Shown one piece after another: positions 1 through 64,000 of a stretch of DNA of 64,000 bases. The translations under genes and the position numbers were made by a program. The notes beneath the pieces are model-generated. The model was not told where the DNA came from, ran no database searches, and saw only the letters and a list, made by a program, of their open reading frames with translations. The stretch lies in the NCBI GenBank assembly GCA_976551045.1, contig CDPCPM010000022.1, forward strand, positions 18,600,001-18,664,000. Reading direction: 5' to 3'. The stretch comes from Glaucostegus cemiculus (taxonomy: Eukaryota). Each line of letters starts with the position of its first letter. Within the stretch, counting starts at the first letter, position 1.

Positions 1-80
1 AAAAAAAAAGGGTGGCGTGAACTCGTTGGGCCGAAAGGGCCTGTTACCACGCTGTAAATAAATAAAAATAAATAAAATAA
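1..80 (+). mobile_element. 3' end of tRNA-derived V-type (HE1-like) SINE with A-rich tail, cut by the window edge
   Basis: ggcgtgaactcgttgggccgaaagggcctgttaccacgctgtaaataaataaaa is near-identical to the 3' end of the full SINE at 55808-56045. Confidence 0.85.
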
Positions 81-2597
81 ATGGGTTTTCTCAAGTAAAT
101 GTGATACAATGAATGGTGTGCTGCACAACTTGGAACTTTTCAATTTTATGAATAATCCGAATGAAGTCACTGAAGATATTGTTAAATTTACCGTAGACAC
201 AATAAAAAAAAAGGAATGCATTATCTAAATGATAAGATGGCAGAGCTCTGAAATGCAGAGAGATCCACTTGTTCTAGTGCGTGAATTGCAACAGGCTAAT
301 ATAGGTGACTCCCTTATTATGAAATAGTTGTCTTCCTAGAAAACTTTCATAAGGCAGAGCTGCATCATCTGCACATAAATCAAAAATCATGAGTTGGGGG
401 GACAATATTTATTTTTTCCACAAACTCAGTGGGAGTGAATTTTAATCCTGATCTCCAATTTTCGGTAGTGATTGGTGAATTTCTGTTACCCATATGGTTG
501 TTATGCGGCTTGCCTGTGTTCTCATTCTCTAAATTGTATTGGATTCAGATGGTTAGTGTCTGTAATTTTCTTTTGATCAGATCGTAAGCTTGCAATAATG
601 AGCAGGGCTGCAAAAAGTAGTTTGCAGGAACAAGGTCCGTGTTAAATTGTGGGCAGTCTGTATATGATTAGCAATTTTGCTACCTGTCCATAAATCTTGT
701 CTTTAAAAGTTCAATGGTTCTTGCAACAGAATGCTTTTTATTTAGTTTTGCTACATATCCACTTGTAGAAAGCATTGTTAAATTTCCTTCACAATATTTG
801 AAATGGTTTCTTATCTTTATCATAGGGTATAAATTTCTCATTGAGAGTTGAATTCTGCATTGGCATCTGCTGAAACCTTTTTAAGGCTTGAATATGAAAT
901 AGTACATTTCTGAAGTAATAGTGGTGGAACTGTGGCCCATCAAGGACTTATTTAGTAGGGGAGCAGTTATAATTGAGTTTACTTTTTTAACTTTTAACAT
1001 GAAGTCAGCCTTTAAATTAAGAAATGTCAAGCAATCTGTAACGTCTGGTTCATGAATGACAAAGGCCCATATGTCTGTGCCTTTTTGTTGGTACTTCTGC
1101 ATAAAACTTCTGGTGAGATGCTCTTTGTGCACTCTTTGCCTCTGATTCATGTGATCTGTACTTTCCTCTGCAGAAGTCAGGAATGAGCTGAAGGTCTGAT
1201 GCCAATACATCTAACTTCCTGCTCTTGCCTCTTGGGTAGAGCACAGATGTGTTAAACCAAGGAACTAGATGGATTTTGTTGCAAACATAAAGAGATTATT
1301 CCTGAATTAGGAATGCTGGCAAGCAACAGTTGACACCTCTTGGTATGAGGCCTAGACATTGTTGCAGCTATGAAAAGGGAATTGGATAAATATTTGAAGG
1401 TATATTTGCAAGGCTAAAGGGAAAGAATGGGGGGGTGGGGGGAGGAACTGATTGATTGCTCACCAGAGTTAGTGTGGACTTGTCATATGGTGGCCTTCTG
1501 TGAGGAGATGTTTCTTCTCAGAAATATTGTGACTACAAGAGCAGATTAAAGATTGGTATTTTGTTGTAAGATTTGCCTCCCAACTCCTGTAATCTTTCCA
1601 TCATCTACAAAGCATAAGAGTGTGATATTCAAAGTCTGGATGCGTGCAGCAACGGTAACACTGAATCTAAGCATGATTCATGACAAAGTAGCCTATTTAA
1701 TTGGCTCCTATCCACTATTGTAATGTTCACCTCTTTTGACATTGATACATTAGTTGCAATCTGTAATATCTGCAAAATACTGAAAGGACCTGCAAGAAAA
1801 TCTAGTTTCCTGCATATGGATATTAAAGTACTGGTATTTTCTTTAATTTCTATTTCCTTTATTTGATGAAATTGCATTGCAATAATTACTACTGTTATTA
1901 TTCATTATGCTTTCATTCAGTACTTCTGAGTTTTTTTTGAAGTGATGGTTCTTGTCTAGAATGTACTTCTATAGTCTAAGTATTTTTGCCATCAAATAAA
2001 CCAGTGGTCAATCCAGTGACACTTGCCTAACTAATCTTGGAAATATCAAAAGCTGATCCAATTTCAAGAAGCTCAAAAACATCCCTATTTTTGCCGTAGT
2101 AGAGACAATGAAACTTGATTTGCATTGAAATAAGGAGATATTTGCTAAAAAGTACTCAGTGCTTTACAAGAAAGTTTTTGGATCTGATTTGGATTTTTAC
2201 CTTTTAAATTATACATGCCCATTTTTCAGAATATTACATCAACAGCATTTTACTGATTTTGAGAATCTACAGTTAATAATTTGGTTAGTTCACCAAAATG
2301 TAAATCATTTAGTGACTCAGTAATTATGTAATAATAGAACTATTATAAGTAAACTCTTGGGATGCATAATATACAATTTTAAAATTTAATGAATAATTAA
2401 AAAGGCATGGATTAACCAAAGACAATTCACATGGATTTGTTGAGTTGTGTTTAACATTCATTCATTTTCTTGATGTAAGTAGATAAAGGCGATTGTGGTA
2501 ATTAATTGTAACTAGCATAGGTTTTCTCAGGTATGTAAGGCTTGCAAAGCTCCTTGGAATTAGTGGTAGACACAGCATGAAACGTACATTAGTGGCA

Positions 2598-3740
2598 GAC
2601 ATACAGCATGAAAATAGGCCCTTCGGCCCAACTGGTCCATGCCAACCACAGCATCCTCCTGGCTAGTCCCAGTAGCCTGCATTCAGTCCATAACCCTCCA
2701 AGCCCCTCCCCTCCACATACCTATCCAAATGTCTCTTAAATGTTGCAAATGTACCTGCCTCGACCACTTCCTCTGGCAGCTCATTCCAGCTACTCACTAC
2801 CCTCGGTAAAGAAGTTGCCTCTTGGGTCTCTTTTAAATCTCTCCCCTCTTATCTTGTATCTGTGCCTTCCAGTTATGGACTCCCTAACCCTGGGGAAAAG
2901 ACTATGACTGTCCACCTTATCCATACCCCTCATGATTTTATAAACTTCTATGAGGTCACTCCTCATTCTCCTGCACTACAAAGAATAAAGATTCAGTGTG
3001 GCCAACCTCTCCCTGTAACTCAGGCCCTCTAGTCCAGGCAGCACCCTTTTAAATCTCTTCTGCACCCTCTCAAGCTTGACGGTGTCTTTCCTGTAACAGT
3101 GACTAAAACTGTACACAACACTCCAAGTGGGACCTCAATGACAACCTGTATAACTGCAACATCATGTCCCCACTCCTAAACTAGAGGTCCTGACTGATGA
3201 AGACCAGCATGCTAAACACCACCTTCACCACCCTGTCTATTTGTGTGGCTGCTTTCACTTGTACTCCCAAATCCCTCTGTTCCACTGCACTTGTCAGTGC
3301 CCTGCCATTCACTGTACAAGTCCAATCTTGGTTTGACTGTCCAAAAAGCATCACTTCACACTTATCTAAGTTGAAATCCATTTGCTATTCCTCAGCCTGT
3401 CTCCCTTAACTGTTCAAGATCTCCTTGCAATTCATTGTAACCTGCTTCGCTATCAACAAGACCCCCTAATTTATTACCATCAACAAACTTGCTAATTGTG
3501 TCATATACATTCATATCCAAATCATTTGCATAAATAATGAATAACAGTGCTCCCAACACTATCCCCTGGAGCACCCCAGTAGTCCTCGATCTCCAGTCAG
3601 AAAATCTATCATCATCATGTTCTGCTTCCTATCGTCGAGCCAATTCTGAATCCACCTCACTAGCTGTCCCTGAATCTTAAGTGACCTAACCTTCCAGATC
3701 AACCTGCCTTGCAGGACCTTGCAAAAGTCCATATAGGCAA
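2598..3740 (-). mobile_element. CR1-clade LINE, 3' fragment (degenerate RT plus 3' UTR)
   Basis: Minus-strand ORFs read QGIVLGALLFIIYANDLD...ISKFVDGNKLGG and FNLDKCEVMLFG...EQRDLGVQV; CR1-type 3' end (ggcccttcggccca) near 2617. Confidence 0.9.
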
Positions 3741-3898
3741 TTAATTAATTATAGCAAAAAGCCATTGTTCATGATCATTTAGATAGCCATCCTCTGTGAT
3801 AAATGGTGTTCTGTTTTGATTGAACAAATTTTGTGTTATCAGTAAATGTATTTTTTCCAATGAGCAATCCAGTTTCTGAACTGTGTAACTTCTTGCAG

Positions 3899-3976
3899 GA
3901 TGATTCTGGAAAAGGAAGGTCCCCGGTCTCTTTTCAGAGGGCTAGGACCAAATTTGATAGGCGTTGCCCCGTCCAG
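3899..3976 (+). CDS. slc25a36: Solute carrier family 25 member 36, internal coding exon (78 bp, probable exon 3)
   Basis: ttcttgcag|G...TCCAG|gtaagc; translates [26 protein letters not shown], matching SLC25A36/SLC25A33. Confidence 0.95.
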
Positions 3977-5418
3977 GTAAGCAGTAAAACTAGATGTTAT
4001 TTATGGGAATCTTTTATCATGGAATCCTCTACCAGTGCATTCTTGGAGAGTTTCTGTAATACTTGTTTTGCTACTTTTTGACAGAAGTTTGTAATTTGCA
4101 GGCTTTGAATTTGAAAATAGTTGTGTTTTTGAAAATTATTTTCAGTGTTTTTTAAATGGATCACATTTTGAATGTAACTCTCTTGAAGCGAATTAAATGC
4201 GAATTGAAGCCACTTTTAATACCCGTGAAGCAGGTACCATGCTGAACTAAACAAATCTAAGATTTCTCTTGTTAATGTATACTCAACAGTTTTGTATGCT
4301 GGATATTCATTTAGCAATTTTATGTAGCTATCTCCTAGGCAAATTTTGAATGTGTGCTGTGGGTGTCAGTCTTGCTATAAATTGAGCAATGGTTGGGGTA
4401 GCCAAATAAGACCAACAGAACAACCTAAAATGTCTGACAAATGAGATTAGTGATGGAAAGGCTGAGAAGAACCACCAGTAACTACAAATAATTCTTGTGG
4501 GCACATTTTTTTTGCTCATATTTTCAGGCTTAAATTATGCTTCATGATAACTAAGTAATGGGGTCTTAAAACTTATAGTTCCAGCAAGCTTTGGAGTAGG
4601 ATTTAAGCATGGGAAATTGAGGAAACAGCTTGTTTGCTTTAAGTTTTGTAAAGATGTTACCATTCTGGTTTTAGTAATAGAAGACTATTTTCTTTCAACT
4701 TGCACCAAATAAGGCATAGCAATCTAAAGTTTCATTAATGCAGTTAAAAATATTTCCCAAAAAAACCACTTTTAGTCTAGTCTTGTACCTGTAAATAACC
4801 TCATTAAATTTTTAAAAATGCATTCAAAGCCATTTCCATGTTTTGTTGGTGTACAGTGTTTAAAAAAAAATCATTTTCAAAGTACATCTCAGCACATGAT
4901 CTTGTCTGAATCCTTCATTGAACAGGTACAGTGGGTGCATCCTCAGTATTTCATTTTTGTGTGTCCATTTCCCTGAATGGGACTAGCTTCAAGCAAAACT
5001 ACTTTTAAACCATTCAAGTTTGAAAAGTCATATCTTATGTTCTGATTTGGCTAATTTTGTGCTCACAACTAGCATGTTATCTACCCATTTATCTTTTGTA
5101 TATAAATATATCAGAACAGATTGACATATTTAGGGCACCTATTGATACATTGCAAATGAAGATTGTAATTTGAGAGAGAGAGTGGCTTCCATTAATTTAA
5201 TAGAATTAGGGTTATCTCATTTCTTTTTCCGCTGAGCATTAATTGACACCACAAAATAGGTGATTTGTTTAACTTGGGTACTATTTGCCCATAATGTTCC
5301 ATTCAGTACTAAAATAACCTGTTGCAGACTTAATATAAATGTGACTAATGATGTGTGTGCAAAATGATCATAAAACCTAACAAGCTGTACGTGGTGTGGT
5401 TGAATTTTCCTTTTGTAG

Positions 5419-5434
5419 CTAAAAGCTGTAATGG
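5419..5434 (+). other. slc25a36: Candidate 16-nt poison microexon in slc25a36 intron
   Basis: ttttccttttgtag|CTAAAAGCTGTAATGG|gtgagt with branch-point-like tgactaat (5342-5349) and cctaac upstream; joined to the previous exon it reads TCC AGC TAA. Confidence 0.6.
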
Positions 5435-5933
5435 GTGAGTGAGTTAAATCGCAACAATTTCAGTCTATTTGTTGAACAAGAGCATTGGTTACTGTGGACT
5501 AAAATGTCATAGATCCTTCACTTTAGAAGTAATTCATTAACGAGCATGAATACAAAACATCTGTCAATATCCAAAGTACACTTCTGAAGCTTGTTAGATG
5601 TATGTAATCAACCTGCTGTTAGGGGAATTCTAATAAGGTAATATGTTTTACTAAAGTTGATGTAGGAGGAAAATTTACCAAGATCGTAACACAAGATCTT
5701 GTGTTTAAGAATAAAGCCATTAGTGCAGCATAGACTAGGCAGGTTTTCATAGCCATTTATGAAAAACATTAACATGCTTCTTGGTGGATATTTTCTTATT
5801 TTTGCTGAATCAATTATTTTGCTTATCACTCATGTTCAATATGTTCAGAGCTGACCCCAAATGAAATAATAACATTGATAAATGTTGCAAATTACCCTAG
5901 AATAAGATCTGGTTTTGTTTGAAACCTTTGCAG

Positions 5934-5964
5934 TCAGCTGGCCTCGGTTCAGGTGATCAAACTC
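5934..5964 (+). other. Possible second small cassette exon (31 nt, frame-shifting)
   Basis: ggttttgtttgaaacctttgcag|TCAGCTGGCCTCGGTTCAGGTGATCAAACTC|gtgagt. Confidence 0.3.
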
Positions 5965-7203
5965 GTGAGTTTGCTCTTTCTACCTTGGGTAGGAAGAAGT
6001 AGAACTTTGGCCATCTGACCTGGGCCCAATGGGACCAGCTTCCACGATGTGCAGGTTTGAGGCAAGAGTATACTCTGATAAAGCTTTTGGACCAGGTCAG
6101 CTTCTGAGGCAGGATGGTTTGCATAGTAATACTGCATGTATCCTGTGATCTAAATTGATATTTGGTGTTTTGTCCTAAAACTGGTCAGAAGTGTTTAGGA
6201 TTGTTATAATTGTGGCAGTGGACAGGCAGGACAGATATGGGGGGATAATGGTGCTCAGTTTGGGTTCACTGGCTTGGTGGTGATCTCCTTTTAATTTTAC
6301 ACTTAAGCAGATGTCCAGGAAGAAGATCCCCTGAAAATGTTGAGGTTTTTGTTTGAAAGTTGAGCAACTGGAAATATCCCAGACTGTACAAATTTTATGT
6401 CCTACAAGTAATTCAAAGTAAGGACAACATTCTGCATTAGTTTGGCAAAGTGACTGCATGCCAGACATTAACTTGTTTGTTCTTTCCACAGATGCTGATT
6501 GACGTGAATATTTCCAGCATTCTGTTTTTAATAGTTATCGTTATGACAGCCATTATTGAGAAGCTGTCATCTGAATCAGTGGCCATAGTATGGCCAGCTT
6601 GATAAGGTAGCATACATCTGTCGGGGCTGGAAATCTAGCAAATGGCTTGGAAATAGGTGGCATGCACTTTGATAGATTAATGGAACTGATTTTTGATGTA
6701 CTAGAAGAGTACAGTAACTGGAAGAAAAATAGAGGGGGCGCGGTGTGTGGGAGAAGAGTACATTAAGAGAATTGGTATGTTCTGGATTAGGGAAAACTGT
6801 TACTGGTTCTTTAACCTATTTTGCAGTAACAGCTAAAGTTACTATTATCTACATCCAGAGCTTGATGGGATGGAGTAAGGGCAGACACAGATAATATCCT
6901 CCAAGTAGTTTATATATGGAAATCAACAATGCTCTCATGTTTTATGTATCTGTTTCTTGAGTGTTGTTTAATGGAAAATAATTCCTGAACAATAATACCA
7001 AAATGCATTTTATAAATTTAAAAAAAGCATGCCTCTTCTGCAAGGTAACATTACGTAGAAAAGGAATAAAATTGTAGACAGAATTTTTGTCTTCCTATGT
7101 AGAAAAGAGCAGGGTTACATTAGGTGTATGTGAATCCTTTAGTTAATGGATTTCACCTAAAACTAATTTTTCACTGGTTATGTGATCTTGCTCCTTCTTG
7201 TAG

Positions 7204-7304
7204 AGCTATTTACTTTGCTGCTTACTCCAGTTCTAAGGAAAAATTGAACACCGTCCTGGAGCCAGATTCAAGCCTAGTGCACATGCTCTCTGCTGGAATG
7301 GCAG
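7204..7304 (+). CDS. slc25a36: SLC25A36 internal coding exon (101 bp, probable exon 4)
   Basis: ctccttcttgtag|A...GCAG|gtaaga; [34 protein letters not shown]; phase matches flanking exons. Confidence 0.96.
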
Positions 7305-8399
7305 GTAAGAGTGAGAAGTGCTATTGCTATCTGCAAGTTTTTGTAGCATGCTTCAGAATATTTATGGGGAATAGTCTTAAGTCTCCACAATATTTGTAAA
7401 TTCTCAAAACTCTGCAATCAAGCAACTTTTTAAACACCAAATTTTGCCTATGCAACATATATAAGAATGACTGTTATAATTTTATTGTAGTTTGCAATTC
7501 TGTTTCAATAGTAAATTTGAAAGCCAGAGTTTTTTTGGATGTGCATTATTTATCTTTGAAGTGTACATACATAAAATAGAGATCACTGTGTTAAAGCAGT
7601 TAAAGTAATCTCCAAGAATGTTTAAATCACGTGGAAAATTTTGTATCCTTTGTATGTGAGAATAGATTACTTGCTGTTTAAAATGTATGACAGTTCTGTG
7701 TCAGAAAGCATTCAGATTTATTTGATGGATTTGCATTATCTGTGTATTTCAAATACAGAATCATTTGAATATTTTTGGCAAGTTGAGGGGTTGGACAATT
7801 GACCTGTTTTAATTGACATGGTTGAAATGTCTTGTCTGACTTTCTTACTATCCCATATTTTTAAAATCATTGTTATTCTTTTCCTTGTCTCATTTCTGCA
7901 GTTTCCAATGATTTAAGCTATATTAAATATGTATAATCTTGTTAGTGAGAAAATAAACCAATAAAGCAATCCATCATCTTTAAAAAGAGCTGTAGCTTTG
8001 CAAATCAGTTTCATAATTATTACATTTTAGCAACTTGATAGGGAATGGCTTTTTTGATATGTTCATTAAACTTAAAAAAAGACAGAAGTACCTTAATGTA
8101 CGATGATTTTTCATACTTCCCTGTGTAATTGTTACCATTAATATCATTACATCATGATAGCAAATTAAAAGCAGGACACGCCCAACAAAAGGGATAATTG
8201 CTTCACTGCTGGATGAATGTAAGCATTTATATCACTGCAATAACATGTTACAGTTGCAGGTTTCCTTGCAGTTTAATAGTGTTCAAAAGAAGAAATGATT
8301 TTGTTTAAAAATACATTCTAACACCAGACACAGGCTGAATGTTTCCATGGATGCTAAACTGCATCTTGTGCAACTTGCAGTATTCCAAAACCAAGAAGA

Positions 8400-9650
8400 A
8401 ATGCTTAAAAATCTGAAATAAAACCAGAAAATACTGGAAATGCTCAGCAGGTCAGGCAGCAACAGTTCAAGTCGTTGACCTTTCGTTGGATCTGGAAAAA
8501 GTGATAAAACGGTTGTTTTCTTTAAGTTGCACAGAAGGAGGCTTTTGGGATGGAGAGAATGAAGGGGATGTCTACGATAATACAGAGGTGATCTTGTGCT
8601 GCTGGTGCCACTTGAGATTGCTGAAGGCTTGTTAATCGTAGCTGATTTGTCGGAAAGGTGTGTAAATAAGAGGGATGGAAAGGAATGCTGGAACTGTGAA
8701 ATGAAAGAATGCCTGAAATACTCAGCAAATTGGGCAGAATCTATGGAGAGGAAAAACCAGAGTTGTTAATCCAGAACTGCCCAGTTCTGACATGAGCAGG
8801 AAAAGCATCATCTGAAATTGTTGAGCTCAATATGCATCCTGAGAGCTGCAGTGTGCCTCATTAGAAGGTGACGTGCTTTTCCTCCATTGGAATAGCATGG
8901 GAAGCCAAAGACAGAAGTCAGAGTGAGAGAGTGATGGAGCATTAATGTGACAGGCAGCCAGAAGCTCGACTGAATGGAGGTGTTCTGCAATGCAATTGTT
9001 CAATATGCTTTTTTGGTTTCTCTAATGTAGTGGAGATCACTTTGTGAACACTGAATCTAGTGGACTAGGTTGGGGAAAAACTGCAGCTGAATCACTGCTT
9101 CATCTGCTAAAAACTGAGTTCCTGAATGATGTGAATGTAAAAGTTAAAAGGGAAGGTGCTGTTGAAGAGTGGAGGATGAGACATGAGGCAACTACCCTGG
9201 GTGAAAGGGAATAGAGTAGAGCTAAAGTATGGGAAATGGAGTGGATGTAATTGAGAGTGCTCTCAGTGATGGTAAAGAGAGCCATGGTTAAAGGAAAAGG
9301 GAGACCTCTTGGCAACACTGGTGTGGAATGTCTTGCAATCAACACAGAAACAATGGAGCAGAAGAAACAGAATGAAAACAAATTAAATAATAACTGGCTG
9401 TTCCCACATCCCTTCAATAGGAACAGTGAAAATCTAGCTGCTTTTTTTAAAATAGGACTGTATCACTGTTATTGGAAATGTGATTACTAGCCCATGTTAA
9501 ATTGTTTGCAGGAAACCATGCAACTGCATTTGGCATTCAGGGTAAAATGTTGAAGATGCTGAAGGTCAGCTAGCATCTGGGGAGAGGGGAAACACTAAAT
9601 CAGTGACCTTTCATCAGGAATGAATAGTTACCTATTTCAAATTGGCAAAA
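8400..9650 (-). mobile_element. Degenerate Penelope-like element remnants (terminal repeats and GIY-YIG C-terminal region)
   Basis: Repeated ctggaaatgctcagcaggtcaggcagc-type termini at about 8430, 8715 and 9550; 8820-8890 resembles the reverse complement of the EEHHLIFHLGSLQPNG region at 40251. Confidence 0.6.
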
Positions 9651-9806
9651 GTTTAAAGATTGAGAAAATGAAGTTTGTGTAGGAATAGAATAGGGCTGCT
9701 AGCTCTGTGACAAGGCATAGGAAAAATTAAATGTCAAAAGGGACCATTGCACAAGGCCACAGGGTGTGGTAATTGGACAAGTGAAGGAACAAAAGGGTTG
9801 AAAGTA

Positions 9807-11471
9807 ATCAGAATCAGTTTTATTGTCACAACCATATACATACATAGTATGCATAGGAGCGAGATACCGTCCTCCTCAGGTGCTCGTCCCATAAAATAAC
9901 ATAACAACCAACAAAGAGACATACACACTTGACAGAATAAACATTACAAAACATTAGACATTAAAAGTTACGGAAGTTAAAATTAAATTAGTACGCAGAT
10001 TAAATTAAAAATGGCCGGTAAATAAATAAATAGTTATTAAAGTGAACGGGCTGGTGTCGGGCATTTAAAGTGTTGGTGCATTTCTGTGCACCTAGCATCT
10101 CTTAGTGTTAATAAAGGAAGATGGAGGGATGAGAGAGTTTGCAGTTCTGATGGCTTGTGGAAAGAAGCTATTATTCAGCCTGGTCGTTCTTGCCCTGATA
10201 CATGTAAGCCTGCTCCCTGAAAATTGTGAAGAGGTGGTGGGAGGGGTGAGAAGGGTCGGCCATTATGCTTTTGGTCTTCCTCACACAACGGTCTTTGTAT
10301 ATGTCTGCGAGGGATGGAAGCGAGACACCTATGATCCACTCCGCAGCCCTAACTATCTTCTGGAGGGACTTCCGCCCAGCAGCTGAGCAGCTTCCAAACC
10401 AAACAGTGATACATTGAGTTAGGATGCTCTCAATGGTCCTCCTAAAGAAGGTTTTCATGACGGAGGGATGGGGGGTACGCTTTCCTCAGTCTCCGCAGGA
10501 AGTAGAGGCGTTTCTGAGCTTTCTTTGTGAGGGCCGTAATGTTAGTGGACCAGGTCAGGTCGTCGGTGATGTGCACCCCCAGGAACTTGGTGCTGCGTAC
10601 TTGTTCCACAGCAGAACTGTTGATGGTCAGTGGGGTGTGCACACGGTGACCCCTCCTAAAACCCACTATCATCTCCTTGGTTTTATCCACATTCAAGGAG
10701 AGGTTGTTGTCATGGCACCACACGGCTAGTTGTTTCACCTCCTCTCTGTAGTCCGACTCATCGTCATTCGTGACAAGACCCACCACTGTCGTGTCATCGG
10801 CAAATTTAACAATGCGGTTGGAGCTGGATCTGGCCTCACAGTCGTGAGTCAACAAGGTGAACAGGAGCGGACTGAGCACACAGCCCTGTGGGGAGCCAGT
10901 GCTCAGTGTGATGGTGCTTGAGGTGTTTTCACCAATTTTGACTGACTACGGCCTGCAAGTGAGAAAATCCATTATCCAGTTGCAGAGAGGAGAGTTAATG
11001 CCCAGAGCGCTCAACTTCCTGATTAGCTGTTGCGGGATGATGGTATTGAAAGCGGAGCTGAAGTCGATGAATAGCAGTCGGCAGTATGAATCCTTCTTCT
11101 CTTAGTGATATAGTGCAGAGTGCATGGCAGAGGAGACTGCATCATCGGTGGACCTGTTTGCCCGATAAGCATACTGATGAGGATCCAAGGATGGGGGGAG
11201 GATGGCTCTAATGTGCTTCATAACTAGCCCCTCAAAGCATTTCATGACAATCGGTGTTAGAGCTATGGGACGGTAGTCATTCAGTCACATTGGAGGAGAC
11301 TTCTTAGGAACCGGTATGATGGTGGCAGATTTTAGGCACTTAGGAACAACCGCCTGCTGTAGGGAGATGTTGAAGTTGTCAGCCAGTACATCTTTAAGCT
11401 GGTCCGCACAGTCCCTAAGTATCCGCCCCGGTATGTTATCCGGTCCCGCAGCCTTCCGAGGGTTAACCTGT
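9807..11471 (-). mobile_element. Rex1/Babar-clade LINE, 5'-truncated and relatively young
   Basis: RT motifs [24 protein letters not shown] and LSPLLFTLLTHDC...IVKFADDTTVVGL; many CpGs retained; 3' (TTCTGA)n tail at 9807-9820; frameshifts and stops present. Confidence 0.92.
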
Positions 11472-12059
11472 AGGGTTAAATAAGTAGATGTAAATAAGCA
11501 TAGCAAAACCATTATTTCAAATTGCTGATCACAGTTTTAAACCTGGACTACCTAGTTTAAATGTGTCAACTCAAAAAGCAAGAAATTACTGATCAAACTT
11601 GAACTAAGCTTCATTGAAATAGCTTTGGAGGCCAAATGGGATAGAAAATTAAAGTAGCAAAACAACAGAAGTTTTGTTATACTTCCAAACTGATACAGAT
11701 ATTCCTTAAAATGGCTACCTGACATAAGAGACTGCATCGACAGCATACTGACTTTGCCCTGTTTTTCAATGGGGACAGAGAGGTATGAGATAGGGAAAAA
11801 AAATATGAATAAAGAATGAATACTATTTTCCTCAGTCAAAGTAGCCTTTCATCATCATTAATGGTGGCCTAAACCTTATCTGTTCCACTTCCTGAAGAAC
11901 TTCCCTTGCCCATTTTTCCCTTCTCTAGAAACATGAGGATCTCCTTAATCCACATTCCACCCTCCCAACCATCATTCATTGCCATTTCTGACACCAAGCA
12001 TGATGCCATTACTGGCAAGGGGCCACCAATATTGATTCTAGAATTTGTCCAAATCCATT

Positions 12060-12360
12060 GGCAGAGTAAATAAACCAATGTGAGTGTCCTCTTCCAAGCC
12101 AATATCCTCCTCATTGAAGCTATTTAGCCAGCTACTTTAGGAAGGCCATGTCGTTCACATGCCTGACGTCAAGGTCCCAAAACAGACTGCACTGAATAGA
12201 TTTTGGGGGGGGGGGGGGAAATAAAGATTACCAGGAGGACTGAAGAAATGTTCTTGGGACTTTCTTAAAACCACCTGAAAGTATAATATCCTCAACTGGC
12301 TCATGGAAGTGTCTAGTCCATGGCTGACCAATATGGAGCAGCAACCTGGCTGGCACTGAG
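12060..12360 (+). mobile_element. RTE (BovB-like) LINE fragment, degenerate RT C-terminus
   Basis: ccagctac...ggccatgtcgttcacatgcctgac...cccaaaacag resembles QLRWAGHVVRMPD.RLPKQ; related to the minus-strand copy at 62245-62485. Confidence 0.6.
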
Positions 12361-12599
12361 AACCTGAAATCTCTTAAGGAACATGCAGAAGACCAATGAG
12401 AGCAAAAAGTACTGTACCATCTCCTATGCACCTTAAAGGTCTACCTACCAAGACCAAACCAGTAATTTTACTCCTTTTCACCCTGCAACCATGGCAGATA
12501 CAACTTCCAACCTTTTCACTTTCTGTTATTCAGTACCCTGGCACATTTTCCAACTGCGATAACAGCCTTGTACCAGATATAGTTACTGCATTTGTTACT

Positions 12600-13090
12600 G
12601 TTTCCTCTCCTGTGGGATGACTAAATACAATTTGGGAGACCATTTTGAAGGAACGGCTTTGTTTAGTTTACAAATATAATCCTCTCCTGTTGTCATAATT
12701 TTCTGTTTCTTCCTCTTCCTTGCCAACTAAACCTGTTCCAATAAAACTGAATGCAAATGCTCAAGGAACAGCAGCTCATCATTTGAGTAGAAATGTTACA
12801 ACTTTTGAGCTTAAGGATTTCAGTCAATTGATTTTTTTTCACTTGCTCTTCTCACACAGGCCTGCCTGCCATATTTCCTGCATCATTATTATTCACTTTT
12901 TCCTTTCACCCTCTGATTAATCTCTCCTATCTTTTAGAGTTTCCTTTTGTCCTTTCTCCCCTACAACTCTTGCCCCTTTCTATGACCTGAAACATGAACT
13001 TGGTTTCGCTGGCAACAGATGCTGCCTAGCCTGTTGAGTGTTTCCAGTGTATTCTAGTTTGGATTGCCAGCATCCACGGTACTTTCCCTT
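12600..13090 (+). mobile_element. Degenerate Penelope-like element 3' region
   Basis: Ends in cagatgctgcctagcctgttgagtgtttccag...ccagcatcc terminus; upstream part resembles the GIY-YIG region at 40120-40320. Confidence 0.55.
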
Positions 13091-14249
13091 TAGCTTTTGT
13101 GTTCCGGGTTGGGCTGAGTTGAAAGAACAAACAATTCATTTTTAATTCCCATCTGATGAATCACTCTGGGGTGTCTATATAATCAGGGGAGGTGTATTTC
13201 TCATGTGCTGCATTGCATTATCCTGACCATTGTAAAACAGCAGAATAAAGCTTATTTTGTGGAAAATATGCTTTTCACTTGGGCAAATTACCAGATAATA
13301 TCTCGCATCTTGGAAAATTTCCTTCATGAGTCGGTGTCTTCAGAAAAGGACAAAACAGGCATAAGGACAAAGAATAACAGAATTATTCCAGATAGATCTC
13401 TTTATCCCTTCTGTCAACTTAATTTGTTTTTTCAGCATTTTCCATTTGTGGCGCGGTGTTTATCAACCTTTATGAAATTAATAGCACTACAAAGTTTTAG
13501 CACAGTTCTGAATATTATTATCAATTATGTTGTTTTGCCAGGATTTTATAGTAAATAATTTGTACCACTGAAATACAAAAGTGTTCTGTAAAATTAGTGC
13601 ATAGTGCATTAGTGTTATTATCTGTTCTCTTAGCCTAGAATTTTGTTAATACTTTAGAGGAATATCTTAAGTCTGAACCAAATTTTTGATTTCATGTTGG
13701 AGATCAGTCACAGTGGATTCCTTGTGGTACGAGGATCCGCCGTCAGGTTGGATTGCCTTTGTTCTCTTTAACTTGTTTAGTTGATGATTTCACATGTGCC
13801 TTGCGTTGCAACACAGTTTTTTAAATGTTGTATGCAATTATAGGGAAAAAGCTGAAAAGTAATGCATATGGAAATTTTTTAATTCTTGTATGGAATAGTA
13901 GCCTAGGAATCTCTGATCAATTGTGAAAATTGTCAAGGAAGGTTTAGTTTGGTTTGGAAAACTAAACAAAAGAGGTTAATAAGTTATGACACTTAAACTC
14001 TATAGAAAATGCTAACCTTGTCATTTGATGGGAACATAAAAATCTTCCTTTCTATATTTACACATGTAAATAGCCATCATTTTCTACACCTATAGCCTAA
14101 AATCTCACATTTCTGTATTGACCAGAATTTTGATTGAATGAAGCTGTGAATACTAGTTGGATTCTAATAATCACATTTCTTTAAATAAGATGGCCAGAAA
14201 TTCAGAACATTTATGCAATAGCTTTTTTAATTAGTGTGTTTGTGGAAGA

Positions 14250-14480
14250 ATCATGGAGTTGCACAGCACAGAAATGGACCCTTCAGCCCAACTAGTCCAA
14301 TCCAACCAAGATGTCCATCTAAGGTAGTTCCATTTGCCCGTGTTTGACCCATATCACTAAATCTTTCCTATTCATATAAATGTTAATGTACCTGTCTCAA
14401 CCACTTCCTCTGGCAGCTCATTCTATATATGGACCACCCTCTATGTGAACAAGTTGACCCTTTGGGTTCCTATTAAACCC
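14250..14480 (-). mobile_element. CR1 LINE 3' end fragment
   Basis: cagcacagaaatggacccttcagcccaac...accacttcctctggcagctcatt; same family as 2598-2830. Confidence 0.8.
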
Positions 14481-14529
14481 AAAGCTGGAAATAACTTTTT
14501 TGTTGTTGCAAGGTTTATTTTTATTTATA

Positions 14530-15610
14530 GTTGCTGGAGATTTATCACTGTCAATTCTAGGACATCACTGTAGGAATTCCTCAGAAGTTTCCTAAGCACA
14601 ATCATCCTTAGCTGCTGCTTCATTGATCTACCAGCATTGTATTGGAAGTGGTTTTATTAGCTGATTGTGCAACACCTTAATTCTATCCTGAATTCTTCAG
14701 ATATTGAAGCATGTGCCAACATATAACACAGCCAGGACAAACATAGACTTGATGGGTGAGGCAAATGCCACTTGCCACTCGGGTGACAGTAATAATCTTC
14801 TAAAGGATGTCTTTAACTGGTGCTCCCAATGGTCAATGCTGTTTCGCTTGCTGAACCAACAGCACAATGCCCACCTTGTGTCAACAGTTCAAAAGGTTGC
14901 TTATGATTGGAAACTTAACTAGATTCTGCACTTAAATTATATATTTAAAGAGCAGATGAGAAGTGGGTATTCTGCAAGTAGTGTCTTGCTTCTAGACTCC
15001 ACAAAGCCTTTTTAGCACTTACAAGGTGCAAATCAAGAGTTCTGTGGAATATTTAATTGCCTGGAGGAAGAAGACTCCAACACTCAAATAGCTCAGTAGC
15101 ATCGAGGGCAAAGCACTCTATCAACAGTCCAGAATGTTAACTCTCACAGCATTGTAGTTGTAGTTTGTATCTTGTACAAAGTTCGCAGTAGCAACAAACC
15201 AATGTTTTTCTTTGGCAGCAACTTCCTGAACTGTGACCTTTAGCATAAAGCAGTAGGCATGTGATGATACCACCAGCTTCCTCCTATTATATGTCATCCT
15301 GATTTGGAAGTGTATTACTCTTTATCAGCAATAAATCAAAATTTGAGTTCTTACCTAAAAACTTGAAGTACTTTCAAACAAGGGCTGTCGTTCGAGAAAG
15401 CATCTCACCATTGCCTTCTCAATTTGAATTAAGGGTACAATTACAATGATTATTTTAAAAAAAATTTGGACAGCTACATGGATAGGAATGGTTTAGAGGA
15501 ATATGGACCAAACAAACAAATGTGACTAGCTCAGGTAAGCGTTTCTGTGCTATGTAACATTATGACTTTATTAAATGCTGGCTTTACCACGATGTGCACA
15601 TCTCGGGAAC
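14530..15610 (+). mobile_element. Old CR1-like LINE 3' region with a nested short CR1 tail (about 15455-15570)
   Basis: Colinear similarity with 31480-32310 and 41490-41695; nested ggacagctacatggataggaatggtttagagg tail. Confidence 0.6.
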
Positions 15611-18600
15611 AGTTTTATGTTTTAAAGTGAAGACTTGATCTCATCATCTGGACTGGTTTCAGGATTGGTTCCAACGATAAAATAAACAGTGCTAAAACAG
15701 TGACCCACTTCTCCCTTCTAGTAATTCAAAATTTATGTCAGTTATTACAAAAGTAAATTATTTTTGAATTGATTTTTATAGTTTATTTCAAACTGAAATT
15801 GTGCTCTGGTTTATAAATTAAAATATACCAGAGTCATTTTGAATTTGCAGGAAAACTAAGCTTCTATTTATATCTTCACCAGAGTGGGTAAATACCTTGA
15901 CGTTTAATTGTACAAATGAGAGGGAGAAATGCTGGGATATTTGGAGCTGTCGCCTTCCATTCTCATTTGTGAAAGTAAACATTCTAATCCAGGAAGTGTG
16001 AAGTTTTCCAGATTTAAATTGTGTGTGCTAAGCATTTGAATTGTGGATGATGACAGACAACAGCTATTCCTGCCATAATGGTTTTATAATGACACCAGCT
16101 CACCAAAGTTACATTAGCATTATAAAATGAATATAGACTTGAGTTCAGGCTGTTGGAAGTATTTGTGTTGTTTCCACTTCTAGGTAGATCTGTAAAATTT
16201 ATCCAGTGCACAAAAGAATTAGCGTAATTCAATGAAATAGGCTTTATTTACCATCAGTTTTGGAAAATGGTCATTTAATATTTTATTATACTTTAATTTA
16301 TTAATGGATCTTTTTATTTTCCTGTCCTGAATATCATGCTTGCTCAGGTGTACAATTCTCTGATACTATGTCCAAGCAACTATTGTTCATAAGAAACAAC
16401 AGAGGCTGTTTGAATTCAGGTATCACTATGAACACCAATCTTGTTTATTGCCCATATGTGTATCCCAGGGGTTTTCATCAGCATTCAGAATGAAGCAGCT
16501 ATTGCTACGCTCCTATCCTATGAGTTGGCTAACCAGACTCTAATGTTTGTTATTATCTTTGGGGTTTCAAACAATATTGAATACAAAAATTAATCTCATG
16601 TTATTGCTACCATTTGTAGTGTGTTAGAAGCTATAATGAAATATTGTACTGCATTTAAATATTCCTATTTGATCACAGTTTTGTTTCTTTGACGTCGAAA
16701 TTTGATATGGACTTATTTAAGTGTATTTAAGTTGCTTCAGCAGTGAACTTTTCCATTGAACACTACCTGTCTTTTACCCTCATGGGAAAAGTTAAGGAGC
16801 TACTGACAAAATTGTAACTTTCCTATCTGTTCCTGGATTAGGTTGTATGCTGCAGATTACATTGAATCTCTTGGTGGTTTGTTGTACTCATTAGCAAATG
16901 CTGCATTTTTGGTATGAACTATCCAAGATAATTTTATTTTCACATTACTCTTTTTAGCCCATCCCGCCCCACCTCAACCATAACCACCACCACCAACCTA
17001 CCATTTCCACCTTGTGTTCTATTATCCCATGTTTATTTGCTTTCCTCTTAAAGATGCATGAATTGATGGCAGTATTAGATAAAATGCACACAATTTTGTG
17101 AATAAATAGGAATTTAACTACTATATTTTTCATCTTTTATTTTTGTGCAAAGTAGTGGGGATGCATAATATATTTAAATACTAAATTGACAGGTTTGAGT
17201 TGAAAAGCAGAACAGAAAAGGTGGTGGTTGGGAAGATGATTCTGTTTGAAATAGTTGGTTATACAAAGTTCTAAGAGTGGAACCACAAAATAGATTTGGG
17301 GAAGGAATTCCAGAGTTTGTAGCGAAGAATATTTTGATTCTTCTGCATTGAAATTGGAACATGAATGCAGGAAAATGCAAAGGAGATAAGGCAGGTATAA
17401 GATATTAAAGGCATGCAACTCTGGTAATTGTCATAAGGAAAAGGGCAAGCCTTTGTAAGCTGCTTCATATTGATTTAAGATGTTTTAATGCCAGTGGGAT
17501 GATCCTATTCAAATTATGCCTTCGAGGAAAGAACATATTCTCTTTATGATCCCAAAGATGTCCATGAAGGGCAGATGGTTTTGGGCTCCAAATTTTTTCT
17601 AGGCTATATCATTCCACTAAAGGCTTGAATATTTTGTGGCAGGATAGCATTGTTGAAAATAGGTACGAGTATTACTATTAGATGCAAGGCCTAGATCTGA
17701 TTGCACGTAACCAGTCCTGTATTGTTATCACACACCGAATAGATTGCTCAAAGTACAAGTGGCTAAAACTTCAACAATATATTTATTCTTGTTCAAAATG
17801 ACAGACACATGATTTAAAAAATACATCAAGGTGCAAGCACAAATAGCTGTTCTGTTTTGTTTTCGTGTGTACTGTATTGTTAATCTACTAGAAAGTAAGG
17901 TTAATGCATGGAATTTGCGATGGGCTCAGAATTCCCTAACAAAAAAAACAATATCTTGCTGTGGTAGAGTAGTAGATTGGAGAAGTATTGCAGAAGTTTT
18001 TTGACTAGAGAATAATTAATTGTGATTATAATTAAAGCTGCATATTCAGTATTCTGTATTTTGTTTGATTTTGATTCCAAATTCTTCCTGGCAGTAAAAC
18101 TGTCTTGGGTGGAAAGAAATGCAACAATATATCTCTATTGATATCAATTGCTTTTGAATACAATTCCGTATTACATAGTAGTGCTACACCCCCGTAACTC
18201 AAGTTGGGAATCGTAAAAAATTTGGCTGTCCATCTCGGTTCATTCGTAGAACTCCTGAAATTGTTTTTATTAAGTGTTCTGATGTTTAAACATTTTGACA
18301 GTGCATATTTGCTATATTCTGACATGACAAGGTTAGCATTTTTATGTGTTTCCAAAAAATTATGTACAAAACTTTATTAGTGTAATGCTTTTCACTTTGT
18401 TGTACTGATGGTTATGTTTTTGTATTATTACTTTCGAGTTTAAACTTCCATGCTATGCTGCAAATAGCAAAAACTCAGTACTACAGTGTTTAAGTATAAG
18501 CCTTTTTTTTCATCATCTCCTCTTGGCCCTTTCTTTAATTTACAGTTGTTCAAAGGGGGAAAAATCTCAACTTGAATGAGACTTGCATTTAATTATTTGA

Positions 18601-19599
18601 GTTCTACCAAAAGGTACAGTATTGCAAGTTCATCTGATAAGGTCACTTGTTGTGATGCAGAAAGCCTGTCTATTTTAGGTATGAACTGTACATTTTTTTT
18701 CTGAAGAAAAGTGTGAACCTTGTCATCCCATGCTACACATTACCAGTTTTTTTAATCATCACTAAGCAGAAATAACAGTTAGCTTTAATTCCAAGTGTGG
18801 AACAGAGTACTGATGCAGCCTATACTGTGTCTCTATGCTGCAATTTGTCATTCAAAAACATTTGTCATTCAAAATACACCACGTAATTTCAGTTGATAGC
18901 CTGTGTGTGTCTTGTGTATATTTTTAGCCACATTGCATAAGGTACTTTTCTGTGTTTAAATTCTCAATGGGTGGGGTGGAGCTAGACTCTCACTAGCTGC
19001 ATTACTTTCAAGTTGCATTCAAAAGAAAGCAGTTATAGCAGTCTCGTAATAAACCTGCTTCCTCACTTAATGCTGAAAATTCCACCAGTTATGATGAACT
19101 CTTTAGCTGTGTTCTGAAGTGGTATGGTAAGTCTGTATATTAAAACACGGCAAGAGATAGCATTATCACCATTCCCCCATAGTGGAAGGGACAATGGTGC
19201 CATTATGAAGACAGCTAGGGATGGGTGAAAATCACTGGTCTTGCCAGTGGTACCCATATGGCCAAGAATGAATTTTAGAATAAGATCATTGTCCATATTA
19301 TAAACCATTCTTTTAATTGGTTAGGTTCTGTAACATTCTGTAACAATTGCAGAATAAACACTAAAAACTCAATGGTAAGTGAATATTTTCTTTTTGAGGT
19401 TGGATAATTTAGATATTTAGAATAATTAGGATAGAGCATGTCCACATAATCCTCATTAAGGTTTTTTTTTATTTCCACTCTTCTGGCGGGAGTGATTAGT
19501 GCAGTATGTCGGGCACCAGCAAACAACCCCCTTTGCACTCCCACGCACACTCGTGCACACTCACGCTCGCACTTCTCTCCATTCCACAGGGTGTTGTCT

Positions 19600-19960
19600 C
19601 ATGCTGGTTCCACAGATGTCAACACTCCTGGCACCTCGCCCAACTGGCTGTTCACAAGTGTGAGCCTACACAGTGAGTGTCATTAGGTTATTTGTACCAT
19701 GGGTGACATTGTAGTTGAGCCTTTTTTTTTAAAATCCTCGCCCAACATACATACAACTCTCGCTTTCTAACAGGATCAGTGGCAGGAGCATTGCCTAACT
19801 TATATTAACCTGGGGAAACTTAAGTCCGTTGACTGCCATTCTGGCAGGGAACAACTAGCATGACAAAATCCAAGGATCAAACCTGGAGGCGCCTTGTTCC
19901 CAGTAGTTCAGTTGCTCACAGGTTGGTGGCCTTTTATCTATTCAGATATCAGAGGAGCTT
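19600..19960 (-). mobile_element. Possible old tRNA-headed SINE remnant
   Basis: B-box-like ggatcaaacctgg (reverse complement ccaggtttgatcc) near 19875; GC content higher than flanks. Confidence 0.3.
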
Positions 19961-20587
19961 ACCAACAGTTTTTTTCAGTTAGATGTGAAATTAGAATATT
20001 CAAAGCTCATGTAAATGAAAATTGCCTTGGATGACCAATTTAGTTTCCATCTTATGTTTCCCAGATTCTGAAAGAACAGTCGTTCCTCTAGCTGTATTCA
20101 TCAACTGTTTTTTTTTTTAAATTTAATGTTACAATCTGTGGCACAGGCACTTCTAAACTAAAGAAATATTAATCAGTTATTAGAACTTTAAATCCCTGGG
20201 AGAGTCATCTTGATCACCATTGGTAGCTGTATCATGAAAATAATTTTCTTCCTCTGCCAATGCCATTTAACTTTCTTCAAAACTTGGTCTGTTATGAGAA
20301 TAATGGGAGACTGGTGCCACGACAGAAAAATTTTAATTAAACTGTGGACCTGCTTATGCACCCATTTCTATTTTTATAATATCAGTTATACTCTGTATGC
20401 TATTTCAGCAAAATGAGGCATATGCCAGATTGGCAATTTGCATTAGTAATTGTATACTTCTCAATGTATAGGTTATTTGCAGTAGATATTAAAATGTGGA
20501 TTAACTTAAGCTTGAGCACATTATTAGAATCATCTCATGTGTTCAGTGTTCAAAGGCTTTGTTATCAGTATTGTTGTTTCTTCCCAG

Positions 20588-20654
20588 GCTTTACTGCTAT
20601 TACAGCGACCAATCCAATCTGGCTAATAAAGACGCGCTTGCAACTGGAAGCACG
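20588..20654 (+). CDS. slc25a36: SLC25A36 internal coding exon (67 bp, probable exon 5) with GC donor
   Basis: tttcttcccag|GC...GCACG|gcaagt; [22 protein letters not shown]; the GC donor preserves frame with the next exon. Confidence 0.93.
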
Positions 20655-21373
20655 GCAAGTAGATCTTGTTTAATCTATGGTATTTATGGGAGGGGGAAAT
20701 AGAATTTAAACTTAATGAGCAAATTATTTCTTTTTAAACAAATGTTGAAAGTTCCACAGTGGTAACAAATGAGACTATTTTCTAAAATGTGAATGGCTTG
20801 CTCTTTCAATGTATATCTCTACTAACCACATCCACTTAACATGCACACTAAGACATTAATAATTTTAATTTTTTAAATGTTTCTAAATTGAATGCTTAAA
20901 CTTTTTAATTTTTAAAATACTAAAGCACTTAAGATCTCTTGTAATTGAATGTTAAATTAATTACAAAAGTCCCTTGCAGCAATTTTTCCCCTCCATTGAA
21001 GTCAGTGGGGAAAGTAATCCCTACTGCAGAATTGGGGTATCACCACAGTATTGCTTCAAGAGAAACGGTGACAAACTGCTGACCAAATCTACGGGACTTC
21101 TAATATTTTCTTTTTATAGTGAAAACCACACGTTCCCACTATCACCACTGAAACAAAATTGAAAGGAATCTATTACCTTGCAGTTTACTGTATGAATTTT
21201 AGAGGATTGAGGATATGCTTTTCGTTTGTTTGGAATGCACACACAACCTGTTGAAGAATTAGCATCTATCTGTTGCTTCAATTTATGTTCTTTTATGCAT
21301 AGAATATTGAAGTTGGAACTATGTTATTGAAAAGTTGTACATTGTTCATTGGAATTGTCTCCTTTTTTTGTAG

Positions 21374-21663
21374 GAACCGAGGTGAAACACGGATGAGTGC
21401 TTTTGAATGTGTGAGAAGAGTGTATCGCTCCGATGGTGTTAGAGGCTTCTACAGGGGAATGTCGGCTTCCTATGCAGGCATCTCTGAGACTGTAATTCAT
21501 TTTGTAATTTATGAAAGCATAAAGCAGAGACTGATGCAATCCAAAACATCTCCAAACATGGATCCTGAAGAAGATTCTGTGAAATATGCTTCTGACTTTA
21601 TAGCCTTGATGTTAGCTGCTGCAACATCTAAAACATGTGCCACCAGTATAGCATATCCACACG
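21374..21663 (+). CDS. slc25a36: SLC25A36 internal coding exon (290 bp, probable exon 6)
   Basis: cctttttttgtag|G...CACG|gtgcgt; [17 protein letters not shown]...[27 protein letters not shown]...[16 protein letters not shown]. Confidence 0.97.
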
Positions 21664-22564
21664 GTGCGTATCTTCTATCCACTTATCAACGTGCTTTTCC
21701 ACAACTGTTCTAAATTTTTAAATTGTAAAAAGAGGCTTAATTGTAATTAAGCCTCAGATATGCATAATATATCTTGGCCAGTGAACCCTTGTTCATTGAT
21801 CTTTCTGACCTCTCTGCTCCCAGATTTTCCTTTACAGCTTGTAATTGGATTATCTTGATCAGAGTTTGAAACATGTTCATTCTGAACATAACATTCTGGC
21901 CCTAAAGCCTATTTGCCGAAAGCTAAATAAAGCCTGGAAATCCGAAATAAAACAGAAAATCCTGTACATATTCAGCACATTTGAAGCAAGAAACTTAGTT
22001 AATGCTTCAAGTTGATGGCTTTTCATTAGCAAGAAATGGGCATTATAAAATTCTGTCTTTTTGGAAAAAAAATGTTTTCAAAGATATTGCAATAAACTCC
22101 ATAGTTTTTAAAATGTTCTCAATTGCATTTAAGTTTATGTACAAACATGATTTAGGAGTAGGAAAAGGCCACTTAGCTCCACAAACCTGCTCTGTCACTT
22201 AATAAGATCCTGGTTGATTTATTTGTAACTTGAACTCCATATTTTCACTTACCTCCTTACTTATCAAAAATTTGCCTTCCCTGGCTTAAAATATTTAAAC
22301 ATTCAGGACCCAGAGAGAGAAATTATTTCCTCATCTGACTTCAGTGTAGGACCATTTAATTTATGAAGCTGTGAAATGTAGAGGTCCCAGCATAAATCCA
22401 CCACCAGTTGTATCTCATCAACCACAATAAAACTCACTTTATGCCAGCTGTTTCTTGGCAGCCAACCAATCTTCCATCTATATTTGTTTATCCAAATGTA
22501 ACATGGCCATCTCTGATTCCAATGGATGATGCTTAAAAGATTAGTCAATGAAAAGGTTTTTTAA

Positions 22565-22800
22565 TTCTCATCTTGATTTTCAGATCCCTGCAGGACCTTG
22601 TCCTCTCCATCTGTAAATCTGCTTCAGCTGAATTACCACTCAAAGTGCTTGTGCTCCTTCAATTCTGTCTGCTGGTGGATCTCAGATCATTTTTATCCCA
22701 TTGGTTCACCTTTTACTGCATTTTAAGTTGCCTAAATTCTAAATCAGGAATTCACTTCTAAAGTCAACCAACCTCTCCTCTTTGAGATGTTCCTTTTAAA
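22565..22800 (+). mobile_element. L2 LINE 3' fragment
   Basis: Similar to the reverse complement of 62490-62680 (ctccttcaattctg...ggaattc); L2-like C-terminal region. Confidence 0.5.
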
Positions 22801-23162
22801 ATTTGGTTTTTTTTGAGCAATCTCATCTCATTGTGAATTTGTGTCAATGAATGTTTGATGCTGTCAAAATCTCCTAAAAAAAAAAAAAAAACCCTTGACT
22901 TAAAATTATTACCTTTTTTATTTGACAAGAATATGTCACTGCAGATTTTTAATGGTTTTCTAAATCTTTTAGAATGTTGGTGTATCTAGAACTTGTGAAC
23001 TGTTCTGTAAAAGACATGGAAATGTAAAGGGAATCCTATTTCCAGTTTAATCTGCTGAAATGAAGATTTCAATGGCTGCAAAAATTCTAAATGTAATGAT
23101 ACTAGGTAATATTGTAAATGTATAGTTTTTAATAATTTAACAAAATATATTTTGTTTTACAG

Positions 23163-23356
23163 AAGTCATAAGAACTAGGCTACGTGAAGAAGGAACAAAA
23201 TACAGATCGTTTTTTCAGACATTTTCATTAGTAATATCTGAAGAAGGTTACAGATCACTTTATCGTGGTCTCATGACCCATCTGGTGAGACAGATTCCAA
23301 ACACTGCTATCATGATGGCCACCTATGAGCTTGTGGTCTACCTTCTCGATGGGTAA
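23163..23356 (+). CDS. slc25a36: SLC25A36 last coding exon to stop codon (194 bp coding)
   Basis: tttgttttacag|AA GTC...; [64 protein letters not shown]; the C-terminus ending VVYLLxG fits SLC25A36 better than SLC25A33. Confidence 0.96.
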
Positions 23357-26300
23357 AGAAAGTGCTGATTTATTGTGCAAACCTGGAAGACCAAAGGATT
23401 TGACTGGACCAGAAATCCCAGTAAAATTTAATGCTGAGAAAGATGAATCAATTGTGAAGATTTAAGCTGCTGTTAAGACAAAGAATGTCCAGTTCGTGAA
23501 AAGAACATGCTCTGATCAAGGAGCTGCCAGTACTCATGGCAATGACATAAAAAGATAGTCACCACTTAATGGGGAACATTTAACAAATCTAAATGTTATA
23601 TTATCCTGTTATCTTTCATTATAACATCATTTTTTTATCCTTGTAAGCTTTCAGTTTTAATTGGCAAGAGATCCCTGTAAAAAAAAAAACAAACAAATGT
23701 ATTGCCTTCAGCCATTTCACTGAACTGATGATGCAAAACTCTTTAACATGGGCATTCTCCCAGTTATCTGGGGAGCACTCCACTGAGCTGAAATCCTTGC
23801 CTGAATCATCTCCACAGATCAATTTCTAGAATAAAAACTTACAAAGGGGATTTAAGTTCATCCATTATTGAAGCCCATTAGATATTTCTTCATAGTTGTA
23901 TTTTTCAGTATTTATTTTACAATGCTCTGAATAAACCCAGAAATGCCTCAATTGCAATCTAGTATCCTCATGCAAGAGTTAAATCTTCGGGTGGGTGTGG
24001 GAATAGAACAATACAAGAACACCTAAACACATTATATCTTGCACAGTAACATCGTTGCTTTAAAAGCCAACAATGCAGAAATTTAATTAAACTTGAATTC
24101 ATCAAAAGAGGTGCAATTCTAAACTTTTTAGGATTTCTTCGCTTGACATCGAAGGTTTGACTAATGAATGTAAAGCAAGATAATTAAGATTGATTTGTTT
24201 ACTGTTCCCCTTTTTAAAACAATTGCATATACTTATTGTGGCATGTGTATAGGCTGTGATAATTGCTTCAAAAAAAGTATGATTACATTATGTTTATGTT
24301 TGTCCAATCAGCCTATAGATGCTTACAAAAAGAGATGCTAATGTTGGAAGAGGAAACAAAAATATGCAATACTCCACTATGTGAATTTTATGCTGTAACA
24401 AGTGGCTTTGTCTTGAACATTTTCTTCAAGCACTTTGTGGCCTTTCTACCTTGTTTTATTTTTTTTCCCTGATGGTTTTAGTTCTTAAATTATCGAAATG
24501 GCTAATAAATCATTCTCAAAAGTCTGTTCAGTATATAGTTAGTTTCTGTTATTGAAGTTGTGCATTTCACAGTATCGATTGCTTCTATATCCATAATTAT
24601 GTTGTGTAATAACAATTTGGGAACCTTAAGTTTTGTTGCTATCATTGCGTATTCTTAAGTATTTGCCACCTTCAGTTTTTGCATTTGTTGAATCCTGATG
24701 AACAAATTGTTATATCCAAAATGTATCTTGCCTAGTTTTTTTCTCTTATTGTACTTGGAAGAAGCGTTATGATCTCCCCATATTTCCATACACTACAACC
24801 TTGTTTATCCCAATCTTTTATGCGTAAACCAGATTCTGTTGACAGACAGACACAAACATGCCATTTTGATGGTTTAAGAAACAGGATGATAATCAGTCCA
24901 TAGTTTAGAGATAAAAAGGATGTGAAAGATGATAAAGATAAAAATGGATAATGAAGGATGTGAACACAGTTTATTTACAATTAAGACATTTTTCAGTGCA
25001 GCTGATGGAAGTGTGAGTGCAATTGGCAAGTTGTACTAGTGCAGAATAACTTAAAAAAAACACTGGCAAGACAGTATTAATGTGATTTTTTTACAGTTTA
25101 GTCATCTGCACCTATTTGTAATTGGGGGGGAAAAAATAACCATCCAAAATTTCTACAAAGCTCCTGTTGAGCTATAATGCCTAGCATTACTACATTTAAT
25201 TTTATTATTTTGCTATATTTCTCATTACTGAGTGTGTCATAACCTGGAATAGTCTCATCTGCACTTGAGCTGGGATTGTGCAGCTTCAACATTTTTTGTT
25301 TTAATACTATGGCAATGCTTGTAACTGTGATCACAAAAGCTACAGTATATCTAAATATGCCACCTTAGGCTGATGCTTTGCGAAAGCTCTGCTGTTCAAT
25401 TCCAGATCTAAAGTGTGCTTGATCCATTTTGCATAGTGCATTCTTGGGTGCAAGTAATGTATGTACATATTCTGTACAAAATCATTAATTCTTAAGTCTT
25501 CATGTGCTTTGGATGCTTCTACATTGCAGAGGATTAAAAACAAATTAGAAAATGCTACTATGGTTTCATTAGTATGCATTGGTATTTCTGCATGTCTTTT
25601 GAATCAGTATGATATCCTGTTGCAAAAGAATTTAAACAGCTAGACAAAAATGCATTCACAAGTTCACACACATGCCTCTCATCCAATTACTTTTTTCAGA
25701 TCCACCAGAATATGTACAATAAGTGTAAAGAGAAGGGCTTCAGTTTACACGACTTGGATTTAGTAACTCTAGTTTTTGATCATGCAGTACAAAGACTTCT
25801 CCCTGTGCTTGTGTTGAGTTGAATCTTAATAGATGTCTGCATAATGATGACCAAAGTAAAATGTCTACTGCTAAATCTTTCTCAGTTTAGTTTATTGGAC
25901 ATTTTTAGATTTTGTTTTATCTGAACAATTGCAAACAAATGAAATGCATTTGAACAATCAGGGTATCCCAAATTAATCCTTCAGCAGGATGGAACAAGGT
26001 TTAATATTTTTCTCAGTTGATGTGTCAAAATGAAGACTGACAATTTTTTTCATGTCAATCCAATCTATTGATGAACAGGTACAATCCATCTCAAACCTTT
26101 TATATTAGAATGTGTTGGAACAATGCTGTTACTAGTATGAGTATAAAATCAAGATGGAGGGGGATGGATGCTCTTGTAGGTTGCTTAAGCATTCCTTTGC
26201 TATACAACTTTTGACATGTAACATTTTTGGCTTTTCTGGATAAAGGCCAATTGCTAGACCTGAGCAGTATTTCCACCCCACTTGCTAGAAAGAGGTGGCT

Positions 26301-26539
26301 CATGCTGAAATATGGTTCTAAAAATGCTTTGCACCTCTGTCTTTCCAAAGTGCCCATTCTTATTCTCTGTGTGCCACTGAGTTTGTGTATTGCTGGTCCA
26401 TGGCACTGTAACATCATAAGACAATAATCCTGTCCTCCTCCTGTGCCTGCATACCCTATTTCTGTAACGGGCCAGTAATGGTCCCACCACTACCCTGATT
26501 GAGAATTCCAATGCAAGATTTGTTTAATATAGTATCCTT

Positions 26540-26611
26540 AGAACCACTTCATTTAAAAGATTTGAATTTTAAACTGAGAACCACTTCATTAAAAGATTTT
26601 AATTTTAAACT
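26540..26611. repeat. Tandem duplication of a ~36-bp unit
   Basis: agaaccacttcatttaaaagatttgaattttaaactg followed by agaaccacttcattaaaagattttaattttaaact. Confidence 0.95.
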
Positions 26612-26851
26612 TTATATATGGGATAATTCTTACGATTAAGCAGTAAAATTACTGATTTATGTTATAGCTAAATGGCTATTTTTTTAAAATAAAACTGCAT
26701 TTTATGTTTTGGTTCATTTGTCTGAAAATGATCAGTGCTAAGTTTTATGCCCTTTACTAACTTGAACACTTGCTGATCAAGTCACATAACTAAAATTGAG
26801 AGTTTTGTCCTCACTATTTTTTCAATATTACAACTTCACTACACGTTGGTT

Positions 26852-26890
26852 AATAAACCTATTAAACTATCACATCAATGTTTTGTGTGT
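26852..26890 (+). terminator. Candidate proximal polyadenylation signal
   Basis: AATAAA (26852) and ATTAAA (26861) followed by GU-rich gttttgtgtgt. Confidence 0.45.
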
Positions 26891-29062
26891 CAGGGAATTT
26901 CTAACATGGTGAATGCTGTTAAATGTGTGTAGACTTCTATCTAAGCAAACAACTCTTTTGTCTCTTCCATCTTAAAAGATTTCTAGCTTATTTTCTTTAA
27001 AGAATTGTAATTAAAAAATGGTACAAGTAGGGCATAAGACATTTCAGGAGTTTGTCTACATTTTTAAAACATTTACAATTGTTTGGCTCTAACTTATCAA
27101 AGTATTGATGTTCAGAATTGTTCTATTGTTAAATGGTACTTTTGTTCAAAATAAGCTCCAATTGACTCCACCAGCTATTCAGTTAGGGACTAGCTAGTTC
27201 ATAAATATTATTGGCATCTAAAGCCATATGTTGTTCAAAGTGTGATCATGCAATTAATTTTTGAAGTGCCCTTGTCAGCAAATCAATATTTAAATTAGCC
27301 AAGCAATATTTTTCCAAGAGCAGGTATCATCTTGGTTCTTTAGACATAAGGCTGAACGCATGGGAAACATTGTGTTGTTACAAAGCTATTGCTTTGGAAG
27401 AAGAAATAGATTTTCCTGTTGCATAGCTGTTATTTGAATTCCAATTCTGATAATGCTTTTGAATTGCTTTTGGCCAAGCAATTGGATTGAACCTAAACTG
27501 TAGTTGAAAGTTTCATCATTAGAGGAGTTAAGGCTATTTAGGCCTTGTTTACAGAAGTATATTTCTAGTCTGTTCATCATGGCAGAGTACTCAAAATAAT
27601 GGAACAGTGCTTGTGCTAGTTGAAAGGTTCCAAATGAAGTGGGTGAGGGGCAGGGGAAAGAGTGGGTACAGCAGCTTTGGAGAGTGTGTACAGTTTAAAG
27701 GATGATCGAAGGCTGTAGTTCATACACCAGCACTATCTGAGACAAATAATGGTGCATGCAAATTAGTGCAGATACAGTTTGATTCTTTTGATTTTTCTCC
27801 CCCCATTTTGTGTAACAGGCTTTGGTCATTGATTTTCAATGTATCAAATAATTTTGTGCATTCTTTAGCAAAAATTTAAATTGGTGTTTACAGTTCCTTG
27901 GCAGTACTTTGTTAAGTGCATTTCTGGATGGTTCTAGTACATTTTAAAATATTTTGCAGTGGCAAACACCAGATGCCTGATCAGGTGATTGTGAGCTATA
28001 AACACTGAGTGCAATATTAAATGTCAATTTTCTGTATTATAAAAAGTATCACATATCATTAACATTTTGTGGAGTAAAAGCAGCTATTTTAATTTTGAAG
28101 CAGATTTACTGTATTTAAATTTTTGTGGGCCTTCACATTCTGACAAAAATATTCAGTTAATGTATAAAGAAACTACATATAGCAAACTTTACTGTTGGGG
28201 GGGGAAGAGCTCCTATTTTGTTTTTAGTTTGGGGATGGAAACTTGGTACAAATTATTAAAATGTTACTTTCTGTATAATACAATATAAACAATTGCTACA
28301 GTGAAAACATCTGGTACTGCTTTAGTAAAGGGAACATTCTTCATTTAAAGATGCACTTTTTGTGTTCATTTCTGTTTGCATACATAACTTATTCATTTGA
28401 TGAATAATTAAGTCAAATGAATCCATGCTATTTCAATATCTGTGAGCCACAACCCTTGTTCTTCTCACCCCACACCACTCATTTTATATTTGCAAGATTA
28501 GAAGTTGTAAAATTTGAAACAATCAGTGGATGGAATTTTTTTTCTCTTGGTGAACTGTCTTAAGACTGAATTTGTACAGAATTCTAAAAGATTAACACAC
28601 CAAACTCTAAATAAGCTGCTCCAAATCAAAGCAAAAATTGCCACATGGAATTTGTCTATGCTTCAGCTGTGTACTTAGATTTCAAAAATCTGTTCTCATC
28701 GTAATATTTTTTAAAATGAATTCTACAAACTGAATGGTCCATGTCTCAATATCTGTAGTTTTTTTTGTATTTGTCGGATTAACCCTCAGTTCTGAATTGT
28801 ATTTGATTTTGGAGTGAGAAAATATATTCCCAAGTCCATAGTGTGAGGTTTGCAAACATTTACCTGTCAGACAGTTACTCATATTATGCATATCTTAACT
28901 TTGAAAAGTAAGAAACAGCTTAAGATTTAATGGAAGAATTATACTAATTTGAATCCAGGATTTGGTACACTACTGAACTGATTTGCAACTAATTTTCACT
29001 TTGCCTATATAGTTTTAGCAGTTAACTATTTTTGTGTATATTTGTGAATGTTGTGAGATGTC

Positions 29063-29110
29063 AATAAAATTGAGAATGGATACTAGGGCTGTTTAATTGT
29101 GTGATTTCAT
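29063..29110 (+). terminator. Candidate distal polyadenylation signal
   Basis: AATAAA at 29063-29068 with U/GU-rich flanks (tttgtgtatatttgtg upstream, tgtttaattgtgtg downstream). Confidence 0.5.
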
Positions 29111-30224
29111 TGTCCAAGGTAAGAGCTAATGTAAAGGTCGTAATATAGAGAATTACAATAAATTATGTGCAAACCACATTGAAATATTAAAATGAAATAT
29201 TTTGAATTACAAACTAAATGCAGATTCTACCTGGTTTATTAAGACTGGAGTATTTTTTAGATTCTAAGAATTATAATTACAAATTATTAAAATTTACATC
29301 ATAAAAGACATTTGACAGATTGTCAGTTGTGTACTTTTAAAGTTTCTTTTTTCGCAGACTTGTGAAACATTGGGTGTGATGATCAGGTTACCGAAGGGAT
29401 TCAAGATTAAGACTACTGTTTCCTCATTATTCATCTCAGTCGGAACTCCAAGTCTGACAAAGTACTATCAACCAAAGCCAGTGCTCTCCTAGGACATCCC
29501 AGCAGCATTTAACAGCTAACACCAGGTCTTAAACTGTTATTCATGATTGCCAGATGCTACTGCTTGATTTGAAATCCATATAAAGTTTCATGGGTGAGGT
29601 ACCATGGGTGATTTATCAGCTGTAGAATCATGGCATTCTCCAATAACCACAATGATGTGGGAGAAAATAGTTTCATTTTAAAAGCACTGTTTGTTCTTCT
29701 ATAGTATATTTCCAGTAATTTCTAGCAATTCTAAAAAGCACAGATTTACTATGGGGAAGTAATCTCAAAGGGGAAATATGCCATGCATACAAAAATGATT
29801 ATGAACTATACAGCTTTATTGTGTTTAGATCATTCCTTCAGAGTTTGAAATAAAATAGTGTTAAATGCAATTGACTTACAAAAGGTACTTGCTTCTATTT
29901 CAAAATAATTGTACATGATCCTTATGAAAACAAAATCCTATTTCAAACTGACAACACCTTAATGAGACAGGCTCAGAACAGAACTGGATCTGATGAGTCA
30001 CTCTGGACCACCAGCAGTGGCAGCAATGTATACTATGATGATCTGTAACCACAAGCATAGCTCTCATTCTATCATTGCGATCAAAGCAGGTGCCTGATCC
30101 AAGTTCAATAAGGAGTGTAGAAGGGCATACTGAGGGCAGAACTAGGCATCCCTAAGAAAGGGGTGCCAATCTGTGAAGTTGCAAAACAAGATAACATTGT
30201 TAAACAACATGCAATATATAATGC

Positions 30225-30500
30225 TCATTACAAGAGGACATTGCTTTAAGGTAATGGGTGGGAAGTTCGAGGGAGATATCAGAGGGAGGTTTTTTTTTAC
30301 CCAGACAGTGGTTGGTGCATGGAATGTGCTGCCTGGGGTAGTGGTGGAAGCAGGTACATTGTTCAAGTTCAAGAGATTGTTAGATAAGCATATGGAGGAA
30401 TTAAAAAATCGGGGGATATGTGGGAGGAAGGGGTTAGATAGTCTTAGGTGTGGTTTAAAGGTCGGTACAACATGGTAGGCAGAAGGGCTTGTATTCTATA
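30225..30500 (+). mobile_element. CR1 LINE 3' end
   Basis: TRGHCFKV.GGKF.GDIRGRFFFTQTVVGAWNVLPGVVVEAGTL..FKRLLDKHM. Confidence 0.9.
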
Positions 30501-30904
30501 TGTCTAAATCTTCGCTCAGCCTTGGGTCAGATCAAAGCTCTGCAGTCTTGCCACATCCAGTTGTAAATGATATTGCAAGAGCTTTATCCACCCTCAGCAG
30601 GACACAACACAGATGTACTAAAAGCAAGACTAAAACTTTTGCAAGCCAGTTTAGTGAGAAGTGTGGAATGATCCAACCTGGTTTCCTTCTGAGATTTCCC
30701 ACCATCCTTGTAGACAGTCTTCACTCAATTCAATTTGCTCTACATAACCAGAAAATATCTGAAAGTGCTGGATCCAGCAAAGACAGTAAACCAGGTGAAT
30801 TAGCCAAGCTGTTCCCATACAGATACAACACTGGTGCCATCCATCTAACGATGACAAAGATCATGCTGGTAAGTCTTTTTCACAAAATGCAAAACAAATT
30901 TAGG

Positions 30905-31165
30905 ACATAGCACAGCACAGAACAGGCCCTTCAGCCCACAATGTTGTGCCAACATAGTTAATCTATCCTACCTGCAGAATGCCCATATCCCTCTATTCCC
31001 CTCATTCATATGCCCATCCAAGCCCCCAATGAATTTGCCTTCACCACCCAATTAGGGAATACATTCTAGACATCCACCACTGAGTAAAAAATGTGCCCCT
31101 CATGTCTGTTCTGAATATAACTCCTCCTCCTCTCATCTTAAATGCATGCCCTCTGGTATTGCATC
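30905..31165 (-). mobile_element. CR1 LINE 3' end
   Basis: cacagcacagaacaggcccttcagcccaca...aaatgcatgccctctggtatt. Confidence 0.75.
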
Positions 31166-31299
31166 GATTAAATTTAAAGAGCTTAATCAGGCTAAGCCAT
31201 CTGTAAATTAATGGAAAGCATCTTCAACAGTTCTATAAATCAGCACTTATAAACTAATAACCTTATCATTGATGCCTAGCGTGTTTCACCAAAACCATT

Positions 31300-32315
31300 C
31301 TGCACCAGTCCTAATGACAGCCTTAGCCCAAACTTAGACTAAAGAGCTGAATTCCAAAAGTGATGTGAGAGTGACAGCCAATGTCAAGGACACATTTGAC
31401 TGAGTGTTATGCCAAGGAGCCCTGCTAAATCTGAAGTCACTTGGCATTGAAGCTAAAGTATTCCAATGGCTGGAGTGATAGCTCTCACAGAAGAAGATGG
31501 TTGTTGGAGCTTAATCATACTTATGAAGTGTTGCTCAGGGCAGTGTTCCTTGCCAACCATCTCCAGCTATTTCCATCAATGGATGTCCTTCCATCTTTGA
31601 TATCAGAAGTGGGGACTTTTGCTAATTGTGCAATGTTCAATTCCATTCTCAACTCTTCGGCAAGTGAAGCAGTCCAAGACTGCAAAAAGACAACATTCAG
31701 ACATAGACTTGTGGCAAATAACATTTTGTGACATGAATGACAGTCTCCAACAAGAAAAAGTCTAACCTCATACTCGGCATTCATTGCATTACCATTGCTA
31801 CGTTCCCCAACATCAACATCCTGGGGGTCACCAACTGCTGAACTGGACCAGCCAAGTAAATACCGTGGCTGCAAAAGCAGGTCAGAGGCTGGGTATCCTG
31901 CGGTGAGTAACTCACCCTCCAATACCCCAAGGCCTTTCCATCATCTGTAAGGCACAAATCAGGAATAATATGGAATACCCTCCACTTCACTGAATTAGGG
32001 CAGGTACAACAACATTCAGGAAACTCAACACCATCCAGGATAAAGCAGCCTACCTGATTGTAACCCCATCCACCACCCTAAACATTCATTCCTTCCACTA
32101 CCAGCACACAGTGATTGCAGGCTGTGCCATCTACAAGATGCACTGTTGTTGCTCACACTGGCTATTCCAAAGCACATTGTAAACCTGCAAGCTATATTAA
32201 CATAAAGGGCAAGGAACCAGGCATATGGGACCACTACAATCTGCATAGTACCCTCTGAGTCGCAGAGCACCCTAACTAGAAAATACGTCACCGTTTGCTG
32301 CATCTAAATCCTGGA
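31300..32315 (+). mobile_element. Old CR1-like LINE, RT region
   Basis: Decayed RT motifs (ctcagggcagtgttcctt reading QGSVL; gtcaaggacacatttgactgagtg resembling DVKxxFDxV); multiple stops. Confidence 0.7.
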
Positions 32316-32368
32316 CCAAAAAAAGTTGAACAAAAAAATTTCTAAAAAATTGTTACCTATATTACTCT

Positions 32369-32387
32369 AGCCACAGGATGGCGCTGT
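32369..32387 (+). promoter_or_regulatory. Candidate CTCF site
   Basis: agCCACAGGATGGCGCtgt matches CCASYAGRKGGCRS at 12 of 14 positions; nearby CpG-retaining gcacgtgcgcg. Confidence 0.45.
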
Positions 32388-32859
32388 AGGGAAAGGTCTT
32401 TGTGTATAACTTGAAGCTATATTGCACGTGCGCGTTAAAGGTGGCTTAAGGGAGAAGAGCAGAAAATTAACAGTCCTTTTAGTTGAAGTTTCTTTAATTG
32501 CCACAAATAGCCTTGTGGTCTTCATGATTTCTGGGGTAAATTAGTAACCAGTGATACTAACTTCAGCTCAAGCTCACTTAATAAGCACCTCAGCTATATA
32601 CTACAGAACATGAATTTTCAGAAATCCACATAGGTATAGGCACCAATATTTAAACCATGTACACAACCAGTATAAAATATGTCAAACCATGTTTTATTTC
32701 CACTTCAATCAATTATAAAGGCCAGATCTCAACATGTTAAACACAACGGGGATTTTGGATACAAACAGATGTTTACTTAGCAGTTTGCCTCTGCTAATGT
32801 GCAATTTTCTTGTGAACTCGGTCATCTCTAATTGGGGTGAGTTAACTTGCTACTCCAGA

Positions 32860-33860
32860 AGACCATAAAGCATAGGAGCAGAATTAGACCATTCATCCCT
32901 TCGAGTCTATGCCGCCATTTGATCATGGCTGATTTATTTTTTCCCTTTCAACCCCATTCTCCTGTCTTCTCCTCATAACTTTTATGATTAAGAACCTATC
33001 ACTCAAACGGCTTTAAATATACCCAATGACTTGGCCTCCACAGCTGTCCATGGCAATGAATTCCACAGATTCACCATCCTCTGGCTACAGAAATTCCTCC
33101 TCATCTCGGTTCTAAAGGGACGTCCTCCTATCCTGAGGCAGTGCCCTCTGGCTTAGACTTTCCAGCTGCTGGAAACTTCCTCTCCATGTCCACTCTGTCC
33201 AGGCCTTTCATCATTTGGTAGGTTTCAATGAGATTCCACACTCCCCACCCCCACCCCCACCCCACCCTCCATCTAAGCTCTAGTGAGTACAAGCCCAGAA
33301 CCATCAAATGCTCCTCATATATTAACCCTTTCATTCCTGGGATCATTCTTGTAAACCTCCTCTGGAGCCTCTCCAATGCTGACATCCTTCCTTAGATGCA
33401 CATCCTTCCTTAGATATGGGGCCCAAAACTGTTCACAATACTTCAAATATGGTCTGATCAACACTTTATAAAGCCTCAGCATTACATCCTTGCTTTTATG
33501 TTCTAGTCCTCTCAAAATGAATGCCAACATTTTCCTTACTACTGACTCAACCTGCAAGTTAACCTTTAGGGAATCCTGCTCTAGGACTCCCAAGTCCATT
33601 TACACCTCTGATTTCTGAATTTGCTCTTCATTTAGAAAATAGCCTACATCTTTATTCCTTCTACCAAAGTGCATGACCATACACTTCCCTACGCTGTATT
33701 CCATCTGCCACTTCTTTGCCCATTCTCCCAACCTGTCCAATTCCTTCTGCAGACTCGCTGCTTCCTCAATACTGCCTGCCCTCCACCTATTGTTACATTA
33801 TTTGCAAACCTGGCCACATAACCCTCCATTCTGTCATCCAGATCATTAACATATAACATG
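32860..33860 (-). mobile_element. CR1 LINE 3' fragment
   Basis: FMLYVNDLDD..EGYVARFA, LYKVLIRPYLKYCEQFWAPYLRKD, LERLQRRFTRMIPGMKGL; related to 42301-44869. Confidence 0.92.
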
Positions 33861-34129
33861 AAAAATGTGAATGAGAATATTGTCAGCACTGAGTACAGCA
33901 GGAAAGTTAACAACATCTGGTCAAAGTTCAAAGTACAAAGTAGATATCATTCAGTCCTTCATTCTGCTGTCATTAACCTTCCAGCCAGGCTACAGTATCA
34001 ATGCCTAACTAGGAAGAATTCTAAAATAAACCAAATCATTGTGTACTTCTGGGGAGGAAATGCAGTATCTCCACTAAAAAAACATAGCTATTGATATTAG
34101 CTTTAAATCTGATTCACTGGTAGTTCATA

Positions 34130-34350
34130 AATAAAAATACTGAAAATACTTAGCAGGTCAGGGAGCACCTGTGAAGGAATGGAGTTAACACTTCATTTTT
34201 ATGGTCTTTTTTTCAACTTTTCCTGAGAAAATTCCCATTGATGAAAGATGAACACTTTCTCTCCCCGTGGATGCTGTTTGTCCTTTTGAGTTTTTTCAGC
34301 ATCATCTGTTTTTGTCTTCGATTTCCAGCATCTGTAGCTTTTGTGTCACT
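34130..34350. mobile_element. Two Penelope-like termini in inverted orientation
   Basis: actgaaaatacttagcaggtcagggagcacctgtg (minus) then ggatgctgtttgtccttttgag...cagcatc...ttccagcatctgtag (plus). Confidence 0.6.
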
Positions 34351-35032
34351 GATATTTTATTTCTTTCCTCTGAGTGTTATGACTGTTACAGATGGATGTG
34401 AATTTCACCGTCATGGCCAGTGAAAGAGTAGGACCATACCAATTTTAATCATTTTAAAGTTTTCTACACCTATAGCCCCCTCTTGATGCCATCAATTGTA
34501 CCCGTGATAGGAGGAACTTGTATAAAGTTAAAAAAAATAGGTTGTCTTCCCAAGTCAGCGCTCTAACTTACTCAAAACTGAATAAGCTTGCATCATATCA
34601 ACTAATTTAAGCACGCACTTCCTTTGAAGTCCACCATTGTGTGGCAGAGACAAGAAGCACTGTAGAAAGCACCAACCAACTCCAGCAACAGCTCCTAAAC
34701 AACTCAGGCTGGAAAGACAAAGATACCAGGTGTATGGGAACAGTATGCCCTTCATCCTTTTTTTCAGTCATATTTTCTCCTCTCCTGCTGATTCAGTCAT
34801 GTGCATACTTGAACCCAGTCTCACAGTAGCTAAGAACAAATTTAATGCTGCAGATGGCTGCTAAGGAAGCAATGTTGCTGGGCAGTGGAACATTGAGTGA
34901 AATGGGCACCACAGGCCAAGGCAAGACCGCTTACTAGTCCTACAGTAGAGGAAGATGGATGAGGATAATACAGAGCCAAACAAGAAGAAGGTTTGGTGCA
35001 GTGGACAGCCTGGAAGCTTATGGCTCAGGATG

Positions 35033-35140
35033 AAAATCAGAATCAGGTTTGTATTCACTGACTTACACATTATGAAATTTGTTGCTTTGCGGCAGCAGTA
35101 CTGTGCAAAGACATAAAAATTACTACAACTTACAATAAAA
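35033..35140 (-). mobile_element. Isolated Rex1-type LINE 3' tail
   Basis: Reverse complement of 36190-36279, with (AATCAG)2 end. Confidence 0.8.
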
Positions 35141-35334
35141 GTTACCTAAATGTTGGAGGATTCAGTCTCCAGTTTGATTTATGACTTGAAGCAGAGCTTG
35201 GAAACAATCATCTCCACATGGAGCACAGATCAGTTCCAGTGAGTGACCTGAGGAGCCCAATTTCACTGTCAGATGAACAAGCTTTCAGCTTTCAGTGCAG
35301 TTTGACTATATTCGTAGACTGACAAACTGGTTGC

Positions 35335-36279
35335 CACAGTCAGTGCGATTCGGTAATAACATCTCCTCTTCGCTGATAATCAACACAGGCGCACACCAAT
35401 GATGCGTGCTTCGCCCACTGCTCTTCTCTCTACACCCGTGACTGTGTAGCTAAGCACAGCTCAAATGCCTTTTATAAATTCGCCTTTGTTGGTAGAATCT
35501 CAGGTAGCGACAAGGAGGTGTACAGGAGTGAGATAGATCAGCTGGTGTCATAACAACAATCTCGCACTCACATTAGCAAGAACAAGGAATTGATTGTGGA
35601 CTTCAGGAGAACACACACCAGTTCCCATAGAGGGGACAGCGGTGGAAAGGGTGAGCAGCTTCAAGTTCCTGAGCATCAACATCTCGGAGGGCCCAATACA
35701 CTGATGTATTCATGAGGAAGGCATGCTGGTGGCTCTACTTCGTTAGGAGTTTGAGGAGATTTGGTATGTTTCTAAAGACTCTTGCAAATGTCTACAGATG
35801 TATGTTGGAGAGCATTCTGACTGGTTGCATCACTGCCTGGTATGGAGGCTCCAATGCACAGGATCACAAGAGGATGCAGAGGGTTGTCGACTCAGCCAGC
35901 TACATCATGGGCTCAACCATCCCCACCGCTGAGGACATCTTCAAGAGGCAGTGCCTCAAGAAGGCAGTATCCATCATTAAGGATCCTACCATCTGGGACA
36001 TGCCCTCTTCGCATTAGTACCATTGGGGAGGAGGTACAGGAGCCTGAAGACCCACACTCAGTGATACTAAAACAGCTTCTTCTCATCTGCCATCAGATTT
36101 CCCCTCTGCCATGAACCCATGAACACTACCTTATTATTCCTTTTTTTAATATCATTTATTTATTTTTATAGTAATATATTTATTATTTTTATAGTAATTT
36201 TATGTCTTTGCACTGTACTGCTGCCACAAAACAACAAATTTCACGTCTCCTAAGTCAGTGATAATAAATCTGATTCTGA
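35335..36279 (+). mobile_element. Rex1/Babar LINE 3' fragment
   Basis: atcaacacaggcgcacacc (INTGAP-like), LYFVRSLRRFGM...ESILTGCITAWYG; ends aataaatctgattctga. Confidence 0.88.
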
Positions 36280-36637
36280 CCGTGAGCTGTTGCAGCAGAA
36301 GTCCACAAAGCTCCTGCTGCACTACAATCACCTACCACTGAGTGGAAAAGTAATACAGTGGAATCTCAGGAAGATGCCAAAGAGACTCAGATTCTTCAGT
36401 TATAGTGTCTCAACTGCACCATAATAAGTTGCCCATTGGATCACAATGCTGGCTGACCAGCCACCTCATGAAAACCATAGAACAGCAACCTACTCTCCTC
36501 AGTGGTCCTGCTCCCTCTCTTGGTAACCCACCATTGCCCTTGCAGTTTCCTGTCAGACTATTCAAGCCCCAAGGTGGTTCAACCTGAAGCTGTACCATCA
36601 TGGTTAATAGTCTCTCAAAAGAATCCTAAAGGACATT

Positions 36638-36890
36638 GGAAATGGAATTGGTTTATTTTCACTTGTATCGAGGTACAGTAAAAAACTTGTCTTGCATATC
36701 ATTTATACAGATCAATTTCATTACACAGTGCATTGAGGTAGTACAAGGTAAAACAATACAGAATGCAAAGTAATGTGTCACAGCTACAAAGAAATTACAG
36801 TGCAGGTAGACAATAAGATGCAAGGTGATAATGAGGTAGACTGTGAGGCCAAGAGTCCATCTTATTGTACTAGGGAACCAATCAACAGTC
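36638..36890 (-). mobile_element. Rex1-type LINE 3' UTR fragment
   Basis: Highly similar to 49755-50010. Confidence 0.85.
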
Positions 36891-38629
36891 TTAGCGACCC
36901 TCACCTCACGTGTGGCAACCACTTAGATTATACTTCCTAGGTACACCAAAATAGATAAGCACACAGGGACGCCCTGAAGGTAACTGGTAGAATGAATGGT
37001 CTTTTGACAGACATATGTTTACATCATTTTCATTCTATGTAAGGAGTGATTACAGCAATGGCTCAATTGATGATTCTTTTCTGTGTGTCCTTCATAGCAA
37101 AAAGGGTTTAAAGCAGACGGTGGATTATTATTTCTGAAAAGTAAGGTGGCAACTGTTGTGACTGCTGAAATGAGTCACATGGAGACTAGCTGGTAGATAC
37201 AATACCAAAATCAACACTGCAGATCTTCTGGAGAATCTGCTTCACTCCCCACACTCAAAAATACAGTGATGATTTATACTTTTTCAACACAAAGACAACA
37301 ATAAGCAATTAACTACAGTTTCAATGCCTATAATTACCTACTTTAACATTTTGAATATAGACAGGTAAATTTTGCAGAATTACATATTTACAAAGGAAGC
37401 ACATCCCAAATGGCAGAATTCATATACTGGTGGCTGGACTGAGAAGTTCTGAGCACAAACTCCAGACACCCGAGATATACATGTTTTGTTATGGTATTGA
37501 GGGATGGCTTCCTGAATATACAAACAGTGTGAATATTAAGTGACAAAACAGACATGTCCTGAACTGTGCATTAAGTAGCAGGGATAAACTTTTAGCAATG
37601 TATTAATACAAGAGGTGACCATTTAATGGATTCCCTGATCTCATCATAAAGATTTCAAGGAGCACCAATTAACGTGAACGTACATCTATTGTCTTTCCCC
37701 TGCATAGTTACAGTGGTACAGACTCAGAATGTCTCACACCCAATGATTGGTTTTAATGGCTTTAAGGTTTCAGTGGAAGTTGGATTGTAAACAGGTTTTA
37801 TTTCTGAAGACTAGTTCTCTCTTTAACTAATGCCTGCTATTTCCATATAATTCCATAACTCCAACAGTAACATGGCTCCAAAGTCTGATAGAGAGCATCT
37901 CTGAAAACTGGTCTACAACTACATTTACTGCACTCATTACATCGAGATTTGTGTCCTTGAATCTTCATATAATTTTTCATAGGATTTTGTATGGATTTTG
38001 AAAGGTCAAACAGGATTATATATCTCCTATTTCTTGCTGCTTGATTAAAAATCAAAAAGTAAAAGGATCTGACATCTTAAATGACCCTTCTCTCAAGAAT
38101 TCAACATAAAGGATGAAACAGCAGGAGTATTATACCATGTGACACACAATGTAACACCATCAGAATTACTGATGTAAGGTGACAGAAGAAGTGAAAATGC
38201 TATTTATTACAGTGTATTCTAAGATTTTCGACAGTGTTTGGGGGATTGAGTTCCCTGATTCTGTCAGTTTTTTCACAGAAAGTAACAAATCATTGGTCTT
38301 GATTATTATATATTCATTTTCCCTTTGCACCCAATTTCCCTTTTACTTTTCATTAGAAGCAAGATGCATCAGGATAGAGCTGAGTGCTCAATGATTACTA
38401 ATCAGGGAGAAGTTCTTACTTCTAGCAAATCAAGGGCATTGGGGATTCAGGGTAGTTTCCTTGAATTTAACAAAACATCGAGAGATCATGAAAACTTACG
38501 AGGCTTTGACAACTCTGACATGGTCATGGGTTTCCAAACACAAAGGTTGGGAGTCTCAAGATTTGGTAGATCTACTGGGGAGTAGGGGTAGTAATGGGTG
38601 AGGGAACCTAGGCTTTTAGCAATACCGAA

Positions 38630-38790
38630 CTGATCCAGTGTTTAAAAGATATTTGGCAAGTACATGGATAGGAATGGTTAAGATGGATATGGGCCAGATG
38701 CAGGTAAATGGGACGAGCTCAGGTAGGCAACTTGGTCATCATGAACATGTTGGGCCAAGGGACCTGTTTCTGTGCTGTTAAGTTCTACAC
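38630..38790 (+). mobile_element. CR1 3' tail
   Basis: tttaaaagatatttggcaagtacatggatagg...tgggccaagggacctgtttctgtgctgt. Confidence 0.8.
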
Positions 38791-38804
38791 ATTTATGAAA
38801 GTAT

Positions 38805-39092
38805 GAATATTTAACCCTCAACCGACATCACCGGAATCAGATCCCGATGCAGGGTTTTGACCTGAAGTGTCAACAGTTTCTTTTCCTCCACAGGTGCTGC
38901 TCGGCCCACTGAGTTCCTCCAGCAGATCATTTGTATTATCAGAATCAGATTAACTGAACATCATTCCAATATTATTTGTAAATGTTGTCCATAAGTGCTA
39001 CGTTCTTCACATTGCAACAGTATCTTACCCATTCCAAAGTGCTTTAAGGCTTCCTAAGGTTGCTAAAGGCACTATATAAATGCAAGCTATTT
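38805..39092 (+). mobile_element. Deu-domain SINE (SacSINE1-like) 3' half, interrupted by a nested insertion
   Basis: aatatttaaccctcaaccgacatcac...aaaggcactatataaatgcaag; colinear with 47820-48020. Confidence 0.7.
38843..38941 (+). mobile_element. ~100-bp Penelope-terminus insertion with 9-bp TSD
   Basis: Flanked by gaatcagat (38834-38842 and 38942-38950); contains ccgatgcagggttttgacctgaagtgtc and caggtgctgctcggcccactgagttcctccagcag. Confidence 0.8.
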
Positions 39093-39704
39093 TCCTTAAA
39101 ATTAGTCCAGTTAAGAGCCAGCCAAGGCATATAGGGCTAAGGCTTTTCTCTAAACTGTGCTGAAAGCTTCACAGTGATAATTGGTGTTTCTGGAATCATG
39201 CTGAGTACATTTCTGCATGAATATTGTGGCCCCAGTTGTCTTTGTCACACTGCTCCACCCACTGAGTTTCTGCTGTCTTGGGGAGGTGTGTTATGGTCAC
39301 CAGAAGGGAGGTAACATCTTGGCCACTGTCTCCTGGGCTACCCTCCACTCCCCAACTGTGGCCTTTGATGGCATTCTTCGTTTCAATTAGACATTGCAGT
39401 TGAAAATCCAAGAAGCGAAAATAATATCCAACTGTTTGACTAAAAAGAGTATGTAAGATACAGGCCGTTTGTTGGCAGGTGTTGCTTGCTGATAACACTG
39501 AGACAGATTACAGAGCAGCTCAGCAGGATCCCAAAAGTAGCAGTTCAGGCTATCAGTGCTCAGATGCTTTGTTGCTCTCCCAGGCCTCTGAGATATTTTA
39601 TATACTTGTTTCTTAGTCCCTTTATTCTATGTAGACAGTATCCAATTGTTGGAACAAGAGGCTGAGTATCAATTTTGTATTGTGCTCACTTGTATTCCCT
39701 CTTT

Positions 39705-40805
39705 TTCCTGGACATCATTTGCTCTCTGCCACCTCTGCCCTGCGAGAGAACAGAGAAAGAGTTCCGCTGGTCCTCACCTTTCACCCCACTAGCTTCCACA
39801 TCCAGCATGTCATCCTTTGCCATTTTCGTCAGCCGCAACGAGATCCCACCACCAGTCACATCTTCCCCTGTCCCCCTCCCCCCCTTCTTTCCGCTGGGAC
39901 TACTCTCCCGTGACCCCCGGGTCTGCTCATCCTGCCCCAGCCGCCTCTCCCCATCCCTCGCACTTTCCCCGATAACCGTAGGCAGTGTAACACTCGTCCC
40001 TCCACCGCCTCCCTCAACACCATCCAGGGCCCTAAAAAAAAACCTTCCTGGTGAGGCAAGATTCACATGTGCCTCCCCCCAACCTCGTCTCTTGCATTCA
40101 ATGCTCTCGATCTTCCTCCTCTACATTAGCAAGACCAAGCACAGATTTTGCAGAGCACCTGCACTCAGTCTAAAATGGCCATCTTGAGCTTCTGGTTGCA
40201 GGCTTTTTCAACTTCCCTTTCCATCCCCATACCATGAGGCCGAATGTTAAATGGAAGAACACCACCTCATATTCCACTTGGGTAGCCTCCAACCCAATGG
40301 TGTGAACATTGGATTTTCCAATTTTACAAGCCCCACTCCCCCCTGTTCCTTTCCCACCCCTACTGGTCCATTAGGTTCTTTCTCCTTTTGTTCACCCTTT
40401 CCATTTCCATCTGCCCATCACCTAAGTTTCTTCTTCCTTGGCCTACTCTTCCTATCCCCTCCCCTATCTGGCGCAATCTTCACATCATTCCTCCCTTATC
40501 ACCCTCCAGTCTCACTCTGCTCCCCCCACCTGACTCCACCTGCCCATTTTTCTTTCCTTATCTATTTCCATCTATCATCCACCAGCCTCTTTCTTTAAAC
40601 TCCGCCCTCCCCTCCCTTACCTGTTTATCATCCCCCACCTCAGCTGGTTCCACTTGCCCCTATCTCAACCCTCCCTCCGATTTGCTATCTTCCCTTTAAG
40701 CTCTTGGTCCTGATGCAGAGTCTCTACTTGAAATGTTGACCATCACTTTGCCTCCACAGATGCTGCCTGACCTGCTGAGTTCCTCCAGTAGTTTGTGTTT
40801 TGCTG
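39705..40805 (+). mobile_element. Penelope-like element, 3' part (linker, GIY-YIG endonuclease remnant, pyrimidine-rich UTR, terminal repeat)
   Basis: RVPLVLTFHPTSFHIQHVILCHFRQPQRDPTTSHIFP, LLYISKTKHR, EEHHLIFHLGSLQPNGVNIGFSNF; terminus cagatgctgcctgacctgctgagttcctccag. Confidence 0.88.
40705..40742 (+). ncRNA. Minimal type I hammerhead ribozyme-like fold in the Penelope terminus (degenerate)
   Basis: tggtc-CTGATGCA-GAGT(ctct)ACTT-GAAA-TGTT-gacca: stem I tggtc/gacca, CUGAUG core, 4-bp stem II, GAAA. Confidence 0.65.
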
Positions 40806-41489
40806 CATTGCGCAAAGTTGTGTTGTGTTGCCGATATTCCTAAGATGTCAGAAGTAGGTGGATGAGAAAGTTGCAGAGACATTGGGTGGTTTCTGTGTGG
40901 GTCGGGGAAGGTTAAGGGGGAATCTAAGAGATACAGTGCACCAGAGATCTCTAGAGGTTGAGTCTGCCCTCGAGCTGCTAATTCTCATGTTGCTGATTTT
41001 CATTCACCTCCACAAATTCCCTCTTCAAGTAAAAGCCTCTATCAATTACAAGGTTGTGTAGGACTCGCAGTCTGTACTGCTCTTCATTAGGTGGAGACCA
41101 GAGTCATGTCATGAGCAACAGACATGTGTCATTAAGGTTGCCCATCAGTCTGTCCCTCGCCCTTCAAACTAGGATGGAATACAGATTACCTGAGGATGAA
41201 GACATTATGTAACTTCATGGAAATCTTGCTTTCAGTAGCTTTTGCATTGGTGATTTTGTACTAGCTGGATATTGATTGAGTTCTACCCTTTTCTATTGAT
41301 GTAAGAGGCAGTCTACACCTGCCAACAGTTCTTCCCTTGGCTCCTTCTCAAGATCTGCTCTGTCACAGAAGCCGGTCTTCAGCCAATTTAATTCACTGCA
41401 CCCACTCTTGACAAATAGCTGAGAGCACTGGGCACACAAGGGGAATGGGACCAGACTACATCCCAAGCTGTAATCCTGAGCAGACAAGT

Positions 41490-41695
41490 CCACCTACTCA
41501 ATAACCTATCTTGGAAATACACCACCATTCCTTCATCGTCACTGTCTCTAAATTCTGGAACGCCATCCCCAACAACACCAGAAGGACAGCAGCAGTTCAG
41601 GAGGTGGCTCACCACCTTAACAAGGACAATTTGGTAAGGGATGGGTAATAAGTGTTGACCTTGCCAGCGATGACCAGATCCTAATAAAAAAGAAT
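41490..41695 (+). mobile_element. Old CR1-like LINE 3' end
   Basis: cttggaaatacaccaccattccttcatcgtcactg...cagcagttcaggaggtggctcacc...gggatgggtaataa...aataaaaa. Confidence 0.7.
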
Positions 41696-41967
41696 AAGCC
41701 TCCGCAAATTCCAGAAATTATGTCCTGCAATTATCCCATTTTAACTAGTCGATAGAAGCTATCACATCCTTTATGTTTCTTGGCACCCACAGAAAAGATG
41801 AATTAATTCCACTGACAAGTAAATGATCCATCACTTGTTGAACGCATTGATGCAGAGCAGACTGGTGTAAGCCATTGGTAACCTAACCCCAGAAACACTC
41901 CATTGGACACGTACTGTGCTTATTTTCACCACACTGTATGGCTGTTTTGAGGCTAGGGTTTTAAGTC

Positions 41968-42293
41968 TTTCTTTTTCAATCTTTTTATTGATAACAAATC
42001 ATTACAGGTTAAGATATATAACAACAATGTTTACACATGTATTATATAAATATCAAATAAATCATAAATAATCATAAAAAAGCAATAAAATATGATGTAT
42101 ATAAAAGAAATAATTCCAACAATATCTCAGTTCATAAATGTAATATAAAAAATAAAAAAGAAAAAGATTTGTTATATAATTAGAAGAAAAAAAACAAAAC
42201 AAAAAAAAAACCCAAAACATTTTTTAAGAAAAAACAATTTTAAAAAATCATAATATAGAATAAATTGAACCAAAAGTCTTACCCCAGTAGCTC
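41968..42293 (-). mobile_element. L1-like LINE 3' tail (T-rich UTR with polyA signal)
   Basis: Reverse complement ends caataaaaagattgaaaaagaaa; extreme A bias on the + strand. Confidence 0.55.
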
Positions 42294-42300
42294 AAACCCA

Positions 42301-44869
42301 GTAGAAAAGGCATGTCAGAGTGACAATATTAAAATAATTATGGGTGACTTTAACATGAAGGTGGACTGGGAAACCCAGCAAGGCAGCAGTTCTCAGGAGA
42401 GCGAGTTTGTTGAATGTTTACGGGATGGCTTTTTGGAACAACTTGTTGATGAGCCCACCAGGGGATCGGCTGTTTTGGATTGGGTGTTGTGTAATGAACC
42501 AGAGGTGATTAGAGAACTAAGGGTAAAGGAACCATTAGGAACTAGTGACCATAATATGATTGAGTTCAGATTGAAATTTGAAAAGGAGAAGCTGATGACT
42601 GGAGTGTCAACATTTCAGTGGAACAAGGGGAATTACAGAAGGATGAGAGAAGAGTTGGCCCAGATTGATTGGAAATATAAGCTCGCTGGAGGGACGGCAG
42701 AACATAAATGGGTGGAATTTAAGCAAGTAATAAAGAAAATGCAGGACAGACACATTCCAAGAAAAAAAAAGGTTTTAAATGGAAAAAGGGCACAAATGTG
42801 GATAACGAGAGAGGTGAAAGCTAAAATAAGAGCAAAAGGGAGGGCATATAAGGTAGCAAGAAAAAGCGGAAAAACAGAAGACTGGGAAACTTTTAAGAAC
42901 CTACAGAAAGAAACTAAGAAGGTTATTAGAAAAGAAAAGAGAAATTATGAAATGAAATTGGCAGAAAACATTCAAAAGGATACTAAGAGTTTTTTTAAAT
43001 ATATAAGAAGCAAAAGAGAGACGCAGGTTGATATAGGACCGATAGAAAATGAGGCGGGAGAGATTATTATGGATGATAAAGAGATGGCGGAGGTGCTAAA
43101 TCAGTATTTTGCGTCGGTCTTCACAGTAGAAGATATTAACAATATACCGGTTAGTCAAGGGTCTCGAGGGACGGAATTAAGGACAGTTAAGGTTACGAGA
43201 GAGAAAGTGTTGGGGAAGCTAAATGGGTTAAAGACTGATAAGTCTCCGGGACCAGATGAGATACATCCCCGTGTACTGAAGGAAGTAGCTCTAGAAATAG
43301 TGGAGGCATTAGTGATAATTTTTCAGGAATCGATAGACGCTGGAGAGGTGCCGGAGGACTGGAGGGTCGTGAATGTAGTTCCATTGTATAAGAAAGGTGG
43401 GAGACAGCACAAAGGAAATTACAGACCTATCAGTCTTACATCTGTGGTGGGGAAGTTACTAGAGTCGATCCTTAAGGATGAGGTGATGGGATACATGGAG
43501 GTGCAAGGCAAGATAGGTCCTAGTCAACATGGGTTCGTGAAGGGAAGATCCTGCCTGACCAATTTATTGGAGTTTTTTTAAGAAATCTCATGCAGGGTGG
43601 ACAAGGGAGAGGTCGTAGATGTAGTGTATTTAGACTTTCAGAAGGCATTCGACAAGGTGCCGCACAAAAGACTAATTAGTAAGATGAGAGATCACGGAAT
43701 AACTGGCAGGATAACAGAATGGGTGGAGAGTTGGCTGGATGGCAGGAAACAGAGGGTGGGAATAAAAGGATCATGTTCTGGTTGGCTGCCGGTTACTAGT
43801 GGTGTTCCGCAGGGGTCGGTGTTGGGGCCCCTTCTTTTTACCTTGTATATTAATGATTTAGACGAAGGAGTTAATGGGTTTGTGGCCAAGTTTGCAGATG
43901 ACACTAAGATTGGGGGGGGGGGGAGTGGAGAGTATTGAGGAGACAGGAAAGTTACAGAGAGACTTGGATATTCTAGGAGAATGGGCGAAGAAATGGCAGA
44001 TGAGGTTCAACGTGGAAAAATGTGCAGTTGTACACTTCGGAAGTAGAAATGGAAGGGCAGACTATTATCTAGAAGGCGATAAAATTGGAAGCACAGAAGT
44101 ACAAAGGGACTTAGGGGTGCTCGTACAGGATAACCTAAAGGTTAACCGCCAGGTTGGATCAGCAGTAAGGAAAGCGAATGCTATGTTGGCATTTATTTCG
44201 AGGGGTATAGTATATAAAAGCAAGGAAGTGTTGATGAGGCTATACGGAGCACTGGTGAGGCCTCACTTGGAGTACTGTGTGCAGTTTTGGGCCCCATACC
44301 TTAGGAAGGATGTGCTGATGTTGGAGAGGGTTCAGAGGAGATTTACTAGGATGATTCCTGGGATGAAAAAGTTTACATATGATGAGCGACTGTCGTCACT
44401 TGGACTGTACTCGTTGGAGTACAGAAGAATGAGAGGGGACCTAATAGAAACGTACAAGATGTTGAAAGGAATGGACCAAGTGAATGTGGTCAAGCTGTTT
44501 CCCTTGGTGGGGGAATCCAGGACTAGAGGACACAAACTTAGAATTAGAGGAAGCAGGTTCAAAACAGAGATAAGGAGGAATTTCTTTAGCCAGAGGGTGG
44601 TGAACCTGTGGAACTCCTTACCACAGAAAGCAGTGGAAGCCAGATCATTGGGGATATTCAAGAAGGAAATAGATAGATATCTAATTGGTCAAGGTATCAA
44701 GGGATATGGAGATAAGGCAGGGATTTGGACTTAGAATAGTAGGTTTTTTTTTGTGTTTTTTTTTGTTTTTGTTTTCCTTAACCTCTTTTTTTCCCCACCC
44801 CCTTCCCTTTGGAACAGACTCGATGGGCCGACTGGCCTGCTTCTGCTCCATTATCTTGTGATCTTGTGA
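42301..44869 (+). mobile_element. Young CR1 LINE, 5'-truncated; ORF2 from endonuclease C-terminus through RT
   Basis: [69 protein letters not shown]; one nonsense codon (43579-43581) and one frameshift in a G12 run (43912-43923); (TCTTGTGA)2 end; TSD aaaccca (42294-42300 and 44869-44875). Confidence 0.97.
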
Positions 44870-45639
44870 AACCCACTGGAAGTAGACTGCAAGAACAGCA
44901 CCATCATACAACTTTTTAAATGATCATTAACACAATAACAGCTTACACTTATATAGCACCTTTAACACAGTAAAATATCTCCACGCACTGCAGAGAGGTG
45001 TAATCGAACTAAATCTGACACTACAGTTTGTTGGCGTCAGCAACATCTATGCAGAAAACCCACATTCAGACAGATAGCCATGGATCAATGCTTTCTCTAT
45101 CATCCACAAATGATGAGCTGGCTGAAAGAAGCCATTCATTGACCATACACAAGAGGGAGCTAGCAGTCAGACAGCTAGGAAATAAAGAACAGAAAGGTAA
45201 TGGGCTGAAATTTTTCACAGCATATCCCATTAGTTTAATTTATCCTTACAGGTTTGTGCTCTTGCTGAGTAGTGAGCTGGTAGAAGTGAGAACAGAGAAC
45301 ATGCAGCAGAGACCTGACGGAAGTGGGAAAGTAAGTTTGGTGTGCAATTTTACCAGTGCTGTACTACCAATGCAAGGCACTTGGGCTACACATAATATGT
45401 TGATCAACGTACTGCTAGAAAACTAAATAGCAAATTAGGTAATGCTTCTTGGATAAGAAAACATCTAAGTCCAGGGTTAGGGTCTGGGGCAGATACGTGG
45501 GTGAGCAAGGGCCGGGAAAAGGGAAGAAGGCTTCTCCTAGGCTTCTCTGGGGACAGAGCTGCACCTCTGTCTTTACCCGGAGCAAGCCCATCACTAAGAT
45601 TCAATTAATGATCAGACTATTCTCTGACTGCCTTGCCTT

Positions 45640-46192
45640 CCTGTCTTTTCCCAAAAGGGTCCATGTCCCAGTTCATCCCCAGCAGCTGCGTGACATAGGA
45701 CTCTCTGATCTATCGGCTGTTCCCGGGGACACACACCAAGGCAGACATCAAGTTGCTGCTGGAAGGTCATCAGCTTTGTGAAGGATGCCCTGTGGTCAAG
45801 CTCAAAACTTGCTGGTCTTCCAGCACAGTGAGATGTCTGTCAGGAAGTGCTGCCGATTGGCACAGTCCAAGCTGCAGGAGCACATGCTGAGGGATGCACT
45901 GCAGCTCGGTGCAGCCAATGTAAAGGCTCTGTGGGGAAGGACCACAGTCTTGTCTCTTTCCACTACTGCACATGGAGGAGTAGATTTGGGTGGGGAAATC
46001 CCTCGAACAATGGAAGGGGTATCACCTCAGGGAGCCACGTGAGTCGCAATGGTACTATGTTTCTTTTTTCCTTTCAAGTTTTACATTACTAAATGTAATA
46101 GAAAAGCTTAACATTCAGCTTTTGTATTTTGCACTGTTTTCTTCTTCTGTATATATTTTTATTATGAATAAAATTTATTTTTGAAATAAAAT
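45640..46192 (+). mobile_element. Tx1/L1-clade LINE 3' end
   Basis: NLLVFQHSEMSVRKCCRLAQSKLQEHMLRDALQLGAANVKALWGRTTV; ends gaataaaatttatttttgaaataaaa; matching tail at 57374-57540. Confidence 0.7.
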
Positions 46193-47621
46193 TAATCAAT
46201 GTGACCTGTTTGGTCCTTTGCAAACTGAAAGGCTACTGGAGGGCTAGATAAAGAAATTCCAGAAGTGATAATTATTTAGTTTATTCTTCTCTTCTCTCAC
46301 ATCAACACATCCCCCATCCTACCACCAACTCCACACCTTCTGATCAGGATCATTGAAGGTGATTGAGACTCTCTGAATACTGTCATCAGCCAAAGAACCC
46401 TGCTATAGAAAAACCCACTCCATCATCACTCACTGCCTACAGGTCCACTCAGACATCTTGCTCCTTCTGCTAGCTCTAAGCATGAGTATCACTGGGTTGT
46501 GTTAGTGAGGAGAGACAGGAAACCCCAGTGCTCCTGGGTTTGGAAGAAGTAGCACATGACAAGTGTTACCCAGAAATGGATTGAGGGTTGTGTGTTGGGG
46601 TATAAGGGGACAGAAGGAACACCCTCCTGCCTTCAGGAAGAATTGAGAAAAGTCATGAGTTTTGGCAACCTATTTAATAATGGAAAACCATTAGCCTCAA
46701 TGCCTGTCTTCATGGATATTCTCACATTGCACCAAACAAGCAAGCCCCAGAGGTTCTATCTATCCAATGGTATAGGAAGAACCTCTGCCTGACTCAAGCA
46801 CTGAGGCTAAGTGCAGCAATCACACTGTTCCTCTCTCTCACCTCCCCAGTATTAGCAAAATCAGCACGTATCAGAAGTCATTCAGTTAGATCGAGCAGGA
46901 CTCAAGGGAAAGGAGAACCATCTCTTATTTGTCAGTATTTATATGACTTTAATTGTGTTCCGGTTCCATAAACACACTCTGAAAATATGACTAATGACTT
47001 CCCTGAAAAACATACAGAAAATGAAGCTCCAGCATTCACACACATATACCACAGAATTCAATGGTAAAGTTATCCATTTCTTCAATAAGCCAAGTGCAAG
47101 ATTTCACAGAAGAGATCTTTTAAATAACTTACAGGCCTCAGAAGATACCAATTCAGTGACAGAACAAATTCCACTAGTGCACTGTTTTAAAGCTAAGAAT
47201 GAGATCCCAGTACTTTTATTTTTTAATATACAGTCATGTATTCAATAAACTGCTATCATAATGCAGAAATCGTCGTTATCTACTGTGCTGTATTAATTAC
47301 TGCTGAGTAGTGTATGTACTGTGTTGCTGTCTCAGATCCTTAGAGAAAGTATATTTTGAAATCCTGAGAACTTTACTTAGGTTGCAAAATCCTTTGATTA
47401 TACGATAGAAAACAGCCTCATGTGAATTATGCTTTTATGGATTAGGTGAGTAAAGAGAAACCTTATACTTAATTGTACTTTAGGAATAAACGGCAGTTAG
47501 GTCAAAAATAAACTTTTACTTTGTGCAAAAATAAAGAAAAAGAATCTTTAACAATTTGTTCCACTTTTAATGAAAGACTTAATTATTGGCCATGGCATGA
47601 TAGAGACCCATGGATTTTTTG

Positions 47622-48020
47622 GAGACTCTCACCTGAATCATGAAGTTAGGATTATATCCTGGGATCCTGGGCAACAAAATATCTAGTGCAGTGCTGAGGG
47701 AGTGCCGTGTTGTTGGAGATGCTTCCTTTGGACAGCTGTAAAGAATCTGCTGTCAAGTGGACATAAACATCCAACATCACTACTTCAAAGAATAGGGTGT
47801 TTATCCCCAGAACTCTGGCAATCTATATCTCTGTTCCTTAATCAACACCTAAAAACAGATCATCTGGCTTTATTAACACATGACTGCCTGAGAGACTTTG
47901 CTCTGCACAAATTGACTGCCATATTTCCCACACTACAACAATGACCAAACTTTGAAATTAATTCATTGACTTTGGAACATTCTGAGGTCGGGAAAGACAC
48001 TATAAGAATGTCAATCTTTT
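47622..48020 (+). mobile_element. Deu-domain SINE (SacSINE1-like), near full length, diverged
   Basis: agtgcagtgctgagggagtgc...caagtggacataaacatcc...aaacagatcatctgg...cacaaattgactgcc...ctgaggtcgggaaagacactataagaatg. Confidence 0.8.
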
Positions 48021-48681
48021 GTTTGTCACAAAGGTGGAAATGTTGCAGCCTCCCAAAAAGCCTTTAGTAATTTTTTGCACATAGAGCAGAGGAACACTTC
48101 CCTTATGAAGGTTTAAAAATAAAATGTCTTCCACTCTAAGACCTTGAGTTGTGTCTTTTAAAACCGTCCCAATTCTGTCATTCATCTGGGGACACAGCTG
48201 TAACCTCTTGCACGTTACAAACTTAATATACGAGCTTCAATTCTGATAGAAAGGTGAATTGAAAGTGAAAGATGCACCTAGAGCAAAACACTGCAGGCTG
48301 TACAAGCTCTGCTTGAAGTACCTGGTGATTGGATCCTTCACTTTAGTTCTGAATCTTTAATATGGATAACTTAAAGCTTCGAACTGAAAAGTATGATGAA
48401 TAGCATCCAATCTGTTGGGAAGTATAGACAGAGAATGCTGCCTTCATCCTCTGTAGAGAGAGAAAAACAGCTGTCCTCACTGCCTGTGGTGCCTGCCTGC
48501 CTGCCCCCTCTAGTATTATCCATTGAGGAAGGGCTGACTAAGTTGACCCTCAGTATCCAAAAATCCACCAAGTTCTGGATCTTGAGGCACAAATCCAACA
48601 ATCTATGATGGCCTTTGGCCAGTTCTCTGCTCCCTGATAATCAGAGATGTTCAAAAACAGTCAAGTAGATTTAAATAATTT

Positions 48682-48853
48682 CAGAATCAGAATCAGAATC
48701 AGTTTTTATTGTCACAACCATATACATACATAGTATGCATAGGAGCGAGATACCGTCCTCCTCAGGTGCTCGTCCCATTAAATAACATAACAACCAACAG
48801 AGACACACATACACACTTGACAGAATAAACATTACAAAACATTAGACATTAAA
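48682..48853 (-). mobile_element. Severely 5'-truncated copy of the young Rex1 family
   Basis: Near-identical to 9807-9965; (GAATCA)3 tail. Confidence 0.92.
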
Positions 48854-49754
48854 TTTGAAATAACTAATAAAACAAAAGACTTTGGAGTACTAAAAATTAC
48901 TCAAGAACGTTAAGGATAAGAGAAATAAACTCCTTACCTGCACTTCCTTCCACTCAGGATCAGTGACACACTCAGAAGGCTGGGGCTGCACGTCACTCCA
49001 GCTGTGGCTAGTCTAAAGCTGAGAGTTCAGATGTGAAGTGTGCTTCAGTGCTTCACCACCAGACAACTGTAAATTAATTAAAAGAAAATATATATGTGCA
49101 AAGACAGGAAACACTTTGCTAAACTTACCTTATTAATATTGATCGGTCACTCCATTCAAATGAACAGGGCCAAATTTGATACTAGTGACGTAAAGCCAAA
49201 CACAAATCTCACCCCTAACTCTGATCAGCACAAAGGCCACCGAGTCCAGCAAGTGTAGGACAGATTTTCTGGCGTTTGACCTCCAGCTCATGTCTGACTT
49301 CAGTGTTTCAATGCGCAGACATGAAGTCAGGGACAGGCTGACCTAAGGAGCACATGGTTGACATTTTCTGTTGAGCAGAGGTGAGGATGATTCAACTCAA
49401 TGTTTGAGGTTGATGAAGGACAGTTAACCTGAAATATTGAGCCATGCCATGATGGATCTGACTTGTGCCTCACGGCCCCCATTGATCTTGTAGCCTTGTC
49501 AGCTTAGTTGTTCCATCATGCAAGTCATTCTGATGATCACAGACATTTTGAAACTTTTGAAAAACATTTTAAAAACTTTGCAAAACATAAAATAAAGTTG
49601 TAACATTATTTAAAAACACAAACAACAATTAATTAAATGAAAATAGACATATGCAGTGTAACTCTCTCCTCTCATCATTCTAATATTCCTCTGGACTCAG
49701 CGATAAATCCAGGGCAGGGTGTAATGACCTCCAGAGTGATATGTATTTGCATGG

Positions 49755-52700
49755 CATTGGTATTGGTTTATTATTGTCCCTTGTACCAAGGTACAGTGAA
49801 AAACTTATCTTACATACCATTCATACAGATCAATTCATTACCCAGTGCATTGACATAGTACAGGGTAAAAACAATAACAGAATACAGAGTAAAGTGTCAC
49901 AGCTACAGAGGAAGTGCAGTGCAGGTGGACAATAAGGTGCAAGGTCATAACAAGGTAGACTGTGAGGTCAAGGGTCCATCTCATCGTATAAGGTCCATCT
50001 CATCGTATAGTCTTATCACAGTGGGATGGAAGCTGTCCTTGAGCCTGGTAGTATGTGCCCTCAGGCTCCTGTATCTTCTGCCTGATGGGAGAGGTGAGAT
50101 TAGAGAATGTCCTGGGTGGGTGGGACATTATGCTGGCTGCTTTCCCAAGGCAGCAAGATGTATAGACAGAACCCTTTGAGAGGAGGCTGGTTTCTGTGAT
50201 GTGCTGGGCTGTGTCCACAACCCTCTGTAGTTTCTTGCAGTGCATCGATAAAAGTTGGTGAGTGTCAAAGGGGACACTAAATTTCTTTAGCCTCCTGAGG
50301 AAGTAGCAGCACTGGTGAGCTTTCTTGGCCATAGGCAGTGTAACACTTGTCCCTACGTAGTTGGACCAGGACAGACTATTGGTGATGTTCACTCCTAGGA
50401 ACTTGAAGCTTTCAACCCTCGCAACCTCATCACCATTGATGTTGACAGGTGCATGTACGCTGCCCCCTTTCCTGAAGCTCTCTATCTCCTTCCTATACTC
50501 CGACATCACTATTTGAGATATGGCCCACTATGGTGGAATCATCGGCAAATTTGGAGATGGAGTTAGAGCAGAATCTGGCCATGCAGTCATGAGAGTATAG
50601 GGAGTAGAGTAGGGAGCTGAGGATGCAGCATTGTGGGGCACCAGTATTGAAAATAATTATGCTGGAGGTGTTGCTGCCTATCGTCACTGATTGCAGTCTG
50701 TTGGTCAGAAAGTCAAGGATCCAGTTACAGAGTAAGGTGTTGAGTCCCAGGTCTTGGAGTCTAGTGATGATTTTGCTTGGAATTATAGTATTGAAGACAG
50801 AGCTGTAGTCAATAAACAATAATCTAATGTAGGTGCCTCTACTGCCCAGATGCTCCAGAGATGAGTGTAGGGCCAGGGAGATGGCATCCACTGTAGACCT
50901 GTTTCGGAGGTAGACAAATTGCAGTGGGTCAAGGTTTTCCGGGAGGTTGGAGTTGATACATGCCATGACCATCCCCTTGAAGCATTTCATGATGGTGGAT
51001 GTTAGAGCCACTTGTCGGTAGTCATTAAGGCATGTTACCTTGTTTTTCTTAGCATGATAGTGGTCTTCTTAAAACAGATGGGAACATCAGAATGAAAAGG
51101 GAGGAGTTAAATATGTTTACAAATACCCCTAACAGCTGATCAGCACAATATCTGAGGACACAGCCAGGGACACCATCAGAGCCAGATGCTTTCCATGGGT
51201 TCACTCTCTGGAAGACTGATCTTACATCCTCAGTTCTGACCGCGGGTTCAGGTGCATTGGAGGCTGTCAGGGTGGGTGGTGACAAATCTATCCCTTTCTG
51301 TTCAAAACGTGCATAGAATGTGTTAAGCTCATCAGGATGGGATGCACGGTTGTTGGCGATGCTGCCTGACTTTGTTTTGTAGCCTGTTATAGCATGTAAG
51401 CCCTGCCACAACTGATGGCTGGTCTGGGACTCAATTTTGGACTGGTATCATCTCTTGGCAGCTCTGATAGCTTTACAGAGGTCGTATCTTGATTTCTTGT
51501 AAAGGTCAGGGTCACCTGATTGGACTGCAGCAGTCCTTGACTTCAGTAAGTAGTGGACCTCCCAGTTTATCCATGTGTTCCAGGTTGGGAACACCTGTAT
51601 TGTCCTCTTTGGTACACAGTGCTCAACACACTAGCTGATAAAGTCCATGATGGTGGTGAATACTCATCAAGGCTGGCAGCTGAGTCTTTGAACATGGACC
51701 AGTCTACTGACTCAAGGCAATCATGTAGAAGCATATCTATTTCCTCAGACTGGCACTGCATGACTCTCTGTACTGGATTCTCCCATTTCAGTTTCTGTTT
51801 GTATGCAGGGAGAAGGTGCACAGCCTGGTGGTCTGATTTCCCAAAGTGAGGGCTTGGTGTTGCTCGGAAGGCATCTTTGATGGTTGTACAGCAATGGTCA
51901 AAGGTGTTAGGGCTCCTGGTGGGACAGGAGATATGCTGGTAGTACTTTGGTAACACACTCCTGAAGTTGGCCTGGTTGAAGTCACCTGCAATAATGAAGA
52001 GGGCTTCAGGGTATCCTGGTTCAAGGCTGTTGACCACTGAGTATAGCCCATTGAGTGCAGACTTCATGACCATCTGGGGTGGGATGTAGACTGCCATCAG
52101 GATAGCTGAAGTGAACTCCTGTGGCAGGTAGTATGGTCGACACTTCACCGTTAGATATTCCAGGCTGGATGAGCAGGAGCTCGCCAGGACCGTCATATTC
52201 AAGCACCACGAGTTATTGATTAAGAAGCAGATCCCTCTGCCTCTAACTTTGCCTGAGGATGCTGTGCAGTTCATTCAGTGGATTGAGAAGCCCTCAGGTT
52301 GCATGGCACAGTCAGGTGGAGCAGGTTTAAGCCATGTTTCAGTGAGACAGAGCACACAGCAGTCCCTCAGTTCTCTTTGGTAGGCAAGTCTTGCCCTTAG
52401 TTCATTAACTTTGTTTTCAATGGCCTGGATGTTAGCTAGAAGTATGCTGAGGAGTAGGGTCTTGTATCCATGCTGTTTCAGCCTCACCAATGCTTCCGAG
52501 GTAAGTGGCTTCAACTCATCGGTCCTGGAAGTCCTGGAGTGGAGCCACCTGGTAAGTGATTGCTTAAGGACAGATCTGGAAGACCTGGAGCAGATTCACC
52601 TGGACAGGAAGGTAAGTGATTTCCTCTGGGTCGACCTTGAAAACCTGGAGTGGATTCACCTGGACTGGAAGGTAAGTGACAGTTTGAGAACAGACTTGGA

Positions 52701-52760
52701 AGACCTGGAATGGATTCAGCTGGCCTGTGAGGTAAATTGTTGTTCCTAAACAGGTGCAGC
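49755..52760 (-). mobile_element. Rex1/Babar LINE, near full length and decayed (APE endonuclease plus RT)
   Basis: SILLANIQAIENK...[58 protein letters not shown]; several frameshifts. Confidence 0.93.
52523..52740. repeat. Tandem repeat, ~60-bp unit, about 3.7 copies, in the 5' region of the Rex1 element
   Basis: Recurrent ctggaagacctggagtggattcacctggac.ggaaggtaagtga. Confidence 0.9.
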
Positions 52761-54310
52761 GTGCAGGTTTGGAAATCTAGAAGTATCTGACCAGCATCTT
52801 GAAGCAATTCCAGCCAGCTCTCAGCTTAATCCAGCCCAGTTATTTTGCTTCTCAGATACTGTTGAGTATTTGCAGCATCATCTGTTTTTGTTTCAAACTT
52901 TCAACGCCTGCAGTATTTTGCTTTTGTGTAATTGTTCATTCCGCTGGAATTCATTATGCTTCCATCTCCATCTTCTATGTTCACACTCAACAAATCAAGT
53001 AGAATTAAATAACTTTTCTGTTTATCTATCATCAGGAAGAAATGTATCTAAACACTAAAAACAATATATTACTTTGAAATACAGTGACTGGGCAAAACAT
53101 GAGTCTAGAGCAATCATACTGCAGGTATTTGCACAGAGGTGTAATGGCTGATTGTTAATCTCCAAGATTCTGAGTCATTCTACTCCAGTCAGTGAAACTC
53201 AATGCGAATGAGTCAGTGAGTGAGTGAGTGAGGAAGGACGGGAAGAATGAGCTCACCCTTCCCATCCGTATCATGTCACCAATGTACAATACCTCACAGC
53301 TTTTCCCTCAATCAGGTACAAAATTGACAGAGATGCTCCCCATATCATACCTTTTTTGATTCCAGTTGCTTCAATGCAGAGAATATTAATTAGCAAAATT
53401 TATTTAGGTCATTAAGAACAGATTTGGGTGCCATTAACAAAATCTGCCCTGCAGCAATTTAGAATTGCATCAGAGCACTCACTGATTGTGTAAGCATTTT
53501 GAGTGCTGCCACACTGAAACAAAATTACATTTATAAATAATTATTTTAGCGTGCATCCTGTGCTCATTTATTTTAAGGGAAGCCCATACTATACAGCCTT
53601 ATCATGGCAATTTTCATAGATACTGAAAATTATCTATCCATATGTGGATGTGGCGGCCGATTCACTTTCTCTATCAACATGTCTCAACCATTTTGGGCAT
53701 TGAACCCATCAAGGGATCTATCTGTTTCAGAGTGAAAAACAGTTGTTCAATGCAACTCCCATAAAAGGAACTGTCCTTCTCTGGTCTTATCAGCCTTCAG
53801 TTGTGCACTGAGCAATTATAATTTCCCCCTTTATTCAATGTAGCTCTCTTTTAAAAGCAAATTGAAGCTCTTTTTAATAGTATTAGTAAATCAGCAGTGC
53901 CTGTGCGATACCTAAGCGGACCCATCAAACCTGTTATGAATTTAAAACAGCATTCTCTTAACCTTTTTTTTGCTACTATAGGCACTCATTTTAGGAAGAG
54001 CAAGGGGCTTGCACATGGAGCATGAGCATGTAGGTGAAAAACCAGAGATTCAGATTTTCAAGAGAGGAGGAGAGAAGGGACCTTGAAAGGTGGATGCCAA
54101 GCAAGAACTAGGGAATCATTGACATGGTAAAAAAACAAATCTAGGGCTTCAGAAGATCTTTGAAGGCTTTGAAAAGCACAGGAAATCATTTACCACAGTG
54201 GAATCCCAGTTAAGGGCAGCGTTATGAGATGTGACTGTCCTGAAGTGAACAATAGTTATTCCTCAGAATAATGTAGTCTAATTTCTTTCATAATTTAATT
54301 TTTTTAAATA

Positions 54311-54550
54311 TTTTATTTACAGCGTGGTAACAGGCCCTTTCGACCCAACGAGTCCGCGCCGCCCATTTTAAACCCCCAAATTTACCTACCCATACGTCTT
54401 TTAGAATGTGGGAGGAAAGTGGAGCACCCAGAGGAAACCCACGCAGACACAGGAGAACATACAAACTCCTTACAGACAGTGAAGGGAATCAAACCCCAAT
54501 CACTGGCGCTGTAACAGCATCGCGCTAACCACTATGCTATTGTGCCGCCC
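54311..54550 (-). mobile_element. tRNA-derived V-type (HE1-like) SINE, full length
   Basis: Reverse complement closely matches 55808-56045. Confidence 0.92.
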
Positions 54551-55364
54551 TATAATGCTGCAAGTAGATTGTTGCACAGGGATTGACTTCAAATAAAATG
54601 CTTTTGATGCAGAAATTGCATGAGAAGGGCATGCTTGACTCATGCCAGATTGTGTCGAGTTGAATTTCCAATATAACACAAATGATCCATAATGTTTGTT
54701 ACTAAATTCCAGTCTGTACAAAGTGCATTTTCAATTCCATAGTTCTGATATGAACAGTGCTGTGCAATCAACTTCCCAAGCTATAATTATGTGTTGTAAG
54801 TCTGTATTGATTCTGGATCATGTAGCTGGTACAAATTATTGCTTTAATTTGCTGTTATTCAGTACAGTAGAACATGGGCCCAGACCAAATGGCTTCTCAG
54901 AGGTTGAGTTTATGATTTCAACTGTGCTGAGAAAGATCATTTACTCACCAGAAGAATAAAAATCTGACAAAATGCTGTTACTAAGTCTAAATTTCATTAA
55001 CATCTTTAAAGTTAAATTACAGAGTTAGAGAATGATAATGTCACAGTTGGAGATGATTTGGCTGATCAGTATTGTCCCACTCAGCATCTTGCCCAAGTTC
55101 CTAGCAACCTTTTTCCCCTCAGATCCTTATACAGCTCCCTTTTGAACTTTGCAATAATCATTTGCTGCTGAAAAATGTTTTCCACATGTTGCTTCCAGCA
55201 CTTTTGCCAATCAACTTCAACCTGTGCCCTCTGGATCTTGGCTCTGATATTACTGGGAGTAGTTTCTCTTTACCTACATCTTTACTCTTCAAGAGTTTTA
55301 ATTTCCTCACAAGCATCTTGTTTCCAAGGAGGACAACAAGAAGTTCTCCAGTCTAACTACTCGC

Positions 55365-56490
55365 ATAGAGTTATCGAGCTTTACGGCACGGAAAGCAGGT
55401 CCCTTGGCCCAACTTGTCCATGCCAACCAAGTTGCCTCACTGAGCAAATCCCATTTGCCTACACTTGGCCCATATTCCTCTGAACATTTCTTATGCACTT
55501 ACCTGTTCAACTAGCTTTTAAATGTTGGAATTTTATCCACCTCCACCACTTCCTTGGCAGCTCACTGCATTTACGCACTACCCTCTGTATGAAAAAGTTG
55601 ATACTCGTGTTGTTTTTAAATCTTTCCTTGTCAATTTAAACCTATGCCCTCTAGTTTTGGATTCCCCTACCCTGGGGAAAAGACTGTGGCTATTCACCCT
55701 ATCTATGCCACTTATATTTTATAAACCTCTATAAGGTCACCCCCTTAGCCTCTTACAATCAAGGGGAGAAAGTCTTAGCCTTTCCAGCCTCTCCTTATAA
55801 TTTGAATGGGCGGCACGATAGCATAGCGGTTAGCATGACGCTGTTACAGTGCCAGCGATCGGGGTTCAATTCCCGTCGCTGACTGTAAGGAGTTTGTACG
55901 TTCTCCCGTGTCTGCGTGGGTTTCCTCCGGGTGCTTCGGTTTCCTCCCACATTCTAAGAGACGTACGGGTTGGTTACTTTTGGGGTTTAAAATGGGCGGC
56001 GTGGACTCGTTGGGCCGAAAGGGCCTGTTACCACGCTGTAAATGAAATTTTTTAAAAAATTTAAAAGAAAATTTAAATCCTTCAGTCCTGGTATCATCCT
56101 CAGAAATCTTGTTTGTGCTCTTTCCAGTTTTATGACATCCTTTCTGAAAGCAGGACAACCAGAACTGTACACAGTACTCCCAATGTGGATTTACCAATGT
56201 CTTGTACATCTACAACATGACGCCTCAACTCCTGTACTCAATGTCCTGACTAATGAAGGCAAACATACCAAATGCCTTCTTCACCACCCTGTCCAGCTGT
56301 GTGCCCCTAGATCTCTCTGTTCTACAACACTCCCCAAGGCTCTGTATAAGTCCTGCCCTGGTTTGTTTAAGTAAAAGACATCACCTAGCATTTATCTGAA
56401 TTAATCTCCATCTGCTATTCCTCAGCCACTGGCCCAGTTGATCAAGATCCCACTGTAATCGTAGATAACCTTCTTCACTGTCCACTACAC
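55365..56490 (-). mobile_element. CR1 LINE 3' fragment interrupted by a SINE
   Basis: MYKTLVNPHWEYCVQFW, RKDVIKLERAQTRFLRMIPGL; CR1 3' end near 55380-55430. Confidence 0.88.
55808..56045 (+). mobile_element. tRNA-derived V-type (HE1-like) SINE, full length, nested in CR1
   Basis: A box-like ggcacgatagcatagcgg, B box ggttcaattccc (55863-55874), V domain ggagtttgtacgttctcccgtgtctgcgtgggtttcctccgggtgc, CR1-like tail gggccgaaagggcctgtt; TSD aatttgaat/aatttaaat. Confidence 0.95.
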
Positions 56491-56499
56491 CACCAATGC

Positions 56500-57280
56500 C
56501 TTATTCCTCAAACGATGTCAGTAAATCTCTTCTGTACCCTCTCTAAAGCCTTGACTTCTTTTCTAAAGTGTCATCTAGAAATAGACACAATACTCCAGTT
56601 ATGACTGAACCACTGTTTTACAAAGATCCTTCGTGGCTTCCTTGCTCTTTAGCCTATTTACAAAGCCCAAGACTCTATCTGCTTTTTGAACCTGCTTCCT
56701 CACTCTGCATTCCACTTGCAACAAAATTATGTACCTGTACTCCCACATCTCTTTTTTTCCCTGCATCCCTTGGGCCCTTCAGTTTATATTGCCTCTTTTC
56801 ATACTTGTTATGAAAATGTCACACTTGGTTCTACTCAGCATTAGTTTTCATTTACCCATTCCATCAGCCGGCCTGTCTGTATTTATTATTATCTTCCTCA
56901 CAGCTCACTATGCCTCCAAGTTTTGTGTCAACTGAAAATTTGGAAACTGTACCTTTTACACCCAAATGCCAGTCATTAATGTTAAGAATTGCAATGGTCC
57001 TCTACAACGGTCTCTGGTCCAAAAAACAATCATTCATTATTACTCCCACTTCCTGTAATTCAACCAATTTTCTGTGCATGCTGCTATATTGCCTTTTATT
57101 CAGTTGGTTTTAGTCTTGATAACAAGGCATTTTTGATATGGCATTTTTGAAGTCTATATATACATCAACTATATTTCCCTTTCTGCTACTTCACAAACTC
57201 TACCAAGTCATTTAGACATGACTAGCCTTTAACAATTCCATGATGGCTTTCTCTAATTGACCCACTTTTGCCAAGTGACT
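56500..57280 (-). mobile_element. Old, highly diverged CR1 fragment
   Basis: Patchy CR1 RT similarity (gtaaatctcttctgtaccctctctaaagcc, caagttttgtgtcaactgaaaattt). Confidence 0.5.
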
Positions 57281-57373
57281 TTTAATTCTGTCCCTGATTC
57301 CCTAATTGTTATCTGCTCATGGGTAATCACGCTGATAGAAAGTAGTAAACTTTTTTAAAATTCCTCTGTTGTC

Positions 57374-57540
57374 TTTTATTCCAAAATAAACTTTATTCAT
57401 CATAAAAAACAAACTATATACAACAATAAAACAGTGCAAACCTTTACATCCATGTATGGATCAGTCTTTAGTATTACCTTTTTATTAAAAAAAACACAGC
57501 ACTGATGCCACTTGTGTGGCTCCCTGGGGTGATACCCCAA
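57374..57540 (-). mobile_element. Tx1/L1-clade LINE 3' tail
   Basis: gtggctccctggggtgatacccc is the near reverse complement of ggggtatcacctcagggagccac at 46016-46038. Confidence 0.7.
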
Positions 57541-58632
57541 TCCCATATTTACAATATGATGGATTGATTCATTAGCAATGTCATTCAATGCAGGCCTCAA
57601 GCAGAATCTAGATATTTCTCAACATTGAGAGAAAAATGTAGCATTAAATGCCATAATAGATTCTAAATTGACTGATGTAGATTGTGCAGCTAAATGGAAA
57701 TCATAAGATTTTCATGTGAGTATTTTCAATAACCAGGAAAATATTTCAGGATTTCACATGGAAATGCATAATAAATGTGTTCAAACCACACTAGATATAA
57801 CAGTCAATGGAAACCCTGAATCTATGCTTCTAAGAAGAAATCCTATCATTGGGGATGAAATTAGGCAAAGTTTAATTATTATCAGAAAGTTTTACAGAAG
57901 TAACATATTGTAGTTTGCCATTGAAATTGTTTCAGACAGAATCATTGGAGAAAACTCCTAAAATAGCATTTCCCTTCCAGCATGATTTCTGATTTAAATG
58001 TTGGCAATTTATACAAAAGAAAAGGAATTAAGTATTTCTGTGTGAAGTCACAATACAGTAACTGAACATTAACAGATTTCATATTACATTGCATCTTAGG
58101 ATTCAAATTTTGAAAAAGAAATTGATTTTGAATAAAAGGAAGATTTAAATTTCCAGGTTAGCATTTATTTACAGCTTCTTTATAGTAACAGAAATAAAAT
58201 TGCTTTACAAGAACCACATAAAAATTACCTCAAACCAAACTATTAAAATGCAATTCCACCTAAAGTCATAGGAATTATAAACTTATTCCTGCATGTACTT
58301 CCTGTCCCATTTTAAAATTTAAATTTAACTTTCTCTAACCTGTTCAAACCTTTACTTTTATTCATTAAAGTTCAAAAGAATCTGGTGATGATCCAGAATT
58401 TGAGAGATCATGGCATTAATGAAGATTAACCTGCTGTGGAATTTTTCAGCTGTGTAAATAAGCTGCCTGTGTTTTATATACTTTGGTAACAGTTAAATGT
58501 AATGGATAATTATAATGATCAAACTGGAGCACTGGCTTAGCAATAAAACAATATGTGCACCTTTTTTTCTTGACAGAGTGTGGCTGTGCATCTCACTTTT
58601 ATTGATTCTACTATAGCCACTGGAACTGTTTT

Positions 58633-59020
58633 ATGCAACAAACAATCTGCTGCAGGAACTCAGCGAGTTGAGGAGCATCTGTCGGGGGGAAAGGAATCGT
58701 CAACGTTTTGGGTTGAAACCCTGCATTAGGACTGAGAGTGGAGGGGGGAGGTAGCCAGGATAAATTAGAGAGAGGGAGTAGTGAGACAGAAGCCAAAAGT
58801 GATTAGTGAATGAGGGAGTGGGGACGGTGAGGTGTGATGGGGAGTGGAGAAATGGTTGGATGTGAAGATTGACCAGGTAGGGGAGGGAGAGGGGTGGAGT
58901 TGAGAGACAACAGGTGGAGGGAGACAAAAAAGGAGGAAGATGGATCCATAGAGGTGGCGGGGGCGGGGGGGGGGGTGGTGGAAGTGGGGAGGGTACAGGT
59001 GGAGACAGCTGCTGGATAAG
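58633..59020 (-). mobile_element. Penelope-like terminus with hammerhead-like motif and pyrimidine-rich UTR
   Basis: Reverse complement reads cagtcCTAATGCAGGGTTtcAACCCAAAACGTTGAC...cagatgctcctcaactcgctgagttcctgcagcag. Confidence 0.8.
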
Positions 59021-59855
59021 TATATTTTATGTTATCCTGTGTCCTTGAGTTTTTCAAGTAAAATGAACATATTGGGAAGAGGAAAGCTGATATCAATGGA
59101 TGTCTCTGAAAACTATCAAAATATTACATGTCATCTTAATGAGTCATTCAAGTGATTTAAAAATATTTTACTTGATAAGTTTCTTACCTCTTTTCAAATC
59201 TCCTGAATGTGTTAGCCCCCTTGTCAAGTTAATGTGCCATGATCTCCCATAAGTGATTATTAATTAGTACATGATTCTAACATGATTCAGGTTTGTCAGC
59301 TGTCTTATCACGGGATATCATCATGACCAAATATATTACCACGCTCACTTCAAATCCGTGAAAATATTGTTCTAGGAGGCCACAGGGTCGTAATAAGGAT
59401 GGGCAATGAAGCCTGATTTTCCTTCTCCTTAATCCAAGGATATCCAAGGATACTGAAAAGGATGTGCCTAAAACTTCATGGAAGAAATACAACACTTTCA
59501 CTGACTCTTGGGAATCCCTGGCCCATGACTACTCAAAGTAGGGAAGAAGCCTACAAGATGGTACTGAGAAGTTCGATCCATATATCAGGAATACAAAAGA
59601 AGGCCTGCATAGGTGGTGGAAGGAAAACAAACATCTCCCAAACTAACCACCCACTCCCCTCTTGTCCCATTTTGGAAGTGTTTACACCACCCACAAACCA
59701 ACAAAACTGAAGCAGAAGCATGTCTTTCTTGATCAACATAATAATCTGGAAATATTGATCCTGATAGCCTGTCATTCTCCGTCCCAAAATATAAAGGTAT
59801 CTAATCAGTTTTTTTGGATGGACTGCTTCATAAAATTGAATTGTTCATTTCATTG

Positions 59856-60116
59856 TCTTTTCTAATATGTGAAGTAGAATTCACCAAGGATCAGATTGTT
59901 CACCCACTAACAAGGTAAGTGAGCTGGGCTTAGACCATTATGAGACAGGTTAGTTTTAGCCCTACTGATGATTTGATGTTGCAATAGTAATCCTGTTCAG
60001 GACGAGGAGAACTGTAGGTTTGAATATTTGGTGTATGTGCTTGGCTGAGGAGCCAAGCGTGTGAAGCTAACATCAGCGGGATTATGTCTGAAGTCCTCTA
60101 AACCAGAATCAAGCCT
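59856..60116 (+). pseudogene. Dispersed, diverged fragment of the 28S rRNA 3' domain including the sarcin-ricin loop region
   Basis: tgtgaagtagaattcaccaag...attgttcacccacta...gtgagctggg.ttagacc...tgagacaggttagtttta.ccctactgatga...gtaatcctgttcag...tttggtgtatgtgcttggctgaggagccaa...gggattatg.ctgaa..cctctaa is colinear with vertebrate 28S rRNA. Confidence 0.92.
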
Positions 60117-60759
60117 ATCTTTGTGTTCTATCCCTGCTTTCACCATATTCATCCAGGAATGCAAGATTTTTCATCAGCACAAAGGAGAAGTGGGAAGTGA
60201 AGTTGAATGACAGACTAAGTGAATGAGAGATGAAGGCAGAGACAAGAACAGAATGAAAGGCTAGGAGATCAGGAAAGAGAAAGCAAGATCAGCTATTGAC
60301 TACTCACAATTCTTTTGATACAAAGGTTCAAAATCTTGATAAATCTTTTCAGTAGGTAATAAATATTGGTCATGATCAGAACACTTGATGTGCTACAAGG
60401 CAAAAAGGTCAAAACCAAGCAAAGGATATTTTTAATCAGGTTTGTGGAGCAAGAGTGATAAGGTCCAGGGTTTTGATTTTCTTGAGCAAAATTGTCACAA
60501 ATCAATCTTGGATCAGAAAATGCAGGAAAAAAGTAGTTGAAAAGAGAAAGTTACAGCACAAAAGAGCAGGATTTTGGGATGAACTGGATAGGATTTCCAA
60601 AGGAACACCTTGACTTTACTGGTCATGTTCACTTATAATGTACATCATGGGTGGTCTTTGGCTATTCTAGTACTCCACTAAAGCACCAAGAGCTATTCAA
60701 AGGTCCGATTGGGAGTTTGGAGCCCTTATCAATTTGCATAATTATTCTAAAATCAGAAT

Positions 60760-60900
60760 TCCACAGATGCTGGAAATCTGAAAGTAAACAGAAAATGCTA
60801 GAAATGTTGGAAAATCAGGCAACACTTGAAGAGGGGGAGACAGTTTCAGTGGGCATTGAAAGGTTGCTCTCCATGGATGCCTGACCTGCTGAGTGTATTT
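60760..60900. mobile_element. Inverted pair of Penelope-like termini
   Basis: cagatgctggaaatctgaaagtaaacagaaaatgctagaaat (minus) then ctccatggatgcctgacctgctgagt (plus). Confidence 0.6.
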
Positions 60901-62244
60901 TGGTTTAACTATATAATTATTCACTTTGTAATATAATGCAAAGTGGAGCCGATCCAGCTGAGTTTAAAAATTCTGGAGCAAATCTTCTTTTAGTTCAAAG
61001 GAATATTTATTATGTTTTTTGTGGTTCTCTTCAATTCTAAACCATGTCAGGTACTATGTTGTAACTGATTCCTTTATTTGAGTTGTGAAATGTTTTCATT
61101 TATTAAAAATAAAGGCTACAAAGCACTTCTTAAAAATAAACTTAACAATTATCTTCATGTCAGATTCTCTATGGTGCAATCCAATCATTCTATAACTAAA
61201 AGAAAAGGAGAAAGTCTTTTTCATAATTAAAACCATTACAAGATCAGAAATCATACATTTCAAAACCATACTTTTTATTCTCCCATTTTGCTTTGAAAGG
61301 AATTTTACCCTCAACCATATCTGTAACTAGTAGTTAACCAAAGTTTTCAGATCAGTCCTTACCTACGACAGAAAATTAGCAATCCAAATTGAAACTAAGT
61401 TCATCAATTTCCTTCTCTTTTGTTGAAAATTGTCTCCTCAAAGACCCTATGCTGGAGCCTCAATCACTCCCAGCACAGGCAAAAACACTTTGTTTGGGAA
61501 TTAATATGTACCAGTTACTTATTGTGGATCATGGAGACATTGCTTTCTGCACCTCACATAGCTATTTACTGCAAATGAATAATACTAAATCATCCAATAG
61601 AAGATGACGTATTTTGTAAGTTATGCAAATGGTATCAGCACACAAGTCTCTGCACTAATGATCACCTTCATCACAATTTCTCTGGCACTATCTCCCATAC
61701 TCTATCCTGATGCTGCTATTTAATACAACACCTAGATGTCTATTTATTTGATCTTAAAATAATAAGCTGCAGGCAAGTTAATGTGAAGGCATGTGGGGGA
61801 AGAAGGATATATCTCAAGTTGAGTCTGAGCCTAAGCTAACTGATAGTCACAAACACATTTCAGATAAAACCTGGCTGATTTCTGAGTTGTGGGACTCAAA
61901 CGTACTATAAAATAAAGCTTGTATTTTTCACTATTTAATTTTGAAACCATATAATTGGTTGAATTTTCTTTTTGAAAGCTCTTGATAATACTCAGAGTAA
62001 TGGACTTGTCAGTGTCGAGTATGGTGTCAAGTTATTTCATGTGACAACACGAGAAAAACACAATTTTATTCTGGGGTATACCCCATGGCCAATGAGGCTA
62101 TTTCTTATGCAGTCCAGTTTTTGGGCACTGCGGCAGCCAATATGAGAACCACAAACTCTTCCGGAGATGGGGCAAGTGGTGACTTTTGGGGGCAGGCGGG
62201 TGGGTAGTGAGGTAGTCCACTCCTTCTACCACTTATTCACGGCC

Positions 62245-62485
62245 CCAATGTGTTCCTGAAGAATGGCCTCTAGGTTCTCAATCCTTCTCCACTTTGAGTG
62301 GACATGAGCCAGAGATTCCCAGGTGTTGGTGGGATGTTGCATTTCTTCAAGAGGCTTTGAGCACATCCTTTGAATCTTTGCATCTGTCCAGCTGGTATGA
62401 CAAAGCATGAAAAATGGAATACCTATTTTGGGAGCCTGGTACTGGGCATGTGAAAGATGTGCCCTGCCCAACATAGCCAACTGAA
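62245..62485 (-). mobile_element. RTE (BovB-like) LINE fragment
   Basis: Split frames give FKGCAQSL / PTNTWESLAHVHSKWRR, resembling the RTE RT C-terminus. Confidence 0.65.
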
Positions 62486-62489
62486 GCAG

Positions 62490-62680
62490 AGTGGTTTGGT
62501 GGAGAAATCACGGAACTTAAGGCCTTGGCAGTTGAGGAGATAGGACCCAATGGCGAAGTAATTTTAAAATCAGGAATGTGCAGAAGGCCTGAATTGGAGG
62601 AGCAGAGATATCTCAGAGGGTTGTAGGGCTGGAGAAGATTATAGAGAAAATGATTAAAGAGAGAGGGATAGACCATGTAG
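62490..62680 (-). mobile_element. L2 LINE fragment
   Basis: LYNLLQPYNPLRYLCSSNSGLLHIP. Confidence 0.65.
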
Positions 62681-62919
62681 GAACATGTAACTAAGGCTGA
62701 GAATTTTATTCTTCCAGTTTGTATACTCTGGCCTGCTGGCCACAGTCTCATAGCCTCGCTATCAACAACACATTACACAGACAAAGAGGCATAACATGAT
62801 TATATCTCCTACTCTGCTTCCATCAACCCATTGGACTCATCCAATCAGAGGTAGTCTCTTTGTTCTGTCTGTTTTTCCCCTACAAGTCTCTGCTACCTAT
62901 ACTAATTTGATTTTCTCTA

Positions 62920-63022
62920 CTTCCTGGTTTTGATTTAGGGGCCCAGGTCAAAAATGTTGATTGTTTCTCTTTTCACAGATGCTGCCTAACCTGACGAGTA
63001 TTTCCAGCACTTTCTGTTTTAT
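62920..63022 (+). mobile_element. Penelope-like terminus
   Basis: tgtttctcttttcacagatgctgcctaacctgacgagtatttccagcactttctgtttt. Confidence 0.7.
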
Positions 63023-63706
63023 GAGAATTTTAACAGAGACATTGATCAAACATCAGTGAACTCAGGAGTGCTTAATAAAAAGAATTTGAGATAAATTAGA
63101 ACACAGGCAGCATGGTTTTAGATGAGGATGGTCCCATACTTCCTAAGATTTGCAGCCATTCTTACTGGTCACTGTCCCCACTGAACCTGTTCTTACCTTG
63201 AGTGGACCCTTTGATCACAAGAGATCCTGGCTCCCCAATTCAAGTCCAATGGGATTTAAACTGCATGAATCAGGTTTGGTCAAGCTGGGGATGGCAAAAC
63301 ATTGTAAGCCCTCAGGTCAGGTTGGTTCAGTTCTTCACTGCACTAAAGTACAAAAATCATGTTTTAGGAAGTGTTATTTTTCACATATATGGGGTCCTGC
63401 CTGCAATGCTGGATTGTGTGCATGCATAGGACAGGATTCTCTGGACAACAGCATTTACAGTGATGTGATATTCAGGTCATGTTGGATCAGATGTGGAAGA
63501 AATTATGTCTTCATCAGTCTTGGGTTAATTTTAGATTGATTCAGATCAAGTTTCAATGTTATACTCATGTAAGTCACCAGATCAAGTTCCCTCCGTAAAT
63601 CCATTCCTGACCTGATGGGTGGGCTTTGTAGAGAATTGTGCTTTCTGCCTGAGTCCCACTGAAATATAAACTCCCCTCATTCCACCATGTAGACCCAGGC
63701 GGAATT

Positions 63707-63958
63707 TAAGATAGGATAAGATTTCTTTATTAGTCACACGTACATTGAAACACACAGTGAAATGCTTCTTTGTGTAGAATGTGCTGGGGGCATCCCACAA
63801 GTGTCGCCATGTGGGATGAATGTGGGACGAAACCAGAGAACCCGAAGGAAACCACGCAGTCACGGGGAGAACATACAAACTCAATACAGACAACGGTTGG
63901 AATTGAACCCGGGTCGCTGGCACTGTAATTGTATTACACTACACTACCGTGCCTGCCC
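63707..63958 (-). mobile_element. V-type SINE variant with a different 3' tail
   Basis: Same tRNA head and V domain as 55808, but the 3' part is gcatttcactgtgtgtttcaatgtacgtgtgactaataaagaaatcttatcctatctta. Confidence 0.8.
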
Positions 63959-64000
63959 TCTACTCGTGCTTGTGCAAATCTTCATTTTCAAAGATTATTC

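Follow-up and report, generated by a model that had tools for sequence, protein, structure and literature searches.

A tandem CAG/AAG acceptor at the gate glutamate of a cartilaginous fish SLC25A36 gene very probably reflects splicing noise

Does a tandem splice acceptor in a carrier gene of Glaucostegus cemiculus provide a choice between two proteins, one of which lacks a residue of the matrix gate, or is the second acceptor site a by-product of the codons around it? The locus lies in a window of 64,000 nucleotides, the whole stretch of DNA that was analysed. This is a cartilaginous fish SLC25A36 gene, as the first-pass annotation had named it: by protein homology its nearest relatives are those of skates and rays (96% to Rhinoraja), the best matches carry the name SLC25A36 at 96-75%, and an SLC25A33-like paralogue is distinct. 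PF00153 matches occur at the locus, together with matches to AAC and UCP structures. Five coding exons were found within the window by tblastn, all on the plus strand. The first two, supported by tblastn and splice sites, read MILEKEG...VAPS (3899..3976, likely exon 3) and RAIYF...AGMA (7204..7304, likely exon 4, with its 3' end matched by loose read ends at 20585). They are followed by an exon with the second motif, PIWLIKTR, which has Trp at the acidic position and a GC donor after it (20588..20654; tblastn and an RNA junction), by the penultimate exon, which ends in Y-P-H plus a G, the first base of a Glu codon (21374..21663; tblastn and RNA depth), and by the last exon, whose coding part (23163..23356) encodes helices 5-6 and ends at the stop codon TAA (23354-23356), with read cover of the 3' UTR to at least 24400. 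Exons 1-2, to which motif 1 belongs, gave no tblastn match in the window. The three Px[DE]xx[KR] repeats of an SLC25 carrier are all present in close orthologues, and motifs 2 and 3 are in the window.

Other features of the window deserve mention in their own right. The acceptor of likely exon 4 (7201-7205) is TAG/AG, a two-base tandem of the same kind that a GAG codon in the last exon would create. The GC-AG intron at 20655-21373 (donor G/GCAAGT) has been removed in RNA of a relative, in one contig and in 24 reads from three runs; at its junction two residues are missing from Rhinoraja isoform X2, an absence that may reflect alternative splice site choice. Open frames at 10442-10945, 42259-44734, and 50000-52274 resemble pieces of LINE retrotransposon endonuclease and reverse transcriptase, a family to which we presume, from their motifs, that they belong.

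The last intron (21664..23162, plus strand; 1,499 nt, phase 1, GT...CAG) was removed in 28 reads and four contigs of relatives. The exon before it ends in TAT CCA CAC G at 21663, a GT donor starts at 21664, and the intron closes with ttttaCAG, in which the proximal acceptor CAG (23160..23162, plus strand) is the one used, according to RNA of relatives. AAG (23163..23165, plus strand) and then TC follow directly. There are thus two NAG in tandem at a 3' splice site that is used in relatives, as in any NAGNAG acceptor. The bases upstream (23125..23159, plus strand) are A/T-rich, contain no AG, and include a short T-rich tract; candidate branch motifs are predicted there at 23129 and 23137. The phase-1 intron splits the Glu codon between bases 1 and 2, with Val as the next residue, so that the distal NAG, for which no use is listed in relatives, consists of Glu codon bases 2-3 and Val codon base 1. 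Translation across the exon junction bears out the proposed in-frame deletion: the proximal AG gives Y-P-H-E-V-I-R, and the distal AG (23164-23165) gives Y-P-H-V-I-R with the frame kept. The affected Glu had been assigned to the acidic position of the third Px[DE]xx[KR] motif, and this assignment stands, as the residue is position 3 of PHEVIRTR and, in an alignment, falls in the P-x-D motif of UCP1.

Whether the distal AG is used can be judged from RNA of relatives; no RNA run is on record for Glaucostegus cemiculus itself. In three raw RNA runs of one close relative (18-24% of each run read; junctions with fewer than three reads not reported), all last-intron junction reads were proximal (17 + 9 + 2 = 28/28), and one contig run was likewise. 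Counted by junction, the distal joint 21663>23166 that the first-pass annotation had envisaged stands at 0 listed reads versus 28 for 21663>23163, and no joint that would end at 23165 is listed in the three raw runs or the contig run. The junction is reported as 21661 + T + 23162 in the relative's reads and contig; we read it as proximal, since His is encoded by CAT in the relative and the G can be placed on either side. The same C>T difference (CAC>CAT) was seen in the DNA of another relative. Contigs from three further organisms contain the proximal junction only (3/3; RNA-like contig runs overall, 4/4), with the proviso that contigs lose rare variants and that the tissues of the RNA runs are not given. 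A count of 0/28 allows distal use of up to about 10% (95% one-sided), and 6 hidden reads of 34 would be 18%. Set against the alternatively spliced class, in which the minor form reaches at least 5-10%, the locus shows 0/28 distal reads in the relative, with that upper bound of about 10%, and 4/70 ESTs in human.

These counts invite the reading that the distal AG is effectively never used in Glaucostegus cemiculus, and that Glu-less protein models elsewhere have their origin in rare reads or were projected from a human model. The 28 reads and the four contig runs are all in its favor, as is a genome search in which the carrier pair occupies 2 loci only (the second 57-70% identical) and no processed copy of SLC25A36 was found. 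Against it, the depth is too low to tell 0% from 2%, and real distal ESTs plus one read exist in human. We therefore regard this reading as improbable, at around one chance in ten.

The human site is already catalogued with low distal use; it is known, not new. In the supplementary rows of Sinha et al. 2009, human SLC25A36 exon 7 appears (as a TassDB entry) as a phase-1 CAGAAG with 66 proximal and 4 distal ESTs, predicted to be constitutive with a P(E) of 0.99, and with Illumina short reads at 6:0; a second, unlabelled triple (114, 1, 0.99) is read here as a proximal and distal count (PMC2699507). The expectation that an orthologue would have CAGAAG at this acceptor is thereby confirmed for human. 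The distal share is 5.7% by ESTs (4/70; CI 1.6-14%) and 0.9% by the second count (1/115; CI 0.02-4.8%), under the 10% filter of Sinha 2009. That human SLC25A36 has isoforms differing by one residue is supported at the transcript level by the 4 distal ESTs; the retrieved sequences included no human protein of 310 aa. A review table gives 2 mRNAs and 2 polypeptides for human SLC25A36 and leaves the difference between them unstated (PMC7504413), and our literature search found no publication on the function of a Glu-less SLC25A36 isoform.

Those 4 distal ESTs are also the starting point for the alternative of a conserved, regulated minor isoform, in which use of the distal AG is raised in some tissue or state to yield a smaller share of active carrier or a carrier with an altered gate. 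Precedent favors it to some extent: HAGHAG sites are a plausible class, 45% of them with some alternative use, a point on the side of the first-pass annotation (Hiller et al. 2008, PMC2279118), and PTBP2 offers an example with a short T-rich tract (PMC3250501). The human distal count of 1/115, the short reads at 0/6, and the relative's 0/28 all speak against it. The alternative NAGNAGs (minor use of at least 5%) listed by Bradley et al. 2012 number ~1,940 in human and ~1,760 in mouse; SLC25A12 and Slc25a13 appear, but SLC25A36 is in neither list, an absence that low coverage could also explain (PMC3250501). In these accounts acceptor preference runs CAG>TAG>AAG>GAG and the upstream AG is favored (PMC2699507, PMC3250501), so that CAGAAG predicts proximal use, PTBP2 being the exception (Bradley et al. 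2012, PMC3250501). According to Mironov et al. 2021, just 20% of minor tandem sites are above noise, and tandem sites that reach significance are over-represented in disordered regions, not in helices such as the one affected here (PMC8055015). A row for SLC25A36 is absent from 9 small supplement files of Mironov 2021 and from 11 supplement files of Hiller 2008. The proposal of a real splice choice consequently finds little backing, with distal use unseen in relatives, at 1-6% in human, and the site missing from tissue-level lists.

Conservation of the tandem might seem a stronger argument for regulation. The CAGAAG hexamer is common to this gene, human SLC25A36, and a fish paralogue, and the same acceptor in a paralogue does favor a regulated isoform. 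However, the second AG is forced by the protein. All 8 of 8 Glu-Val codon pairs with a phase-1 intron leave a second AG at +2 or +3: GAA places it at +3, in frame, and GAG at +2, out of frame. Val is next to Glu in 387/389 Glu-bearing homologues, and GAA accounts for 10/12 Glu codons in the three exons counted. Because the split Glu codon plus Val forces the second AG and GAA is common, conservation of CAGAAG says little, and its sharing across vertebrates needs no selection for a minor isoform. Given the protein and the intron position, the tandem AG is no more than chance. Among 289 pyrimidine-rich YAG sites in the window, NAG comes next in 17 and AAG in 7, and CAGAAG has 1,288 occurrences among 10,740 human NAGNAG acceptors (supplementary file, PMC2699507). 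We accordingly rejected CAGAAG conservation as evidence of function, since the second AG follows from the Glu-Val codons and the intron phase; of the suggestion that the site is conserved across jawed vertebrates, the presence of CAGAAG in human survives, and its value as a sign of function does not. Also against the regulated reading, the intron of a close relative has indels just upstream of the acceptor, at 23136 and 23146. Over 23096-23400, DNA of a close relative shows 7 differing letters and 4 gap letters.

The paralogue (contig C259:3424845-3424849, minus strand), which from its sequence is probably SLC25A33-like, has the same phase-1 intron, of ~2.08 kb, and CAG AAG before the Val codon. 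Human SLC25A33 and SLC25A36 are reported to have all intron positions in common (PMC10027655).

Glu-less models do exist in other vertebrates, as had been anticipated. We retrieved 571 homologous proteins and set aside 20 without the Y-P-H stretch. In the 551 scored, a sample biased toward cluster representatives with no cluster contributing more than 15 members, the Glu is present in 536 and missing from 7; 8 give other readings. The 7 are isoform-2 or X2 models from Echeneis (both paralogues), Nerophis, Diretmus, Lepidogalaxias, Centroberyx, and the gelada, that is, six teleost models (five species) and one primate. Their occurrence in 6 species favors a regulated isoform. The reading in which the distal AG is never used gains, for its part, from the 0/25 Glu-less among chondrichthyan entries (22 with Glu, 3 with a different C-terminus) and from there being no Logan-only protein among the 7. 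A junction-focused protein search returned no new Glu-less representatives beyond five already found.

Two further patterns appeared among the homologues. Two Marmota models have a residue inserted at the same junction (Y-P-H-A-E-V), which suggests a lineage-specific upstream NAG. In reptiles (three lizard pairs and one turtle pair), two SLC25A36 isoforms of equal length (313 aa) are annotated each time, hinting at mutually exclusive exons.

What would a carrier without this Glu be able to do? The deletion turns P-H-E-V-I-R-T-R into P-H-V-I-R-T-R-L, with Val at motif position 3 and Thr at 6, and puts the Arg of motif 3 at position 5 instead of 6; what remains of helix 5 would be rotated by one residue. 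Simple charge removal was rejected as a description of the deletion, the motif's Arg being displaced too. Yeast Ndt1p has Trp in motif 2 like SLC25A36, and its exchange activity is reported to fall to <10% when either the H5 Glu or the H5 Arg is replaced by cysteine, with 22% kept in a double mutant of the H5-H1 pair (PMC9104175). The same study describes some M-gate salt bridges as non-essential, a point in favor of the regulated isoform (PMC9104175). Because the deletion shifts the motif's Arg as well, an inactive carrier seems likelier than a leaky one, and the likeliest fate of the Glu-less product would be inactivity or degradation. Predicted structures had a mean pLDDT of 37 for a Glu-containing orthologue and 42 for a Glu-less orthologue, too poor for comparison.

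We conclude that this is very probably a tandem CAG/AAG acceptor whose first AG is used and whose second is a by-product of the Glu-Val codons, subject to occasional slippage of the spliceosome, and hence splicing noise. The spliceosome would take the first, stronger CAG nearly always, as the literature and the reads suggest, and AAG by a rare slip. Since no synonymous change would remove the second AG (GAA placing it at +3 in frame, GAG at +2 out of frame), it could persist unselected. The minor mRNA is in frame and would be translated; loss of the Glu would remove the acid at motif position 3 and shift the Arg, depriving the matrix gate of its H5 contacts, and the resulting protein would likely be inactive or degraded. 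Slippage might thus yield a probably inactive carrier at a level of a few percent at most. The noise reading must accommodate the low depth of reads that come from a relative, a human EST share (5.7%) that is not negligible, the Glu-less models in five teleost species and a primate, and the ~50:50 use of CAGAAG in PTBP2. A conserved, regulated minor isoform we nonetheless hold to be quite unlikely, in part because the conservation of its motif is forced. Least probable of all is the broader idea that both pyrimidine-carrier paralogues of jawed vertebrates keep a 3-nt switch removing the helix-5 gate Glu, with its use raised in certain tissues or states so as to throttle mitochondrial nucleotide import or uncouple it.

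The locus is an example of a protein-forced tandem acceptor: whichever codon encodes the Glu, a competing AG lies no more than three bases away, so that finding such a motif conserved does not prove that it has a function. The 7 Glu-less SLC25A36 models retrieved from public protein sets are likely poor templates for cloning or modelling. Were regulated use true, a splice switch acting directly on a carrier gate would be of real interest.

Among known systems, human SLC25A36 exon 7 is the closest, with the same last intron, phase 1, CAGAAG, upstream His codon plus G, and Glu; it differs in its 4/70 distal ESTs, whereas the low-depth data of the fish relatives show none. Proximal-major CAGAAG NAGNAGs, as described in two surveys (PMC3250501, PMC2699507), are alike in having CAG first, AAG second, and the proximal site dominant. 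In SLC25A36, by contrast, the codon that would be skipped encodes a conserved gate residue within a helix, and the minor product is for that reason likely more damaging than most. The CAGAAG of PTBP2, as presented by Bradley et al. 2012, resembles this site in its hexamer, its short T-rich tract, the single charged residue in a folded domain, and its deep conservation, but both PTBP2 sites are used about equally (5:6 reads), unlike those of human SLC25A36 (6:0, 114:1). Within the SLC25A33/SLC25A36/Rim2 pyrimidine nucleotide carriers (PF00153), the fish gene is an SLC25A36 orthologue with the motifs PLEVVK, PIWLIK, and PHEVIR, and its major product is not unusual.
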